Shown piece after piece: positions 1 through 33,646 of a stretch of 33,646 bases of DNA. The position numbers were made by a program, and so were the translations under genes. Origin of the DNA: Oscillospiraceae bacterium (GTDB taxonomy: Bacteria; Bacillota; Clostridia; Oscillospirales; CAG-272); NCBI GenBank assembly GCA_015065045.1, contig SVRB01000003.1, positions 1-33,646 of the forward strand, written 5' to 3'. Below the pieces are notes generated by a model that was not told where the DNA came from, did not search any database, and saw nothing but the letters and a program-made list of their open reading frames with translations. How positions within the stretch are numbered: the first letter of the stretch is position 1; every line of letters starts with the position of its first letter.

Positions 1-71
1 GCAAGCCCACAAACAGCGAATTTATCGCCATGATTGCCGATAATTTGCGTTTGAAAAATAAATTCTCCTAA
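1..71 (+). CDS. spo0A: Sporulation master regulator Spo0A, C-terminal end (partial, runs in from the left edge)
   Basis: Not in the ORF track. The frame from nt 3 reads KPTNSEFIAMIADNLRLKNKFS*, matching the Spo0A C-terminal signature KPTNSEFIAMxADxLRL. Stop TAA at 69-71. A stand-alone Spo0A_C-domain paralogue cannot be excluded. Confidence 0.85.
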   Translation, partial: KPTNSEFIAMIADNLRLKNKFS

Positions 72-120
72 ATCTATCCCTATTTTATTCCCCATTAAAG
101 TTTTATAACTTTAAAAACAA

Positions 121-147
121 AAAACCGTGTTCCCCTCACGGTTTTTT
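121..147. terminator. Bidirectional intrinsic terminator between convergent spo0A and ytvI
   Basis: AAAACCGTG-ttcccct-CACGGTTTT hairpin with A and T tracts on the two sides. Confidence 0.75.
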
Positions 148-153
148 GTTTTT

Positions 154-1221
154 TTATACATATTTTTCATTTTTCGAGAATATCGTTTTTAAGACTATAA
201 CAAGGACAGGAAAGCTTATCATTCCCCAAAAGCCGCATATTTCAAGACCTATATACATCGAAAATAACGTTGCCAGAGGGTGCAGTCCTATGCTTTTCCC
301 TATTATTTTCGGCTCGGCTATTTCTCTGACCACGCTTACCACTGCAAATATTATCAATAGTCCAAACCCTTGATAATACGATCCTGATAATATTTTAAAC
401 GCCGCCCACGGAATCAGTACAGTCCCAACACCGATAACGGGAAGAATATCGATCAGCGCAGTTATAAGAGCTATGGTAAAAGCATACTCTGTTCCGATTA
501 TAAGAAATCCAATATATAACTGTATGAAAGTAATGGCAATCGTTATAAGATACCCTTTTATTACTTTTATACCCACGATTCGAAGCTTTTGCTTTATGAA
601 ATTTACCCTTTCTCTTTTTTGAGGCGGAAGAAGCTCTATCAGATACGTTGTTATTTCATTATAATCTGCGCAAAAATAATACGAAGCCATAATAAGAATA
701 AGAGACACGAACAACATATTCGGTAGAACGGTTATCAAGGTTTTCAACATTTCGGGAACCTTGTATGTTAGATTCGACAGCATTTCTCTTGACATCTCCG
801 ATATCTTCATCAAAAGCTCTTGTTCGCTTCCGTATGATTTTAGAAATGGAATTTTGTCTAACAGCTTGTTCGTTATTTTTAAAATGTCTGTTATCCACGA
901 GTCAGCGTTGGTGTTTAAAAGAAATACGATTCCGCGTATCTCGTATAACAGCCTGTCAATGATCATAAAAAGAAGCGCGCCTATTAAAACCAGAATGATC
1001 AATACGAGAATGATGCTTAATAATTTTTTCGAAATACGCGTACGCTTGTGTAGTATTTCGGTCATCGGTCTTATTACCATCGCAACGCACCACGCAATTA
1101 TAAACGGAAGTAATATTTTCAAAAGATATTTGAAGAACAAAAAACCAAAAACCACAGATAATATAACGTATAATACTATAACAAGAATTCTTTTATACCC
1201 TTCCTCAGGTAAATAATTCAT
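154..1221 (-). CDS. ytvI: Sporulation integral membrane protein YtvI (AI-2E family)
   Basis: 355 aa multi-TM protein with LLPFIIAW, DILPVIGVGTVLIPWA and REIAEPKIIGKSIGLHPLATL motifs. Purine-rich RBS upstream. Confidence 0.88.
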   Translation of the reverse strand: MNYLPEEGYKRILVIVLYVILSVVFGFLFFKYLLKILLPFIIAWCVAMVIRPMTEILHKRTRISKKLLSIILVLIILVLIGALLFMIIDRLLYEIRGIVFLLNTNADSWITDILKITNKLLDKIPFLKSYGSEQELLMKISEMSREMLSNLTYKVPEMLKTLITVLPNMLFVSLILIMASYYFCADYNEITTYLIELLPPQKRERVNFIKQKLRIVGIKVIKGYLITIAITFIQLYIGFLIIGTEYAFTIALITALIDILPVIGVGTVLIPWAAFKILSGSYYQGFGLLIIFAVVSVVREIAEPKIIGKSIGLHPLATLFSMYIGLEICGFWGMISFPVLVIVLKTIFSKNEKYV

Positions 1222-1325
1222 AAGATCCCCCCTTTTCTCGAAATATGTAACTCATATTTATTATATAAAAAAGAAGGGCTTTCCATTCGATGAACTTTAA
1301 AATTTATTTGAGAACAAAAAAATAG

Positions 1326-1347
1326 AGGGGGACAAAACTGTCCCCCT
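1326..1347 (-). terminator. Intrinsic terminator after the ECF S-component gene
   Basis: AGGGGGACA-aaac-TGTCCCCCT stem followed by a T-run on the minus strand. Confidence 0.7.
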
Positions 1348-1364
1348 GCAAATTTATATCTATC

Positions 1365-1868
1365 TTAGAAAAATAATATTTTATGCTTTTCAAATAGTTT
1401 TATCAAAACAATGCCTATTACAAGTCCCACTATTCCCTGAACTGAATTTGCGGGAATGTTTACTGCCGAAGCAACAAAACCGTACATAAAACCTTCAAAT
1501 ATGAAATATCCGAGCACCATAATTATTTCAGCTAAAACACCGCTGATAATTCTTGATGAAAGCTTGCCAAGCTTTTTGTTGCTCAGCTTGAAAACGTAAA
1601 ATGCAACAAGCGCCATTAAGCCCTTTATTACGGCTGTCGCAGGCGCATAGATCACATATCCTGAAAACAAATCCGCCAATGCTGAACCAAGACCTGCAGC
1701 AATAAAGCCATACGCAGGTGAAAGCATCCACCCTGCCAACAATACCATACAGTCGCCCAAATTTATATATCCGTTTAACGGAGAAGGCAGCTTAATAATC
1801 ATCGTTGCCACACATACAAGCGAAGCCACAAGCGCTGTCATAACTATTTTCTTTAATTTCTTATCCAT
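1365..1868 (-). CDS. ECF transporter S component, probably vitamin B6-related (PdxU/HmpT-like)
   Basis: ~167 aa hydrophobic protein with GYINLGD, GLGSALADL and APATAVIKG motifs. Start moved to ATG 1868 (AAAGGGG RBS upstream). Substrate is inferred from the divergent PdxR-like regulator. Confidence 0.8.
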   Translation of the reverse strand: MDKKLKKIVMTALVASLVCVATMIIKLPSPLNGYINLGDCMVLLAGWMLSPAYGFIAAGLGSALADLFSGYVIYAPATAVIKGLMALVAFYVFKLSNKKLGKLSSRIISGVLAEIIMVLGYFIFEGFMYGFVASAVNIPANSVQGIVGLVIGIVLIKLFEKHKILFF

Positions 1869-1961
1869 TTGTATCAATCCCCTTTACATCCTGATATAAA
1901 TAATGTATACTTAATCTGATATTATAACAATCACCAAAATAGGAGTTTTTTATATAACCAG

Positions 1962-3044
1962 ATGAAATATATTGTTGATAAGAAAACACGTCCCGTATAT
2001 TTACAACTCTATAAACAGATACGCGATGATATTGTTGCGGGAAACTATTCATACAAAACAAAGCTCCCCTCTAAACGTAATCTTGCAGATGAAACAGGGG
2101 TCAGCGTTATAACCGTTGAGCACGCTTACGCTTTGCTTTGTGATGAGGGATATGTCGAAGCTAAAGAGCGAAGCGGATACGTAGTTATATTCAGAAAAGC
2201 CGATGGTTTTGCCGTTTCAGACAATATACATACAAAGACCTATAACCATAACGTCGAACATAATTATCCCGATTTCCCGCTATCTGTTTTAAGCAAAACC
2301 TTTCGAAAGGTATTAAACGAGCACGGAGAGCTTTTACTCGAAAAAACATCGAATTTGGGGTGTGCTGAGCTACGCAATGCAATTCGCCGTTATCTTGCGA
2401 GAAATCGAGGTATCCACGTTGATGCAGAACAGATTATTATAGGTTCAGGCTCAGAGTACCTCTACAGACTTATTGTAGAATTGCTTGGAAGACATAGAAT
2501 TTATGCTGTTGAATCACCGTCATATAAAAAAATAGAGCAAGTATACCTTGCAACCGAAATTACATATGAATCGCTTCCGCTTACAAGCACCGGTATTGAC
2601 AGTAATGCTCTTACAAAAACGAAAGCTGAGGTGTTGCATACAACACCTTATCGTAGCTATCCCAGTGGAGTCACTGCAACAGCAACAAAAATGCACGAAT
2701 ATATACACTGGTCGGATAACGGTAATCGTTACATTATAGAGGATGATTATGAGTCAGAATTTTCGGTTTCTACAAAGCCTACAGAAACGCTATTCGCACT
2801 ATCAAAATTTGATAACGTGATATATCTCAATACGTTTTCCAAAACTATATCCCCCTCACTCCGTGTCGGGTATATGGTTCTTCCGAAACACCTTGTGGAG
2901 ACATTTAATAAAAAACTCGGATTTTACTCATGTACAGTGCCAACGTTTATGCAATATGTTCTTACGGAACTAATAAACAACGGCGATTTCGAACGGCATA
3001 TCAACCGTGTCAGACGAAAGAAAAGAAAGGATAATATTATTTAG
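1962..3044 (+). CDS. MocR/GabR-family regulator (GntR wHTH + PLP aminotransferase-like domain), PdxR-like, short form
   Basis: LPSKRNLA...VSVITVEHAYALLCDEGY HTH; IIEDDYESEF; PLP-lysine motif FSKTISPSLRVGY. Confidence 0.9.
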   Translation: MKYIVDKKTRPVYLQLYKQIRDDIVAGNYSYKTKLPSKRNLADETGVSVITVEHAYALLCDEGYVEAKERSGYVVIFRKADGFAVSDNIHTKTYNHNVEHNYPDFPLSVLSKTFRKVLNEHGELLLEKTSNLGCAELRNAIRRYLARNRGIHVDAEQIIIGSGSEYLYRLIVELLGRHRIYAVESPSYKKIEQVYLATEITYESLPLTSTGIDSNALTKTKAEVLHTTPYRSYPSGVTATATKMHEYIHWSDNGNRYIIEDDYESEFSVSTKPTETLFALSKFDNVIYLNTFSKTISPSLRVGYMVLPKHLVETFNKKLGFYSCTVPTFMQYVLTELINNGDFERHINRVRRKKRKDNII

Positions 3045-3632
3045 CTAATAATATCTCTCCCTCCGTCTTTTGCTCCACAAAAGCCACCGTCTCGTTGCGA
3101 CTCGGTCACGGTTCGCTACCTCGCCAGATGGAGGTAAAAACCAGATTTGCGTAAAACGGGACGTCGTGGGCGCCGTCCCCCACAAATACCAATATTATCT
3201 CATAAAACAATAAATCTTCCGCAGACCACGGAGGGTTCCGAGGGAGGAAAGACCTCGGTCGTTTTAAGGGTAGGGTTCAAAGGGAGGGGAAATCGAAATC
3301 CCCTCCCTTGTGCCTTCTTTGGTTACTTTCTTGGCACGCAAGAAAGTAACGTAAAAAAGAAAAGATAATATTATTTCGCAAAATAATACGTCTTTGCCCT
3401 CTCAGTCAGCTTTGCTGACAGCGTCTCGTTGCGACTCGGTCACGGTTCGGCTCTGACATCACACCGTGATGTCATTCACTCCCTCACCGCCGCTTCGCTA
3501 CCCGAGGGGAGAGCCTAAAAGGCACAGAATGTCAGGAGCTTCGCTCCCGAACCCACACAAGAGGCGCACTTTTGAAAAAGTGCCCTCTTGACTCCCTCAA
3601 AACTTTTAATAGATTTTGCGAACTTTGCAAAA
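3021..3632. repeat. Composite palindromic intergenic repeat cluster, copy A
   Basis: Colinear with 31726-32110. Exact shared blocks: 35 nt at 3299-3333 = 31868-31902 and 28 nt at 3531-3558 = 32011-32038. Internal 28-nt repeat 3088-3115 = 3422-3449. Many hairpins. Confidence 0.92.
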
Positions 3633-3636
3633 AAAC

Positions 3637-3661
3637 AAACGGGTGAAAAATTCACCCGTTT
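3637..3661. terminator. Intrinsic terminator of the ylxM-ffh-rpsP-khpA operon (potentially bidirectional)
   Basis: AAACGGGTGAA-aaa-TTCACCCGTTT directly after the khpA stop, with a T-run on the minus strand. Confidence 0.8.
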
Positions 3662-3665
3662 ATCT

Positions 3666-3902
3666 TCATCTTATTTCGACTGTAACTTTTTTGTTGTCTG
3701 CGTTTGCCGCAGCCTTCATAACAGTACGGATCGCCTTTGCAATTCTGCCGTTTCTTCCGATAACCTTACCCATATCCTGAGATGCAACGCTGAGTGTCAA
3801 TACAACACTGTTTCCGTTTTCGCTCTCAATAACGGTAACCATATCAGGTTCGTCAACGATTGCCTTAGCAATATCCGTGAGAATCTGTTTCAAATTCAAC
3901 AT
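3666..3902 (-). CDS. khpA: KH-domain RNA-binding protein KhpA (YlqC)
   Basis: 78 aa, DMGKVIGRNGRIAKAIR KH motif, canonical position downstream of rpsP. Confidence 0.93.
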   Translation of the reverse strand: MLNLKQILTDIAKAIVDEPDMVTVIESENGNSVVLTLSVASQDMGKVIGRNGRIAKAIRTVMKAAANADNKKVTVEIR

Positions 3903-3918
3903 GTTTTCTTACCGCAGA

Positions 3919-4161
3919 TTATTCTGTAATGCCGGATTTCTTAAGAAGTGCTCTTACAGTCTCTGTGGGCTGAGCGCCGTTACCAAGCCACTTTGTAGCC
4001 TTTTCTGCATCGATCTTGATTTCTGCAGGGTTTGTCAAGGGATTGTAGTAACCAATCTCTTCAATGAATCTACCGTTACGGGGAGATCTTGAATCTGCAA
4101 CTACTACACGATAGAAGGGTTTCTTCTTTGCGCCAACTCTCTTAAGTCTGATTTTAACCAT
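3919..4161 (-). CDS. rpsP: 30S ribosomal protein S16
   Basis: [41 protein letters not shown]. Confidence 0.99.
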
Positions 4162-4193
4162 TTTTGTATTCCTCCAAAAATTTTATATAAATT

Positions 4194-5576
4194 TTATTTT
4201 TTCTTTTTCTTATTTTTCTTAAGCTTTTTCTTTGTGAATCTGTTGCCAAAACCACCGAGTCCTCCGAGTCCGGGGATTCCCTTACCCTGAGAAATCTGTT
4301 TCATAAGCTTATTTGTCTGTTCAAACTGCTTAAGCAATCTGTTTACGTCTTCAACAGTCGTACCGCTTCCTGCCGCAATTCTCTTTCTTCTTGACGCTGA
4401 AATGATATCAGGATTTTCCCTTTCTTTCACTGTCATAGAACGAATTATCGCTTCCATACGGTCAATCTGTTTTTCGTCGAGCTTCGCATCCTTGAGGTCA
4501 AGCCCCTTCACACCGGGCATCATACCGAGCAGCTGCTCCATAGATCCCATACCTCTTATCTGCTGGAACTGTTCGAGATAATCGGTAAGTGTAAACTTTG
4601 ACTCGCGAAGCTTCTGTTCAAGCTCTGCCGCCTTTTTCTCGTCGTATGCCTGCTCTGCCTTTTCAATAAGCGAAAGCATATCGCCCATACCGAGAATACG
4701 TGAAGCCATTCTGTCAGGATGGAAAGGTTCGATAGCATCAAGCTTTTCACCCGTACCAACATACTTAATAGGCTTACCCGTAATATATCTTACAGAAAGA
4801 ACAGCACCACCTCTGGTATCGCCGTCCATCTTTGTAACAACAACGCCGGTTATATCAAGAAGATCATTGAACGACTGCGCAACGTTTACCGCATCCTGAC
4901 CTGTCATAGCATCAACTACGAGCAGAATTTCTGTCGGCTCAACCTTGCTCTTTATGTTCTTGAGCTCTTCCATCATATCCTCGTCAATGTGCAGTCTACC
5001 TGCAGTATCGACGAATACCATATCGTAACCGTTTTTCTTCGCGTGCTCAACACCCGCCTTGGCAATTTCAACCGGGCTTATCTTGTCACCCATCGTAAAC
5101 ACGGGAACGCCAATCTGTCCGCCTACAACCTCAAGCTGCTTTATAGCCGCCGGTCTGTAAACGTCGCAGGCAACAAGCAAAGGTCTTTTTCCCTGCTTCT
5201 TAAAATGCGACGCAAGCTTTGCCGCGTGAGTAGTCTTACCTGCGCCCTGAAGACCTGTCATCATAATAACGGTCGGGGGCTTCGGTGATATCGTTATCTT
5301 TGCCTGAGAACCGCCCATAAGATCAATAAGCTCTTCGTTTACTATCTTAACGATCTGCTGTGCGGGAACAAGGCTTTCAAGAACCTGAGTTCCAACGGCT
5401 CTCTCGGTTACTTTATTTATAAAATCTTTAACAACCTTAAAGTTTACGTCAGCTTCAAGCAACGCAAGCTTGATCTCGCGCATACCTGACTTAACGTCGC
5501 TTTCGGTAAGCTTACCCTTACTCCTAAAGCTTTTGAATGCTGAAGATAATTTATCTGTAAGGCTTTGAAAACTCAT
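4194..5576 (-). CDS. ffh: Signal recognition particle protein Ffh
   Basis: GLQGAGKTT, DTAGR and TKMDGDTRGG GTPase motifs; M domain with SRRKRIAAGSG. Confidence 0.99.
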   Translation of the reverse strand: MSFQSLTDKLSSAFKSFRSKGKLTESDVKSGMREIKLALLEADVNFKVVKDFINKVTERAVGTQVLESLVPAQQIVKIVNEELIDLMGGSQAKITISPKPPTVIMMTGLQGAGKTTHAAKLASHFKKQGKRPLLVACDVYRPAAIKQLEVVGGQIGVPVFTMGDKISPVEIAKAGVEHAKKNGYDMVFVDTAGRLHIDEDMMEELKNIKSKVEPTEILLVVDAMTGQDAVNVAQSFNDLLDITGVVVTKMDGDTRGGAVLSVRYITGKPIKYVGTGEKLDAIEPFHPDRMASRILGMGDMLSLIEKAEQAYDEKKAAELEQKLRESKFTLTDYLEQFQQIRGMGSMEQLLGMMPGVKGLDLKDAKLDEKQIDRMEAIIRSMTVKERENPDIISASRRKRIAAGSGTTVEDVNRLLKQFEQTNKLMKQISQGKGIPGLGGLGGFGNRFTKKKLKKNKKKKK

Positions 5577-5587
5577 TTTTAGCCTCC

Positions 5588-5938
5588 TTAATCAAGCATT
5601 TTTTCGGCAACCTCAATTATGCCGTCTATCTCTTCGGAAAGGTGTGGATTGTTCTCCTTCATACCGATCAGTCTATTGATAATAAAATCCGTATTCGTCT
5701 TATTATCGGAGAACTTCGCAAGAAGTCCTAACTTCTTTTCCATATCGGTAAGTATGATCTTGCACTTATTCAAAGAATCTCTCACTCCCTGCGGTGTGAT
5801 TCCCGTAATTTCCGAAATCTCACGCAAGGACAGATCCTCGTCAAAAGACAGCGATGCGATCTCTTTTTGACGTTCTGTCAGTATATCACCGTAAAAATCA
5901 AACAACAGCGACATATTTATTTTTTCATCATAATTCAT
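5588..5938 (-). CDS. ylxM: YlxM (UPF0122) HTH protein, SRP-associated
   Basis: LLFDFYGDILTERQKE...DLSLREISE...LEKKLG-like motif, upstream of ffh. Start set at ATG 5938 (AGGTGA RBS). Confidence 0.93.
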   Translation of the reverse strand: MNYDEKINMSLLFDFYGDILTERQKEIASLSFDEDLSLREISEITGITPQGVRDSLNKCKIILTDMEKKLGLLAKFSDNKTNTDFIINRLIGMKENNPHLSEEIDGIIEVAEKMLD

Positions 5939-5970
5939 CGCAATCACCTGTAAAGCAAAACACTTTACAC

Positions 5971-5999
5971 ATTATAACAATAAAAAGCCCCTTTGTCAA
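5971..5999 (-). promoter_or_regulatory. Sigma-A promoter of the ylxM-ffh operon
   Basis: Perfect TTGACA (5994-5999)-17 nt-TATAAT (5971-5976) on the minus strand. Confidence 0.85.
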
Positions 6000-6008
6000 G
6001 GGCTTTTT
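5982..6008 (-). terminator. Probable comFC terminator hairpin overlapping the ylxM -35 box
   Basis: AAAAAGCCC-N9-GGGCTTTTT inverted repeat just after the comFC stop. Confidence 0.6.
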
Positions 6009-6025
6009 TCAATATATTTTCTTTA

Positions 6026-6748
6026 TTATCCGTTTTTTGCAGCTAGAACGCAGAAAACAGATTTAGCTCCGTTATTTTTCAAAAGCTCTGCGCAAACACC
6101 GGTCATTGCTCCCGTCGTTCCGATATCGTCAACAAGCAAAACCTTCTTTCCCTCGATTTTCGAAATCTCGCTTTTTTCAATATAACAATTAGCCTTAGCA
6201 TTCAGCTCTCTTTGGAGCTTTTTCAGCTTTTTCTGCTCTATTTTGCCGCCTTTGTGTCTCAATATGTTTACATATTCTACGCCTAACTTGTCAGCAATAA
6301 CCATCGCGAGTTTTTTAGCATGGTCATAACCGTATCTGTTTATTGACCTCGGATTTCTCGGAATATTCACCACAACTGTATTCGACAAGCCTCTTTTTGA
6401 AATAATATTTTTTATCATTTCATCGGCAACAAACTCGAATACTCTATCATTATTTCCATTCTTTAATTGATAGATTATTTTGTTCACCACAGATTCTCTG
6501 TCATAATCCTTATATACAGCAAGATGCCTTACAGAATCAACGCTCCTCTTGCCAAAACCGCAACGGCAGTCTATCTGCGCATCCTTACAATATGGACAAA
6601 TCACCATCTTTGCAAGCTGCCACTGCTCGTCACACTCATCGCATAGCATTTTCTCCGAGTCATATTCTAAAATAGTCTTACAAGCAACACATTTCTTAAC
6701 AAAAATAACGTTAAAAAACGAGTTGATAATTTTCTTTATCTTATTCAT
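6026..6748 (-). CDS. comFC: ComF family protein (ComFC; Zn finger + PRTase-like domain)
   Basis: CxxC..CxxC..CxxC..CxC N-terminus, RYGYDHA, VLLVDDIGTTGA PRPP-loop. ATG at 6748 preferred as start. Confidence 0.85.
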   Translation of the reverse strand: MNKIKKIINSFFNVIFVKKCVACKTILEYDSEKMLCDECDEQWQLAKMVICPYCKDAQIDCRCGFGKRSVDSVRHLAVYKDYDRESVVNKIIYQLKNGNNDRVFEFVADEMIKNIISKRGLSNTVVVNIPRNPRSINRYGYDHAKKLAMVIADKLGVEYVNILRHKGGKIEQKKLKKLQRELNAKANCYIEKSEISKIEGKKVLLVDDIGTTGAMTGVCAELLKNNGAKSVFCVLAAKNG

Positions 6749-8972
6749 AAACACTCAAAAGCTGTTCAAGTCCCGTATATCTTTTTGTGGGTATGTTAGT
6801 ATCTACCATACGCTGTACAACGTTTGCTTTTCCTACGAGAATAACCATTTTTTGCGCACGTGTTACAGCGGTATAAAGCAAATTTCTCGTCATAAGACGG
6901 GGAGTAAAGCTGTACATCGGGATTATAACAACAGGGTACTCACTCCCCTGACTCTTATGAACTGTTATAGCATACGCGTGTTCAAGCTCGTCAAGCAGAG
7001 AAAAATCGTAATCAACGTATCGGTTATCGTCAAAAACAATTCTCATCTTTTCGTTCTTAACGTCTATTTCTTTAATAGTACCGATATCTCCGTTAAAAAT
7101 ACCTATCCCTGATTTTTCGTCGTTCTCCCACTCTATATCGTAATTATTCTTCACCTGCATAACCTTGTCGCCCTCACGGAATACAATGTCACGCACCTTT
7201 TTTTCTTTCTTGTAATCCGACTTCGGATTCATAACCCTCTGAAGCAGGCTGTTTAACATTTCCGTTCCCGCTCCGCCCTTTCGTGACGGGGTTATAACCT
7301 GAATATCAGATATGATCTCTTTACCATATTTCTTAGGCAATCTTGAAGCGCAAAGCTCGGCTACGGTCCTTGCGATCAACTCATCGTCCTCTCTCGGAAG
7401 GAAAAAGAAATCACTGTTTGTTGAAGTCAGCTTCGGATATTCACCTGAGTTTATCGCGTGGGCATTGGTAACTATAAGACTTTCCTCTTCCTGACGGAAT
7501 ATCTCCTTCAGTTCAACCGTATTAAAACGATCGCTCTTTATGATATCGTTTAACACGTTCCCTGCTCCAACAGACGGAAGCTGATCGGAGTCACCTATAA
7601 GTATAAGCTTTGCCCCCGGCTTAATTGCCTGAAGCAACGCGGAAAACAGCATTGTATCAACCATTGACGCTTCGTCAATTATAATAATATTTTCTTCTAA
7701 TTTCGAGTTCTCGTTTCTTCTGAAAACAGGTTTTTTATCATTTGAATAATCCATTTCGAGCAAACGGTGTATAGTCTTTGCCTCGTGGAACGTAGACTCG
7801 CTCATTCTCTTTGCCGCTCTGCCGGTAGGCGCCGCTAACGCTATCTTGTATCCTAAATCCTCAAAAACGCGTATTACGCCGCGGATAACAGTAGTTTTAC
7901 CTGTTCCGGGACCGCCTGTTAAAACCATAACTCCGCTGTTCACAGCCTTGACTATAGCTTTTTTCTGCATTGCTGCATATTCAACACAAAATTCGCTTTC
8001 AATACGCATTATCATTCTGTCGATATCTCCGATATCGATCCTTGTCGAAAAATTATCGAGCATCTGTAGTTTATCGGACGCATACTTTTCAGCCTGATAA
8101 TAGCTGTCAAGATAAATACATTTTCTCTTATTATACGATTTTTGTACTATATCTCCCGACAAAATCAGCTCCTCAACTGCCTTTTCGGTCGCATCCTCAT
8201 CAGCGCCAAGCATATTACAAGCCGCAGGAATAAGCTTGTCCTTCGGTATAAATACGTGTCCGTTCTGCGCGGCATTAAAAGACAAAACGTATTTTAATCC
8301 TGCCTTTAATCTTTCTTCCCTATAGTTATCGACACCGAGACTCTTTGCAACCAAATCCGCCTTTTCAAACCCTATTCCGTAAATCTCATCGCAAAGCATA
8401 TAAGGGTTTCTCTTAATTATATCAATGGCGCCTCCGCCCCATTTTTTGTAGATCTTAACTGCAGTCGCAGGGCCGAAAAACTCGCGGCAAAACATCATTA
8501 CCGAACGAAGTCCAAACTGAGCTTTGAAATCCTCGGACATCGCCTTTGCTTTTTTGAGAGAAATTCCGGGCAATTCCGCAAGCCACTCGGGGTGGTTTTC
8601 TATAACGTCGAACGAATCCACCCCATACTGACCAACTATTTTCAAAGCCAAAGACGGTCCAATCCCCTTTATTGTGCGCGAGGAAAGGTATTTTAAAATT
8701 GCATTTTCCGATGCGGGAAGCTCTTTCTCGTAATATTCAACCTTAAACTGACGGCCAAAAGTCGCGTGAAGCGTCCATTTACCCATAGCCTTTATCATTT
8801 CGCCCGCGCCCAAAAAAGGCATCTCGCCGACAACGGTTACAAGCTCGTCGTCAACGGTTGCAATTTCGCATACGGTATATCCGTTTTCCTCATTCTGATA
8901 AATTATATGCTCAACAGTTCCTGCAATCTCAAACTGCTCTTCGCCATATACGTTATCCGCAAATTTCTCCAT
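6741..8972 (-). CDS. recD2: ATP-dependent RecD2 (RecD/TraA-family) helicase
   Basis: 743 aa; N-terminal OB/HhH region (IKGIGP), GGPGTGKTT, APTGRAAKRM, IIIDEASM, GDSDQLPSVG, YAITVHKSQGSE, LLYTAVTRA. Confidence 0.95.
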   Translation of the reverse strand: MEKFADNVYGEEQFEIAGTVEHIIYQNEENGYTVCEIATVDDELVTVVGEMPFLGAGEMIKAMGKWTLHATFGRQFKVEYYEKELPASENAILKYLSSRTIKGIGPSLALKIVGQYGVDSFDVIENHPEWLAELPGISLKKAKAMSEDFKAQFGLRSVMMFCREFFGPATAVKIYKKWGGGAIDIIKRNPYMLCDEIYGIGFEKADLVAKSLGVDNYREERLKAGLKYVLSFNAAQNGHVFIPKDKLIPAACNMLGADEDATEKAVEELILSGDIVQKSYNKRKCIYLDSYYQAEKYASDKLQMLDNFSTRIDIGDIDRMIMRIESEFCVEYAAMQKKAIVKAVNSGVMVLTGGPGTGKTTVIRGVIRVFEDLGYKIALAAPTGRAAKRMSESTFHEAKTIHRLLEMDYSNDKKPVFRRNENSKLEENIIIIDEASMVDTMLFSALLQAIKPGAKLILIGDSDQLPSVGAGNVLNDIIKSDRFNTVELKEIFRQEEESLIVTNAHAINSGEYPKLTSTNSDFFFLPREDDELIARTVAELCASRLPKKYGKEIISDIQVITPSRKGGAGTEMLNSLLQRVMNPKSDYKKEKKVRDIVFREGDKVMQVKNNYDIEWENDEKSGIGIFNGDIGTIKEIDVKNEKMRIVFDDNRYVDYDFSLLDELEHAYAITVHKSQGSEYPVVIIPMYSFTPRLMTRNLLYTAVTRAQKMVILVGKANVVQRMVDTNIPTKRYTGLEQLLSVYE

Positions 8973-9273
8973 CAGCTTTGTTTATCCTTTCCGCACGGTA
9001 AATATCCAAGCTCGGATTGTTTTTCCTGATCTCACCGATCAATTCACCGTCCACCTTACAATCTACCAATATTATCGCACGATTTCTCCCCATAATTACT
9101 TTTTCGTTTAAAATCAACTGCTGATTTATATCGGTATCCTTTTCGGCAAAAAAAGCTATACAAGCTCTTGCCTTATTCCTACATAAAAACACGTATGTAA
9201 GATTTATCATCAAAAAGCGCAACCCGTAAACCGACAGAAGCGCCACTATTATCTCAAAAAAAGTAACTAACAT
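8953..9273 (-). CDS. Hypothetical protein with N-terminal hydrophobic segment
   Basis: 106 aa, strong AAGGAGG RBS, overlaps the recD2 start by 20 nt. Confidence 0.7.
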   Translation of the reverse strand: MLVTFFEIIVALLSVYGLRFLMINLTYVFLCRNKARACIAFFAEKDTDINQQLILNEKVIMGRNRAIILVDCKVDGELIGEIRKNNPSLDIYRAERINKADGEICG

Positions 9274-9319
9274 AAAGTCCTCCTTATTGCTATTATATGT
9301 AATAAGAAGGACTTTAGTT

Positions 9320-9346
9320 AAACCGCAAATCTGCCGTTTACGGTTA
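9320..9346 (-). terminator. Possible weak metK terminator
   Basis: Minus-strand AACCGTAAA...TTTGCGGTT stem with a short U-tract just after the metK stop. Confidence 0.45.
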
Positions 9347-9357
9347 AATTTATTCTT

Positions 9358-10536
9358 TTATATATGTTTCTTAAGCTGTTCTGCAATATCAGTTGCTTCC
9401 CAAGGAGCGTTAACGTCTTCTCTTCCCATGTGTCCGTATGCAGCAAGAGGGCTGTATATAGGACGGCGAAGGTCAAATCTTTCGATAATTGCAGAGGGTC
9501 TGAGGTCAACAAGCTCTGTAATGATTTCAGAAATCTTTTCGTCAGCCAGCTTTCCTGTGCCGAAAGTATCAATCATAACTGAAAGAGGCTTTGCCACACC
9601 GATAGCATAAGCGATCTCAACCTCGCACTTATCTGCCATTCCTGATGCTACGATATTCTTTGCAAGATAACGAGCCGCATAAGCTGCCGAACGGTCAACC
9701 TTAGTCGGATCCTTACCGGAGAAGGCTCCGCCGCCGTGTCTTGCATAGCCGCCGTATGTATCAACAATGATCTTTCTACCCGTAAGACCCGAGTCTCCTG
9801 CAGGACCGCCGATTACGAATCTGCCTGTGGGATTTACAAAATACTTTGTATTTTCATCAAGAAGCTCAGCCGGAATAATGGGCTTTATAACCTTTTCAAT
9901 CAAATCATTCTTGATCTGTTCCTGAGTAGCTTCGGGATCGTGCTGTGTGGAAATAAGAATAGTATCTACACGAACAGGCTTATCGTCAACGTATTCAACG
10001 GTAACCTGAGTCTTGCCGTCGGGACGAAGATATGTAAGTGTTCCGTCCTTTCTCACCTTTGTAAGCTGTTTTGCAAGCTTATGTGAAAGAGAAATAGGCA
10101 TAGGCATAAGCTCTTCTGTTTCGTTACAAGCATAACCGAACATCATACCCTGGTCGCCCGCGCCCTCGTTAAGCTCATCGGAAAATTCTCCGCGCTTAGC
10201 TTCTTCAGACTTATTAACACCCATAGCAATATCAGGAGACTGCTCGTGGATAGAGTTAATAACCGCGCAAGAGTCGTAGCTGAAGCCATAATCGGATTTT
10301 GTATATCCAATCTCCTTTATTGTGTTTCTAACAATACTCTGAATATCGATATGAGCCTTAGTTGTAATTTCTCCCATAACCATTACAAGACCTGTTGTTA
10401 CAACAGTCTCACAAGCAACTCTTGACATTTTGTCATTTCTCAACATTTCATCAAGAACAGCATCACTTATTTTGTCACAAACCTTGTCGGGATGTCCTTC
10501 TGTTACGGATTCCGACGTAAACAAAAACTTCTTCAT
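9358..10536 (-). CDS. metK: S-adenosylmethionine synthetase
   Basis: [28 protein letters not shown] signatures. Confidence 0.99.
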
Positions 10537-10569
10537 ATTTTTCTTCCTCTCTATAAAAACTAAATTTTT

Positions 10570-10600
10570 TCAAAAACAAAACCGCCTCGAAAGAAGCGGT
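10570..10600 (-). terminator. Expression-platform terminator of the SAM-I riboswitch
   Basis: ACCGCTTC-tttc-GAGGCGGT followed by TTTGTTTTT. Its 5' arm can alternatively pair (8/10) with AAGATGAGGT of P1. Confidence 0.8.
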
Positions 10601-10610
10601 AAATAAAAAA

Positions 10611-10711
10611 CCTCATCTTTCGGATCTGTTCCGCAGGATTTAGCACCTTAAAAAACGTTTTTCAGGTTGCCGGGCATCATAGGGCCTGTCCCTCCGCCAC
10701 TCTTGATAAGG
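10611..10711 (-). ncRNA. SAM-I (S-box) riboswitch upstream of metK
   Basis: Minus strand: CTTATCAAGAG-TGGCGGAGGGACAGGCCCTATGATGCCCGGCAACC...GGTGCTAAATCC...AAAGATGAGG, containing the canonical S-box motifs. Confidence 0.97.
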
Positions 10712-10734
10712 GAATATTCAATTCATACAAATAT

Positions 10735-10762
10735 ATTTTAACATAAACATAGAAAATGTCAA
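10735..10762 (-). promoter_or_regulatory. Sigma-A promoter for the SAM riboswitch-metK transcript
   Basis: TTGACA-16 nt-TAAAAT with extended TGn. Confidence 0.7.
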
Positions 10763-10782
10763 TAGAATTTTCTACATTATTT

Positions 10783-11382
10783 TCACTTTTTCAACTTCAA
10801 TAGCGGTGATATTCTTTTGTACACCAAAAAGCATATTCCGGCATCTATCATACCCTTTGCAAAGTTAAACGGCAAGTTAAAGATCACAAGCGCCTTAAAT
10901 AAATTATCTGCAGAAGGAATCAAAGCCTTGTACATTCCGATAATCGCCTCCATAGGCAGACCGTAAAACAGAGAAAAGGCGGGATAAACGATAAAATAGT
11001 TTGTAGCAATACTCACAACAGCCATAGCTATAGCACCGACAACAGTTCCGATAAGCGCATTCTTTCTTGATTTTGCTCTCTTGTAAATAAGCCCTGCAAT
11101 TCCAACGAAAATAGCGCCTAAAATAAAGTTCGAAAGCTCACCGATACAGTTTGACGTAGAAAAAGGCAAATGCAGAACATTCTTTACAAAGCAAACAAGC
11201 ACACCAGCCATGGGCCCATAAGCAAATGATACGATAAGCGCGGGCAGCTCGGAAAAATCAAACTTTATAAAAGACGGAATCAAAAACGGAATAGGAAATT
11301 CAAGAAGCATAAGCACAAAGCTTACCGCGCTCATAATTCCTATAACAGATATAAGCTTAGTATTGTTTCTACTCATTTTCAT
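10783..11382 (-). CDS. ribU: Riboflavin ECF transporter S component RibU
   Basis: LEFPIPFLIPSFIKFDFSELPAL, GELSNF and LPFNFAKG motifs; FMN riboswitch upstream. The track start (11439) lies inside the terminator, so the start is moved to ATG 11382. Confidence 0.92.
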   Translation of the reverse strand: MKMSRNNTKLISVIGIMSAVSFVLMLLEFPIPFLIPSFIKFDFSELPALIVSFAYGPMAGVLVCFVKNVLHLPFSTSNCIGELSNFILGAIFVGIAGLIYKRAKSRKNALIGTVVGAIAMAVVSIATNYFIVYPAFSLFYGLPMEAIIGMYKALIPSADNLFKALVIFNLPFNFAKGMIDAGICFLVYKRISPLLKLKK

Positions 11383-11400
11383 ACATAATAATCCCCCAAA

Positions 11401-11435
11401 AAATAAAATTCCCCAAAGCATAAAAACTTTGGGGA
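11401..11435 (-). terminator. Expression-platform terminator of the FMN riboswitch
   Basis: CCCCAAAG-N8-CTTTGGGG followed by AATTTTATTTTT on the minus strand. Confidence 0.75.
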
Positions 11436-11462
11436 TCAAAACAGCATAGTACTATTTTAATA

Positions 11463-11582
11463 AACTTCTATCATCCGGACTATACCGTCGGCTTTGGAAT
11501 TACACCAAATCAACCTTATTTTCAAAAAAACAAGGCTCGTGGGCTTTACCACCGGTGAGGAATTGCACCTCGCCCCGAAGTT
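11463..11582 (-). ncRNA. FMN riboswitch (RFN element)
   Basis: Minus strand: AACTTCGGGGCGAGGTGCAATTCCTCACCGGTGGTAAAGCCCACGAGC...GATTTGGTGTAATTCCAAAGCCGACGGTATAGTCCGGATGATAGAAGTT. Confidence 0.97.
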
Positions 11583-11597
11583 AATTTCTTATCAGCA

Positions 11598-11626
11598 ATT
11601 ATATGACAAATGTCTGATTTTGTCAA
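11598..11626 (-). promoter_or_regulatory. Sigma-A promoter for the FMN riboswitch-ribU transcript
   Basis: Perfect TTGACA-17 nt-TATAAT ending ~15 nt before the riboswitch. Confidence 0.85.
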
Positions 11627-11649
11627 TACCACCTACTGAAAATATATAT

Positions 11650-12300
11650 TTATTTTTTTACCTTGTCACACAAATCAGCCAAAAAACAGTTCTCGCACAT
11701 AGGTGAACGCGCAGAACACACCTCTCTGCCAAACTGCACTATTCTATGACAAAAATCCGATTGCTCATTTTCGGGCAAATATTTTTTCAAAGCCATTTCT
11801 ACCTTAACAGGATTCTTTTCGTCAGCCTTGGTAAATCCAAGCCTACCTGAAATACGAATACAATGCGTATCGGCTACAATAGCGGGAAGACCGTAAATAT
11901 CACCCAAAATCAAGTTTGCAATCTTTCTTCCGACTCCCGATAATTCAAGCAGATCTTCCATATTATCGGGCACTCTGCCGTCAAATTTATCTAACAACAT
12001 TCGGCAAGACTCTTTTATATCCTTAGCTTTCATATGATATAATCCGCAAGGCTTAATTATACCTTCAAGCTCCTCTATATCACAATCAGCCATCGCTTCA
12101 AGCGTAGGATATTTTTCAAAAAGAGGAACAGCCACCATATTCACGCGTTTGTCGGTACATTGGGCAGACAATCTTGAAAGAACAAGCAGCTTCCAAGGCT
12201 CACCTTGATATTCCAAAGCGCACTCGGACGAATATCTTTCCTTCAGTCTTTCCGCAACCAAGACTGCTTTTTTTGATAAAGCCTTTTCTTTTGCTGTCAT
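11650..12300 (-). CDS. nth: Endonuclease III
   Basis: LSAQCTD, HhH GVGRKIAN, ADTH, C-terminal CxxxxxxCxxCxxxxxC Fe-S motif. Confidence 0.95.
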   Translation of the reverse strand: MTAKEKALSKKAVLVAERLKERYSSECALEYQGEPWKLLVLSRLSAQCTDKRVNMVAVPLFEKYPTLEAMADCDIEELEGIIKPCGLYHMKAKDIKESCRMLLDKFDGRVPDNMEDLLELSGVGRKIANLILGDIYGLPAIVADTHCIRISGRLGFTKADEKNPVKVEMALKKYLPENEQSDFCHRIVQFGREVCSARSPMCENCFLADLCDKVKK

Positions 12301-12301
12301 A

Positions 12302-13564
12302 TTATCTTATCTGTCCGTTACCGGAAACGAGATATTTAACAGTAGTCAAAGCTTCAAGTCCCATAGGACCTCTTGCGTGGAGCTTCTGTGTCGATATACC
12401 GATTTCAGCGCCGAATCCGAATTCATTTCCGTCGGTAAATCTTGTCGATGTGTTAACGTAAACAGCCGCCGCGTCAACTGTCTTCTGGAAATATTCAGCC
12501 GCAGAAATATTGTTTGTTATTATAGCTTCACTGTGCTTTGTATTATACTTGTTTATATGGCTTACAGCCTCTTCTACGCCGTCAACCACCTTAACTGCGA
12601 TAATATAATCGTCATATTCGGTTGCATAATCTTCCTCAGTAGCCGCCTTTGCAGAATCGAGTATCTTCATAGTTCTTTCGCATCCGCGTATTTCAAGACC
12701 AAACTGCTCGGATATTTCTGCAAACTTCGGCAAAAACTCCTCTGCCTTGTCGTTATGAACAAGCAAAGTTTCAATAGCGTTACAAACCGAAGGTCTCTGG
12801 TTTTTCGCGTTAGATGCAACCTTAACCGCCATATCGATATCAGCGTCCTTATCAACGTACAAATGACAGTTACCGGCTCCCGTTTCAATTACGGGCATTT
12901 TTGCATTTTCAACAACGTTTCTGATAAGACCGGCGCCCCCTCTGGGGATAAGCACGTCGATATAATCTCTCATAGTCATAAGAACAGACGCGCCCTCTCT
13001 CGAGGTGTTATCAACAAATCCCAAAGCATCGGGAGAAATTCCATTTGCCTCCAACGCTTCCTTCATCAAAGAAACGAAAACTCTGTTTGTATTTACAGCT
13101 TCCTTTCCGCCTCTGAGAATCACAGCGTTACCTGTTTTTATGCAAAGAGCCGCCGCATCAACAGTTACGTTAGGTCTTGCTTCATAAATGATGGCAACAA
13201 CGCCAAGCGGTACTCTTACTCTCTTAATTTCAATTCCGTTAGGAATGGTCCAAACGTCTCCGCAACCCAAAACGTCCTTAAGTCCGACAAGCTCGAGCAT
13301 AGCGTCGCTGATACCCTTTATTCTGCTTTCATTTAAAGTGAGACGGTCAACCATTGTGGGTATAACACCGTTCTGCTCAGCGCTTGCAACGTCTATTGCA
13401 TTCGCCTTCAATATCTCGTCCTGCTTTTCGATAAGCTTTGCGGCAATAGTTTTAAGAACGTTGTTTCTCTGCGGCAACGTACTGTCCGCCATAGATCTTT
13501 CGGCAGACTTTACAGTCTTACAGAGCTGTTCTATATATTCATAGATTTCTTTTGTAAATTCCAT
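12302..13564 (-). CDS. proA: Gamma-glutamyl phosphate reductase
   Basis: IYEARPNVT, LIPRGG, SVCNAIE, STRFTDGNEFGFGAEIGISTQKLHARGPMGL. Confidence 0.98.
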   Translation of the reverse strand: MEFTKEIYEYIEQLCKTVKSAERSMADSTLPQRNNVLKTIAAKLIEKQDEILKANAIDVASAEQNGVIPTMVDRLTLNESRIKGISDAMLELVGLKDVLGCGDVWTIPNGIEIKRVRVPLGVVAIIYEARPNVTVDAAALCIKTGNAVILRGGKEAVNTNRVFVSLMKEALEANGISPDALGFVDNTSREGASVLMTMRDYIDVLIPRGGAGLIRNVVENAKMPVIETGAGNCHLYVDKDADIDMAVKVASNAKNQRPSVCNAIETLLVHNDKAEEFLPKFAEISEQFGLEIRGCERTMKILDSAKAATEEDYATEYDDYIIAVKVVDGVEEAVSHINKYNTKHSEAIITNNISAAEYFQKTVDAAAVYVNTSTRFTDGNEFGFGAEIGISTQKLHARGPMGLEALTTVKYLVSGNGQIR

Positions 13565-13594
13565 ATCAATTCCCTTTTCTGAATGATTCTGAAT

Positions 13595-14389
13595 TTATTT
13601 TGTAAACGGTGCAAAATATGAGCCGTGCTGAATTCCCTCGTAAAGCATATCGTAAAGAATCGAGAAGTCTTCGCCGCTTACGATCATCATAGGAATACCG
13701 CTTCCACAAGCAATCTCTGCCGCGTGGAGCTTTGAGGTCATACCGCCCGTGCCCCTTGCAGAGCCTGCGCCGTCAGCGCAAGCATATAAAGCTTCGTCAA
13801 CCTTTTCAACCCTCTTAAGCATCTTTGCATCAGGGTTGGTTCTCGGGTCGCTATCGTAAAAGCCGTCGGTATCACTCATATTTATAAGCAGATCAGCATC
13901 CGCCAATACAGAAACGTAAGCCGACAACGTATCGTTATCACCGAATTTGATCTCGTCAAAAGCTACGGTATCGTTTTCGTTTACTATCGGAATACAGCCC
14001 ATCTTAAGCAAGATTGCAAAAGTATTTTCAGCGTTAGTCTTACCCGTAGGATTGTTTACTATATCACGTGTAAGAAGGATCTGAGCAACAGAATGACCGT
14101 ATTCACCGAAAAATCTTTCGTATATCATCATAAGTACGCCCTGACCAACAGCAGCCAAAGCCTGCTTTTCCTCAACCGAGGTAGGTCTGCGCTCAAGATT
14201 AAGCTTTCCGATACCCGCGCTTACAGCACCCGAAGATACGAGCACTACTTCTCTTCCTGTATTTTTGAGGTCGCTAAGAACACGGCACATCTTTTCAATA
14301 CGCTGTAAATTAAGCTTACCGTTTTCATAAGTAAGGGTGGATGATCCAACCTTTACCACTATTCTTTTAGCATTTTTCACTTTTTCCAT
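13595..14389 (-). CDS. proB: Glutamate 5-kinase (no PUA domain)
   Basis: VVKVGSS, VSSGAV, IVNEND, FGDNDTLS, GTGGMTSK; 264 aa. Confidence 0.97.
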   Translation of the reverse strand: MEKVKNAKRIVVKVGSSTLTYENGKLNLQRIEKMCRVLSDLKNTGREVVLVSSGAVSAGIGKLNLERRPTSVEEKQALAAVGQGVLMMIYERFFGEYGHSVAQILLTRDIVNNPTGKTNAENTFAILLKMGCIPIVNENDTVAFDEIKFGDNDTLSAYVSVLADADLLINMSDTDGFYDSDPRTNPDAKMLKRVEKVDEALYACADGAGSARGTGGMTSKLHAAEIACGSGIPMMIVSGEDFSILYDMLYEGIQHGSYFAPFTK

Positions 14390-14461
14390 AACATCTGTAT
14401 TCTTTCTGTTAAAAATTTTTCAAAAACTCTTTTAATCTTTATAAAAATATATTATAATGGT

Positions 14462-14490
14462 ATTATATTATATTCCTCGTGTTTTTTCAA
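14462..14490 (-). promoter_or_regulatory. Candidate sigma-A promoter of proBA-nth
   Basis: TTGAAA-17 nt-TATAAT on the minus strand, in an AT-rich region. Confidence 0.55.
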
Positions 14491-14556
14491 GGGGATTTTG
14501 CATTTATTTAAGCAATTAAATGTTTACGTTGTATAAAAAGAAGGAGAAAACAAAAA

Positions 14557-14802
14557 ATGAAAGAAAAAATCACTTTGGTCGTATCAGGTGTAAAAATAAC
14601 CGTATTAACAGAAAATGATCCCGAATACGTAATGAGTCTCGGCAGATTGCTCGAAAAACGCGTAAGCGATCTTGTTATCTCATCAACGTCTTGCTCAAAG
14701 AGTGAAGCTCTGTTGCTTTGCGCTTTGGACTATCTTGACGAAAGAAACAAGCTCTTAAAAGAAAACGAAGAACTTAAAGAACAGTTGAAAAATCTTAAGT
14801 AA
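14557..14802 (+). CDS. zapA: Cell division protein ZapA family
   Basis: 81 aa, N-terminal beta hairpin (KITLVVSGVKITV), DPEYV, LLCALDYLDE and C-terminal coiled coil; AAGGAG RBS. Confidence 0.75.
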   Translation: MKEKITLVVSGVKITVLTENDPEYVMSLGRLLEKRVSDLVISSTSCSKSEALLLCALDYLDERNKLLKENEELKEQLKNLK

Positions 14803-14816
14803 AGGATTTTAAAATT

Positions 14817-15074
14817 ATGATGAAGTTTATTAAATACACAGGCTTCCCCGTTTTGTGCGGAATAGTTCTCGGCATGATGGTAGCATCATTGACAAAAAAC
14901 GTTTCTGCATTATCATGGCTCTCATTCGGCTTGAATTTCGGTATGACCTCTCCGCTCGTACTCGACCTTAAGCTGATAAATTTTACTTTCGGTCTTACCG
15001 TAAGTCTGAACGTTGCAACAATAATATGTATTACACTTTGCCTTATTACTGCAAAATACATATACAAGAGATAA
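14817..15074 (+). CDS. DUF4321 small membrane protein
   Basis: LSWLSFGLNFG..PLVLDLKLINFTFG pattern; usual position upstream of maf in Clostridia. Confidence 0.75.
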   Translation: MMKFIKYTGFPVLCGIVLGMMVASLTKNVSALSWLSFGLNFGMTSPLVLDLKLINFTFGLTVSLNVATIICITLCLITAKYIYKR

Positions 15075-15078
15075 TTTT

Positions 15079-15663
15079 ATGAAAATTTTATTGGCATCAA
15101 AGTCTCCCCGCAGACGAAAAATGTTAAAAGAGCTTGGTATAAAATACACGCTTTGGAACGGCGAGGCAGACGAAACCGTTACAAAAGAATATAAGCCCCA
15201 TTCGCTTGTAAAGCTACTTGCAAAAAGAAAGGCTATGGCGGCATATAAAGACGTAAAAAGAAACGATTCTCTTATTATATCCGCAGACACCGTCGTTGCA
15301 TTAAACGGCAAGATACTCGGCAAGCCTAAGGATGATGACGATGCAAGAAATATGCTTCGCAGTATGAGCGGCACTCACCATTCGGTTTATTCGGGCGTTG
15401 CCGCTATATATAACGGCAGACTTGTATCTGATTATCAAAAAACAGATATAAAATTCCGTGATATTGATGACAAAGAAATCGAAAGATATCTTAAGACCGG
15501 TGAGCATAAAGATAAAGCAGGCTCATACGGGATACAGGAAAAGGGCGGATATTTCGTTGAAAAGGTAAACGGAGATATAAACAACGTTGTGGGGCTCCCC
15601 GTTTTGAAGCTTCGAAATATGATTTTAAAAGAGTTTGATATTGATATTTTTAATTTAGATTAA
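15079..15663 (+). CDS. maf: Maf-family nucleoside triphosphate pyrophosphatase (YhdE-type)
   Basis: LASKSPRR, ISADTVV, ILGKP, DKAGSYGIQ, NVVGLP. Confidence 0.96.
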   Translation: MKILLASKSPRRRKMLKELGIKYTLWNGEADETVTKEYKPHSLVKLLAKRKAMAAYKDVKRNDSLIISADTVVALNGKILGKPKDDDDARNMLRSMSGTHHSVYSGVAAIYNGRLVSDYQKTDIKFRDIDDKEIERYLKTGEHKDKAGSYGIQEKGGYFVEKVNGDINNVVGLPVLKLRNMILKEFDIDIFNLD

Positions 15664-15683
15664 AAGCTTGAAGAGGTGTTAAA

Positions 15684-16682
15684 GTGGCAAGAACGATAGG
15701 AATCGATTTGGGTACTGCCAACACGTATGTATACAGAAAAGGCAGAGGGATCGTTATAAGAGAGCCCTCTGTAATCGCAATAGACGAAGAAAAATGTAAA
15801 GTGGTAGCTTTAGGTGAGGATGCTTACGAAATGATAGGCAAAGAGCCTACAAACGTAAAGGCTACACGCCCCATTAAAGACGGCGTTATTGCAGAATTTG
15901 ATATAACCGTAGCTATGCTTCACGGATTTATCGTTAAGGCATCGGGAAAAGGAAGTCTCAACCGACCGAACGTTGTATTAACGGTTTCCGAAAGCATCAC
16001 AGAGGTTGAAAAAAGAGCGCTTGAGGAAGCGGCTGCCGAAGCAGGAGCAAGAAGTGTCGCAACTATAAAAGCATCATTTGCGGCAGCGCTCGGAGCGGGA
16101 TTGCCCATCGAAGAACCAAGAGGCAGTATGATCGTAAACATCGGCGGCGGAACGACCGACGTTGCCGTTATGAGTCTTGGTGGCATAATCGAATCCGACT
16201 CTGTAAGGGTTGGAGGAGATAAGATTGACGACGCTATTTTATCTTACTTAAAGAGAAAATATAATTTGATAATCAGCTCTATAGATGCTGAAGAATTAAA
16301 AAGAAGCATCGGCACACTCTCTCCTTCGGCTGAAGAAAAATATGCCGAGGTGTACGGCAGAGATGCTGTAAGCGGACTCCCTCTTACCATAAAAGTAAAA
16401 AATACCGAGCTTATTGACCCTATAAAAGAACAGATTTCACACATTGTTGACTGTATAAAATCAACCTTAGAAAAGCTTCACCCCGAATTATCCTCCGATA
16501 TTCACGACTATGGAATGACACTTTCGGGCGGAGGAGCGCTTTTAGATGGAATCGAAGAATACTTTACAAAGCTTTTTGGCTTTGAAGTCAGAGTTGCCGA
16601 AAACGCAACCGACTGCTGTGTTGAAGGAATACAGAAGGTAATTGATCTCTTCCCTCAGTTTATTTCATTCAATAACCGATAA
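15684..16682 (+). CDS. mreB: Rod shape-determining protein MreB, divergent active site
   Basis: IDLGTANT, EPSV, RPIKDGVI, GGGTT and LSGGGAL actin-fold motifs; first gene of mreBCD; GTG start with GAGGTG RBS. Confidence 0.92.
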   Translation: MARTIGIDLGTANTYVYRKGRGIVIREPSVIAIDEEKCKVVALGEDAYEMIGKEPTNVKATRPIKDGVIAEFDITVAMLHGFIVKASGKGSLNRPNVVLTVSESITEVEKRALEEAAAEAGARSVATIKASFAAALGAGLPIEEPRGSMIVNIGGGTTDVAVMSLGGIIESDSVRVGGDKIDDAILSYLKRKYNLIISSIDAEELKRSIGTLSPSAEEKYAEVYGRDAVSGLPLTIKVKNTELIDPIKEQISHIVDCIKSTLEKLHPELSSDIHDYGMTLSGGGALLDGIEEYFTKLFGFEVRVAENATDCCVEGIQKVIDLFPQFISFNNR

Positions 16683-16703
16683 ATTATCAGGAGAAATATT
16701 AAA

Positions 16704-17543
16704 TTGAAAAATCTGTTTCAAAACAAATTTATGATAGTGCTTATAGTTATTTCGATAATTTTGGTAGGTACTACGTCTTTCATATCAGCCTTAGGCTACA
16801 CATCCTATGTAAGAAATGCCATAGGTATTGTTTTGACGCCTATACAAAAGGGGGCGGATTTTGTTTTTGACAGCTTTGAAAATATTTTTGCCGATAAAGC
16901 AGACTACAAAAAGCTCAAAGAAGAAAATGAAAACTTAAAGCTTCTTCTTTCCGAAAAGGAAAAAGAGCTTGCCGACGCTCAAAACACCGTAAAAGAAAAT
17001 GAAAATTTAAAGGACTTCCTCGGTTTAAAGGAAGAGCATCCCGATTTTGTTCTTGCCGATGCTAAAGTTACCGGAAGACAGACGAATAATTACTCTATCG
17101 TTTATACCTTGGATAAGGGCTCATACCACGGCATAACACCGGGAATGCCCATAATAGACAAGTTTGGTATTGTCGGTTGCATCAGCGAGGTTGGTCTTAC
17201 TTGGTCAAAAGCAACCTCAATTATAAATACTGACGTTTCTGTCGGAGTGATGATACAAAGAACGGGTGAAACAGGTGTTTCAAGCGGAAGCTTTTCCGCA
17301 TTCAAAGATGGACTTTGCGTTGTTTCATATTTGCCGAACGATACCGACGTGCAAGTAGGCGACAGAATAGTTACCTCTGCAAACAGCTCGCTTTACCCTA
17401 AAGACATTCTTCTTGGAAAAGTCGAATCAATAAAGCACGACCCTGTTTCAAGAGAAATTCTTGTATACGTAAAGCCTGCCGCAAATATCACGGAGGTCAG
17501 CTCGGTAATGATAATTACCGATTATAGTATAGCATATGAATAA
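16704..17543 (+). CDS. mreC: Rod shape-determining protein MreC
   Basis: N-terminal TM, coiled coil (ENENLK), LDKGS..GI..GMP, GDRIVTS...LYPKDILLG. Confidence 0.93.
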   Translation: MKNLFQNKFMIVLIVISIILVGTTSFISALGYTSYVRNAIGIVLTPIQKGADFVFDSFENIFADKADYKKLKEENENLKLLLSEKEKELADAQNTVKENENLKDFLGLKEEHPDFVLADAKVTGRQTNNYSIVYTLDKGSYHGITPGMPIIDKFGIVGCISEVGLTWSKATSIINTDVSVGVMIQRTGETGVSSGSFSAFKDGLCVVSYLPNDTDVQVGDRIVTSANSSLYPKDILLGKVESIKHDPVSREILVYVKPAANITEVSSVMIITDYSIAYE

Positions 17544-18081
17544 GCATTTCAATATTGCCGTTATTTTTGATATTGTAATATACGGATTGCTTTTGATTGT
17601 GCTGTCCGTTTTACAGACAACCTTAATTCCCCGTTTTCCGATATACGACGCTATTCCCGATATAATGATCGGCGCTGTATGCTGTATCGGTGTTTACAGA
17701 GGAGAGAGATGCGCCGCAATTTTTGGTCTTATGGCGGGTCTTTGTTCTGATGCGCTCGGAAGCACGGGATTATCATTATTGCCGCTTTTTTACACCCTCG
17801 TTGGTTATATTGCGGGTAATATTGGCGCAAACGCAAGAGAAAAGGCTCGCTTTGCGGCATATCTTATCACTATCCCTGCCGTTTGTTTTGCAAAAACGGC
17901 ATTATCTTTTTTTCACCATATCATAATATATTTTGATTCGATCAAGCTGGGTGATTACTTTTTGCATACTTTTTTACCCGAATTTGTTTATACGCTTTGC
18001 TTGTGTATACCGATCTTTATACTCGTAAAGCTGTTTGATATTCCATTAAACACACTCAGAAAGAGAGGCGGTTATCGTTGA
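17536..18081 (+). CDS. mreD: Rod shape-determining protein MreD
   Basis: 181 aa membrane protein (LQTT...PD...FGLMAGLCSD), overlapping mreC and the pbp gene. Confidence 0.85.
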   Translation: MNKHFNIAVIFDIVIYGLLLIVLSVLQTTLIPRFPIYDAIPDIMIGAVCCIGVYRGERCAAIFGLMAGLCSDALGSTGLSLLPLFYTLVGYIAGNIGANAREKARFAAYLITIPAVCFAKTALSFFHHIIIYFDSIKLGDYFLHTFLPEFVYTLCLCIPIFILVKLFDIPLNTLRKRGGYR

Positions 18082-20171
18082 GAAAAAACAGCAGATATCA
18101 TTTCAGATATATATTACCGACCCTTCTCTTTGTGTTGGTCTGCATATGCTTTGCAGCAAGAATAATATACTTGCAAATAAATGCACCCGAGCTTCAAACA
18201 TCATCCGAGCTTACGGTAAGAACTGTAGCCGTTAAAGCTGTAAGGGGTGAAATATATGACCGTAACGGCATCAAGCTTGTAGCAAACAGCTATTCGTATA
18301 ACGTGATGCTTGACGCTAACACCTTCCCTAAAAGCAACAGCGAAAAAAATCAGACATTATCTACACTTATCGATATTTTAGGCAATACTCCCGACACGCA
18401 GTTTCCCGTAATAAACGGATATAAAGAAGCTGAATATAAGGATTTTGATACAAACAGCTCCGAATATAACGGATTTATGAAAATGCTCGACAAATTCAAG
18501 TTACCGAGAAACACCTCGTGTGAAGATCTTGTCAGCTTTTTATTAAAGAGATATGAGCTTGTTGACAAAAACGGAAAGCTTAGCGTAAACGAAGAAATGC
18601 TTATGTCTGTAATGGCTGTCAGATATGAATGCGAAAGACTTAGCTTCAATTCTCTTAGTCCCGTTACTATCGAAAAGAATATTTCTATGGCAACATTGAC
18701 AGCCGTCGAAGAAGCATCTCTTGACGGAGTTAAAATAAGCAAATCTGTAGACAGAGTTTATAATTATCCCAAGTACGCCGCGCATATTATCGGCAGAACG
18801 GGTAAAATTCAAGCCGCAGACCTCGAATACTATACCGAAAAAGGATACCCGATGGACGCTATCGTGGGCATTGACGGTATCGAAAAGGCTTATGAAGAAT
18901 ATTTAAGAGGAATCGACGGAACTCTTGTAATTGTAGAAGATAAGAATAAAAACATCGTTGACGAATACTACAAAAAACAGCCCGTTGCAGGAAACGACGT
19001 TTATCTTACTATCGATATAAATATGCAGATCGTCGCAGAGGACGCTCTTGATTATAATATAAAGTATATCAAAGAAAAAGCTGACGCGACTATTAAAGAA
19101 GAAACCGAAAAGTATACTGATGCAAACGGCAATATTATAGACGCATCCAAAATCCCCCAGTATATAGGCGAGGACGTAACCTCGGGCGCTGTTACTCTTG
19201 TCAATCCGAATACGGGAGAAATATACGCTATGGCTTCAAATCCGACGTATAATCTTTCTACCTATCTTCAGGACTACAGCAGTCTCCTTACAGCAGACAA
19301 CAATCCCCTCTTTAACCGAGCGCTTATGGGAACCTACGAACCGGGCTCGACGTTTAAGATTGGTGTTGCAGCAGCCGCGCTTGAATACGGCGTTATAAAC
19401 AGATATACAACAATGTATGACAGCGGTGTTTATAAATATTATCCCGACTTTCAGCCCGAATGTTGGGTGTATAAATCTCACGGATACGGACACGGAACCG
19501 TAAACGTTATATCCGCAATTCAGCATTCTTGTAACTACTTCTTCTATGAAACAGGAAGACTTTTGACTATCGAAAGAATGAACGAATTTTGCAAGAAGCT
19601 TGGACTTGGCGAAAGCACGGGCATTGAGCTTCCCGAATCAAACGGAATCCTTGCAGGACCTGCATATTCATCGTCAATCAACAAACAATGGATGCCCGGT
19701 GATACGGTACAGTCAGCAATAGGTCAGTCTGATAATACCTTCTCCCCCTTGCAGATCTCGATGTACTTGTCCACAATGATAAACGGCGGAAACAGATACA
19801 GAGCTCATTTGCTTCACTCCGTTCGTGAGTTTGGCACAAATAAAATTATATACGAAGAGCAGCCTGAAACTTTAAATACAGTTGAATTATCAGCTGAAAC
19901 GGTTAATACTATAAAGACCGGTATGAAGAGCGTTATGGAAAACGGTACTGCAGCACCCGTATTCTCCGACTACCCGATAGAAATCGGAGGAAAAACAGGT
20001 ACAGCGCAGGTTGGTTCCAAAAAAAGTAATAACGGTATATTTATGGCATTTGCCCCTTATGATAACCCCGAAATCGTTGCATCTTGTATAATTGAGCAAG
20101 CGGGCGGCAGTAACGACTGTGGTCTGACGATCAGAAAAATGTTTAACTACCACTTCAATATAATTGAATAA
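18078..20171 (+). CDS. mrdA: Class B penicillin-binding protein (PBP2/MrdA-like)
   Basis: RGEIYDRNG, GIDGIEK pedestal motifs; STFK, SCN and KTG catalytic motifs; follows mreD. Confidence 0.9.
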   Translation: MRKNSRYHFRYILPTLLFVLVCICFAARIIYLQINAPELQTSSELTVRTVAVKAVRGEIYDRNGIKLVANSYSYNVMLDANTFPKSNSEKNQTLSTLIDILGNTPDTQFPVINGYKEAEYKDFDTNSSEYNGFMKMLDKFKLPRNTSCEDLVSFLLKRYELVDKNGKLSVNEEMLMSVMAVRYECERLSFNSLSPVTIEKNISMATLTAVEEASLDGVKISKSVDRVYNYPKYAAHIIGRTGKIQAADLEYYTEKGYPMDAIVGIDGIEKAYEEYLRGIDGTLVIVEDKNKNIVDEYYKKQPVAGNDVYLTIDINMQIVAEDALDYNIKYIKEKADATIKEETEKYTDANGNIIDASKIPQYIGEDVTSGAVTLVNPNTGEIYAMASNPTYNLSTYLQDYSSLLTADNNPLFNRALMGTYEPGSTFKIGVAAAALEYGVINRYTTMYDSGVYKYYPDFQPECWVYKSHGYGHGTVNVISAIQHSCNYFFYETGRLLTIERMNEFCKKLGLGESTGIELPESNGILAGPAYSSSINKQWMPGDTVQSAIGQSDNTFSPLQISMYLSTMINGGNRYRAHLLHSVREFGTNKIIYEEQPETLNTVELSAETVNTIKTGMKSVMENGTAAPVFSDYPIEIGGKTGTAQVGSKKSNNGIFMAFAPYDNPEIVASCIIEQAGGSNDCGLTIRKMFNYHFNIIE

Positions 20172-20185
20172 AAGGATTTAGCTTT

Positions 20186-21388
20186 ATGAAAAGATTATTT
20201 ATTTCGATAATTTTAATATGTATTGTTCTCATAACGGCATCCTGTTCGGGAAAATTACCCGAAACAAACGAATACAAGTGTGAATTTGACACAAAGAACA
20301 AAACCGTATCTATAGTCGGTTACGAAGGCAGCTCGGAGAAAATTGTAATTCCCGAAAAGTTTGGAAAATATACAGTTACCGAGATTGGCCGAAACGCATT
20401 TTCAAAGAACTACGAGCTTTCGAAAATTACAATCCCCGAGACTGTAACATCTATCGGCGACAGAGCCTTTGAATTATGTATAGGCTTAAAAGAAATCGAG
20501 CTTCCGCCCGAGCTTAAAAGTATAGGCAATGCGGCATTTTCTAATTGCCGTTCTTTGAGAAAAATATCAATCCCCGAGGCTGTCGAAAAAATAGGTCTCA
20601 GCGTGTTTACGGGTTGCACTTCACTTGAAAAAATTGAAGTTGACGAAAACAACTCCAACTACGTTTCAGACAGATACGGAGCTTTGCTCGACAAAAACCA
20701 AACTACAGTTATCCAATACCCCACCGGAAGCCAACGCACTAAATACGAGATGCCGAATACTGTTACAACTATAGAGAGCTACGCATTTGAAAAATCAAAG
20801 AACCTTGAAGAAGTTACTTTTTCAGAAAACTTAAAAACAATAAAAAGCTATGCTTTTCAAGCCTCTGGAATACGCAGCGCTGAATTTTCCGACAGGCTCG
20901 AACAAATAGGCAACTTTGCATTTAACGAATCAAAGCTTTCATCAATTACACTTGGTAATTCAGTAAAGAGCATCGGCGACTCAGCTTTCGCTTGGTGCAC
21001 GTCGCTTACGGAAATCGAAATACCCTCAACGACCGACGTTATCGGTGTTTCGGCATTCTTTATGTGTACTTCAATCGAAAAATATACCATAGGTAAAGAA
21101 AATAAGAAATTTGCTTCCGATGATTACGGAGTGCTGTTCAATAAGGATAAATCGATATTGCTATACTACCCCGTCGGCAGCGCGACAGAGGAATACACTG
21201 TACCAAGTACAGTTAAGACGATTTCAGCAAGCTCATTTTCGACTTGCTTGAATATTAAAAAGATTATAATCCCTGACTCCGTTGAAGAAATAAACGACCT
21301 TGCTTTTTCTCAGTGTCCAAACCTTGCCGACGTAATATACGAAGGCACAAAGCCTGAAAGCATCGCTGAAAACGCATTTGAAAAATAA
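20186..21388 (+). CDS. BspA-like leucine-rich-repeat (LRR_5) lipoprotein
   Basis: Signal peptide ending ITASC (lipobox); repeated IPxxVxxIGxxAFxxCxxL units; two GxLxxKxxxxLxxYP inserts. Confidence 0.88.
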   Translation: MKRLFISIILICIVLITASCSGKLPETNEYKCEFDTKNKTVSIVGYEGSSEKIVIPEKFGKYTVTEIGRNAFSKNYELSKITIPETVTSIGDRAFELCIGLKEIELPPELKSIGNAAFSNCRSLRKISIPEAVEKIGLSVFTGCTSLEKIEVDENNSNYVSDRYGALLDKNQTTVIQYPTGSQRTKYEMPNTVTTIESYAFEKSKNLEEVTFSENLKTIKSYAFQASGIRSAEFSDRLEQIGNFAFNESKLSSITLGNSVKSIGDSAFAWCTSLTEIEIPSTTDVIGVSAFFMCTSIEKYTIGKENKKFASDDYGVLFNKDKSILLYYPVGSATEEYTVPSTVKTISASSFSTCLNIKKIIIPDSVEEINDLAFSQCPNLADVIYEGTKPESIAENAFEK

Positions 21389-21435
21389 TAAAAAAAGAGA
21401 TTGCATTTACGAGGCTTCTCATAAGGATGTTTAAC

Positions 21436-21500
21436 GTAGGGGCGATCATTGATCGCCCGCAACCATCCGCAAAAAACGGGCGACCGATGGTAGCCCCTAC
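21436..21500. repeat. REPIN-like inverted pair of GTAG-type REP palindromes
   Basis: GTAGGGGCGATCATTGATCGCCCG (21436-21459) and CGGGCGACCGATGGTAGCCCCTAC (21477-21500) in inverted orientation. Confidence 0.8.
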
Positions 21501-21509
21501 AAACGGATT

Positions 21510-21540
21510 TCGGCAGAGAACTTGTTTTCTCTGCCGATTT
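21510..21540 (+). terminator. Terminator-like hairpin after the mre operon
   Basis: TCGGCAGAGAA-N6-TTCTCTGCCGA followed by TTTGTGTT. Confidence 0.6.
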
Positions 21541-21550
21541 GTGTTATAAT
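21522..21550 (+). promoter_or_regulatory. Candidate sigma-A promoter for the YcxB-family gene
   Basis: TTGTTT-17 nt-TATAAT with extended TGn. Confidence 0.55.
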
Positions 21551-21564
21551 GGAATCACCGAAAA

Positions 21565-21697
21565 GCCTCCCTCCGAGAGGGAGGTGGCACGGCGTAGCCG
21601 TGACGGAAGGAGCCTGCGTAATTTTGGGTTTGTGCTAACTTTATTGTAACGCACTCTCCCTCAGTCGCTTCGCGACAGCTCCCTCCCGGAGGGAGCC
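21565..21697. repeat. Inverted doublet of a two-hairpin GC-rich repeat unit
   Basis: 21565-21612 (reverse complement CTCCTTCCGTC-hairpin-GCCACCTCCCTCTCGGAGGGAGGC) and 21656-21697 (CTCCCTCAGTC-hairpin-GACAGCTCCCTCCCGGAGGGAGCC); homologous to 3057-3135 and 3397-3515. Confidence 0.82.
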
Positions 21698-21802
21698 TAT
21701 GGATGCGCTCGTTCATCTTTAGGGGTATGGGCTTTGCCTTGTGCCTTTGTATTACAAAGGCGAAATTTGCGATAAAATACAAAATCAGAAAGGAACTTAC
21801 CT

Positions 21803-22303
21803 ATGAAAAACCAATACAAAATCACAAAAGAGTTAATGAAAACATGGGCAAAGGAATACCATATACACGGTGCGAAAAATGTAATATTATTTATCCTTTG
21901 GTGCGTATTAGGCGTTATTGGAATAAAGGGGCTTGTTTTTTCTATCTCAACCCACAGCGACTGGATGGATATTTATATCTATGCACTTTTTACTGTCCTT
22001 GCTGTTTTCAAGTTATTTTTTGCTCGTTTCTTTTTTTGGTCAAAAAGATATAAACTGTACTCGACTACATATGGAGTTTCCGAGTGGATACGTACCACAG
22101 AGTTTTTGGATGATGAAATAATTATTACAGACCATACATCAGTCAGCAAATTAAAATATAGCAACATCAAGACAATAAAAGAAAAAAACAATGTTGTTAT
22201 AATATTTATGAATAATAATATGGCCATAAGGTTGTATAAAGATGCTTTTGTAGAAGGCTCCTGGGAAAAATGTAAGGAAAAAATTAATACTATGCTCAAA
22301 TAA
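21803..22303 (+). CDS. YcxB-family membrane protein
   Basis: 166 aa, two N-terminal TM helices, C-terminal 'EFLDDEIII...LKYSNIKTIKE...IIFM...LYKDAF' YcxB-like pattern; AAAGGA RBS. Confidence 0.7.
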   Translation: MKNQYKITKELMKTWAKEYHIHGAKNVILFILWCVLGVIGIKGLVFSISTHSDWMDIYIYALFTVLAVFKLFFARFFFWSKRYKLYSTTYGVSEWIRTTEFLDDEIIITDHTSVSKLKYSNIKTIKEKNNVVIIFMNNNMAIRLYKDAFVEGSWEKCKEKINTMLK

Positions 22304-22309
22304 GATAAA

Positions 22310-22338
22310 CCCCGACAGTTTTTTAAAATCTGTCGGGG
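22310..22338 (+). terminator. Hairpin after the YcxB-family gene
   Basis: CCCCGACAG-N11-CTGTCGGGG. Confidence 0.55.
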
Positions 22339-22364
22339 CTAATTATTTGTTCACTGCGTATCAA

Positions 22365-22394
22365 AAAAGCCTTCTCCTGTGGGAGAAGGCTTTT
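22365..22394. terminator. Bidirectional terminator downstream of pgsA
   Basis: AAAAGCCTTCTCC-tgtg-GGAGAAGGCTTTT. Confidence 0.7.
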
Positions 22395-22444
22395 CAATTT
22401 TCCGCTAAGCGTACACGCTTTCTGCAATCTTTTTTTATTATGTA

Positions 22445-23038
22445 TTACTTTTCGGGATCAAGCAACGGCCAGTATGCTTTAAGATAATCAATACCTGACC
22501 AGATAGTCATAAATACCATGAATGCTACAGATACGTAGCTGAGTATGTGATACTCGTTTATAATTGTATTTGCAAAGAACGCAGGTTCGAGAATCATAAC
22601 GAGAATACATACGATCTGTGATACTGTCTTGATCTTTCCGAGGTATGCTGCAGCAATAACTACTGATGAACCGCTTGATGCAATCATACGCAATGATGTT
22701 ATCGCAATTTCGCGAAGAATAACGATAAACGTTGCCCACGCAAATACCATATAGAAAACTCTGTCGTATGTTATTGTAGAAAGAATCGCGATATATCCGC
22801 CGATCGTCATAAGCTTATCGGCAACGGGATCAAGAAACTTTCCAAAATCTGTTATAAGGTTATGCTTTCTTGCAATCTTTCCGTCAAGCATATCAGTCAA
22901 TGCAGTAAGACCAAATATCACTGCCGCCGCAATTCTTGACCAGAAATCACCAAGAACGGGGAACATTATAATAAACATAAAAAATGGTATCATGACCATT
23001 CTCAACACGGTCAACTTGTTTGGAAGATTCATTTTCAT
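22445..23038 (-). CDS. pgsA: CDP-diacylglycerol--glycerol-3-phosphate 3-phosphatidyltransferase
   Basis: MNLPNKLT, TDMLDGKIARK...DFGKFLDPVADK CDP-alcohol motif. Confidence 0.97.
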   Translation of the reverse strand: MKMNLPNKLTVLRMVMIPFFMFIIMFPVLGDFWSRIAAAVIFGLTALTDMLDGKIARKHNLITDFGKFLDPVADKLMTIGGYIAILSTITYDRVFYMVFAWATFIVILREIAITSLRMIASSGSSVVIAAAYLGKIKTVSQIVCILVMILEPAFFANTIINEYHILSYVSVAFMVFMTIWSGIDYLKAYWPLLDPEK

Positions 23039-23065
23039 AATCTTTTACTCCTGTCAAAATTATTG

Positions 23066-24394
23066 TTATTTCGTTTCGCCTATAAGGTCATAGTCAAGTG
23101 TTTCGGTTATTCTTACGTTATATATCTTACCCTCTGGAAGTCTCTTGCCGCAAGTAAAATAGATCTTACCGTCAATCTCGGGAGCGTCAGCCTGACTTCT
23201 TCCGTAATGCGCGTTCGAAACGGGATCATAACCCTCGCACAATACTTTTATAACCTTTCCGACTTTTTCTTCGTTCTTTTCTCTGTTTATATCATACTGC
23301 ATATCCATAATGATATCGCAGCGGTCCTGCTTTGTCTGTTCGTCTATCTGGTCTTCCAAATCGTAAGCAGGAGTTCCCTCTTCTCTTGAATATGTAAAAG
23401 CGCCGAGTCTTTCAAACTTCGTTTCCTTTAAGTATTCGCAAAGCTCAACAAAATCTTCTTCTGTCTCACCGGGGAAACCTGTTATAACAGTTGTACGGAG
23501 AGTAATATCGGGAACAGCTTTTCTGAGTCTTTCAACAGCGCTCTTGATTACAGCCTGACCACCGTGTCTGTTCATTCTCTTCAAAACGCTTTCCGAAATA
23601 TGCTGGATAGGCATATCTATGTATTTTACAACTCTGTCGTTACTCTTTATCTCCTCAACAAGCTCGTCAGTGATCTTGTCAGGATAGCAATACAAAAGTC
23701 TTATCCAGGGAATATTCGTTTCGCTCGTTATTCTCCTAATAAGCTCTGCAAGCTTATATTCACCGTAGATATCCACACCATATCTTGTTGTATCCTGAGC
23801 AACAAGAGTAAGCTCAAGCGCGCCTAAAGACTCAAGACTCTTTGCTTCTTCAACGATGTCCTCCATCGTTCTGCTTCTGAATTTACCTCTGATTGCAGGA
23901 ATAGCGCAATATGAGCACTTGTTGTCACAGCCCTCGGCAATCTTAAGATACGCCATATAATCGGGCGTCGTAACAAGTCTGTCACCGCCAAAGTCATAAG
24001 CATCCTTGTCACCGTATTTCTCAACAAACTTCTTGTTTTCTACAGCCTTTACAACCTCGACAATATCGTGAATGGAGGAAACACCCATAATAGCATCACA
24101 TTCGGGAATTTCCTTTACTATCTCGCCCTTATATCTTTCTGCCAAGCATCCTGCAACGATTATACCTTTGCAGTTTGCATTTTGCTTAAGCCATGAAGCA
24201 TCAAGAATATTATCAATAGCTTCCTGCTTTGCGCTCTCGGTAAAAGCGCAGGTGTTTACAATAATTATGTCAGCTTCGCTCTCCTCGGGAGTAATCTCAT
24301 ATCCTGCCTTGTAAAGCTCGTTGAGCATAATTTCGGTATCTATAAGATTCTTCGGACATCCAAGCGAAATAAATCCGATTTTATTCTTCTTCAT
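23066..24394 (-). CDS. rimO: Ribosomal protein S12 methylthiotransferase
   Basis: SLGCPKN, NTCAF, KIAEGCDNKCSYCAIP radical-SAM motif, APEIDG TRAM domain. Start set at ATG 24394. Confidence 0.96.
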   Translation of the reverse strand: MKKNKIGFISLGCPKNLIDTEIMLNELYKAGYEITPEESEADIIIVNTCAFTESAKQEAIDNILDASWLKQNANCKGIIVAGCLAERYKGEIVKEIPECDAIMGVSSIHDIVEVVKAVENKKFVEKYGDKDAYDFGGDRLVTTPDYMAYLKIAEGCDNKCSYCAIPAIRGKFRSRTMEDIVEEAKSLESLGALELTLVAQDTTRYGVDIYGEYKLAELIRRITSETNIPWIRLLYCYPDKITDELVEEIKSNDRVVKYIDMPIQHISESVLKRMNRHGGQAVIKSAVERLRKAVPDITLRTTVITGFPGETEEDFVELCEYLKETKFERLGAFTYSREEGTPAYDLEDQIDEQTKQDRCDIIMDMQYDINREKNEEKVGKVIKVLCEGYDPVSNAHYGRSQADAPEIDGKIYFTCGKRLPEGKIYNVRITETLDYDLIGETK

Positions 24395-24899
24395 TTTCTT
24401 CAAGCAACCTCGTGTATGCATATTTTATTTCAGCGTAACCATAGCCGTATCTTGCCAAAGCGGCATTCACCTTTTGGGCAGTCTTGCTGTCGCGTATCTT
24501 TTTTACCAAGTTCTTCTTGCGAATAAGCTTTACGCAGTTTTCCTCAAAATCCACGTCAGATACACAATCCTCAAAGCTTTCAGAAATAAGCTCTCTGTCA
24601 AACCCTTTTCTTTGAAGTTCAAGCTTGATCCTGCCGCGCCCGTACAGCTTTTTGTCAGCTAAATATTCGGTATAAGATCGAATAAGTCTCGCGTCATTTA
24701 TAAGTCCAGCCTCTTTCAGCTTTACAACAGCGGAATCTATCGTCTCTTTGTCAAAGCCGCGGTTTGAAAGCTTATCGCGTAAGCTTTTCTCGGTATTATC
24801 AGCAAAAACAAGTATATTTGTCGCCGCTGTCATAATATCCTTTGCCGACTTATTCTCTGTCTTATTGTTTATGTTTTCAGAATTTTTATATTCTTTCAT
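24381..24899 (-). CDS. recX: Regulatory protein RecX
   Basis: Directly after recA; TEKSLRDKL, GLINDAR, YGRGRIKLELQRKG, LARYGY. Confidence 0.88.
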   Translation of the reverse strand: MKEYKNSENINNKTENKSAKDIMTAATNILVFADNTEKSLRDKLSNRGFDKETIDSAVVKLKEAGLINDARLIRSYTEYLADKKLYGRGRIKLELQRKGFDRELISESFEDCVSDVDFEENCVKLIRKKNLVKKIRDSKTAQKVNAALARYGYGYAEIKYAYTRLLEENEEE

Positions 24900-24908
24900 A
24901 CCTGTCTA

Positions 24909-26012
24909 TCAATTTTCAAGATCAGCAACGGAAATATCAAAATCTTCATCGAGATCAATATTTTCCGACTGCGCTCCCTCTCCGTTTTTAAATCTTTCGA
25001 GAATTCTTTCCTCTACAAGCTTAAACAATTCGGGATTATCCTCCAAAGCCTGACGAGCATTATCTCTACCCTGAGCAAGACGGTTGCCGTCAATATAGAA
25101 CCAAGCTCCGCTCTTTTCGATAATTCCCATATCAACGCCAACTTCAACAAGCTCGCTTGACTTTGATATACCCTTACCGTACAAGATATCAAATTCAGCA
25201 GTCTTGAAAGGAGGGGCAACTTTATTTTTAACGATCTTACATTTAACTCTGTTACCGTATGATTCAGAACCGTTCTTAAGTGTTTCAACACGTCTGATAT
25301 CAATTCTTACGGAAGCGTAGTATTTAAGCGCAGTACCGCCTGAGGTTACCTCAGGGTTTCCGTACATAACGCCGATCTTCATACGGAGCTGGTTAATAAA
25401 GATAACAACGCAGTTAGACTTTGCGATAGAACCTGAAAGCTTACGCAATGCCTGAGACATAAGTCTTGCCTGTCCTGCAACCTGAGCGTCTCCGATATCA
25501 CCGTCAATTTCCTGCTGTGTAACAAGCGCCGCTACAGAGTCAACTACAACAACGTCAACAGCACCTGAACGTACCAAAGCATCAAGAATACCGAGCGCCG
25601 CTTCACCGCTTTCGGGCTGTGAAACAAGAAGCTCGTCAACGTCAACACCAATAGCTCCCGCATACTGAGGGTCTAATGCGTTTTCAACGTCTATATATGC
25701 AGCAGTACCGCCGGTTTTCTGAACCTCAGATACAACGTGCAAAGCAAGTGTAGTTTTACCCGATGCTTCAGGGCCGTAAATTTCAATTATTCTTCCTCTC
25801 GGAACACCGCCGACACCCAAAGCCAAGTCCAAAGACAATGACCCCGTAGATACAGCAGTAACGTTCATGCTTGTATTTTCGCCAAGCTTCATAATTGAGC
25901 CTGCGCCGTGATCCTTTGTAATCTGCATAAGCGCAGTTTGAAGCGCTTTTTTCTTCGCTTCTTTATCTTGTATTTGTCCAACAGTTTCAGTCTTTTTTGC
26001 TTTCTGTGCCAT
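24909..26012 (-). CDS. recA: Recombinase RecA
   Basis: [48 protein letters not shown]. Confidence 0.99.
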
Positions 26013-26087
26013 AATTTTAATATCCCCTTCTTTTTATCTGCAAACGATTAAAAATCTTCAAAAAATTACACACTTACATATAAAATT

Positions 26088-26116
26088 ATTTTATCAAATT
26101 CTAACCGTTTTGTCAA
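26088..26116 (-). promoter_or_regulatory. Sigma-A promoter of recA
   Basis: TTGACA-17 nt-TAAAAT with extended TGn. Confidence 0.75.
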
Positions 26117-26267
26117 TCTTAACATTATATCTATTATACTTTATTTACAAAATATTATATACTTTTTGCAAATACTGTGATATAATAACATAAACAAAAA
26201 AATGTTTCTCCCCACGTTTAACTTTTTTAATAAATATAACTAATTCAAACCAAAGAGGATATAACAA

Positions 26268-27266
26268 ATGGCAGAAAAAAATTGTCGTCTCGGTACTGTC
26301 GGCGGTCAAGCCGTTATCGAAGGCGTTATGATGAAAAATAAAGACAAATTTGCCCTTGCCGTACGTATGCCCGAAGGTAACATAAGAGTTACCGAGGACA
26401 GCTGTAAAAGCATTAAGGACAAATACAAAATATTTAATCTTCCCATAATCAGAGGAATTGTAAATCTTGTTGAATCGATGATCTTGTCGATGAAAACACT
26501 TACTATTTCCGCTGATGCTTTTGGAATAGAGGAAGAAGAAACCAAGTTTGAGATATGGCTTAAAGAAAAATTCGGAAAAAGCCTTATCGACGTTATAATG
26601 GTGATAGCAATGATTCTCGGAGTTGCTCTCGGAGTCGGACTTTTCTTCTTTCTTCCGTTATGGCTTTCATCGTTCGTATCAAAGGGTACAAGCGGAGAAT
26701 CAAAATGGTACGCAACCCTCATTGAAGGTGGAATTAAGATTGGTATTTTCATTTTGTACATCTGGCTCGTTTCATTTATGAAGGATATTAAGCGTGTATT
26801 TGAATATCACGGTGCTGAACATAAAACGATCTTCTGTTATGAAGCAGGAGAAGAGCTTACTCCCGAAAACGTAAAGAAATTCAAAAGATTTCATCCCAGA
26901 TGCGGCACAAGCTTTATTTTCGTAATACTTTTGCTCAGCATACTCGTTTCGTCCATTGTGTATTCACTTCCCTTTATCAAGTCAAGCATTTATCTTAAGT
27001 TTGCATCAAAGCTTTTAACCCTTCCGCTTACTGTCGGTATCGGATATGAATTTATAAGATTTGCAGGAAAGCACGACAACGTAATTACAAGACTTTTGTC
27101 AGCTCCGGGTCTTTGGATGCAAAAGCTTACCACAAAAGAACCTGATGAAACACAGATCGAAGTAGCTATAGCATCACTCAAATGCGCTCTTCCCGAAGAA
27201 TTTCCCGAAGCCAGAGAAATATATAACCCCGAAGAATACAAAAAGGCAGAAGTAACAAAAGAATGA
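26268..27266 (+). CDS. DUF1385 domain membrane protein
   Basis: GGQAVIEGVMM, YHGAEHK, HPRCGTSF, PGLWMQKLTTKEPD. Confidence 0.93.
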   Translation: MAEKNCRLGTVGGQAVIEGVMMKNKDKFALAVRMPEGNIRVTEDSCKSIKDKYKIFNLPIIRGIVNLVESMILSMKTLTISADAFGIEEEETKFEIWLKEKFGKSLIDVIMVIAMILGVALGVGLFFFLPLWLSSFVSKGTSGESKWYATLIEGGIKIGIFILYIWLVSFMKDIKRVFEYHGAEHKTIFCYEAGEELTPENVKKFKRFHPRCGTSFIFVILLLSILVSSIVYSLPFIKSSIYLKFASKLLTLPLTVGIGYEFIRFAGKHDNVITRLLSAPGLWMQKLTTKEPDETQIEVAIASLKCALPEEFPEAREIYNPEEYKKAEVTKE

Positions 27267-27970
27267 ACGATATCGATATTATAAAATCGTATTATTCTGG
27301 TGATGAACTAAAAATTGCGCTCGAAAAATACGAAAGCGGAATTCCTGCTGCTTATATCATAGGTGAATGGGAATTTTTCGGAGACAGATATTACGTAAAC
27401 GAAGACTGTCTTATTCCGCGATGCGATACAGAAAGAGTTGTCGAAAAGGTTCTTTCTTGCATAAACGGAAGTAAAACCATTGCCGATATATGTACGGGCT
27501 CAGGCTGTATTGCAATTTCTGTTTTAAAAAGAAAAACAGAAGCTGTCGGACTTGCCATTGATATTTCAAGTAATGCTATAGAAGCTGCAAAAAAGAACGC
27601 TGAGATCAATAATGTTTCTGACAGACTTGAATTTATCTGCGCTGATATATTCAGTGATCCTTTAGGCGATAAAAAATTTGATATAATAATTTCAAACCCA
27701 CCGTATATACGCACAGACGTTCTCGACTCTCTTGATGAATACGTAAAAAAAGAACCCGTAATAGCTCTTGACGGCGGAGATGACGGTATGATGTTTTACA
27801 ATTATATCGTTACTAACTGCAAAAAGAACCTGAAACAAAACGGCATATTTATTTTTGAAATAGGCTATGATCAGGAAGATAGCATAAAACTATTGGCAAA
27901 GCAAAACGGCTTTGACTGTGAAATTACAAAAGACTACTCGGGCAACCCCCGTGTTGCTTTATTAAAATAA
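27263..27970 (+). CDS. prmC: Release factor glutamine methyltransferase PrmC/HemK (short N-terminus)
   Basis: P-AYIIG, LIPR, DICTGSGCIA, SNPPY, ALDGGDDG, FEIGYDQ; ATGA overlap with DUF1385. Confidence 0.92.
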   Translation: MNDIDIIKSYYSGDELKIALEKYESGIPAAYIIGEWEFFGDRYYVNEDCLIPRCDTERVVEKVLSCINGSKTIADICTGSGCIAISVLKRKTEAVGLAIDISSNAIEAAKKNAEINNVSDRLEFICADIFSDPLGDKKFDIIISNPPYIRTDVLDSLDEYVKKEPVIALDGGDDGMMFYNYIVTNCKKNLKQNGIFIFEIGYDQEDSIKLLAKQNGFDCEITKDYSGNPRVALLK

Positions 27971-27990
27971 TATATTTCTTTGGAGGAAAT

Positions 27991-28992
27991 ATGAAAAGAT
28001 CAATAAAATTACTCAGTTTAATACTTGCTCTCATTATGTCAGCATCTATTCTTACAGGATGCTTCGGAAGAAGAAAAGGCGAGCCCCCTGTTTCAACATC
28101 CGATAAAAGGGTTGTTATGACACTCGGTGGATACAACGTTACTTACGATTTTTACAGATATCTTTTCCTTAACACAAAAGACTATCTTTCTGACGGCGAT
28201 AAAGACTTCTGGACAAAAGAAGGCAATGACGTTGAAATGGTAAAGAAATATATTATTGATTCGCTCAATGATACTTATGCAATGTTTACTCTTGCAGATA
28301 AATATGAAATTACTCTTCCCGACGAAGAAAAGAGTTATATTGATAATATGATCCAGCAGAGCAAGGGCACGATGACTGATGAGGAATTCAAGAAATCTCT
28401 TGCAGAAAGCTATATGACACCTGAATTATATAGATTTATTCTTGAAGTACAGCAGCTCGAAATTTTGGTATACAATCACATTATTGCAGAAGACAGCGGT
28501 ATTATTTTTGCAGATGACAAAACGGTAAAAAAAGCAGTAAGTGAAGATTTTGTAAGAGCAACTCATATACTTTTCTTAATTGAAGACGAAGAAGGAAAAA
28601 CTGAAAAGAAGGAATTAGCCGATCAGCTTCTCCAAAGACTTAAAAACGGCGAAGACTTTGAAGCTTTAAAAGAAGAATACAGTGAAGATACCGGCCTTAA
28701 GGGCAATACCGACGGATATTACTTCTTGCGTGGCGTATACGATAAAGCCTTTGAAGATGCAGCGTTTAATCTCAAAGAAGGCGAAATAAGTGAAGTTGTT
28801 ACAAGTGATCTCGGATATCACATTATAAAAAGACTTCCCATTGATGATAAATACGTTGACGACAACCTCGAGGATCTTCGTTCTCAGTATTTAACTTCAA
28901 AGTATTATGAAATAATCGAAGAAACGTATAAGGATTTTGAGGCAAGCTATAAAAAGGATTACTCTGACATTAAGCTTGATTCCTTCAACTGA
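27991..28992 (+). CDS. Parvulin-type peptidyl-prolyl isomerase lipoprotein (PrsA-like)
   Basis: Lipobox LTGC; ATHIL, GEDF...YSED, FEDAAF.L..GEIS, GYHII. Confidence 0.88.
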   Translation: MKRSIKLLSLILALIMSASILTGCFGRRKGEPPVSTSDKRVVMTLGGYNVTYDFYRYLFLNTKDYLSDGDKDFWTKEGNDVEMVKKYIIDSLNDTYAMFTLADKYEITLPDEEKSYIDNMIQQSKGTMTDEEFKKSLAESYMTPELYRFILEVQQLEILVYNHIIAEDSGIIFADDKTVKKAVSEDFVRATHILFLIEDEEGKTEKKELADQLLQRLKNGEDFEALKEEYSEDTGLKGNTDGYYFLRGVYDKAFEDAAFNLKEGEISEVVTSDLGYHIIKRLPIDDKYVDDNLEDLRSQYLTSKYYEIIEETYKDFEASYKKDYSDIKLDSFN

Positions 28993-28997
28993 TGTGT

Positions 28998-29915
28998 ATG
29001 AGCGAATTTATTAAGGGTACTATAATAAAAGGGCTCGGCGGTCTTTACGAAATATTGACCGAAGACGGAAACAGAATAAACTGCAAGGCAAAGGGGTCTT
29101 TCAGACACGAAAAAATAACGCCCTATGCAGGCGACAACGTTATAGTTAAGCAAACGGACAACGGCGCTGTTATAGAAGAAATAACAGACAGAAAAAACAA
29201 TCTAATCCGTCCGCCCGTCGCAAATATTGATATATTATTTGTAATCATCGCGGCGGCGAAACCCTCTCCCATATTGGCTATCACCGACAAGCTTATTTCG
29301 ATTGCCGAATTTAACAAAATCGAGCCGGTGATTATCGTAAGCAAGACCGACCTTGACGGTGCGGAGGCTGAACGAATTGCCGATATATACAGAAGATCAG
29401 GCTTTACTGTGTTTACGTCAAGCATTGACAGCGACAAGAAATCTCTCACCGAATTCGTAAAGCAATACGCAAACGGAAAGATCTCCGCATTTGCAGGAGC
29501 GTCGGGCGTTGGAAAATCAACGGTCATTAACGCTCTATTTCCCAAGCTTTCACTTGAAACGGGTGACGTTAGCCATAAGACCGAAAGGGGTAAGCATACA
29601 ACAAGACACGTTGAGCTTTTCGGACTCGACTATTTGACAGACGATGAGAATATGACCGGTTACATAGCCGATACTCCGGGATTCAGTCTTATTGATTTTA
29701 CAAGATTTGACTTTTATAAAAAGGACGACCTTGTGTACACGTTCAGAGAATTTGACGACTATCTCGGCACTTGTAAATATACAAAATGCTCACACACAAC
29801 CGAGGACGGCTGTAAGATCATCGAGGCTGTCAATAACGGAATTATCCCAAAAGAAAGACACGACAGCTATATTGAAATTTACAACACAATAAAAAATAAA
29901 CACGATTGGGATTAA
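28998..29915 (+). CDS. rsgA: Ribosome small subunit-dependent GTPase A
   Basis: RPPVANID, SKTDL, GASGVGKS, GKHTTR, DTPGF, CxxxxCxHxxxxxC. ATG 28998 or 28992. Confidence 0.96.
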   Translation: MSEFIKGTIIKGLGGLYEILTEDGNRINCKAKGSFRHEKITPYAGDNVIVKQTDNGAVIEEITDRKNNLIRPPVANIDILFVIIAAAKPSPILAITDKLISIAEFNKIEPVIIVSKTDLDGAEAERIADIYRRSGFTVFTSSIDSDKKSLTEFVKQYANGKISAFAGASGVGKSTVINALFPKLSLETGDVSHKTERGKHTTRHVELFGLDYLTDDENMTGYIADTPGFSLIDFTRFDFYKKDDLVYTFREFDDYLGTCKYTKCSHTTEDGCKIIEAVNNGIIPKERHDSYIEIYNTIKNKHDWD

Positions 29916-29922
29916 GTAAAAT

Positions 29923-29951
29923 AAAAACGGATGCAATAAGCATCCGTTTTT
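29923..29951. terminator. Bidirectional terminator between rsgA and the flavin reductase gene
   Basis: AAAAACGGATGC-aataa-GCATCCGTTTTT. Confidence 0.85.
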
Positions 29952-30542
29952 TTATTTCTTTTTGTTATAATGCTTTTTCGGCTTTTTCTTCTTAACGGAA
30001 AAACCGAAGTTACCAATCTTCTTACCAAGCTCAAAATATTCGCCGTGAGCAAAAGCGCACAGCTTCGCTTTTTCAAGATGAAGCTTACCATCCTCGCCAA
30101 GCAAGCTTTCGTCAACGTTTATGGCAGTTATATCAGCAATAAACATATGATGCGAACCAAGCTCAACTATATCAGTTACCTTACATTCAAGATTCATAGG
30201 ACATTCTTCGATCAAAGGACATTCAACCGTCTCAGCCTTAGCTTTTGTAAGCTTGCATTTTTCAAATTTGTCAACCTTTGCACCCGTATATATCCCGCAA
30301 TAGTCCGCTTCCTTTACAAGCGAAGAGGGGGTAAGATTTATGACAAATTCTTTTGTTGACTTAATCATCTCAAAAGAGTGTCTTTGCGGTCTTACAGATA
30401 TATAAGTTTTCGGAGGATTTGAATTAAGTATTCCCGTCCATGCGATCGTGATAATATTAGAATTATCCATATCACCGCACGATACCATAACAGGCGGAAC
30501 GGGTGCTAAAAGAGTACCGCCCTTCCAAACAACCTTACTCAA
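29952..30542 (-). CDS. Flavin reductase family protein (flavoredoxin-like)
   Basis: LAPVPPVMVSC, NIITIAW, EFVINL, DYCG...DKF, ECKV...LGSH. Confidence 0.9.
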   Translation of the reverse strand: MSKVVWKGGTLLAPVPPVMVSCGDMDNSNIITIAWTGILNSNPPKTYISVRPQRHSFEMIKSTKEFVINLTPSSLVKEADYCGIYTGAKVDKFEKCKLTKAKAETVECPLIEECPMNLECKVTDIVELGSHHMFIADITAINVDESLLGEDGKLHLEKAKLCAFAHGEYFELGKKIGNFGFSVKKKKPKKHYNKKK

Positions 30543-30548
30543 TTTATT

Positions 30549-31631
30549 TTATCCTTTCTTTTGCTGAACAGCAAGATCAACAAGCTTATCAATAAGATTT
30601 GTATACGTATATCCGCTATGTATTGCCATTTTGGGATAGAGACTTATTGAAGTGAAACCGGGAAGCGTATTTATTTCATTAAATACGATTCTCTCTTCCT
30701 CTCCGCACACGAAGAAATCAACTCTTGAAAGACCCTTGCAGTCAAGTGTCTTGAAGATCTTTTCTGCTGTATTTTTCAAATTTATCCAGGTTTCTTCTTT
30801 TACCTTCGCAGGAATCTGGTTTGTTGACGTGCCGTTATTGTACTTGTCATCGTAGTCATAGAAATCAGCATCAGAAATAATCTCACCGCAAGTGAGCGCA
30901 ACAGGATCTTCGTTGCCGATCACAGCGACCTCTACTTCTCTGCCGACTATGGCTTCTTCAATAAGAATCTTACCGTCAAACTTTTCGGCATTTTCGATTG
31001 CAGCTTTTAATTCAGTATCGTTTCTTGCCTTTGACACTCCAACAGATGAACCTGAGTTTGCAGGTTTAACGAAAACGGGATAACCAAGTTTTTCCTCAAC
31101 ATCGCTCTTAATAGCGTCAAATTCGTTTGCAACCTGACCTTTTAAAACGTAAACGCATTTTGCAAGAGGGATATCGTAGTTTTCGAGAAGCATTTTTGTA
31201 AACGCTTTATCCATACATACTGCAGATGATGCGCATCCGGGGCCAACGTATCCAACACCACTCATATCGAGCATACCCTGAAGTCTTCCGTCCTCGCAGT
31301 ACGCTCCGTGCATAACGGGAAATACAGCGTCAACAGCCACTCTTTCAGCTTTGCCGTCAGCGTCTACAGCATATACGGCATGATCGCCGAAGCTCGTGGA
31401 AAAGAGTGCTTTTTTAAGGAACGCGCTATCATTTGCCCAAGTGTTGTTTAATATATTTTCGTCAGCGCCACTATACAAGTACATCTTACCGTCTCTTGTT
31501 ATGCCCACTCTTGAAATATTGTACTTTTCTCTGTCAATGTTTGAAAGAACAGAATAAGAAGACTTTAAGGAAACCTCATATTCTGTGGAATTTCCACCAA
31601 ACATTATGCACAAATTTATTTTTTTCTCCAT
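30549..31631 (-). CDS. ddl: D-alanine--D-alanine ligase
   Basis: GGNSTEYEVS, HGAYCEDG, KPANSGSSVG, FYDYDDKY, RVDFF, NEINTLPGFT. Confidence 0.96.
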   Translation of the reverse strand: MEKKINLCIMFGGNSTEYEVSLKSSYSVLSNIDREKYNISRVGITRDGKMYLYSGADENILNNTWANDSAFLKKALFSTSFGDHAVYAVDADGKAERVAVDAVFPVMHGAYCEDGRLQGMLDMSGVGYVGPGCASSAVCMDKAFTKMLLENYDIPLAKCVYVLKGQVANEFDAIKSDVEEKLGYPVFVKPANSGSSVGVSKARNDTELKAAIENAEKFDGKILIEEAIVGREVEVAVIGNEDPVALTCGEIISDADFYDYDDKYNNGTSTNQIPAKVKEETWINLKNTAEKIFKTLDCKGLSRVDFFVCGEEERIVFNEINTLPGFTSISLYPKMAIHSGYTYTNLIDKLVDLAVQQKKG

Positions 31632-31671
31632 TACAAATCATCTCCGTAAATATCGTATATAATACCATATT

Positions 31672-31700
31672 ATTCTATCATAACCCGATATGTTTGTCAA
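31672..31700 (-). promoter_or_regulatory. Sigma-A promoter of ddl
   Basis: TTGACA-17 nt-TAGAAT with extended TGn. Confidence 0.7.
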
Positions 31701-31725
31701 TAAATCCATACCATAAGTTATAATA

Positions 31726-32110
31726 CGGGAGGAGCAAGCCCCTCCCCTACCAATATCAATATTTTCTCATAAAGCAATAAATCTTCCACATACCAGGGAG
31801 GGTTCCGAGGGAGGAAATCCCTCGGCCGTTTGAAAGGGTGGGGTCAGGGGGAGGGGAGGATCGGAACTCCCCTCCCTTGTGCCTTCTTTGGTTACTTTCT
31901 TGACACGCAAGAAAGTAACGTAAAAAAAGAAAAGATAATATTATTTTGACAAATAATACATCTTAGAAAAAAAGAAAAAAGCTGACGCTTTTTTCGAAGG
32001 AGCACAAAAAGTCAGGAGCTTCGCTCCCGAACCCACACCAAAGATGCTTTTTGAAAAAAGCACCTTTGGAATCCGCAAAAACTTTAATACTTTATTATTT
32101 TTGCAAAAAC
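31726..32110. repeat. Composite palindromic intergenic repeat cluster, copy B
   Basis: Same module order and orientation as 3157-3632; begins with REP half CGGGAGGAGCAAGCCCCTCCCCTAC. Confidence 0.92.
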
Positions 32111-32141
32111 TATAAATAGGCAAATTATCACATAAAAATAA

Positions 32142-32161
32142 TCCCCTTTAAATAAAGGGGA
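32142..32161 (-). terminator. Intrinsic terminator of clpC
   Basis: TCCCCTTTA...TAAAGGGGA stem followed by TTATTTTT on the minus strand. Confidence 0.7.
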
Positions 32162-32171
32162 CTATTTTTAT

Positions 32172-33646
32172 TTAATTCTTTTCGTAGACAATAACACCAT
32201 TGTCTGCTTTTGCTGTAACCGTATCACCTGTCTTGATCTTGCCTTCAAGCATTTCCGTAGAAAAGCTATCTTCAATCAACCTCTGGATCGTGCGTCGCAA
32301 GGGACGCGCTCCAAATGACGGATCAAATCCCTCTTTTGATACAAGCTTTGTTACGCTTTCATCAAACGTAATATCGACACCGATAGCCTCTATTCTCTTG
32401 CCTATCTCTCTAAGCATAATGCCGGAAATTCTTTCAATATCCTCGCCCACAAGCTTATTGAATATAACGATCTCATCAATACGATTTATGAATTCAGGCC
32501 TGAACGTTTGCTTAAGATGCGACATAAGCAAGCTCTTGACATCAGCCTTCTCTTTTTCTGTATTTTCTGCCGATGCAAAACCAAGGCTTCTCTTTGTTTC
32601 AAGCGCAGATGCGCCTACGTTTGAAGTCATAATGATTACCGTATTTTTAAAATCAACTCGTCTTCCCTGAGAATCGGTCAATATTCCGTCCTCAAGCACC
32701 TGCAAAAGCATATTAAACACGTCGGGATGTGCTTTTTCAATCTCGTCAAACAAGACGACCGAATAAGGCTTACGTCGTATTTTTTCGGTAAGCTGTCCGC
32801 CCTCGTCGTATCCTACGTATCCGGGAGGAGAGCCTATAAGCTTTGATACGCTGTGTTTTTCCATATATTCAGACATATCAATTCTTATCATAGCGTTTTC
32901 GTCACCGAAAAGTATATCCGCCAAAGCCTTTGTAAGCTCTGTCTTACCAACACCCGTAGGACCTAAAAACAGAAAGCTTCCCATAGGTCTCTTTGGATCT
33001 TTAAGTCCCATTCTGCCTCGTCTTATGGCTCTTGAAACTGCAGAAACAGCATCGTCCTGACCGATTATTCTTGCTTTAAGAATACTTTCAAGCTTCAATA
33101 ATTTTTCGCTTTCTTCCTCAGCAAGCTTCTTAACGGGAATTCCCGTCCAAAGAGTAACTATGTCGGCAATATCCTCTTTTGTTAAGCTCAAAGTCTCTCC
33201 GCCCAATTTTTCTTTCCAAGCAGTCTTATTCTTTTCATATTCTTCGCGAAGCTCTTTTTCTTTATCACGCAAGCTTGCTGCCTTTTCGAAATCCTGCGCC
33301 TTTATTGCCTCTTCCTTTTCCGATGATATGTTCTTCAAATCTTCCTCTATCATCTTTATATCGGAAGGCATCGTATAGTTATTTATTCTCTTTTTCGACG
33401 CCGCCTCGTCAATTAAATCTATCGCCTTATCGGGAAGGTATCTATCGTTTATATAGCGTGTCGACAGCTTAACTGCTTCCTCGATACACTCATCGGGGAT
33501 TTTTACTTTGTGGTGGGATTCATACTTATCTCTAAGCCCCTTGAGTATCAATACAGCCTCTTCCTTTGTCGGCTCGCCAACCATAACCGACTGAAAACGT
33601 CTCTCAAGCGCCGAATCCTTTTCTATATGCTTTCTGTATTCCTCGA
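32172..33646 (-). CDS. clpC: ATP-dependent Clp protease ATPase subunit ClpC (partial; 5' end outside the window)
   Basis: Frame stays open to the window edge (EEYRKHIEKDSALERRFQ); LPDKAIDLIDEA, UVR coil, GPTGVGKTE, FDEIEKAHPDV, LGF ClpP-docking loop, GARPLRR. Confidence 0.95.
   Translation of the reverse strand, partial: EEYRKHIEKDSALERRFQSVMVGEPTKEEAVLILKGLRDKYESHHKVKIPDECIEEAVKLSTRYINDRYLPDKAIDLIDEAASKKRINNYTMPSDIKMIEEDLKNISSEKEEAIKAQDFEKAASLRDKEKELREEYEKNKTAWKEKLGGETLSLTKEDIADIVTLWTGIPVKKLAEEESEKLLKLESILKARIIGQDDAVSAVSRAIRRGRMGLKDPKRPMGSFLFLGPTGVGKTELTKALADILFGDENAMIRIDMSEYMEKHSVSKLIGSPPGYVGYDEGGQLTEKIRRKPYSVVLFDEIEKAHPDVFNMLLQVLEDGILTDSQGRRVDFKNTVIIMTSNVGASALETKRSLGFASAENTEKEKADVKSLLMSHLKQTFRPEFINRIDEIVIFNKLVGEDIERISGIMLREIGKRIEAIGVDITFDESVTKLVSKEGFDPSFGARPLRRTIQRLIEDSFSTEMLEGKIKTGDTVTAKADNGVIVYEKN

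What the first reader, a model, noticed from the sequence alone, without database searches (positions are those of the whole stretch)
3157..3632. Ordered multi-module non-coding element present twice 28.6 kb apart, with structure-preserving divergence
Seen: 3157-3632 and 31726-32110 share orientation and module order. The order is REP half, AT spacer, CCGAGG..CCTCGG hairpin, GGGAGGGGA..TCCCCTCCC hairpin, a perfect 12-bp GTTACTTTCTTG/CAAGAAAGTAAC hairpin, TATTATTT/AAATAATA hairpin, a variable slot, then GTCAGGAGCTTCGCTCCCGAACCCACAC plus a long hairpin. Several differences fall in loops (gcacg/acacg; cgca/tgac) or keep pairing. The last stem is CAAGAGG..GCACTTT/AAAGTGC..CCTCTTG in copy A and CCAAAG..TGCTTTT/AAAAGCA..CTTTGG in copy B. 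Both copies lie just beyond the terminator of a minus-strand housekeeping unit (khpA, clpC). No ORF is conserved and I see no TSD or terminal inverted repeat. Inference: selection acts on fold, not sequence. This fits a non-autonomous ssDNA/HUH-mobilised composite element or a multicopy structured RNA.
Basis: partly seen in the sequence, partly recalled or inferred. Interest (0 to 1): 0.75.

Follow-up and report, generated by a model that had tools for sequence, protein, structure and literature searches.

The report
Replication-polarised triplex-hairpin mosaic repeat family
The two look-alike stretches are members of a large family of gene-free, modular repeats in this gut bacterium that almost all point the same way relative to chromosome replication and are predicted to fold into three-stranded DNA hairpins, so they likely spread as single-stranded DNA at the replication fork rather than act as an RNA.

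Summary
The two copies belong to a family of at least 48 loci in this 1.4-Mb draft genome and 80 in a congener (G004); 10 of 11 genus genomes match. Module order is fixed, module alleles reassort, and orthologous sites are filled or empty without a visible target duplication. Orientation follows the replichore, not flanking genes: 64 of 67 assignable loci in G004 and 36 of 36 here, with a flip at dnaA. The bias is only about 2:1 in two more distant congeners and absent in Lysobacter. Density is highest near the origin. Hairpins H1 and H2 carry a covarying mirror-image third strand (purine-motif triplex, a DNA-only fold per PMC4666352). The H3 head is a pan-bacterial pseudoknot plus triplex. 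Module R matches the REPs of RAYT genes in the genus, module P the BoxC-like flanks of DUF559 genes. No mobiliser for the core was found. No Rfam match; no RNA data. Verdict: a new BIME/BoxC-like variant, mechanism inferred.

The parts
3030..3053 (.).
   Evidence: (family D3)
3055..3134 (-). P module (BoxC-like class II triplex/hairpin of the kind that flanks DUF559 genes) holding a truncated Q insert at 3088-3115
3157..3183 (-). R: GTAG-type REP (degenerate in copy A)
3190..3220 (.). S: AT-rich spacer
3230..3258 (+). H1: hairpin with a 5' mirror third strand (predicted class I purine triplex)
3266..3307 (+). H2: hairpin with conserved loop and a covarying 5' mirror third strand (predicted class I purine triplex; G-quadruplex is a rival fold in this copy)
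3310..3350 (.). H3 head: 11-12-bp stem (3322-3332 with 3340-3350), pseudoknot (3310-3314 with 3333-3337), mirror pyrimidine strand 3315-3320; compatible with a triplex on either strand; found across bacterial phyla
3364..3388 (.). H4: AT-rich hairpin
3395..3515 (-). Variable slot of copy A: P module with the full Q insert (3422-3501) nested in it
3531..3558 (-). T: hairpin with a GNA triloop on the minus strand, an inverted counterpart of H1/H2
3558..3606 (.). E: long end hairpin plus tail; right end of the element, often repeated
31726..31750 (-). Copy B, R module; 26 of 26 nt identical to REPs at a RAYT-like gene of a congener (L046)
31757..31787 (.). Copy B, spacer S
31797..31876 (+). Copy B, H1 and H2 (other H2 allele than copy A)
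31879..31919 (.). Copy B, H3 head (one mismatch in the pseudoknot helix)
31934..31994 (.). Copy B, H4 and short slot hairpin
32011..32085 (-). Copy B, T and E modules

Best explanation
This is a genome-wide, gene-free mosaic repeat of fixed module order whose hairpins are predicted to fold, as single-stranded DNA, into intrastrand triplexes and a pseudoknot, and which likely spreads and is remodelled at the replication fork by nucleases acting in trans plus recombination between copies. Shown: copy number, fixed order, allele reassortment, filled and empty orthologous sites, replichore polarity in two species, covariation of stems, pseudoknot and third strands, identity of R with RAYT-locus REPs and likeness of P to DUF559 flanks. 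Inferred: that the folds form in vivo; that fork-exposed single strands are the substrate, which imposes one orientation per replichore; that RAYT (for R) and DUF559 (for P) cut or transfer their own modules and that the H1-H2-H3-T-E core either rides along or has an unidentified partner; that gene conversion through the invariant linkers shuffles the interior; that copies survive mostly beyond gene 3' ends because they are harmless there.
For: Family: 48 loci in G000 and 80 in G004; 10 of 11 genus genomes, 1 of 13 other genera of the family and 1 of 16 other families match copy B. Order H1<H2<H3 kept in 85 of 85 loci with two or more core modules; T after H3 in 51 of 53. H1 x H2 allele combinations: 12 of 18 in G000, 14 of 18 in G004. 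Nearest neighbour in the same genome for 45 of 50 cores; the two orthologous core pairs rank 18th and 32nd of 36. Orthologous sites, G004 to G000: 12 filled (all same orientation, other interior), 17 without the core, 38 unresolved of 67 with both flanks; reverse: 13 filled, 2 empty, 8 unresolved of 23. Polarity: G004 64 lagging, 3 leading, 13 unassigned of 80; G000 by synteny 36, 0, 12 of 48; at convergent junctions, where transcription is symmetric, H3 17:1 and T 27:1, the exception lying beyond dnaA. Triplex: H2 third strand matches its own duplex better than shuffled partners (46 distinct types, 7.85 vs 6.47 +/- 0.13, 0 of 2000), including T-for-A swaps; H1 6.37 vs 5.84 +/- 0.14. PMC4666352 (passage) states purine-motif triplexes cannot form in RNA. 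160 distinct H3 heads from many phyla: pseudoknot length 3.16 vs 2.11 +/- 0.08, mirror run 5.46 vs 3.80 +/- 0.08. R matches 4 of 8 RAYT-like loci and 0 of 4 IS200-like loci; P matches 8 of 17 DUF559 loci by BLAST. Lagging-template insertion of IS200/IS605 and TnpA-REP-driven BIME recombination are described in PMC3333891 and PMC3971601 (passages).
Against: No mobiliser for the core: no Y1 transposase in G000 (80% complete) or G004 (97%), no DUF559 in G000, none among 135 ORFs beside H3 heads. No precise ends, cleavage sites or circles were found; the two species are only about 82% identical, so empty-site junctions are blurred. Polarity is weaker in G003 (T 8:3 by skew, 11:5 by synteny; H3 7:0 and 4:2) and G007 (H3 15:9 and 15:8), with both orientations on single contigs, and absent for the H3 head in a closed Lysobacter chromosome (22 of 36, my tally). 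One T-E locus just right of dnaA in G000 (C55:4653) looks like an exception. G000 and G004 share 12-13 ancestral sites and G000 was assigned through G004, so the counts are not independent. Skew right of dnaA is weak (four-fold z -0.5; raw skew flips from -0.052 to +0.036). Folding signals are split: H1/H2 third strands work on the plus strand, while wobble pairs (45 vs 16) and GNA/GNNA loops (33 vs 6) favour the minus strand, which mutation bias could also produce. In vivo footprinting did not detect the E. coli triplex (PMC4666352 section 20).
Confidence: 0.55

Rival explanations
1. A host-selected polar chromosome signal: the folds act on the fork itself (pausing, restart, loading of a repair or segregation factor) or insulate convergent genes, so orientation and the origin-proximal gradient reflect function, not insertion.
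For: Near-absolute polarity in two species; 8, 4, 4, 3 loci per 36 kb moving away from dnaA and none or one on four large low-GC contigs; density vs GC3 rho 0.87 over 20 contigs; sites stay occupied while interiors change; BoxC/PIT elements block DNA polymerase in vitro (PMC4666352 passage).
Against: Patchy distribution: the H3 pattern is in 71 of 401 genomes of the order and 14 of 47 of the family; many empty orthologous sites; weak polarity in G007; the same paper reports no in vivo effect.
Confidence: 0.17
2. A multicopy structured RNA (or mRNA 3' element): the H3 head is an RNA pseudoknot with a U-rich major-groove triple helix that stabilises or protects transcripts.
For: H3 geometry on the plus strand fits an RNA H-type pseudoknot with pyrimidine triples and an A-rich third loop (geometry judged from general knowledge); copies sit mostly at gene 3' ends; a terminator-like hairpin separates gene and element at only 80 of 165 gene ends, so many copies may be transcribed; the H2 loop reads like a T-loop on the minus strand (recalled consensus).
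Against: Orientation is independent of flanking genes at convergent sites; H1, H2, T and P covary as purine-motif triplexes; no cUUCGg tetraloop among 263 distinct hairpins on the plus strand; promoter-like sites not above shuffles in a convincing way; no Rfam family at gathering score.
Confidence: 0.13
3. No dedicated mobiliser: palindromic and mirror repeats grow by slippage, template switching and gene conversion near the origin, and strand-asymmetric deletion leaves one orientation.
For: No partner gene for the core; concerted evolution; partial tandem duplications of S-H1 and E; correlation with GC3, a proxy for gene conversion (general knowledge).
Against: Whole ordered elements of 0.4-1 kb appear at otherwise empty sites; nested inserts have sharp ends (insert I sits in a 5-nt duplication in one H2 allele); cognate REP-RAYT and P-DUF559 pairs exist in the genus.
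Confidence: 0.15

Closest known systems
REP / BIME mosaics and REPINs with RAYT (TnpA-REP) (PMC3333891, PMC3733652: passages read; PMC2817692, PMC3116915: search listing only)
   Same: Intergenic, multicopy, gene-free mosaic of palindromic modules, mostly at convergent or tandem junctions; contains a GTAG-type REP whose cognate RAYT exists in the genus; species-specific alleles.
   Different: REP is one optional module; the core (H1-H2-H3-T-E) is not built from REPs; one fixed polar order instead of alternating REP pairs; strong replichore polarity; triplex and pseudoknot folds; no RAYT found in the two best-studied genomes.
BoxC / PIT / TMECO intrastrand-triplex repeats (Holder et al. 2015, PMC4666352: abstract, passages, sections 16, 18 and first part of 20; supplement could not be searched)
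   Same: Intergenic purine-motif triplex-forming repeats; P is class II-like; origin-proximal clustering was noted for E. coli K-12.
   Different: TMECO is a 37-nt class II unit with no strand bias; here several class I, II and IV units are chained in 0.3-1 kb with a pseudoknot, nested inserts and replichore polarity.
IS200/IS605 family and their non-autonomous derivatives (PMC3971601, PMC3333891: passages)
   Same: No terminal inverted repeats or target duplication seen for the whole element; sub-terminal hairpins; orientation bias tied to replication.
   Different: No match of any module to 4 IS200-like tnpA loci of the genus; no defined left and right cleavage sites; interior is reshuffled.
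Clostridiales-2 RNA (RF02937) and STAXI motif (PMC2864571: passages)
   Same: Structured repeats of Clostridia; repeated pseudoknots proposed as possible ssDNA (STAXI).
   Different: RF02937 scores 23.5 bits against a gathering score of 58.6, on one copy only; STAXI did not appear among the matches.

Membership tests
REP/BIME (RAYT-associated) | GTAG-tagged short palindrome present in many intergenic copies | tested here: met
   R module
REP/BIME (RAYT-associated) | Cognate RAYT gene carrying the same REPs | tested here: inconclusive
   Met in 4 of 8 RAYT-like loci of relatives; none found in G000 (80% complete) or G004
REP/BIME (RAYT-associated) | Element built from REPs in alternating orientation separated by linkers | tested here: not met
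   Architectures: core of non-REP modules in one polar order, R optional
REP/BIME (RAYT-associated) | Cleavage and strand transfer by TnpA-REP | not testable with these tools
   needs biochemistry
BoxC/TMECO triplex repeat | Mirror-plus-inverted repeat able to form a purine-motif intrastrand triplex | tested here: met
   Covariation for H2 and H1, inspection for P and T
BoxC/TMECO triplex repeat | TMECO consensus: class II, 9-nt stems, 3-nt second loop | tested here: not met
   P has a long hairpin in the second loop, H1/H2 are class I (against the consensus); by inspection, no pattern scan
BoxC/TMECO triplex repeat | Triplex formation by CD/NMR | not testable with these tools
   needs biophysics
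IS200/IS605 non-autonomous element | Ends shared with a tnpA-encoding IS | tested here: not met
   No module matched 4 IS200-like loci
IS200/IS605 non-autonomous element | Replication-linked orientation bias | tested here: met
   G004 and G000; weak in G003 and G007
Classical MITE | Terminal inverted repeats and target-site duplication | tested here: not met
   None seen; junctions are blurred at 82% identity
Rfam RNA family | Score above a gathering threshold | tested here: not met

The most novel reading that the evidence does not exclude
A class of fork-coupled single-stranded-DNA mobile mosaics whose recognition units are intrastrand triplexes and a pan-bacterial pseudoknot-triplex head rather than plain hairpins, assembled from modules that each have their own domesticated nuclease (RAYT for REP, the non-HUH DUF559 for BoxC-like P, an unknown one for the core), and laid down with strict replichore polarity and an origin-to-terminus gradient. 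It would give biological intrastrand DNA triplexes a first concrete role.
Probability: 0.25. Interest if true: 0.8.

Novelty: new variant of a known kind. Interest (0 to 1): 0.55.

Why it matters
Intrastrand triplex repeats such as BoxC have had no assigned function since the 1990s and were reported without strand bias (PMC4666352). Here the third strand covaries with its duplex over many natural alleles, which is comparative evidence that a purine-motif DNA triplex is under selection, and the host element is polarised by replication. That makes the link between triplex folding, the fork and candidate nucleases (RAYT, DUF559) directly testable. The family takes up 1-2% of these small genomes and breaks their assemblies (24 of 48 loci at contig ends). 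The existence of such mosaics was already noted by this scan on other DNA.

Tried and rejected
Rfam: only sub-threshold hits. Y1_Tnp and DUF559 in the own genome: none. Exact head patterns in viral contigs: 0 and 0; a looser pattern gave 58 stretches, whose neighbouring ORFs I listed but did not scan. Copy B against plasmid and phage collections: no match. Pfam scan of 135 ORFs beside heads in 80 genome loci (the first 135 of 236 listed ORFs; viral ones left out): mostly housekeeping, no transposase. No RNA holder listed; contigs of four DNA runs confirm parts of copy A and show alternative slot contents but cannot address expression. One pattern was badly designed and found nothing. parS and DnaA-box counts (recalled motifs) were uninformative. 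Polarity in closed genomes: Lysobacter shows no bias; the Saprospiraceae and Spirochaetota genomes have too few independent copies; the closed genome G033 has none; five head-rich genomes of the order are not closed. Heads in G247, G094 and G226 are few, and some recur at a fixed spacing; in G094 and G226 they would lie mainly on the leading strand if those records start at oriC, which I did not check. A family-wide census of the exact head and a polarity test in another family (G113) remain open. Rejected: significance of the 28.6-kb spacing; a role as intrinsic terminator of the whole element (the genes have their own); TIR/TSD-type MITE. The P-pattern count at DUF559 genes (15 of 16 loci vs 53 of 1274 control genes) used a pattern written after seeing those flanks, so I rely on the BLAST count (8 of 17). 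Literature searches that found no description of this element, its head or its polarity: (open-access library only).

Full report
Observation. Copy B folds about ten standard deviations better than shuffles on either strand. Copy A extends left to about 3030. Rfam gives no match at gathering score; the only hits touching the copies are weak.

It is a family, not a pair. BLAST and module clustering give 48 loci in the own genome (1.40 Mb, 80% complete) and 80 in G004, a congener of about 82% nucleotide identity. Copy B matches 10 of 11 genomes of the genus but only 2 of the other 30 genomes searched. The order H1-H2-H3 holds in 85 of 85 loci with at least two of these modules, and T follows H3 in 51 of 53 (loci were oriented by their core modules, so this check is partly built in). 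The slot after H4 holds P, P with a nested Q, R, or a short A/T hairpin; an insert I sits in the H2 stem or in the R loop. Three H1 alleles and six H2 alleles occur in 12 and 14 of 18 combinations in the two genomes. Cores have their nearest neighbour in the same genome in 45 of 50 cases, and the two orthologous core pairs that could be compared are not each other's closest relatives. Of 67 G004 loci with both flanking genes, 12 are filled in G000 (same orientation, different interior), 17 lack the core (some hold only R or P units) and 38 are unresolved. In several clear pairs the element stands between the two terminators of convergent genes, with no visible duplication. At the khpA and clpC sites G004 keeps the T-E end with another interior, and G007 has a bare terminator at khpA. 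So copies are gained or lost as blocks and are remodelled in place.

Orientation follows replication. Leading strands were called from skew at four-fold degenerate sites, and dnaA was located at G004 C26:143956. With the origin set there, 64 of 67 assignable G004 loci have the window's plus strand on the lagging strand; 13 of 80 were unassigned. The two loci right of dnaA are reversed. At convergent junctions H3 is 17:1 and T 27:1 before allowing for the origin, and the exception is that locus. Tandem junctions occur in both gene directions in about the expected ratio. In G000, assigned by synteny to G004, 36 of 36 agree and 12 are unassigned, one of which (C55:4653, just right of dnaA) looks discordant. 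Limits: the two genomes share ancestral sites; skew right of dnaA is weak; in 20 stretches each of G003 and G007 the ratio is only about 2:1 with noisy calls; the head in the closed Lysobacter chromosome shows 22 of 36 (my tally). PMC3971601 (passages) reports that IS orientation biases are strongest in Firmicutes and can also arise through the sliding clamp, so polarity points to the fork but does not by itself prove a single-stranded substrate. Density falls away from dnaA (8, 4, 4, 3 per 36 kb) and tracks GC3 over 20 contigs (rho 0.87); four large low-GC contigs hold one locus in 483 kb. That these are terminus-proximal is an inference.

The modules are triplex units. [quoted passage not shown] In H2 the purine-rich run before the hairpin is the mirror image of the hairpin's purine arm and changes with it from allele to allele, including T opposite A; over 46 distinct types from 82 copies the match is 7.85 against 6.47 +/- 0.13 for shuffled partners (0 of 2000), and 6.75 when read parallel. 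Copies with insert I were left out, and some rows were split imperfectly by the script. H1 gives 6.37 against 5.84 +/- 0.14 over 41 types. Types are related, so these are not probabilities. T reads as the same design on the minus strand and P as a BoxC-like class II unit with a hairpin in its second loop (inspection). G-quadruplex is a rival fold for copy A's H1-H2, but alleles with two-G runs keep the mirror. Over 160 distinct heads the loop pairs with the upstream strand (3.16 vs 2.11 +/- 0.08 nt) and the upstream pyrimidine run mirrors the purine arm (5.46 vs 3.80 +/- 0.08). The pseudoknot lead came from earlier finding e1-5000762 and was checked here. On 40 aligned cores all four helices hold, 96.1% paired. 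Wobble pairs (45 vs 16), GNA/GNNA loops (33 vs 6) and folding energy (82 of 110 loci with RNA, 79 of 110 with DNA parameters) favour the minus strand, the lagging-strand template, whereas H1 and H2 triplexes need the plus strand. Both strands therefore carry folds, arranged as an inverted pair of ends; this fits DNA better than one transcript.

Partners. RAYT-like Y1 genes occur in several congeners but not in G000 or G004; R units match 4 of 8 such loci at 93-100% and none of 4 IS200-like loci. DUF559 genes occur in 9 of 11 genus genomes by the tally (8 by its rows), three in G004 and none in G000, and are bracketed by P-type units (8 of 17 loci by BLAST). H1-H2, H3 and T-E matched none of these loci, and 135 ORFs beside heads in other genomes include no transposase. 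The mobiliser of the core is unknown.

Mechanism. Most likely (0.55) a non-autonomous mosaic that is cut, copied or recombined as single-stranded DNA at the fork, with module-specific nucleases in trans and gene conversion between copies; the model follows what PMC3333891 (passages) shows for TnpA-REP and BIMEs, extended by inference. Rivals are a host polar signal (0.17), passive repeat dynamics (0.15) and a structured RNA (0.13). No RNA run was available, and a terminator-like hairpin shields the element at only 80 of 165 gene ends by a crude scan.

Novelty. It works like a BIME, contains a true REP and BoxC-like units, but fails membership of BIME, TMECO, IS200/IS605 derivatives and MITEs on tested features. 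Nine searches of the open library found no description; the supplement of PMC4666352 could not be searched and its database may list individual motifs. New variant of a known kind, interest 0.55.

Noticed in passing
window 21435-21700: Cluster of two inverted GTAG REPs and an inverted pair of P units without the core, upstream of a YcxB-like gene; the orthologous junction in G004 holds a full element and lacks that gene.
   Followed up: partly
L044:1544-1738, L047:1433-1628, L046:1654-1849: REP pairs lie inside the RAYT open reading frames, read in frame, not only beside them.
   Followed up: no
G000 C8, C3, C58 and others: Nested mini-insert I (about 43 nt) sits in the H2 stem, with a 5-nt duplication in one allele, and in the opposite orientation in the R loop; nested insert Q sits in P and R. 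They may be independent mini-elements that target hairpins.
   Followed up: partly
G247 C1:906937-1328140: H3-like heads all on one strand, several in pairs about 3.1 kb apart, a spacing that suggests rRNA operons.
   Followed up: no
G041 C1:478563-481310: Five H3 heads in tandem at 679-nt period in a Saprospiraceae chromosome.
   Followed up: no
window 10610-10712 and 11459-11586, minus strand: SAM riboswitch before metK and FMN riboswitch before an ECF-type transporter gene; ordinary.
   Followed up: yes
window 1365-3044: ECF S-component and GntR/aminotransferase gene pair maps to another G004 contig than the khpA side, so copy A sits at a synteny break.
   Followed up: partly
G004 C26:151094, C23:5201, C23:19483: Three intact-looking DUF559 genes, each with P units beside it; their strand would be the leading one if C23 follows the element rule.
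   Followed up: partly

Follow-up and report, generated by a model that had tools for sequence, protein, structure and literature searches.

The window, a stretch of 33,646 nucleotides from an Oscillospiraceae bacterium, encodes on its forward strand a conserved block of genes, and all features given below lie on that strand. The block begins with zapA (14557..14802, 81 aa; Pfam ZapA, 2.1e-09), which was found upstream in 12/12 loci of the genus, and continues with a gene for a small DUF4321 membrane protein of 85 aa (14817..15074; PF14209, 2.6e-14) and with maf (15079..15663, 194 aa; Pfam Maf, 1.2e-57), which lies directly 5' of mreB. Downstream of mreB are mreC (16704..17543, 279 aa; Pfam MreC, 1.5e-36), mreD (17536..18081, 181 aa; its Pfam MreD match of 9.7e-4 is below the gathering score) and pbp2 (18078..20171, 697 aa), which encodes a class-B penicillin-binding protein with the Pfam domains PBP_dimer and Transpeptidase. 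Both mreC and mreD followed mreB in 12/12 genus loci, and the order zapA-DUF4321-maf-mreB-mreC-mreD was the same in all of these loci. The maf gene also preceded mreB in 36 loci of a sample of the family to which the window genus belongs (70 genera, one genome per genus). A first-pass annotation of this DNA had described mreC, mreD and pbp2 as intact beside mreB. This was borne out, and the SxxK, SxN and KTG catalytic motifs of PBP2 are kept as STFK, SCN and KTGT in the translation.

The mreB gene (15684..16682) encodes a protein of 332 aa, as full in length as had been noted at first pass, with a GTG start codon and no stops. A Shine-Dalgarno-like AGAGG (15672..15676) was read in the sequence 7 nt 5' of the GTG, and orthologues begin at the same position with the N-terminus M-A-R-I/T-I. 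The product scored 400.9 bits with Pfam PF06723 (MreB/Mbl, MreB_Mbl; cut-off 27) and covered profile positions 2-320 of 327. Among PDB chains, phmmer aligned it to Geobacillus stearothermophilus MreB (7zpt) with an E value of 2.1e-88 and 46-47% identity. An AlphaFold2 model (pLDDT 88.3, pTM 0.85) returned MreB/Mbl proteins as all of the top 25 Foldseek matches, with TM scores of 0.92-0.94 to solved MreBs and an rmsd of 1.7-1.8 A to T. maritima MreB (1jce/1jcf). Judged by this model, the window protein is an MreB with the actin/Hsp70 fold of four subdomains that is superposable on solved MreB. Its clade grouped with the operon-linked MreBs of the family (16 rows, support 100/99), apart from the clade of a second MreB paralogue.

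Residues 103-204 of the window MreB aligned without gaps to residues 109-210 of Geobacillus MreB. In this alignment codon 130 (GCA, Ala; 16071..16073) stands at the catalytic Glu (Gs/Bs E136, Cc E140) and codon 152 (AAC, Asn; 16137..16139) at the phosphate-2 Asp (Gs/Bs D158). The neighbouring codons are those of I128 (from nt 16065), K129 (AAA, 16068-70) and S131 (TCA, 16074-76), and Caulobacter MreB reads I-D-E-P and VDIGGGTT at the same alignment positions. The equivalence of A130 and N152 with B. subtilis E136 and D158, claimed at first pass, was thus confirmed by the alignment and also by superposition of the model. The catalytic motif has been defined as E...T-x-[D/E] (PMC9597168, available text); its Glu is Ala130 in the window MreB and its Thr-x-Asp half is kept (T157, D159). 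The Glu was present in 91/91 of the nearest canonical MreB clusters and the Asp in 86/91, versus a Glu in 0/28 protein clusters of the window MreB clade (at least 68% identity), where the Asp position was N in 26, H in one and D in one. At the level of individual clade sequences, position 130 was A or S in 27/27 and position 152 was N in 25, H in one and D in one. All 12 genus orthologues at the same locus were likewise without the Glu (A in three, S in nine), as the first-pass annotation had proposed to check, and carried N (11) or H (one) at the Asp position. The Asp to Asn change also occurs alone in otherwise canonical MreBs, namely in 5/91 of the nearest relatives and in 10/149 divergent cluster representatives, which suggests that this change may cost little.

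Contigs over mreB from three DNA runs of three gut metagenome studies were identical to the window at codons 129-131 and 152, and 14 of the 15 differences from those contigs in mreB were synonymous. A further run, labelled RNA-Seq and probably DNA, covers short pieces of the window only. The substitutions noticed at first pass were therefore present in independent sequence data (3/3 runs) and in close relatives, and we rejected a sequencing or assembly error, since the same codons were found in independent runs and the Glu was lost in 12/12 genomes and 28/28 clusters. We also rejected a pseudogene, as the frame was open in 12/12 genomes and dN/dS was low. The median dN/dS of mreB within the genus was 0.074, with 0.033-0.063 for the five closest pairs, compared to 0.039 for the paralogue, 0.149 for MreC and 0.154 for MreD; the value for Maf was likewise higher. 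Values of about 0.03-0.07 answer the question of neutral decay that had been raised at first pass. The restriction of position 130 to A or S and of position 152 almost entirely to N points to constraint and not to drift. The variant MreB is under purifying selection.

The remaining nucleotide-binding motifs DLGTANT, GGGTT and GGGAL are intact in the translation, in agreement with the first reading. In the phosphate-1 loop D8-L-G-T-A-N-T14 (15705..15725), G10, T11, N13 and T14 were invariant and D8 nearly so among 28 clade sequences. The stretch I153-G-G-G-T-T-D159 (16140..16160) holds the phosphate-2 glycines and the Thr-x-Asp pair, with G154-G156 and T157 invariant in the clade, and the adenosine motif G282-G-G-A-L286 (16527..16541) has invariant G282 and G283. 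Besides the loops, E203 and K206 were also clade-invariant. We further mapped a list of Geobacillus MreB residues (bioRxiv 10.64898/2026.07.23.740262) through the Geobacillus MreB alignment. According to the accessible part of that preprint, mutating G14, G56, V114, G160, G231 or L171 abolishes ATP binding or polymerisation, and G56 is required for polymerisation. The equivalents of the first five were invariant in the clade and that of L171 nearly so; among them are the protofilament-contact residues G52, V108, G225 and L165 (Gs G56, V114, G231 and L171, respectively).

Other conserved spots were altered, as had been noted for GKEP, TVSES and AENAT. The loop G52-K-E-P55 of subdomain IB (15837..15848; canonical GRTP or GKTP) carries Glu at position 54 in 25/27 clade sequences, where 91/91 canonical MreBs have Thr, and T100-V-S-E-S104 (15981..15995) stands where xVPSG is expected, with Ser at position 102 in 25/27 clade sequences and Pro in 91/91 canonical ones. 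Within the clade, AENAT (305-309 in the window MreB) is peculiar to this species and the one nearest to it, and the consensus is AENPL, so it is not a clade-wide feature. Altogether, the clade has fixed a different residue at 31 positions whose conservation among canonical relatives is 80% or more. These changes extend to the IB loop, which lies at the longitudinal interface, and polymer geometry could therefore be altered. The acidic residues gained by the clade are E54 in the IB loop and D201 at the start of a IIB helix, neither of which, we presume, lies near the gamma-phosphate. The alpha2-beta7 loop, which serves for membrane insertion in other MreBs (PMC10718530, in its available part), reads G88-K-G-S-L-N-R-P95 (15945..15968) and has one hydrophobic residue; the clade has GKGSL-NRP, compared to VF, FF, FW or IF pairs in canonical relatives and the paralogue. 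An N-terminal extension is absent from the window MreB. The Pfam model RodZ_C had no match in five genomes, a weak negative result, since in a control the model matched only 5/14 reference genomes. Together with the less hydrophobic loop this might indicate that membrane targeting differs.

Loss of the Glu was not confined to the window genus. In the one-per-genus family sample, 17 of 38 maf/mreC-linked MreBs were without it, corresponding to at least 6-9 changes on an MreB tree that came from a quick search, has long branches and is a gene tree and not a species tree. An MreB match was lacking in 19 of the 70 genera, and in five genera the sole MreB was maf-linked and strongly degenerate, with MreC missing from the genome. 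With this full range of Rod-system erosion in the family a slow route to gene loss is conceivable, in which the Rod system is less constrained and the change of catalytic residues comes early on the way to the degenerate or absent MreBs of sister genera. The long stem branch of the clade (1.2 substitutions per site) and a dN twice that of the paralogue would fit such a course. We nevertheless regard it as quite unlikely, because dN/dS lies below that of MreC, MreD and Maf, and because the Glu-less state was stable over a genus with saturated synonymous sites and over 28 clusters down to 68% identity. The MreC-less lineages have also lost the glycine loops (e.g. DIGAANA, SIGASVT), whereas the window genus kept them together with invariant polymer contacts, MreC, MreD and PBP2 were intact in 12/12 genus loci, and nearly all population SNPs in mreB were silent. 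Beyond the family, 46/149 divergent MreB cluster representatives were without the Glu, 13 of the 149 having Gln at this position. This recurrence lowers the uniqueness of the variant. The motif has been found conserved in 95.8% of non-Spiroplasma MreBs, and the available text of that study (PMC9597168) reports no follow-up of the 4.2% without it. Our literature searches found no account of walled Firmicutes with an operon-linked MreB that lacks the Glu.

A canonical MreB paralogue with the EEP motif and the Asp was encoded elsewhere in 12/12 genus genomes, as had been suggested for checking at first pass, without adjoining mreC, mreD or pbp genes; in the genome of the window it has 343 aa. A third match in the genome was rejected as an MreB and is DnaK. 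With two MreB paralogues in every genome, and Spo0A in 5/5 genomes tested, the variant could be part of a second elongasome, specialised for sporulation or for some other task, while the canonical paralogue runs vegetative elongation. However, in each of four genus genomes (97-99% completeness) the class-B PBPs numbered only two, as did the SEDS proteins. One PBP/SEDS pair, at most about 6 kb apart, resembles a division cluster, and the operon PBP2 is the only class-B PBP outside it, so that no spare synthase set would be left for a second machine. As the canonical paralogue also has no mreC, mreD or pbp beside it, we consider a second elongasome highly improbable, and the sporulation-specific version put forward at first pass is disfavoured by the same counts.

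The best available proxies for the behaviour of the variant are laboratory mutants at the same two positions. The accessible part of bioRxiv 10.64898/2026.07.23.740262 describes GsMreB E136A as having 55-fold less ATPase activity while binding ATP and polymerising normally, with slower disassembly and stabilised polymers, and D158A as having 3-fold less; in B. subtilis both mutations caused minor shape defects only. For ScMreB5, E134A gave 0.01 and D156A 0.08 compared to 0.15 per min for the wild type (PMC9195046, available text). These mutants are single and laboratory-made. The variant, in contrast, is natural and changed at both positions, with Asp replaced by Asn and not Ala, and its changes have long been fixed, together with numerous further substitutions that may be compensatory or bring additional functions.

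MreB3 of Spiroplasma (7E1C/7E1G), cited at first pass as a natural precedent for Glu loss, holds as a studied one: in the available text of PMC9597168, SpeMreB3 without the motif formed filaments and its Pi release was too slow to measure, and restoring the Thr-x-Asp pair without the Glu (K174T/S176D) brought Pi release back to near normal. Both proteins are natural, lack the catalytic Glu and occur alongside hydrolysis-competent paralogues. MreB3, however, has Glu to Asp, Thr to Lys and Asp/Glu to Ser/Thr, whereas the variant has Glu to Ala/Ser, keeps Thr and Asp and has lost the phosphate-2 Asp; the MreB3 host is a wall-less swimmer without mreC, mreD and PBP2, whereas the variant sits in an mreBCD-pbp2 operon. 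We rejected membership in the MreB3 class because of these different substitutions and the lower score (7e1c, 3.7e-54 and 33% identity, versus 2e-88 for Geobacillus MreB); by its low identity and score the Glu was lost independently. Compared with canonical Firmicutes MreB (Geobacillus 7ZPT/8AZG; B. subtilis mreBCD), length, fold, mreC/mreD and the upstream maf are the same and the nucleotide-binding motifs and polymerisation-critical residues are common to both. The variant differs in Glu136 to Ala/Ser, Asp158 to Asn, VPSG Pro to Ser and GRTP to GKEP, in the alpha2-beta7 loop cut to one hydrophobic residue, and in the 31 positions.

It is conceivable that the variant is still a competent ATPase in which Thr157-x-Asp159, Ser/Ala130 and Asn152 act with a rearranged water network, the rate being tuned and not abolished. 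Invariant T157 and retained D159, the recovery of SpeMreB3, the small cost of D158A and the natural Asn in canonical MreBs are in line with this. Actin has Gln at the position of the MreB catalytic Glu, as do the 13 cluster representatives mentioned above. We think this alternative unlikely, since GsMreB lost activity 55-fold and ScMreB5 15-fold on replacement of the Glu with Ala, although Thr-x-Asp/Glu was intact (bioRxiv 10.64898/2026.07.23.740262; PMC9195046), the VPSG Pro and the Asp are altered as well, and Ala and Ser are unable to serve as base. With the Thr-x-Asp pair kept and its effect in SpeMreB3, residual or alternative catalysis is possible, and another side chain may reach the gamma-phosphate of the variant.

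The loss of two hydrolysis residues under strong conservation is best explained by a filament that probably binds ATP and barely hydrolyses it. We thus favour, as the probable explanation, a selected and functional elongasome MreB variant that binds nucleotide, probably polymerises and has given up efficient ATP hydrolysis. Low ATPase activity, nucleotide binding, polymerisation and stable filaments are inferred from the published E136A and D158A data, and the first-pass description as nucleotide-binding and hydrolysis-poor stands as a prediction by this analogy; the computational checks suggested at first pass all bore out its core. The label pseudo-ATPase was right about the loss of both acidic residues and appears too strong, as T157 and D159 are kept and E136A retains about 1/55 of wild-type activity (about 2%). 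In this uncultured animal-gut genus of Clostridia the variant would be the elongasome MreB, marked by Ala (Ala/Ser in the clade) for the Glu that positions the attacking water, Asn for the phosphate-2 Asp and Ser for the VPSG Pro. It would be ATP-bound, in long-lived filaments of slow turnover that serve MreC, MreD, PBP2 and a RodA encoded elsewhere, alongside the putatively hydrolysis-competent Mbl-type paralogue of every genus genome. Co-polymerisation or a division of labour with that paralogue is speculative, and perhaps one chance in a few; the scaffold or co-polymer adaptor put forward at first pass is a candidate role.

Also only tentatively, hydrolysis by the elongasome MreB might be naturally dispensable, as the repeated loss of the Glu from maf/mreC-linked MreBs and its usual retention in the unlinked Mbl-type paralogue could be taken to show. 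The genus would then represent a stable subfunctionalisation, with a static, permanently ATP-bound scaffold tied to MreC/MreD/PBP2 beside a dynamic, hydrolysing paralogue. The role of ATP hydrolysis in MreB polymer dynamics is described as unclear in the accessible literature, where laboratory hydrolysis mutants are mild, and its purpose is still debated. MreB3 of wall-less Spiroplasma is the only natural example studied so far. A natural, long-lived and strongly selected MreB without the Glu and the phosphate-2 Asp therefore represents a ready test case in walled bacteria, and a family with recurring Glu loss a further one. The annotation 'rod shape-determining protein MreB' should be read with caution, as it spans catalytically very different proteins. 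In related genera an Rce1-like membrane protein replaces mreC/mreD next to a Glu-less MreB.

The variant mreB gene (15684-16682, forward strand) lies in an ordinary chromosomal stretch of housekeeping genes with 40% G+C, where zapA, a gene for a DUF4321 membrane protein, maf, mreB, mreC, mreD and a class-B PBP gene follow one another on the forward strand (14557-20171). It encodes 332 residues from a GTG start behind AGAGG, and its product matched Pfam MreB_Mbl with 400.9 bits. Directly 3' of pbp2 we found a gene (20186-21388, forward strand) for a lipoprotein-like BspA-type leucine-rich-repeat protein of 400 aa (LRR_5, 3e-70). A phmmer search against all PDB chains aligned residues 103-204 gap-free with residues 109-210 of Geobacillus stearothermophilus MreB, which places Ala130 on the catalytic Glu136 and Asn152 on the phosphate-2 Asp158; the Caulobacter MreB alignment was concordant. 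The first-pass annotation was therefore right that both acidic residues are lost, and its coordinates were exact (I128 at 16065, N152 at 16137-16139). The altered motifs GKEP, TVSES and AENAT were found as it described, with DLGTANT, GGGTT and GGGAL intact, but AENAT is a feature of this species and not of the clade, whose consensus is AENPL. The second half of the published catalytic motif E...T-x-[D/E] survives as Thr157 and Asp159. An AlphaFold2 model, for which 28 clade sequences were used, was confident (pLDDT 88.3), and the predicted fold superposed on solved MreBs with TM 0.92-0.94, the best match being, going by its entry title, an Mbl-MreB integrative model.

Codons 129-131 and 152 were unchanged in gene-covering contigs from three DNA runs of three studies (animal gut or faeces), in which 14 of 15 differences were synonymous. 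Each of the other 11 genus members carried an orthologue, 75-92% identical, within the same gene order (zapA-maf-mreB-mreC-mreD), and the expected conservation of the loss at this locus was borne out: Glu was absent in 12/12 (Ala in 3, Ser in 9), and the Asp position held Asn in 11 and His in one. Within a collection of 5.8 billion proteins we defined the clade as 28 clusters of 68-100% identity; none kept Glu, and the Asp position was N in 26, H in one and D in one. The next 91 clusters beyond the clade were canonical (Glu in 91/91, Asp in 86/91). An intermediate lineage, represented by P0030 (335 aa, 57% identical to the variant), has lost Glu (VVDSAV) and Pro (SVTGS) and retains the phosphate-2 Asp and a Phe-Phe hydrophobic membrane loop, which hints at the order of changes, with Glu lost first. 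Asn in place of this Asp also occurs naturally in otherwise canonical (EEP, VPSG) MreBs, namely cluster representatives P0041, P0050, P0077, P0085 and P0097, and in the otherwise canonical loci L025 (genome G015) and L075 (G075); the Asp therefore appears less indispensable than Glu.

Nei-Gojobori estimates across the 12 genomes gave a median dN/dS of 0.074, well below 1 as the first-pass annotation had anticipated, and 0.033-0.063 in the five closest pairs, where dS was below or near saturation. Since many distant pairs were saturated (dS finite in 56/66), the close pairs carry most weight. For comparison, the paralogue gave 0.039, MreC 0.149, MreD 0.154, Maf 0.095 and ZapA 0.078. Only Ala or Ser occurs at position 130 within the clade, and almost only Asn at position 152, a pattern of constraint and not of drift.

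Invariant or nearly so in the 28 clade sequences were the phosphate-1 loop, the phosphate-2 glycines, Thr157, the adenosine glycines and E203/K206, as well as the equivalents of Geobacillus G14 and G160, mutation of which is reported to abolish ATP binding, and of G56, L171, G231 and V114, described as protofilament contacts (bioRxiv 10.64898/2026.07.23.740262). Of the positions with at least 80% conservation among the 91 canonical relatives, 31 are changed and fixed in the clade, including K48Y, T54E (GRTP loop), R96N, P102S, G104S, D152N, T201D, P266H and V312C. The alpha2-beta7 loop, reported to be membrane-inserting in the MreBs of T. maritima and Geobacillus (PMC10718530), reads GKGSLNRP in the variant, with one hydrophobic residue compared with two in relatives and the paralogue.

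The window's assembly (1.40 Mb, 137 contigs, 80% complete) encodes, on a separate contig, the canonical MreB suspected to exist elsewhere in the genome (LVEEPL, IIDIGGGTT, VPSG). A third MreB-like match was DnaK. Exactly one variant and one canonical MreB were present in 12/12 genomes of the genus, in four of which the two genes share a contig at a distance of about 21 kb. Maximum-likelihood analysis placed the variant clade (100/100) with the family's operon-linked MreBs, on a stem of 1.2 substitutions, and the paralogue clade (100/100) in a separate Mbl-like group. We searched five genomes of the genus, four of them 97-99% complete and the fifth, that of the window, 80% complete. Each encoded two SEDS proteins as well as Spo0A, and a RodZ_C match was found in none. 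Each of the four near-complete genomes had two class-B PBPs, and the window's own only the operon's PBP2. One SEDS/class-B PBP pair lies about 6 kb apart in a division-cluster-like arrangement, and the only other class-B PBP is that of the operon. These genomes therefore have no synthases to spare for a separate elongasome dedicated to sporulation, and this earlier suggestion is disfavoured.

Experimental proxies were available for both substitutions. Geobacillus MreB E136A is reported to have 55-fold lower ATPase activity while still binding ATP, with the highest thermal stabilisation among all mutants, wild-type-like polymerisation and slower disassembly at limiting ATP; D158A lowered ATPase 3-fold with binding and polymerisation kept, and both mutations caused only minor shape defects in B. 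subtilis (bioRxiv 10.64898/2026.07.23.740262). For Spiroplasma citri MreB5, a kobs of 0.15 per min fell to 0.01 in E134A and 0.08 in D156A (PMC9195046), and S. eriocheiris MreB3, naturally without the motif, formed filaments with unmeasurably slow Pi release (PMC9597168). B. subtilis MreB paralogues are reported to co-polymerise (PMC7641798), and the variant might co-polymerise with its canonical paralogue. By analogy with the Geobacillus and Spiroplasma proteins, the variant is most likely an ATP-binding, hydrolysis-poor, polymerising MreB whose long-lived filaments would serve MreC, MreD and PBP2. This would fit with MreB motion being driven by wall synthesis and not by treadmilling. The core interpretation is supported as well as sequence analysis allows.

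Loss of Glu was not restricted to this genus. We ran a clade profile against 1.84 billion cluster representatives, among which a single 50% cluster stands for the clade itself. Among the best 149 alignable representatives, 46 were without Glu (13 with Gln, the actin state), 27 without Asp and 15, including the clade's own, without both. Divergent singletons weigh too heavily in this sample, since canonical MreBs are condensed into few clusters. The best non-clade representatives, P0122 (1010 aa), P0123 (486 aa) and P0124 (497 aa), are long proteins with a terminal MreB domain or a pair of MreB stretches; their catalytic sites are degenerate (VEQT/VAIGGD, VEQP/VDVGGA), and they may be fusions or mis-calls.

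We also sampled one genome per genus across 70 genera of the family (at least 90% complete). In 19 genera no MreB_Mbl match better than DnaK was found, so the family has lost the Rod system many times. Among 38 MreBs adjoining maf and/or mreC/mreD/pbp2, 21 kept Glu and 17 had lost it: 5/25 of those adjacent to mreC (the window's genus, G044 with Gln, G045 with Ser, G081 with Ala plus Asn, and G176 with Ser) and 12/13 of those without adjacent mreC. Unlinked copies kept Glu in 33/45 cases. In a quick 85-row tree, built with the columns of the trait masked, the Glu state must have changed at least nine times, six of these changes being forced by well-supported branches; long branches make these counts rough. 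In 11 genomes of other families of the order the best MreB kept Glu and Asp. Judged by sequence, the variant is a hydrolysis-site-deficient MreB, a kind already known, and one of several recurrent cases in the family; it differs from Spiroplasma MreB3 in substitutions, origin and cell-wall context. Although no new kind of system, it offers a useful natural experiment on the purpose of MreB's ATPase.

In at least three genera (G015, G100, G101) a Glu-less MreB stood in the order maf-MreB-Rce1-like membrane protein-pbp2. The Rce1-like proteins (CAAX protease family, PF02517; 370-390 aa) occupy the usual mreC/mreD place, at 1795-2907 (reverse strand) in L046 of G015, 3609-4730 (forward strand) in L110 of G100 and 1432-2601 (reverse strand) in L111 of G101, which looks like a remodelled elongasome operon. 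G083 and G063 had a Glu-less MreB with pbp2 alongside and without adjacent mreC, and the frames tested beside it matched no family. All five genomes encode MreC elsewhere. Five further genera carried a single strongly degenerate MreB-like gene by maf (L053 in G013, L122 in G046, L120 in G072, L119 in G078, L124 in G098) with glycine loops such as DIGAANA and NIGSGLT, followed in 4/5 by endonuclease III/OGG (DNA-glycosylase) genes. No MreC was found in these genomes (91-98% complete), and their MreB-like proteins are, as far as sequence indicates, relics or repurposed actin-like proteins that lack a Rod complex. A divergent MreB-like gene in G097 (L121, C16:3202-4140) contained an in-frame TAG and may be a pseudogene or reflect a sequencing error.
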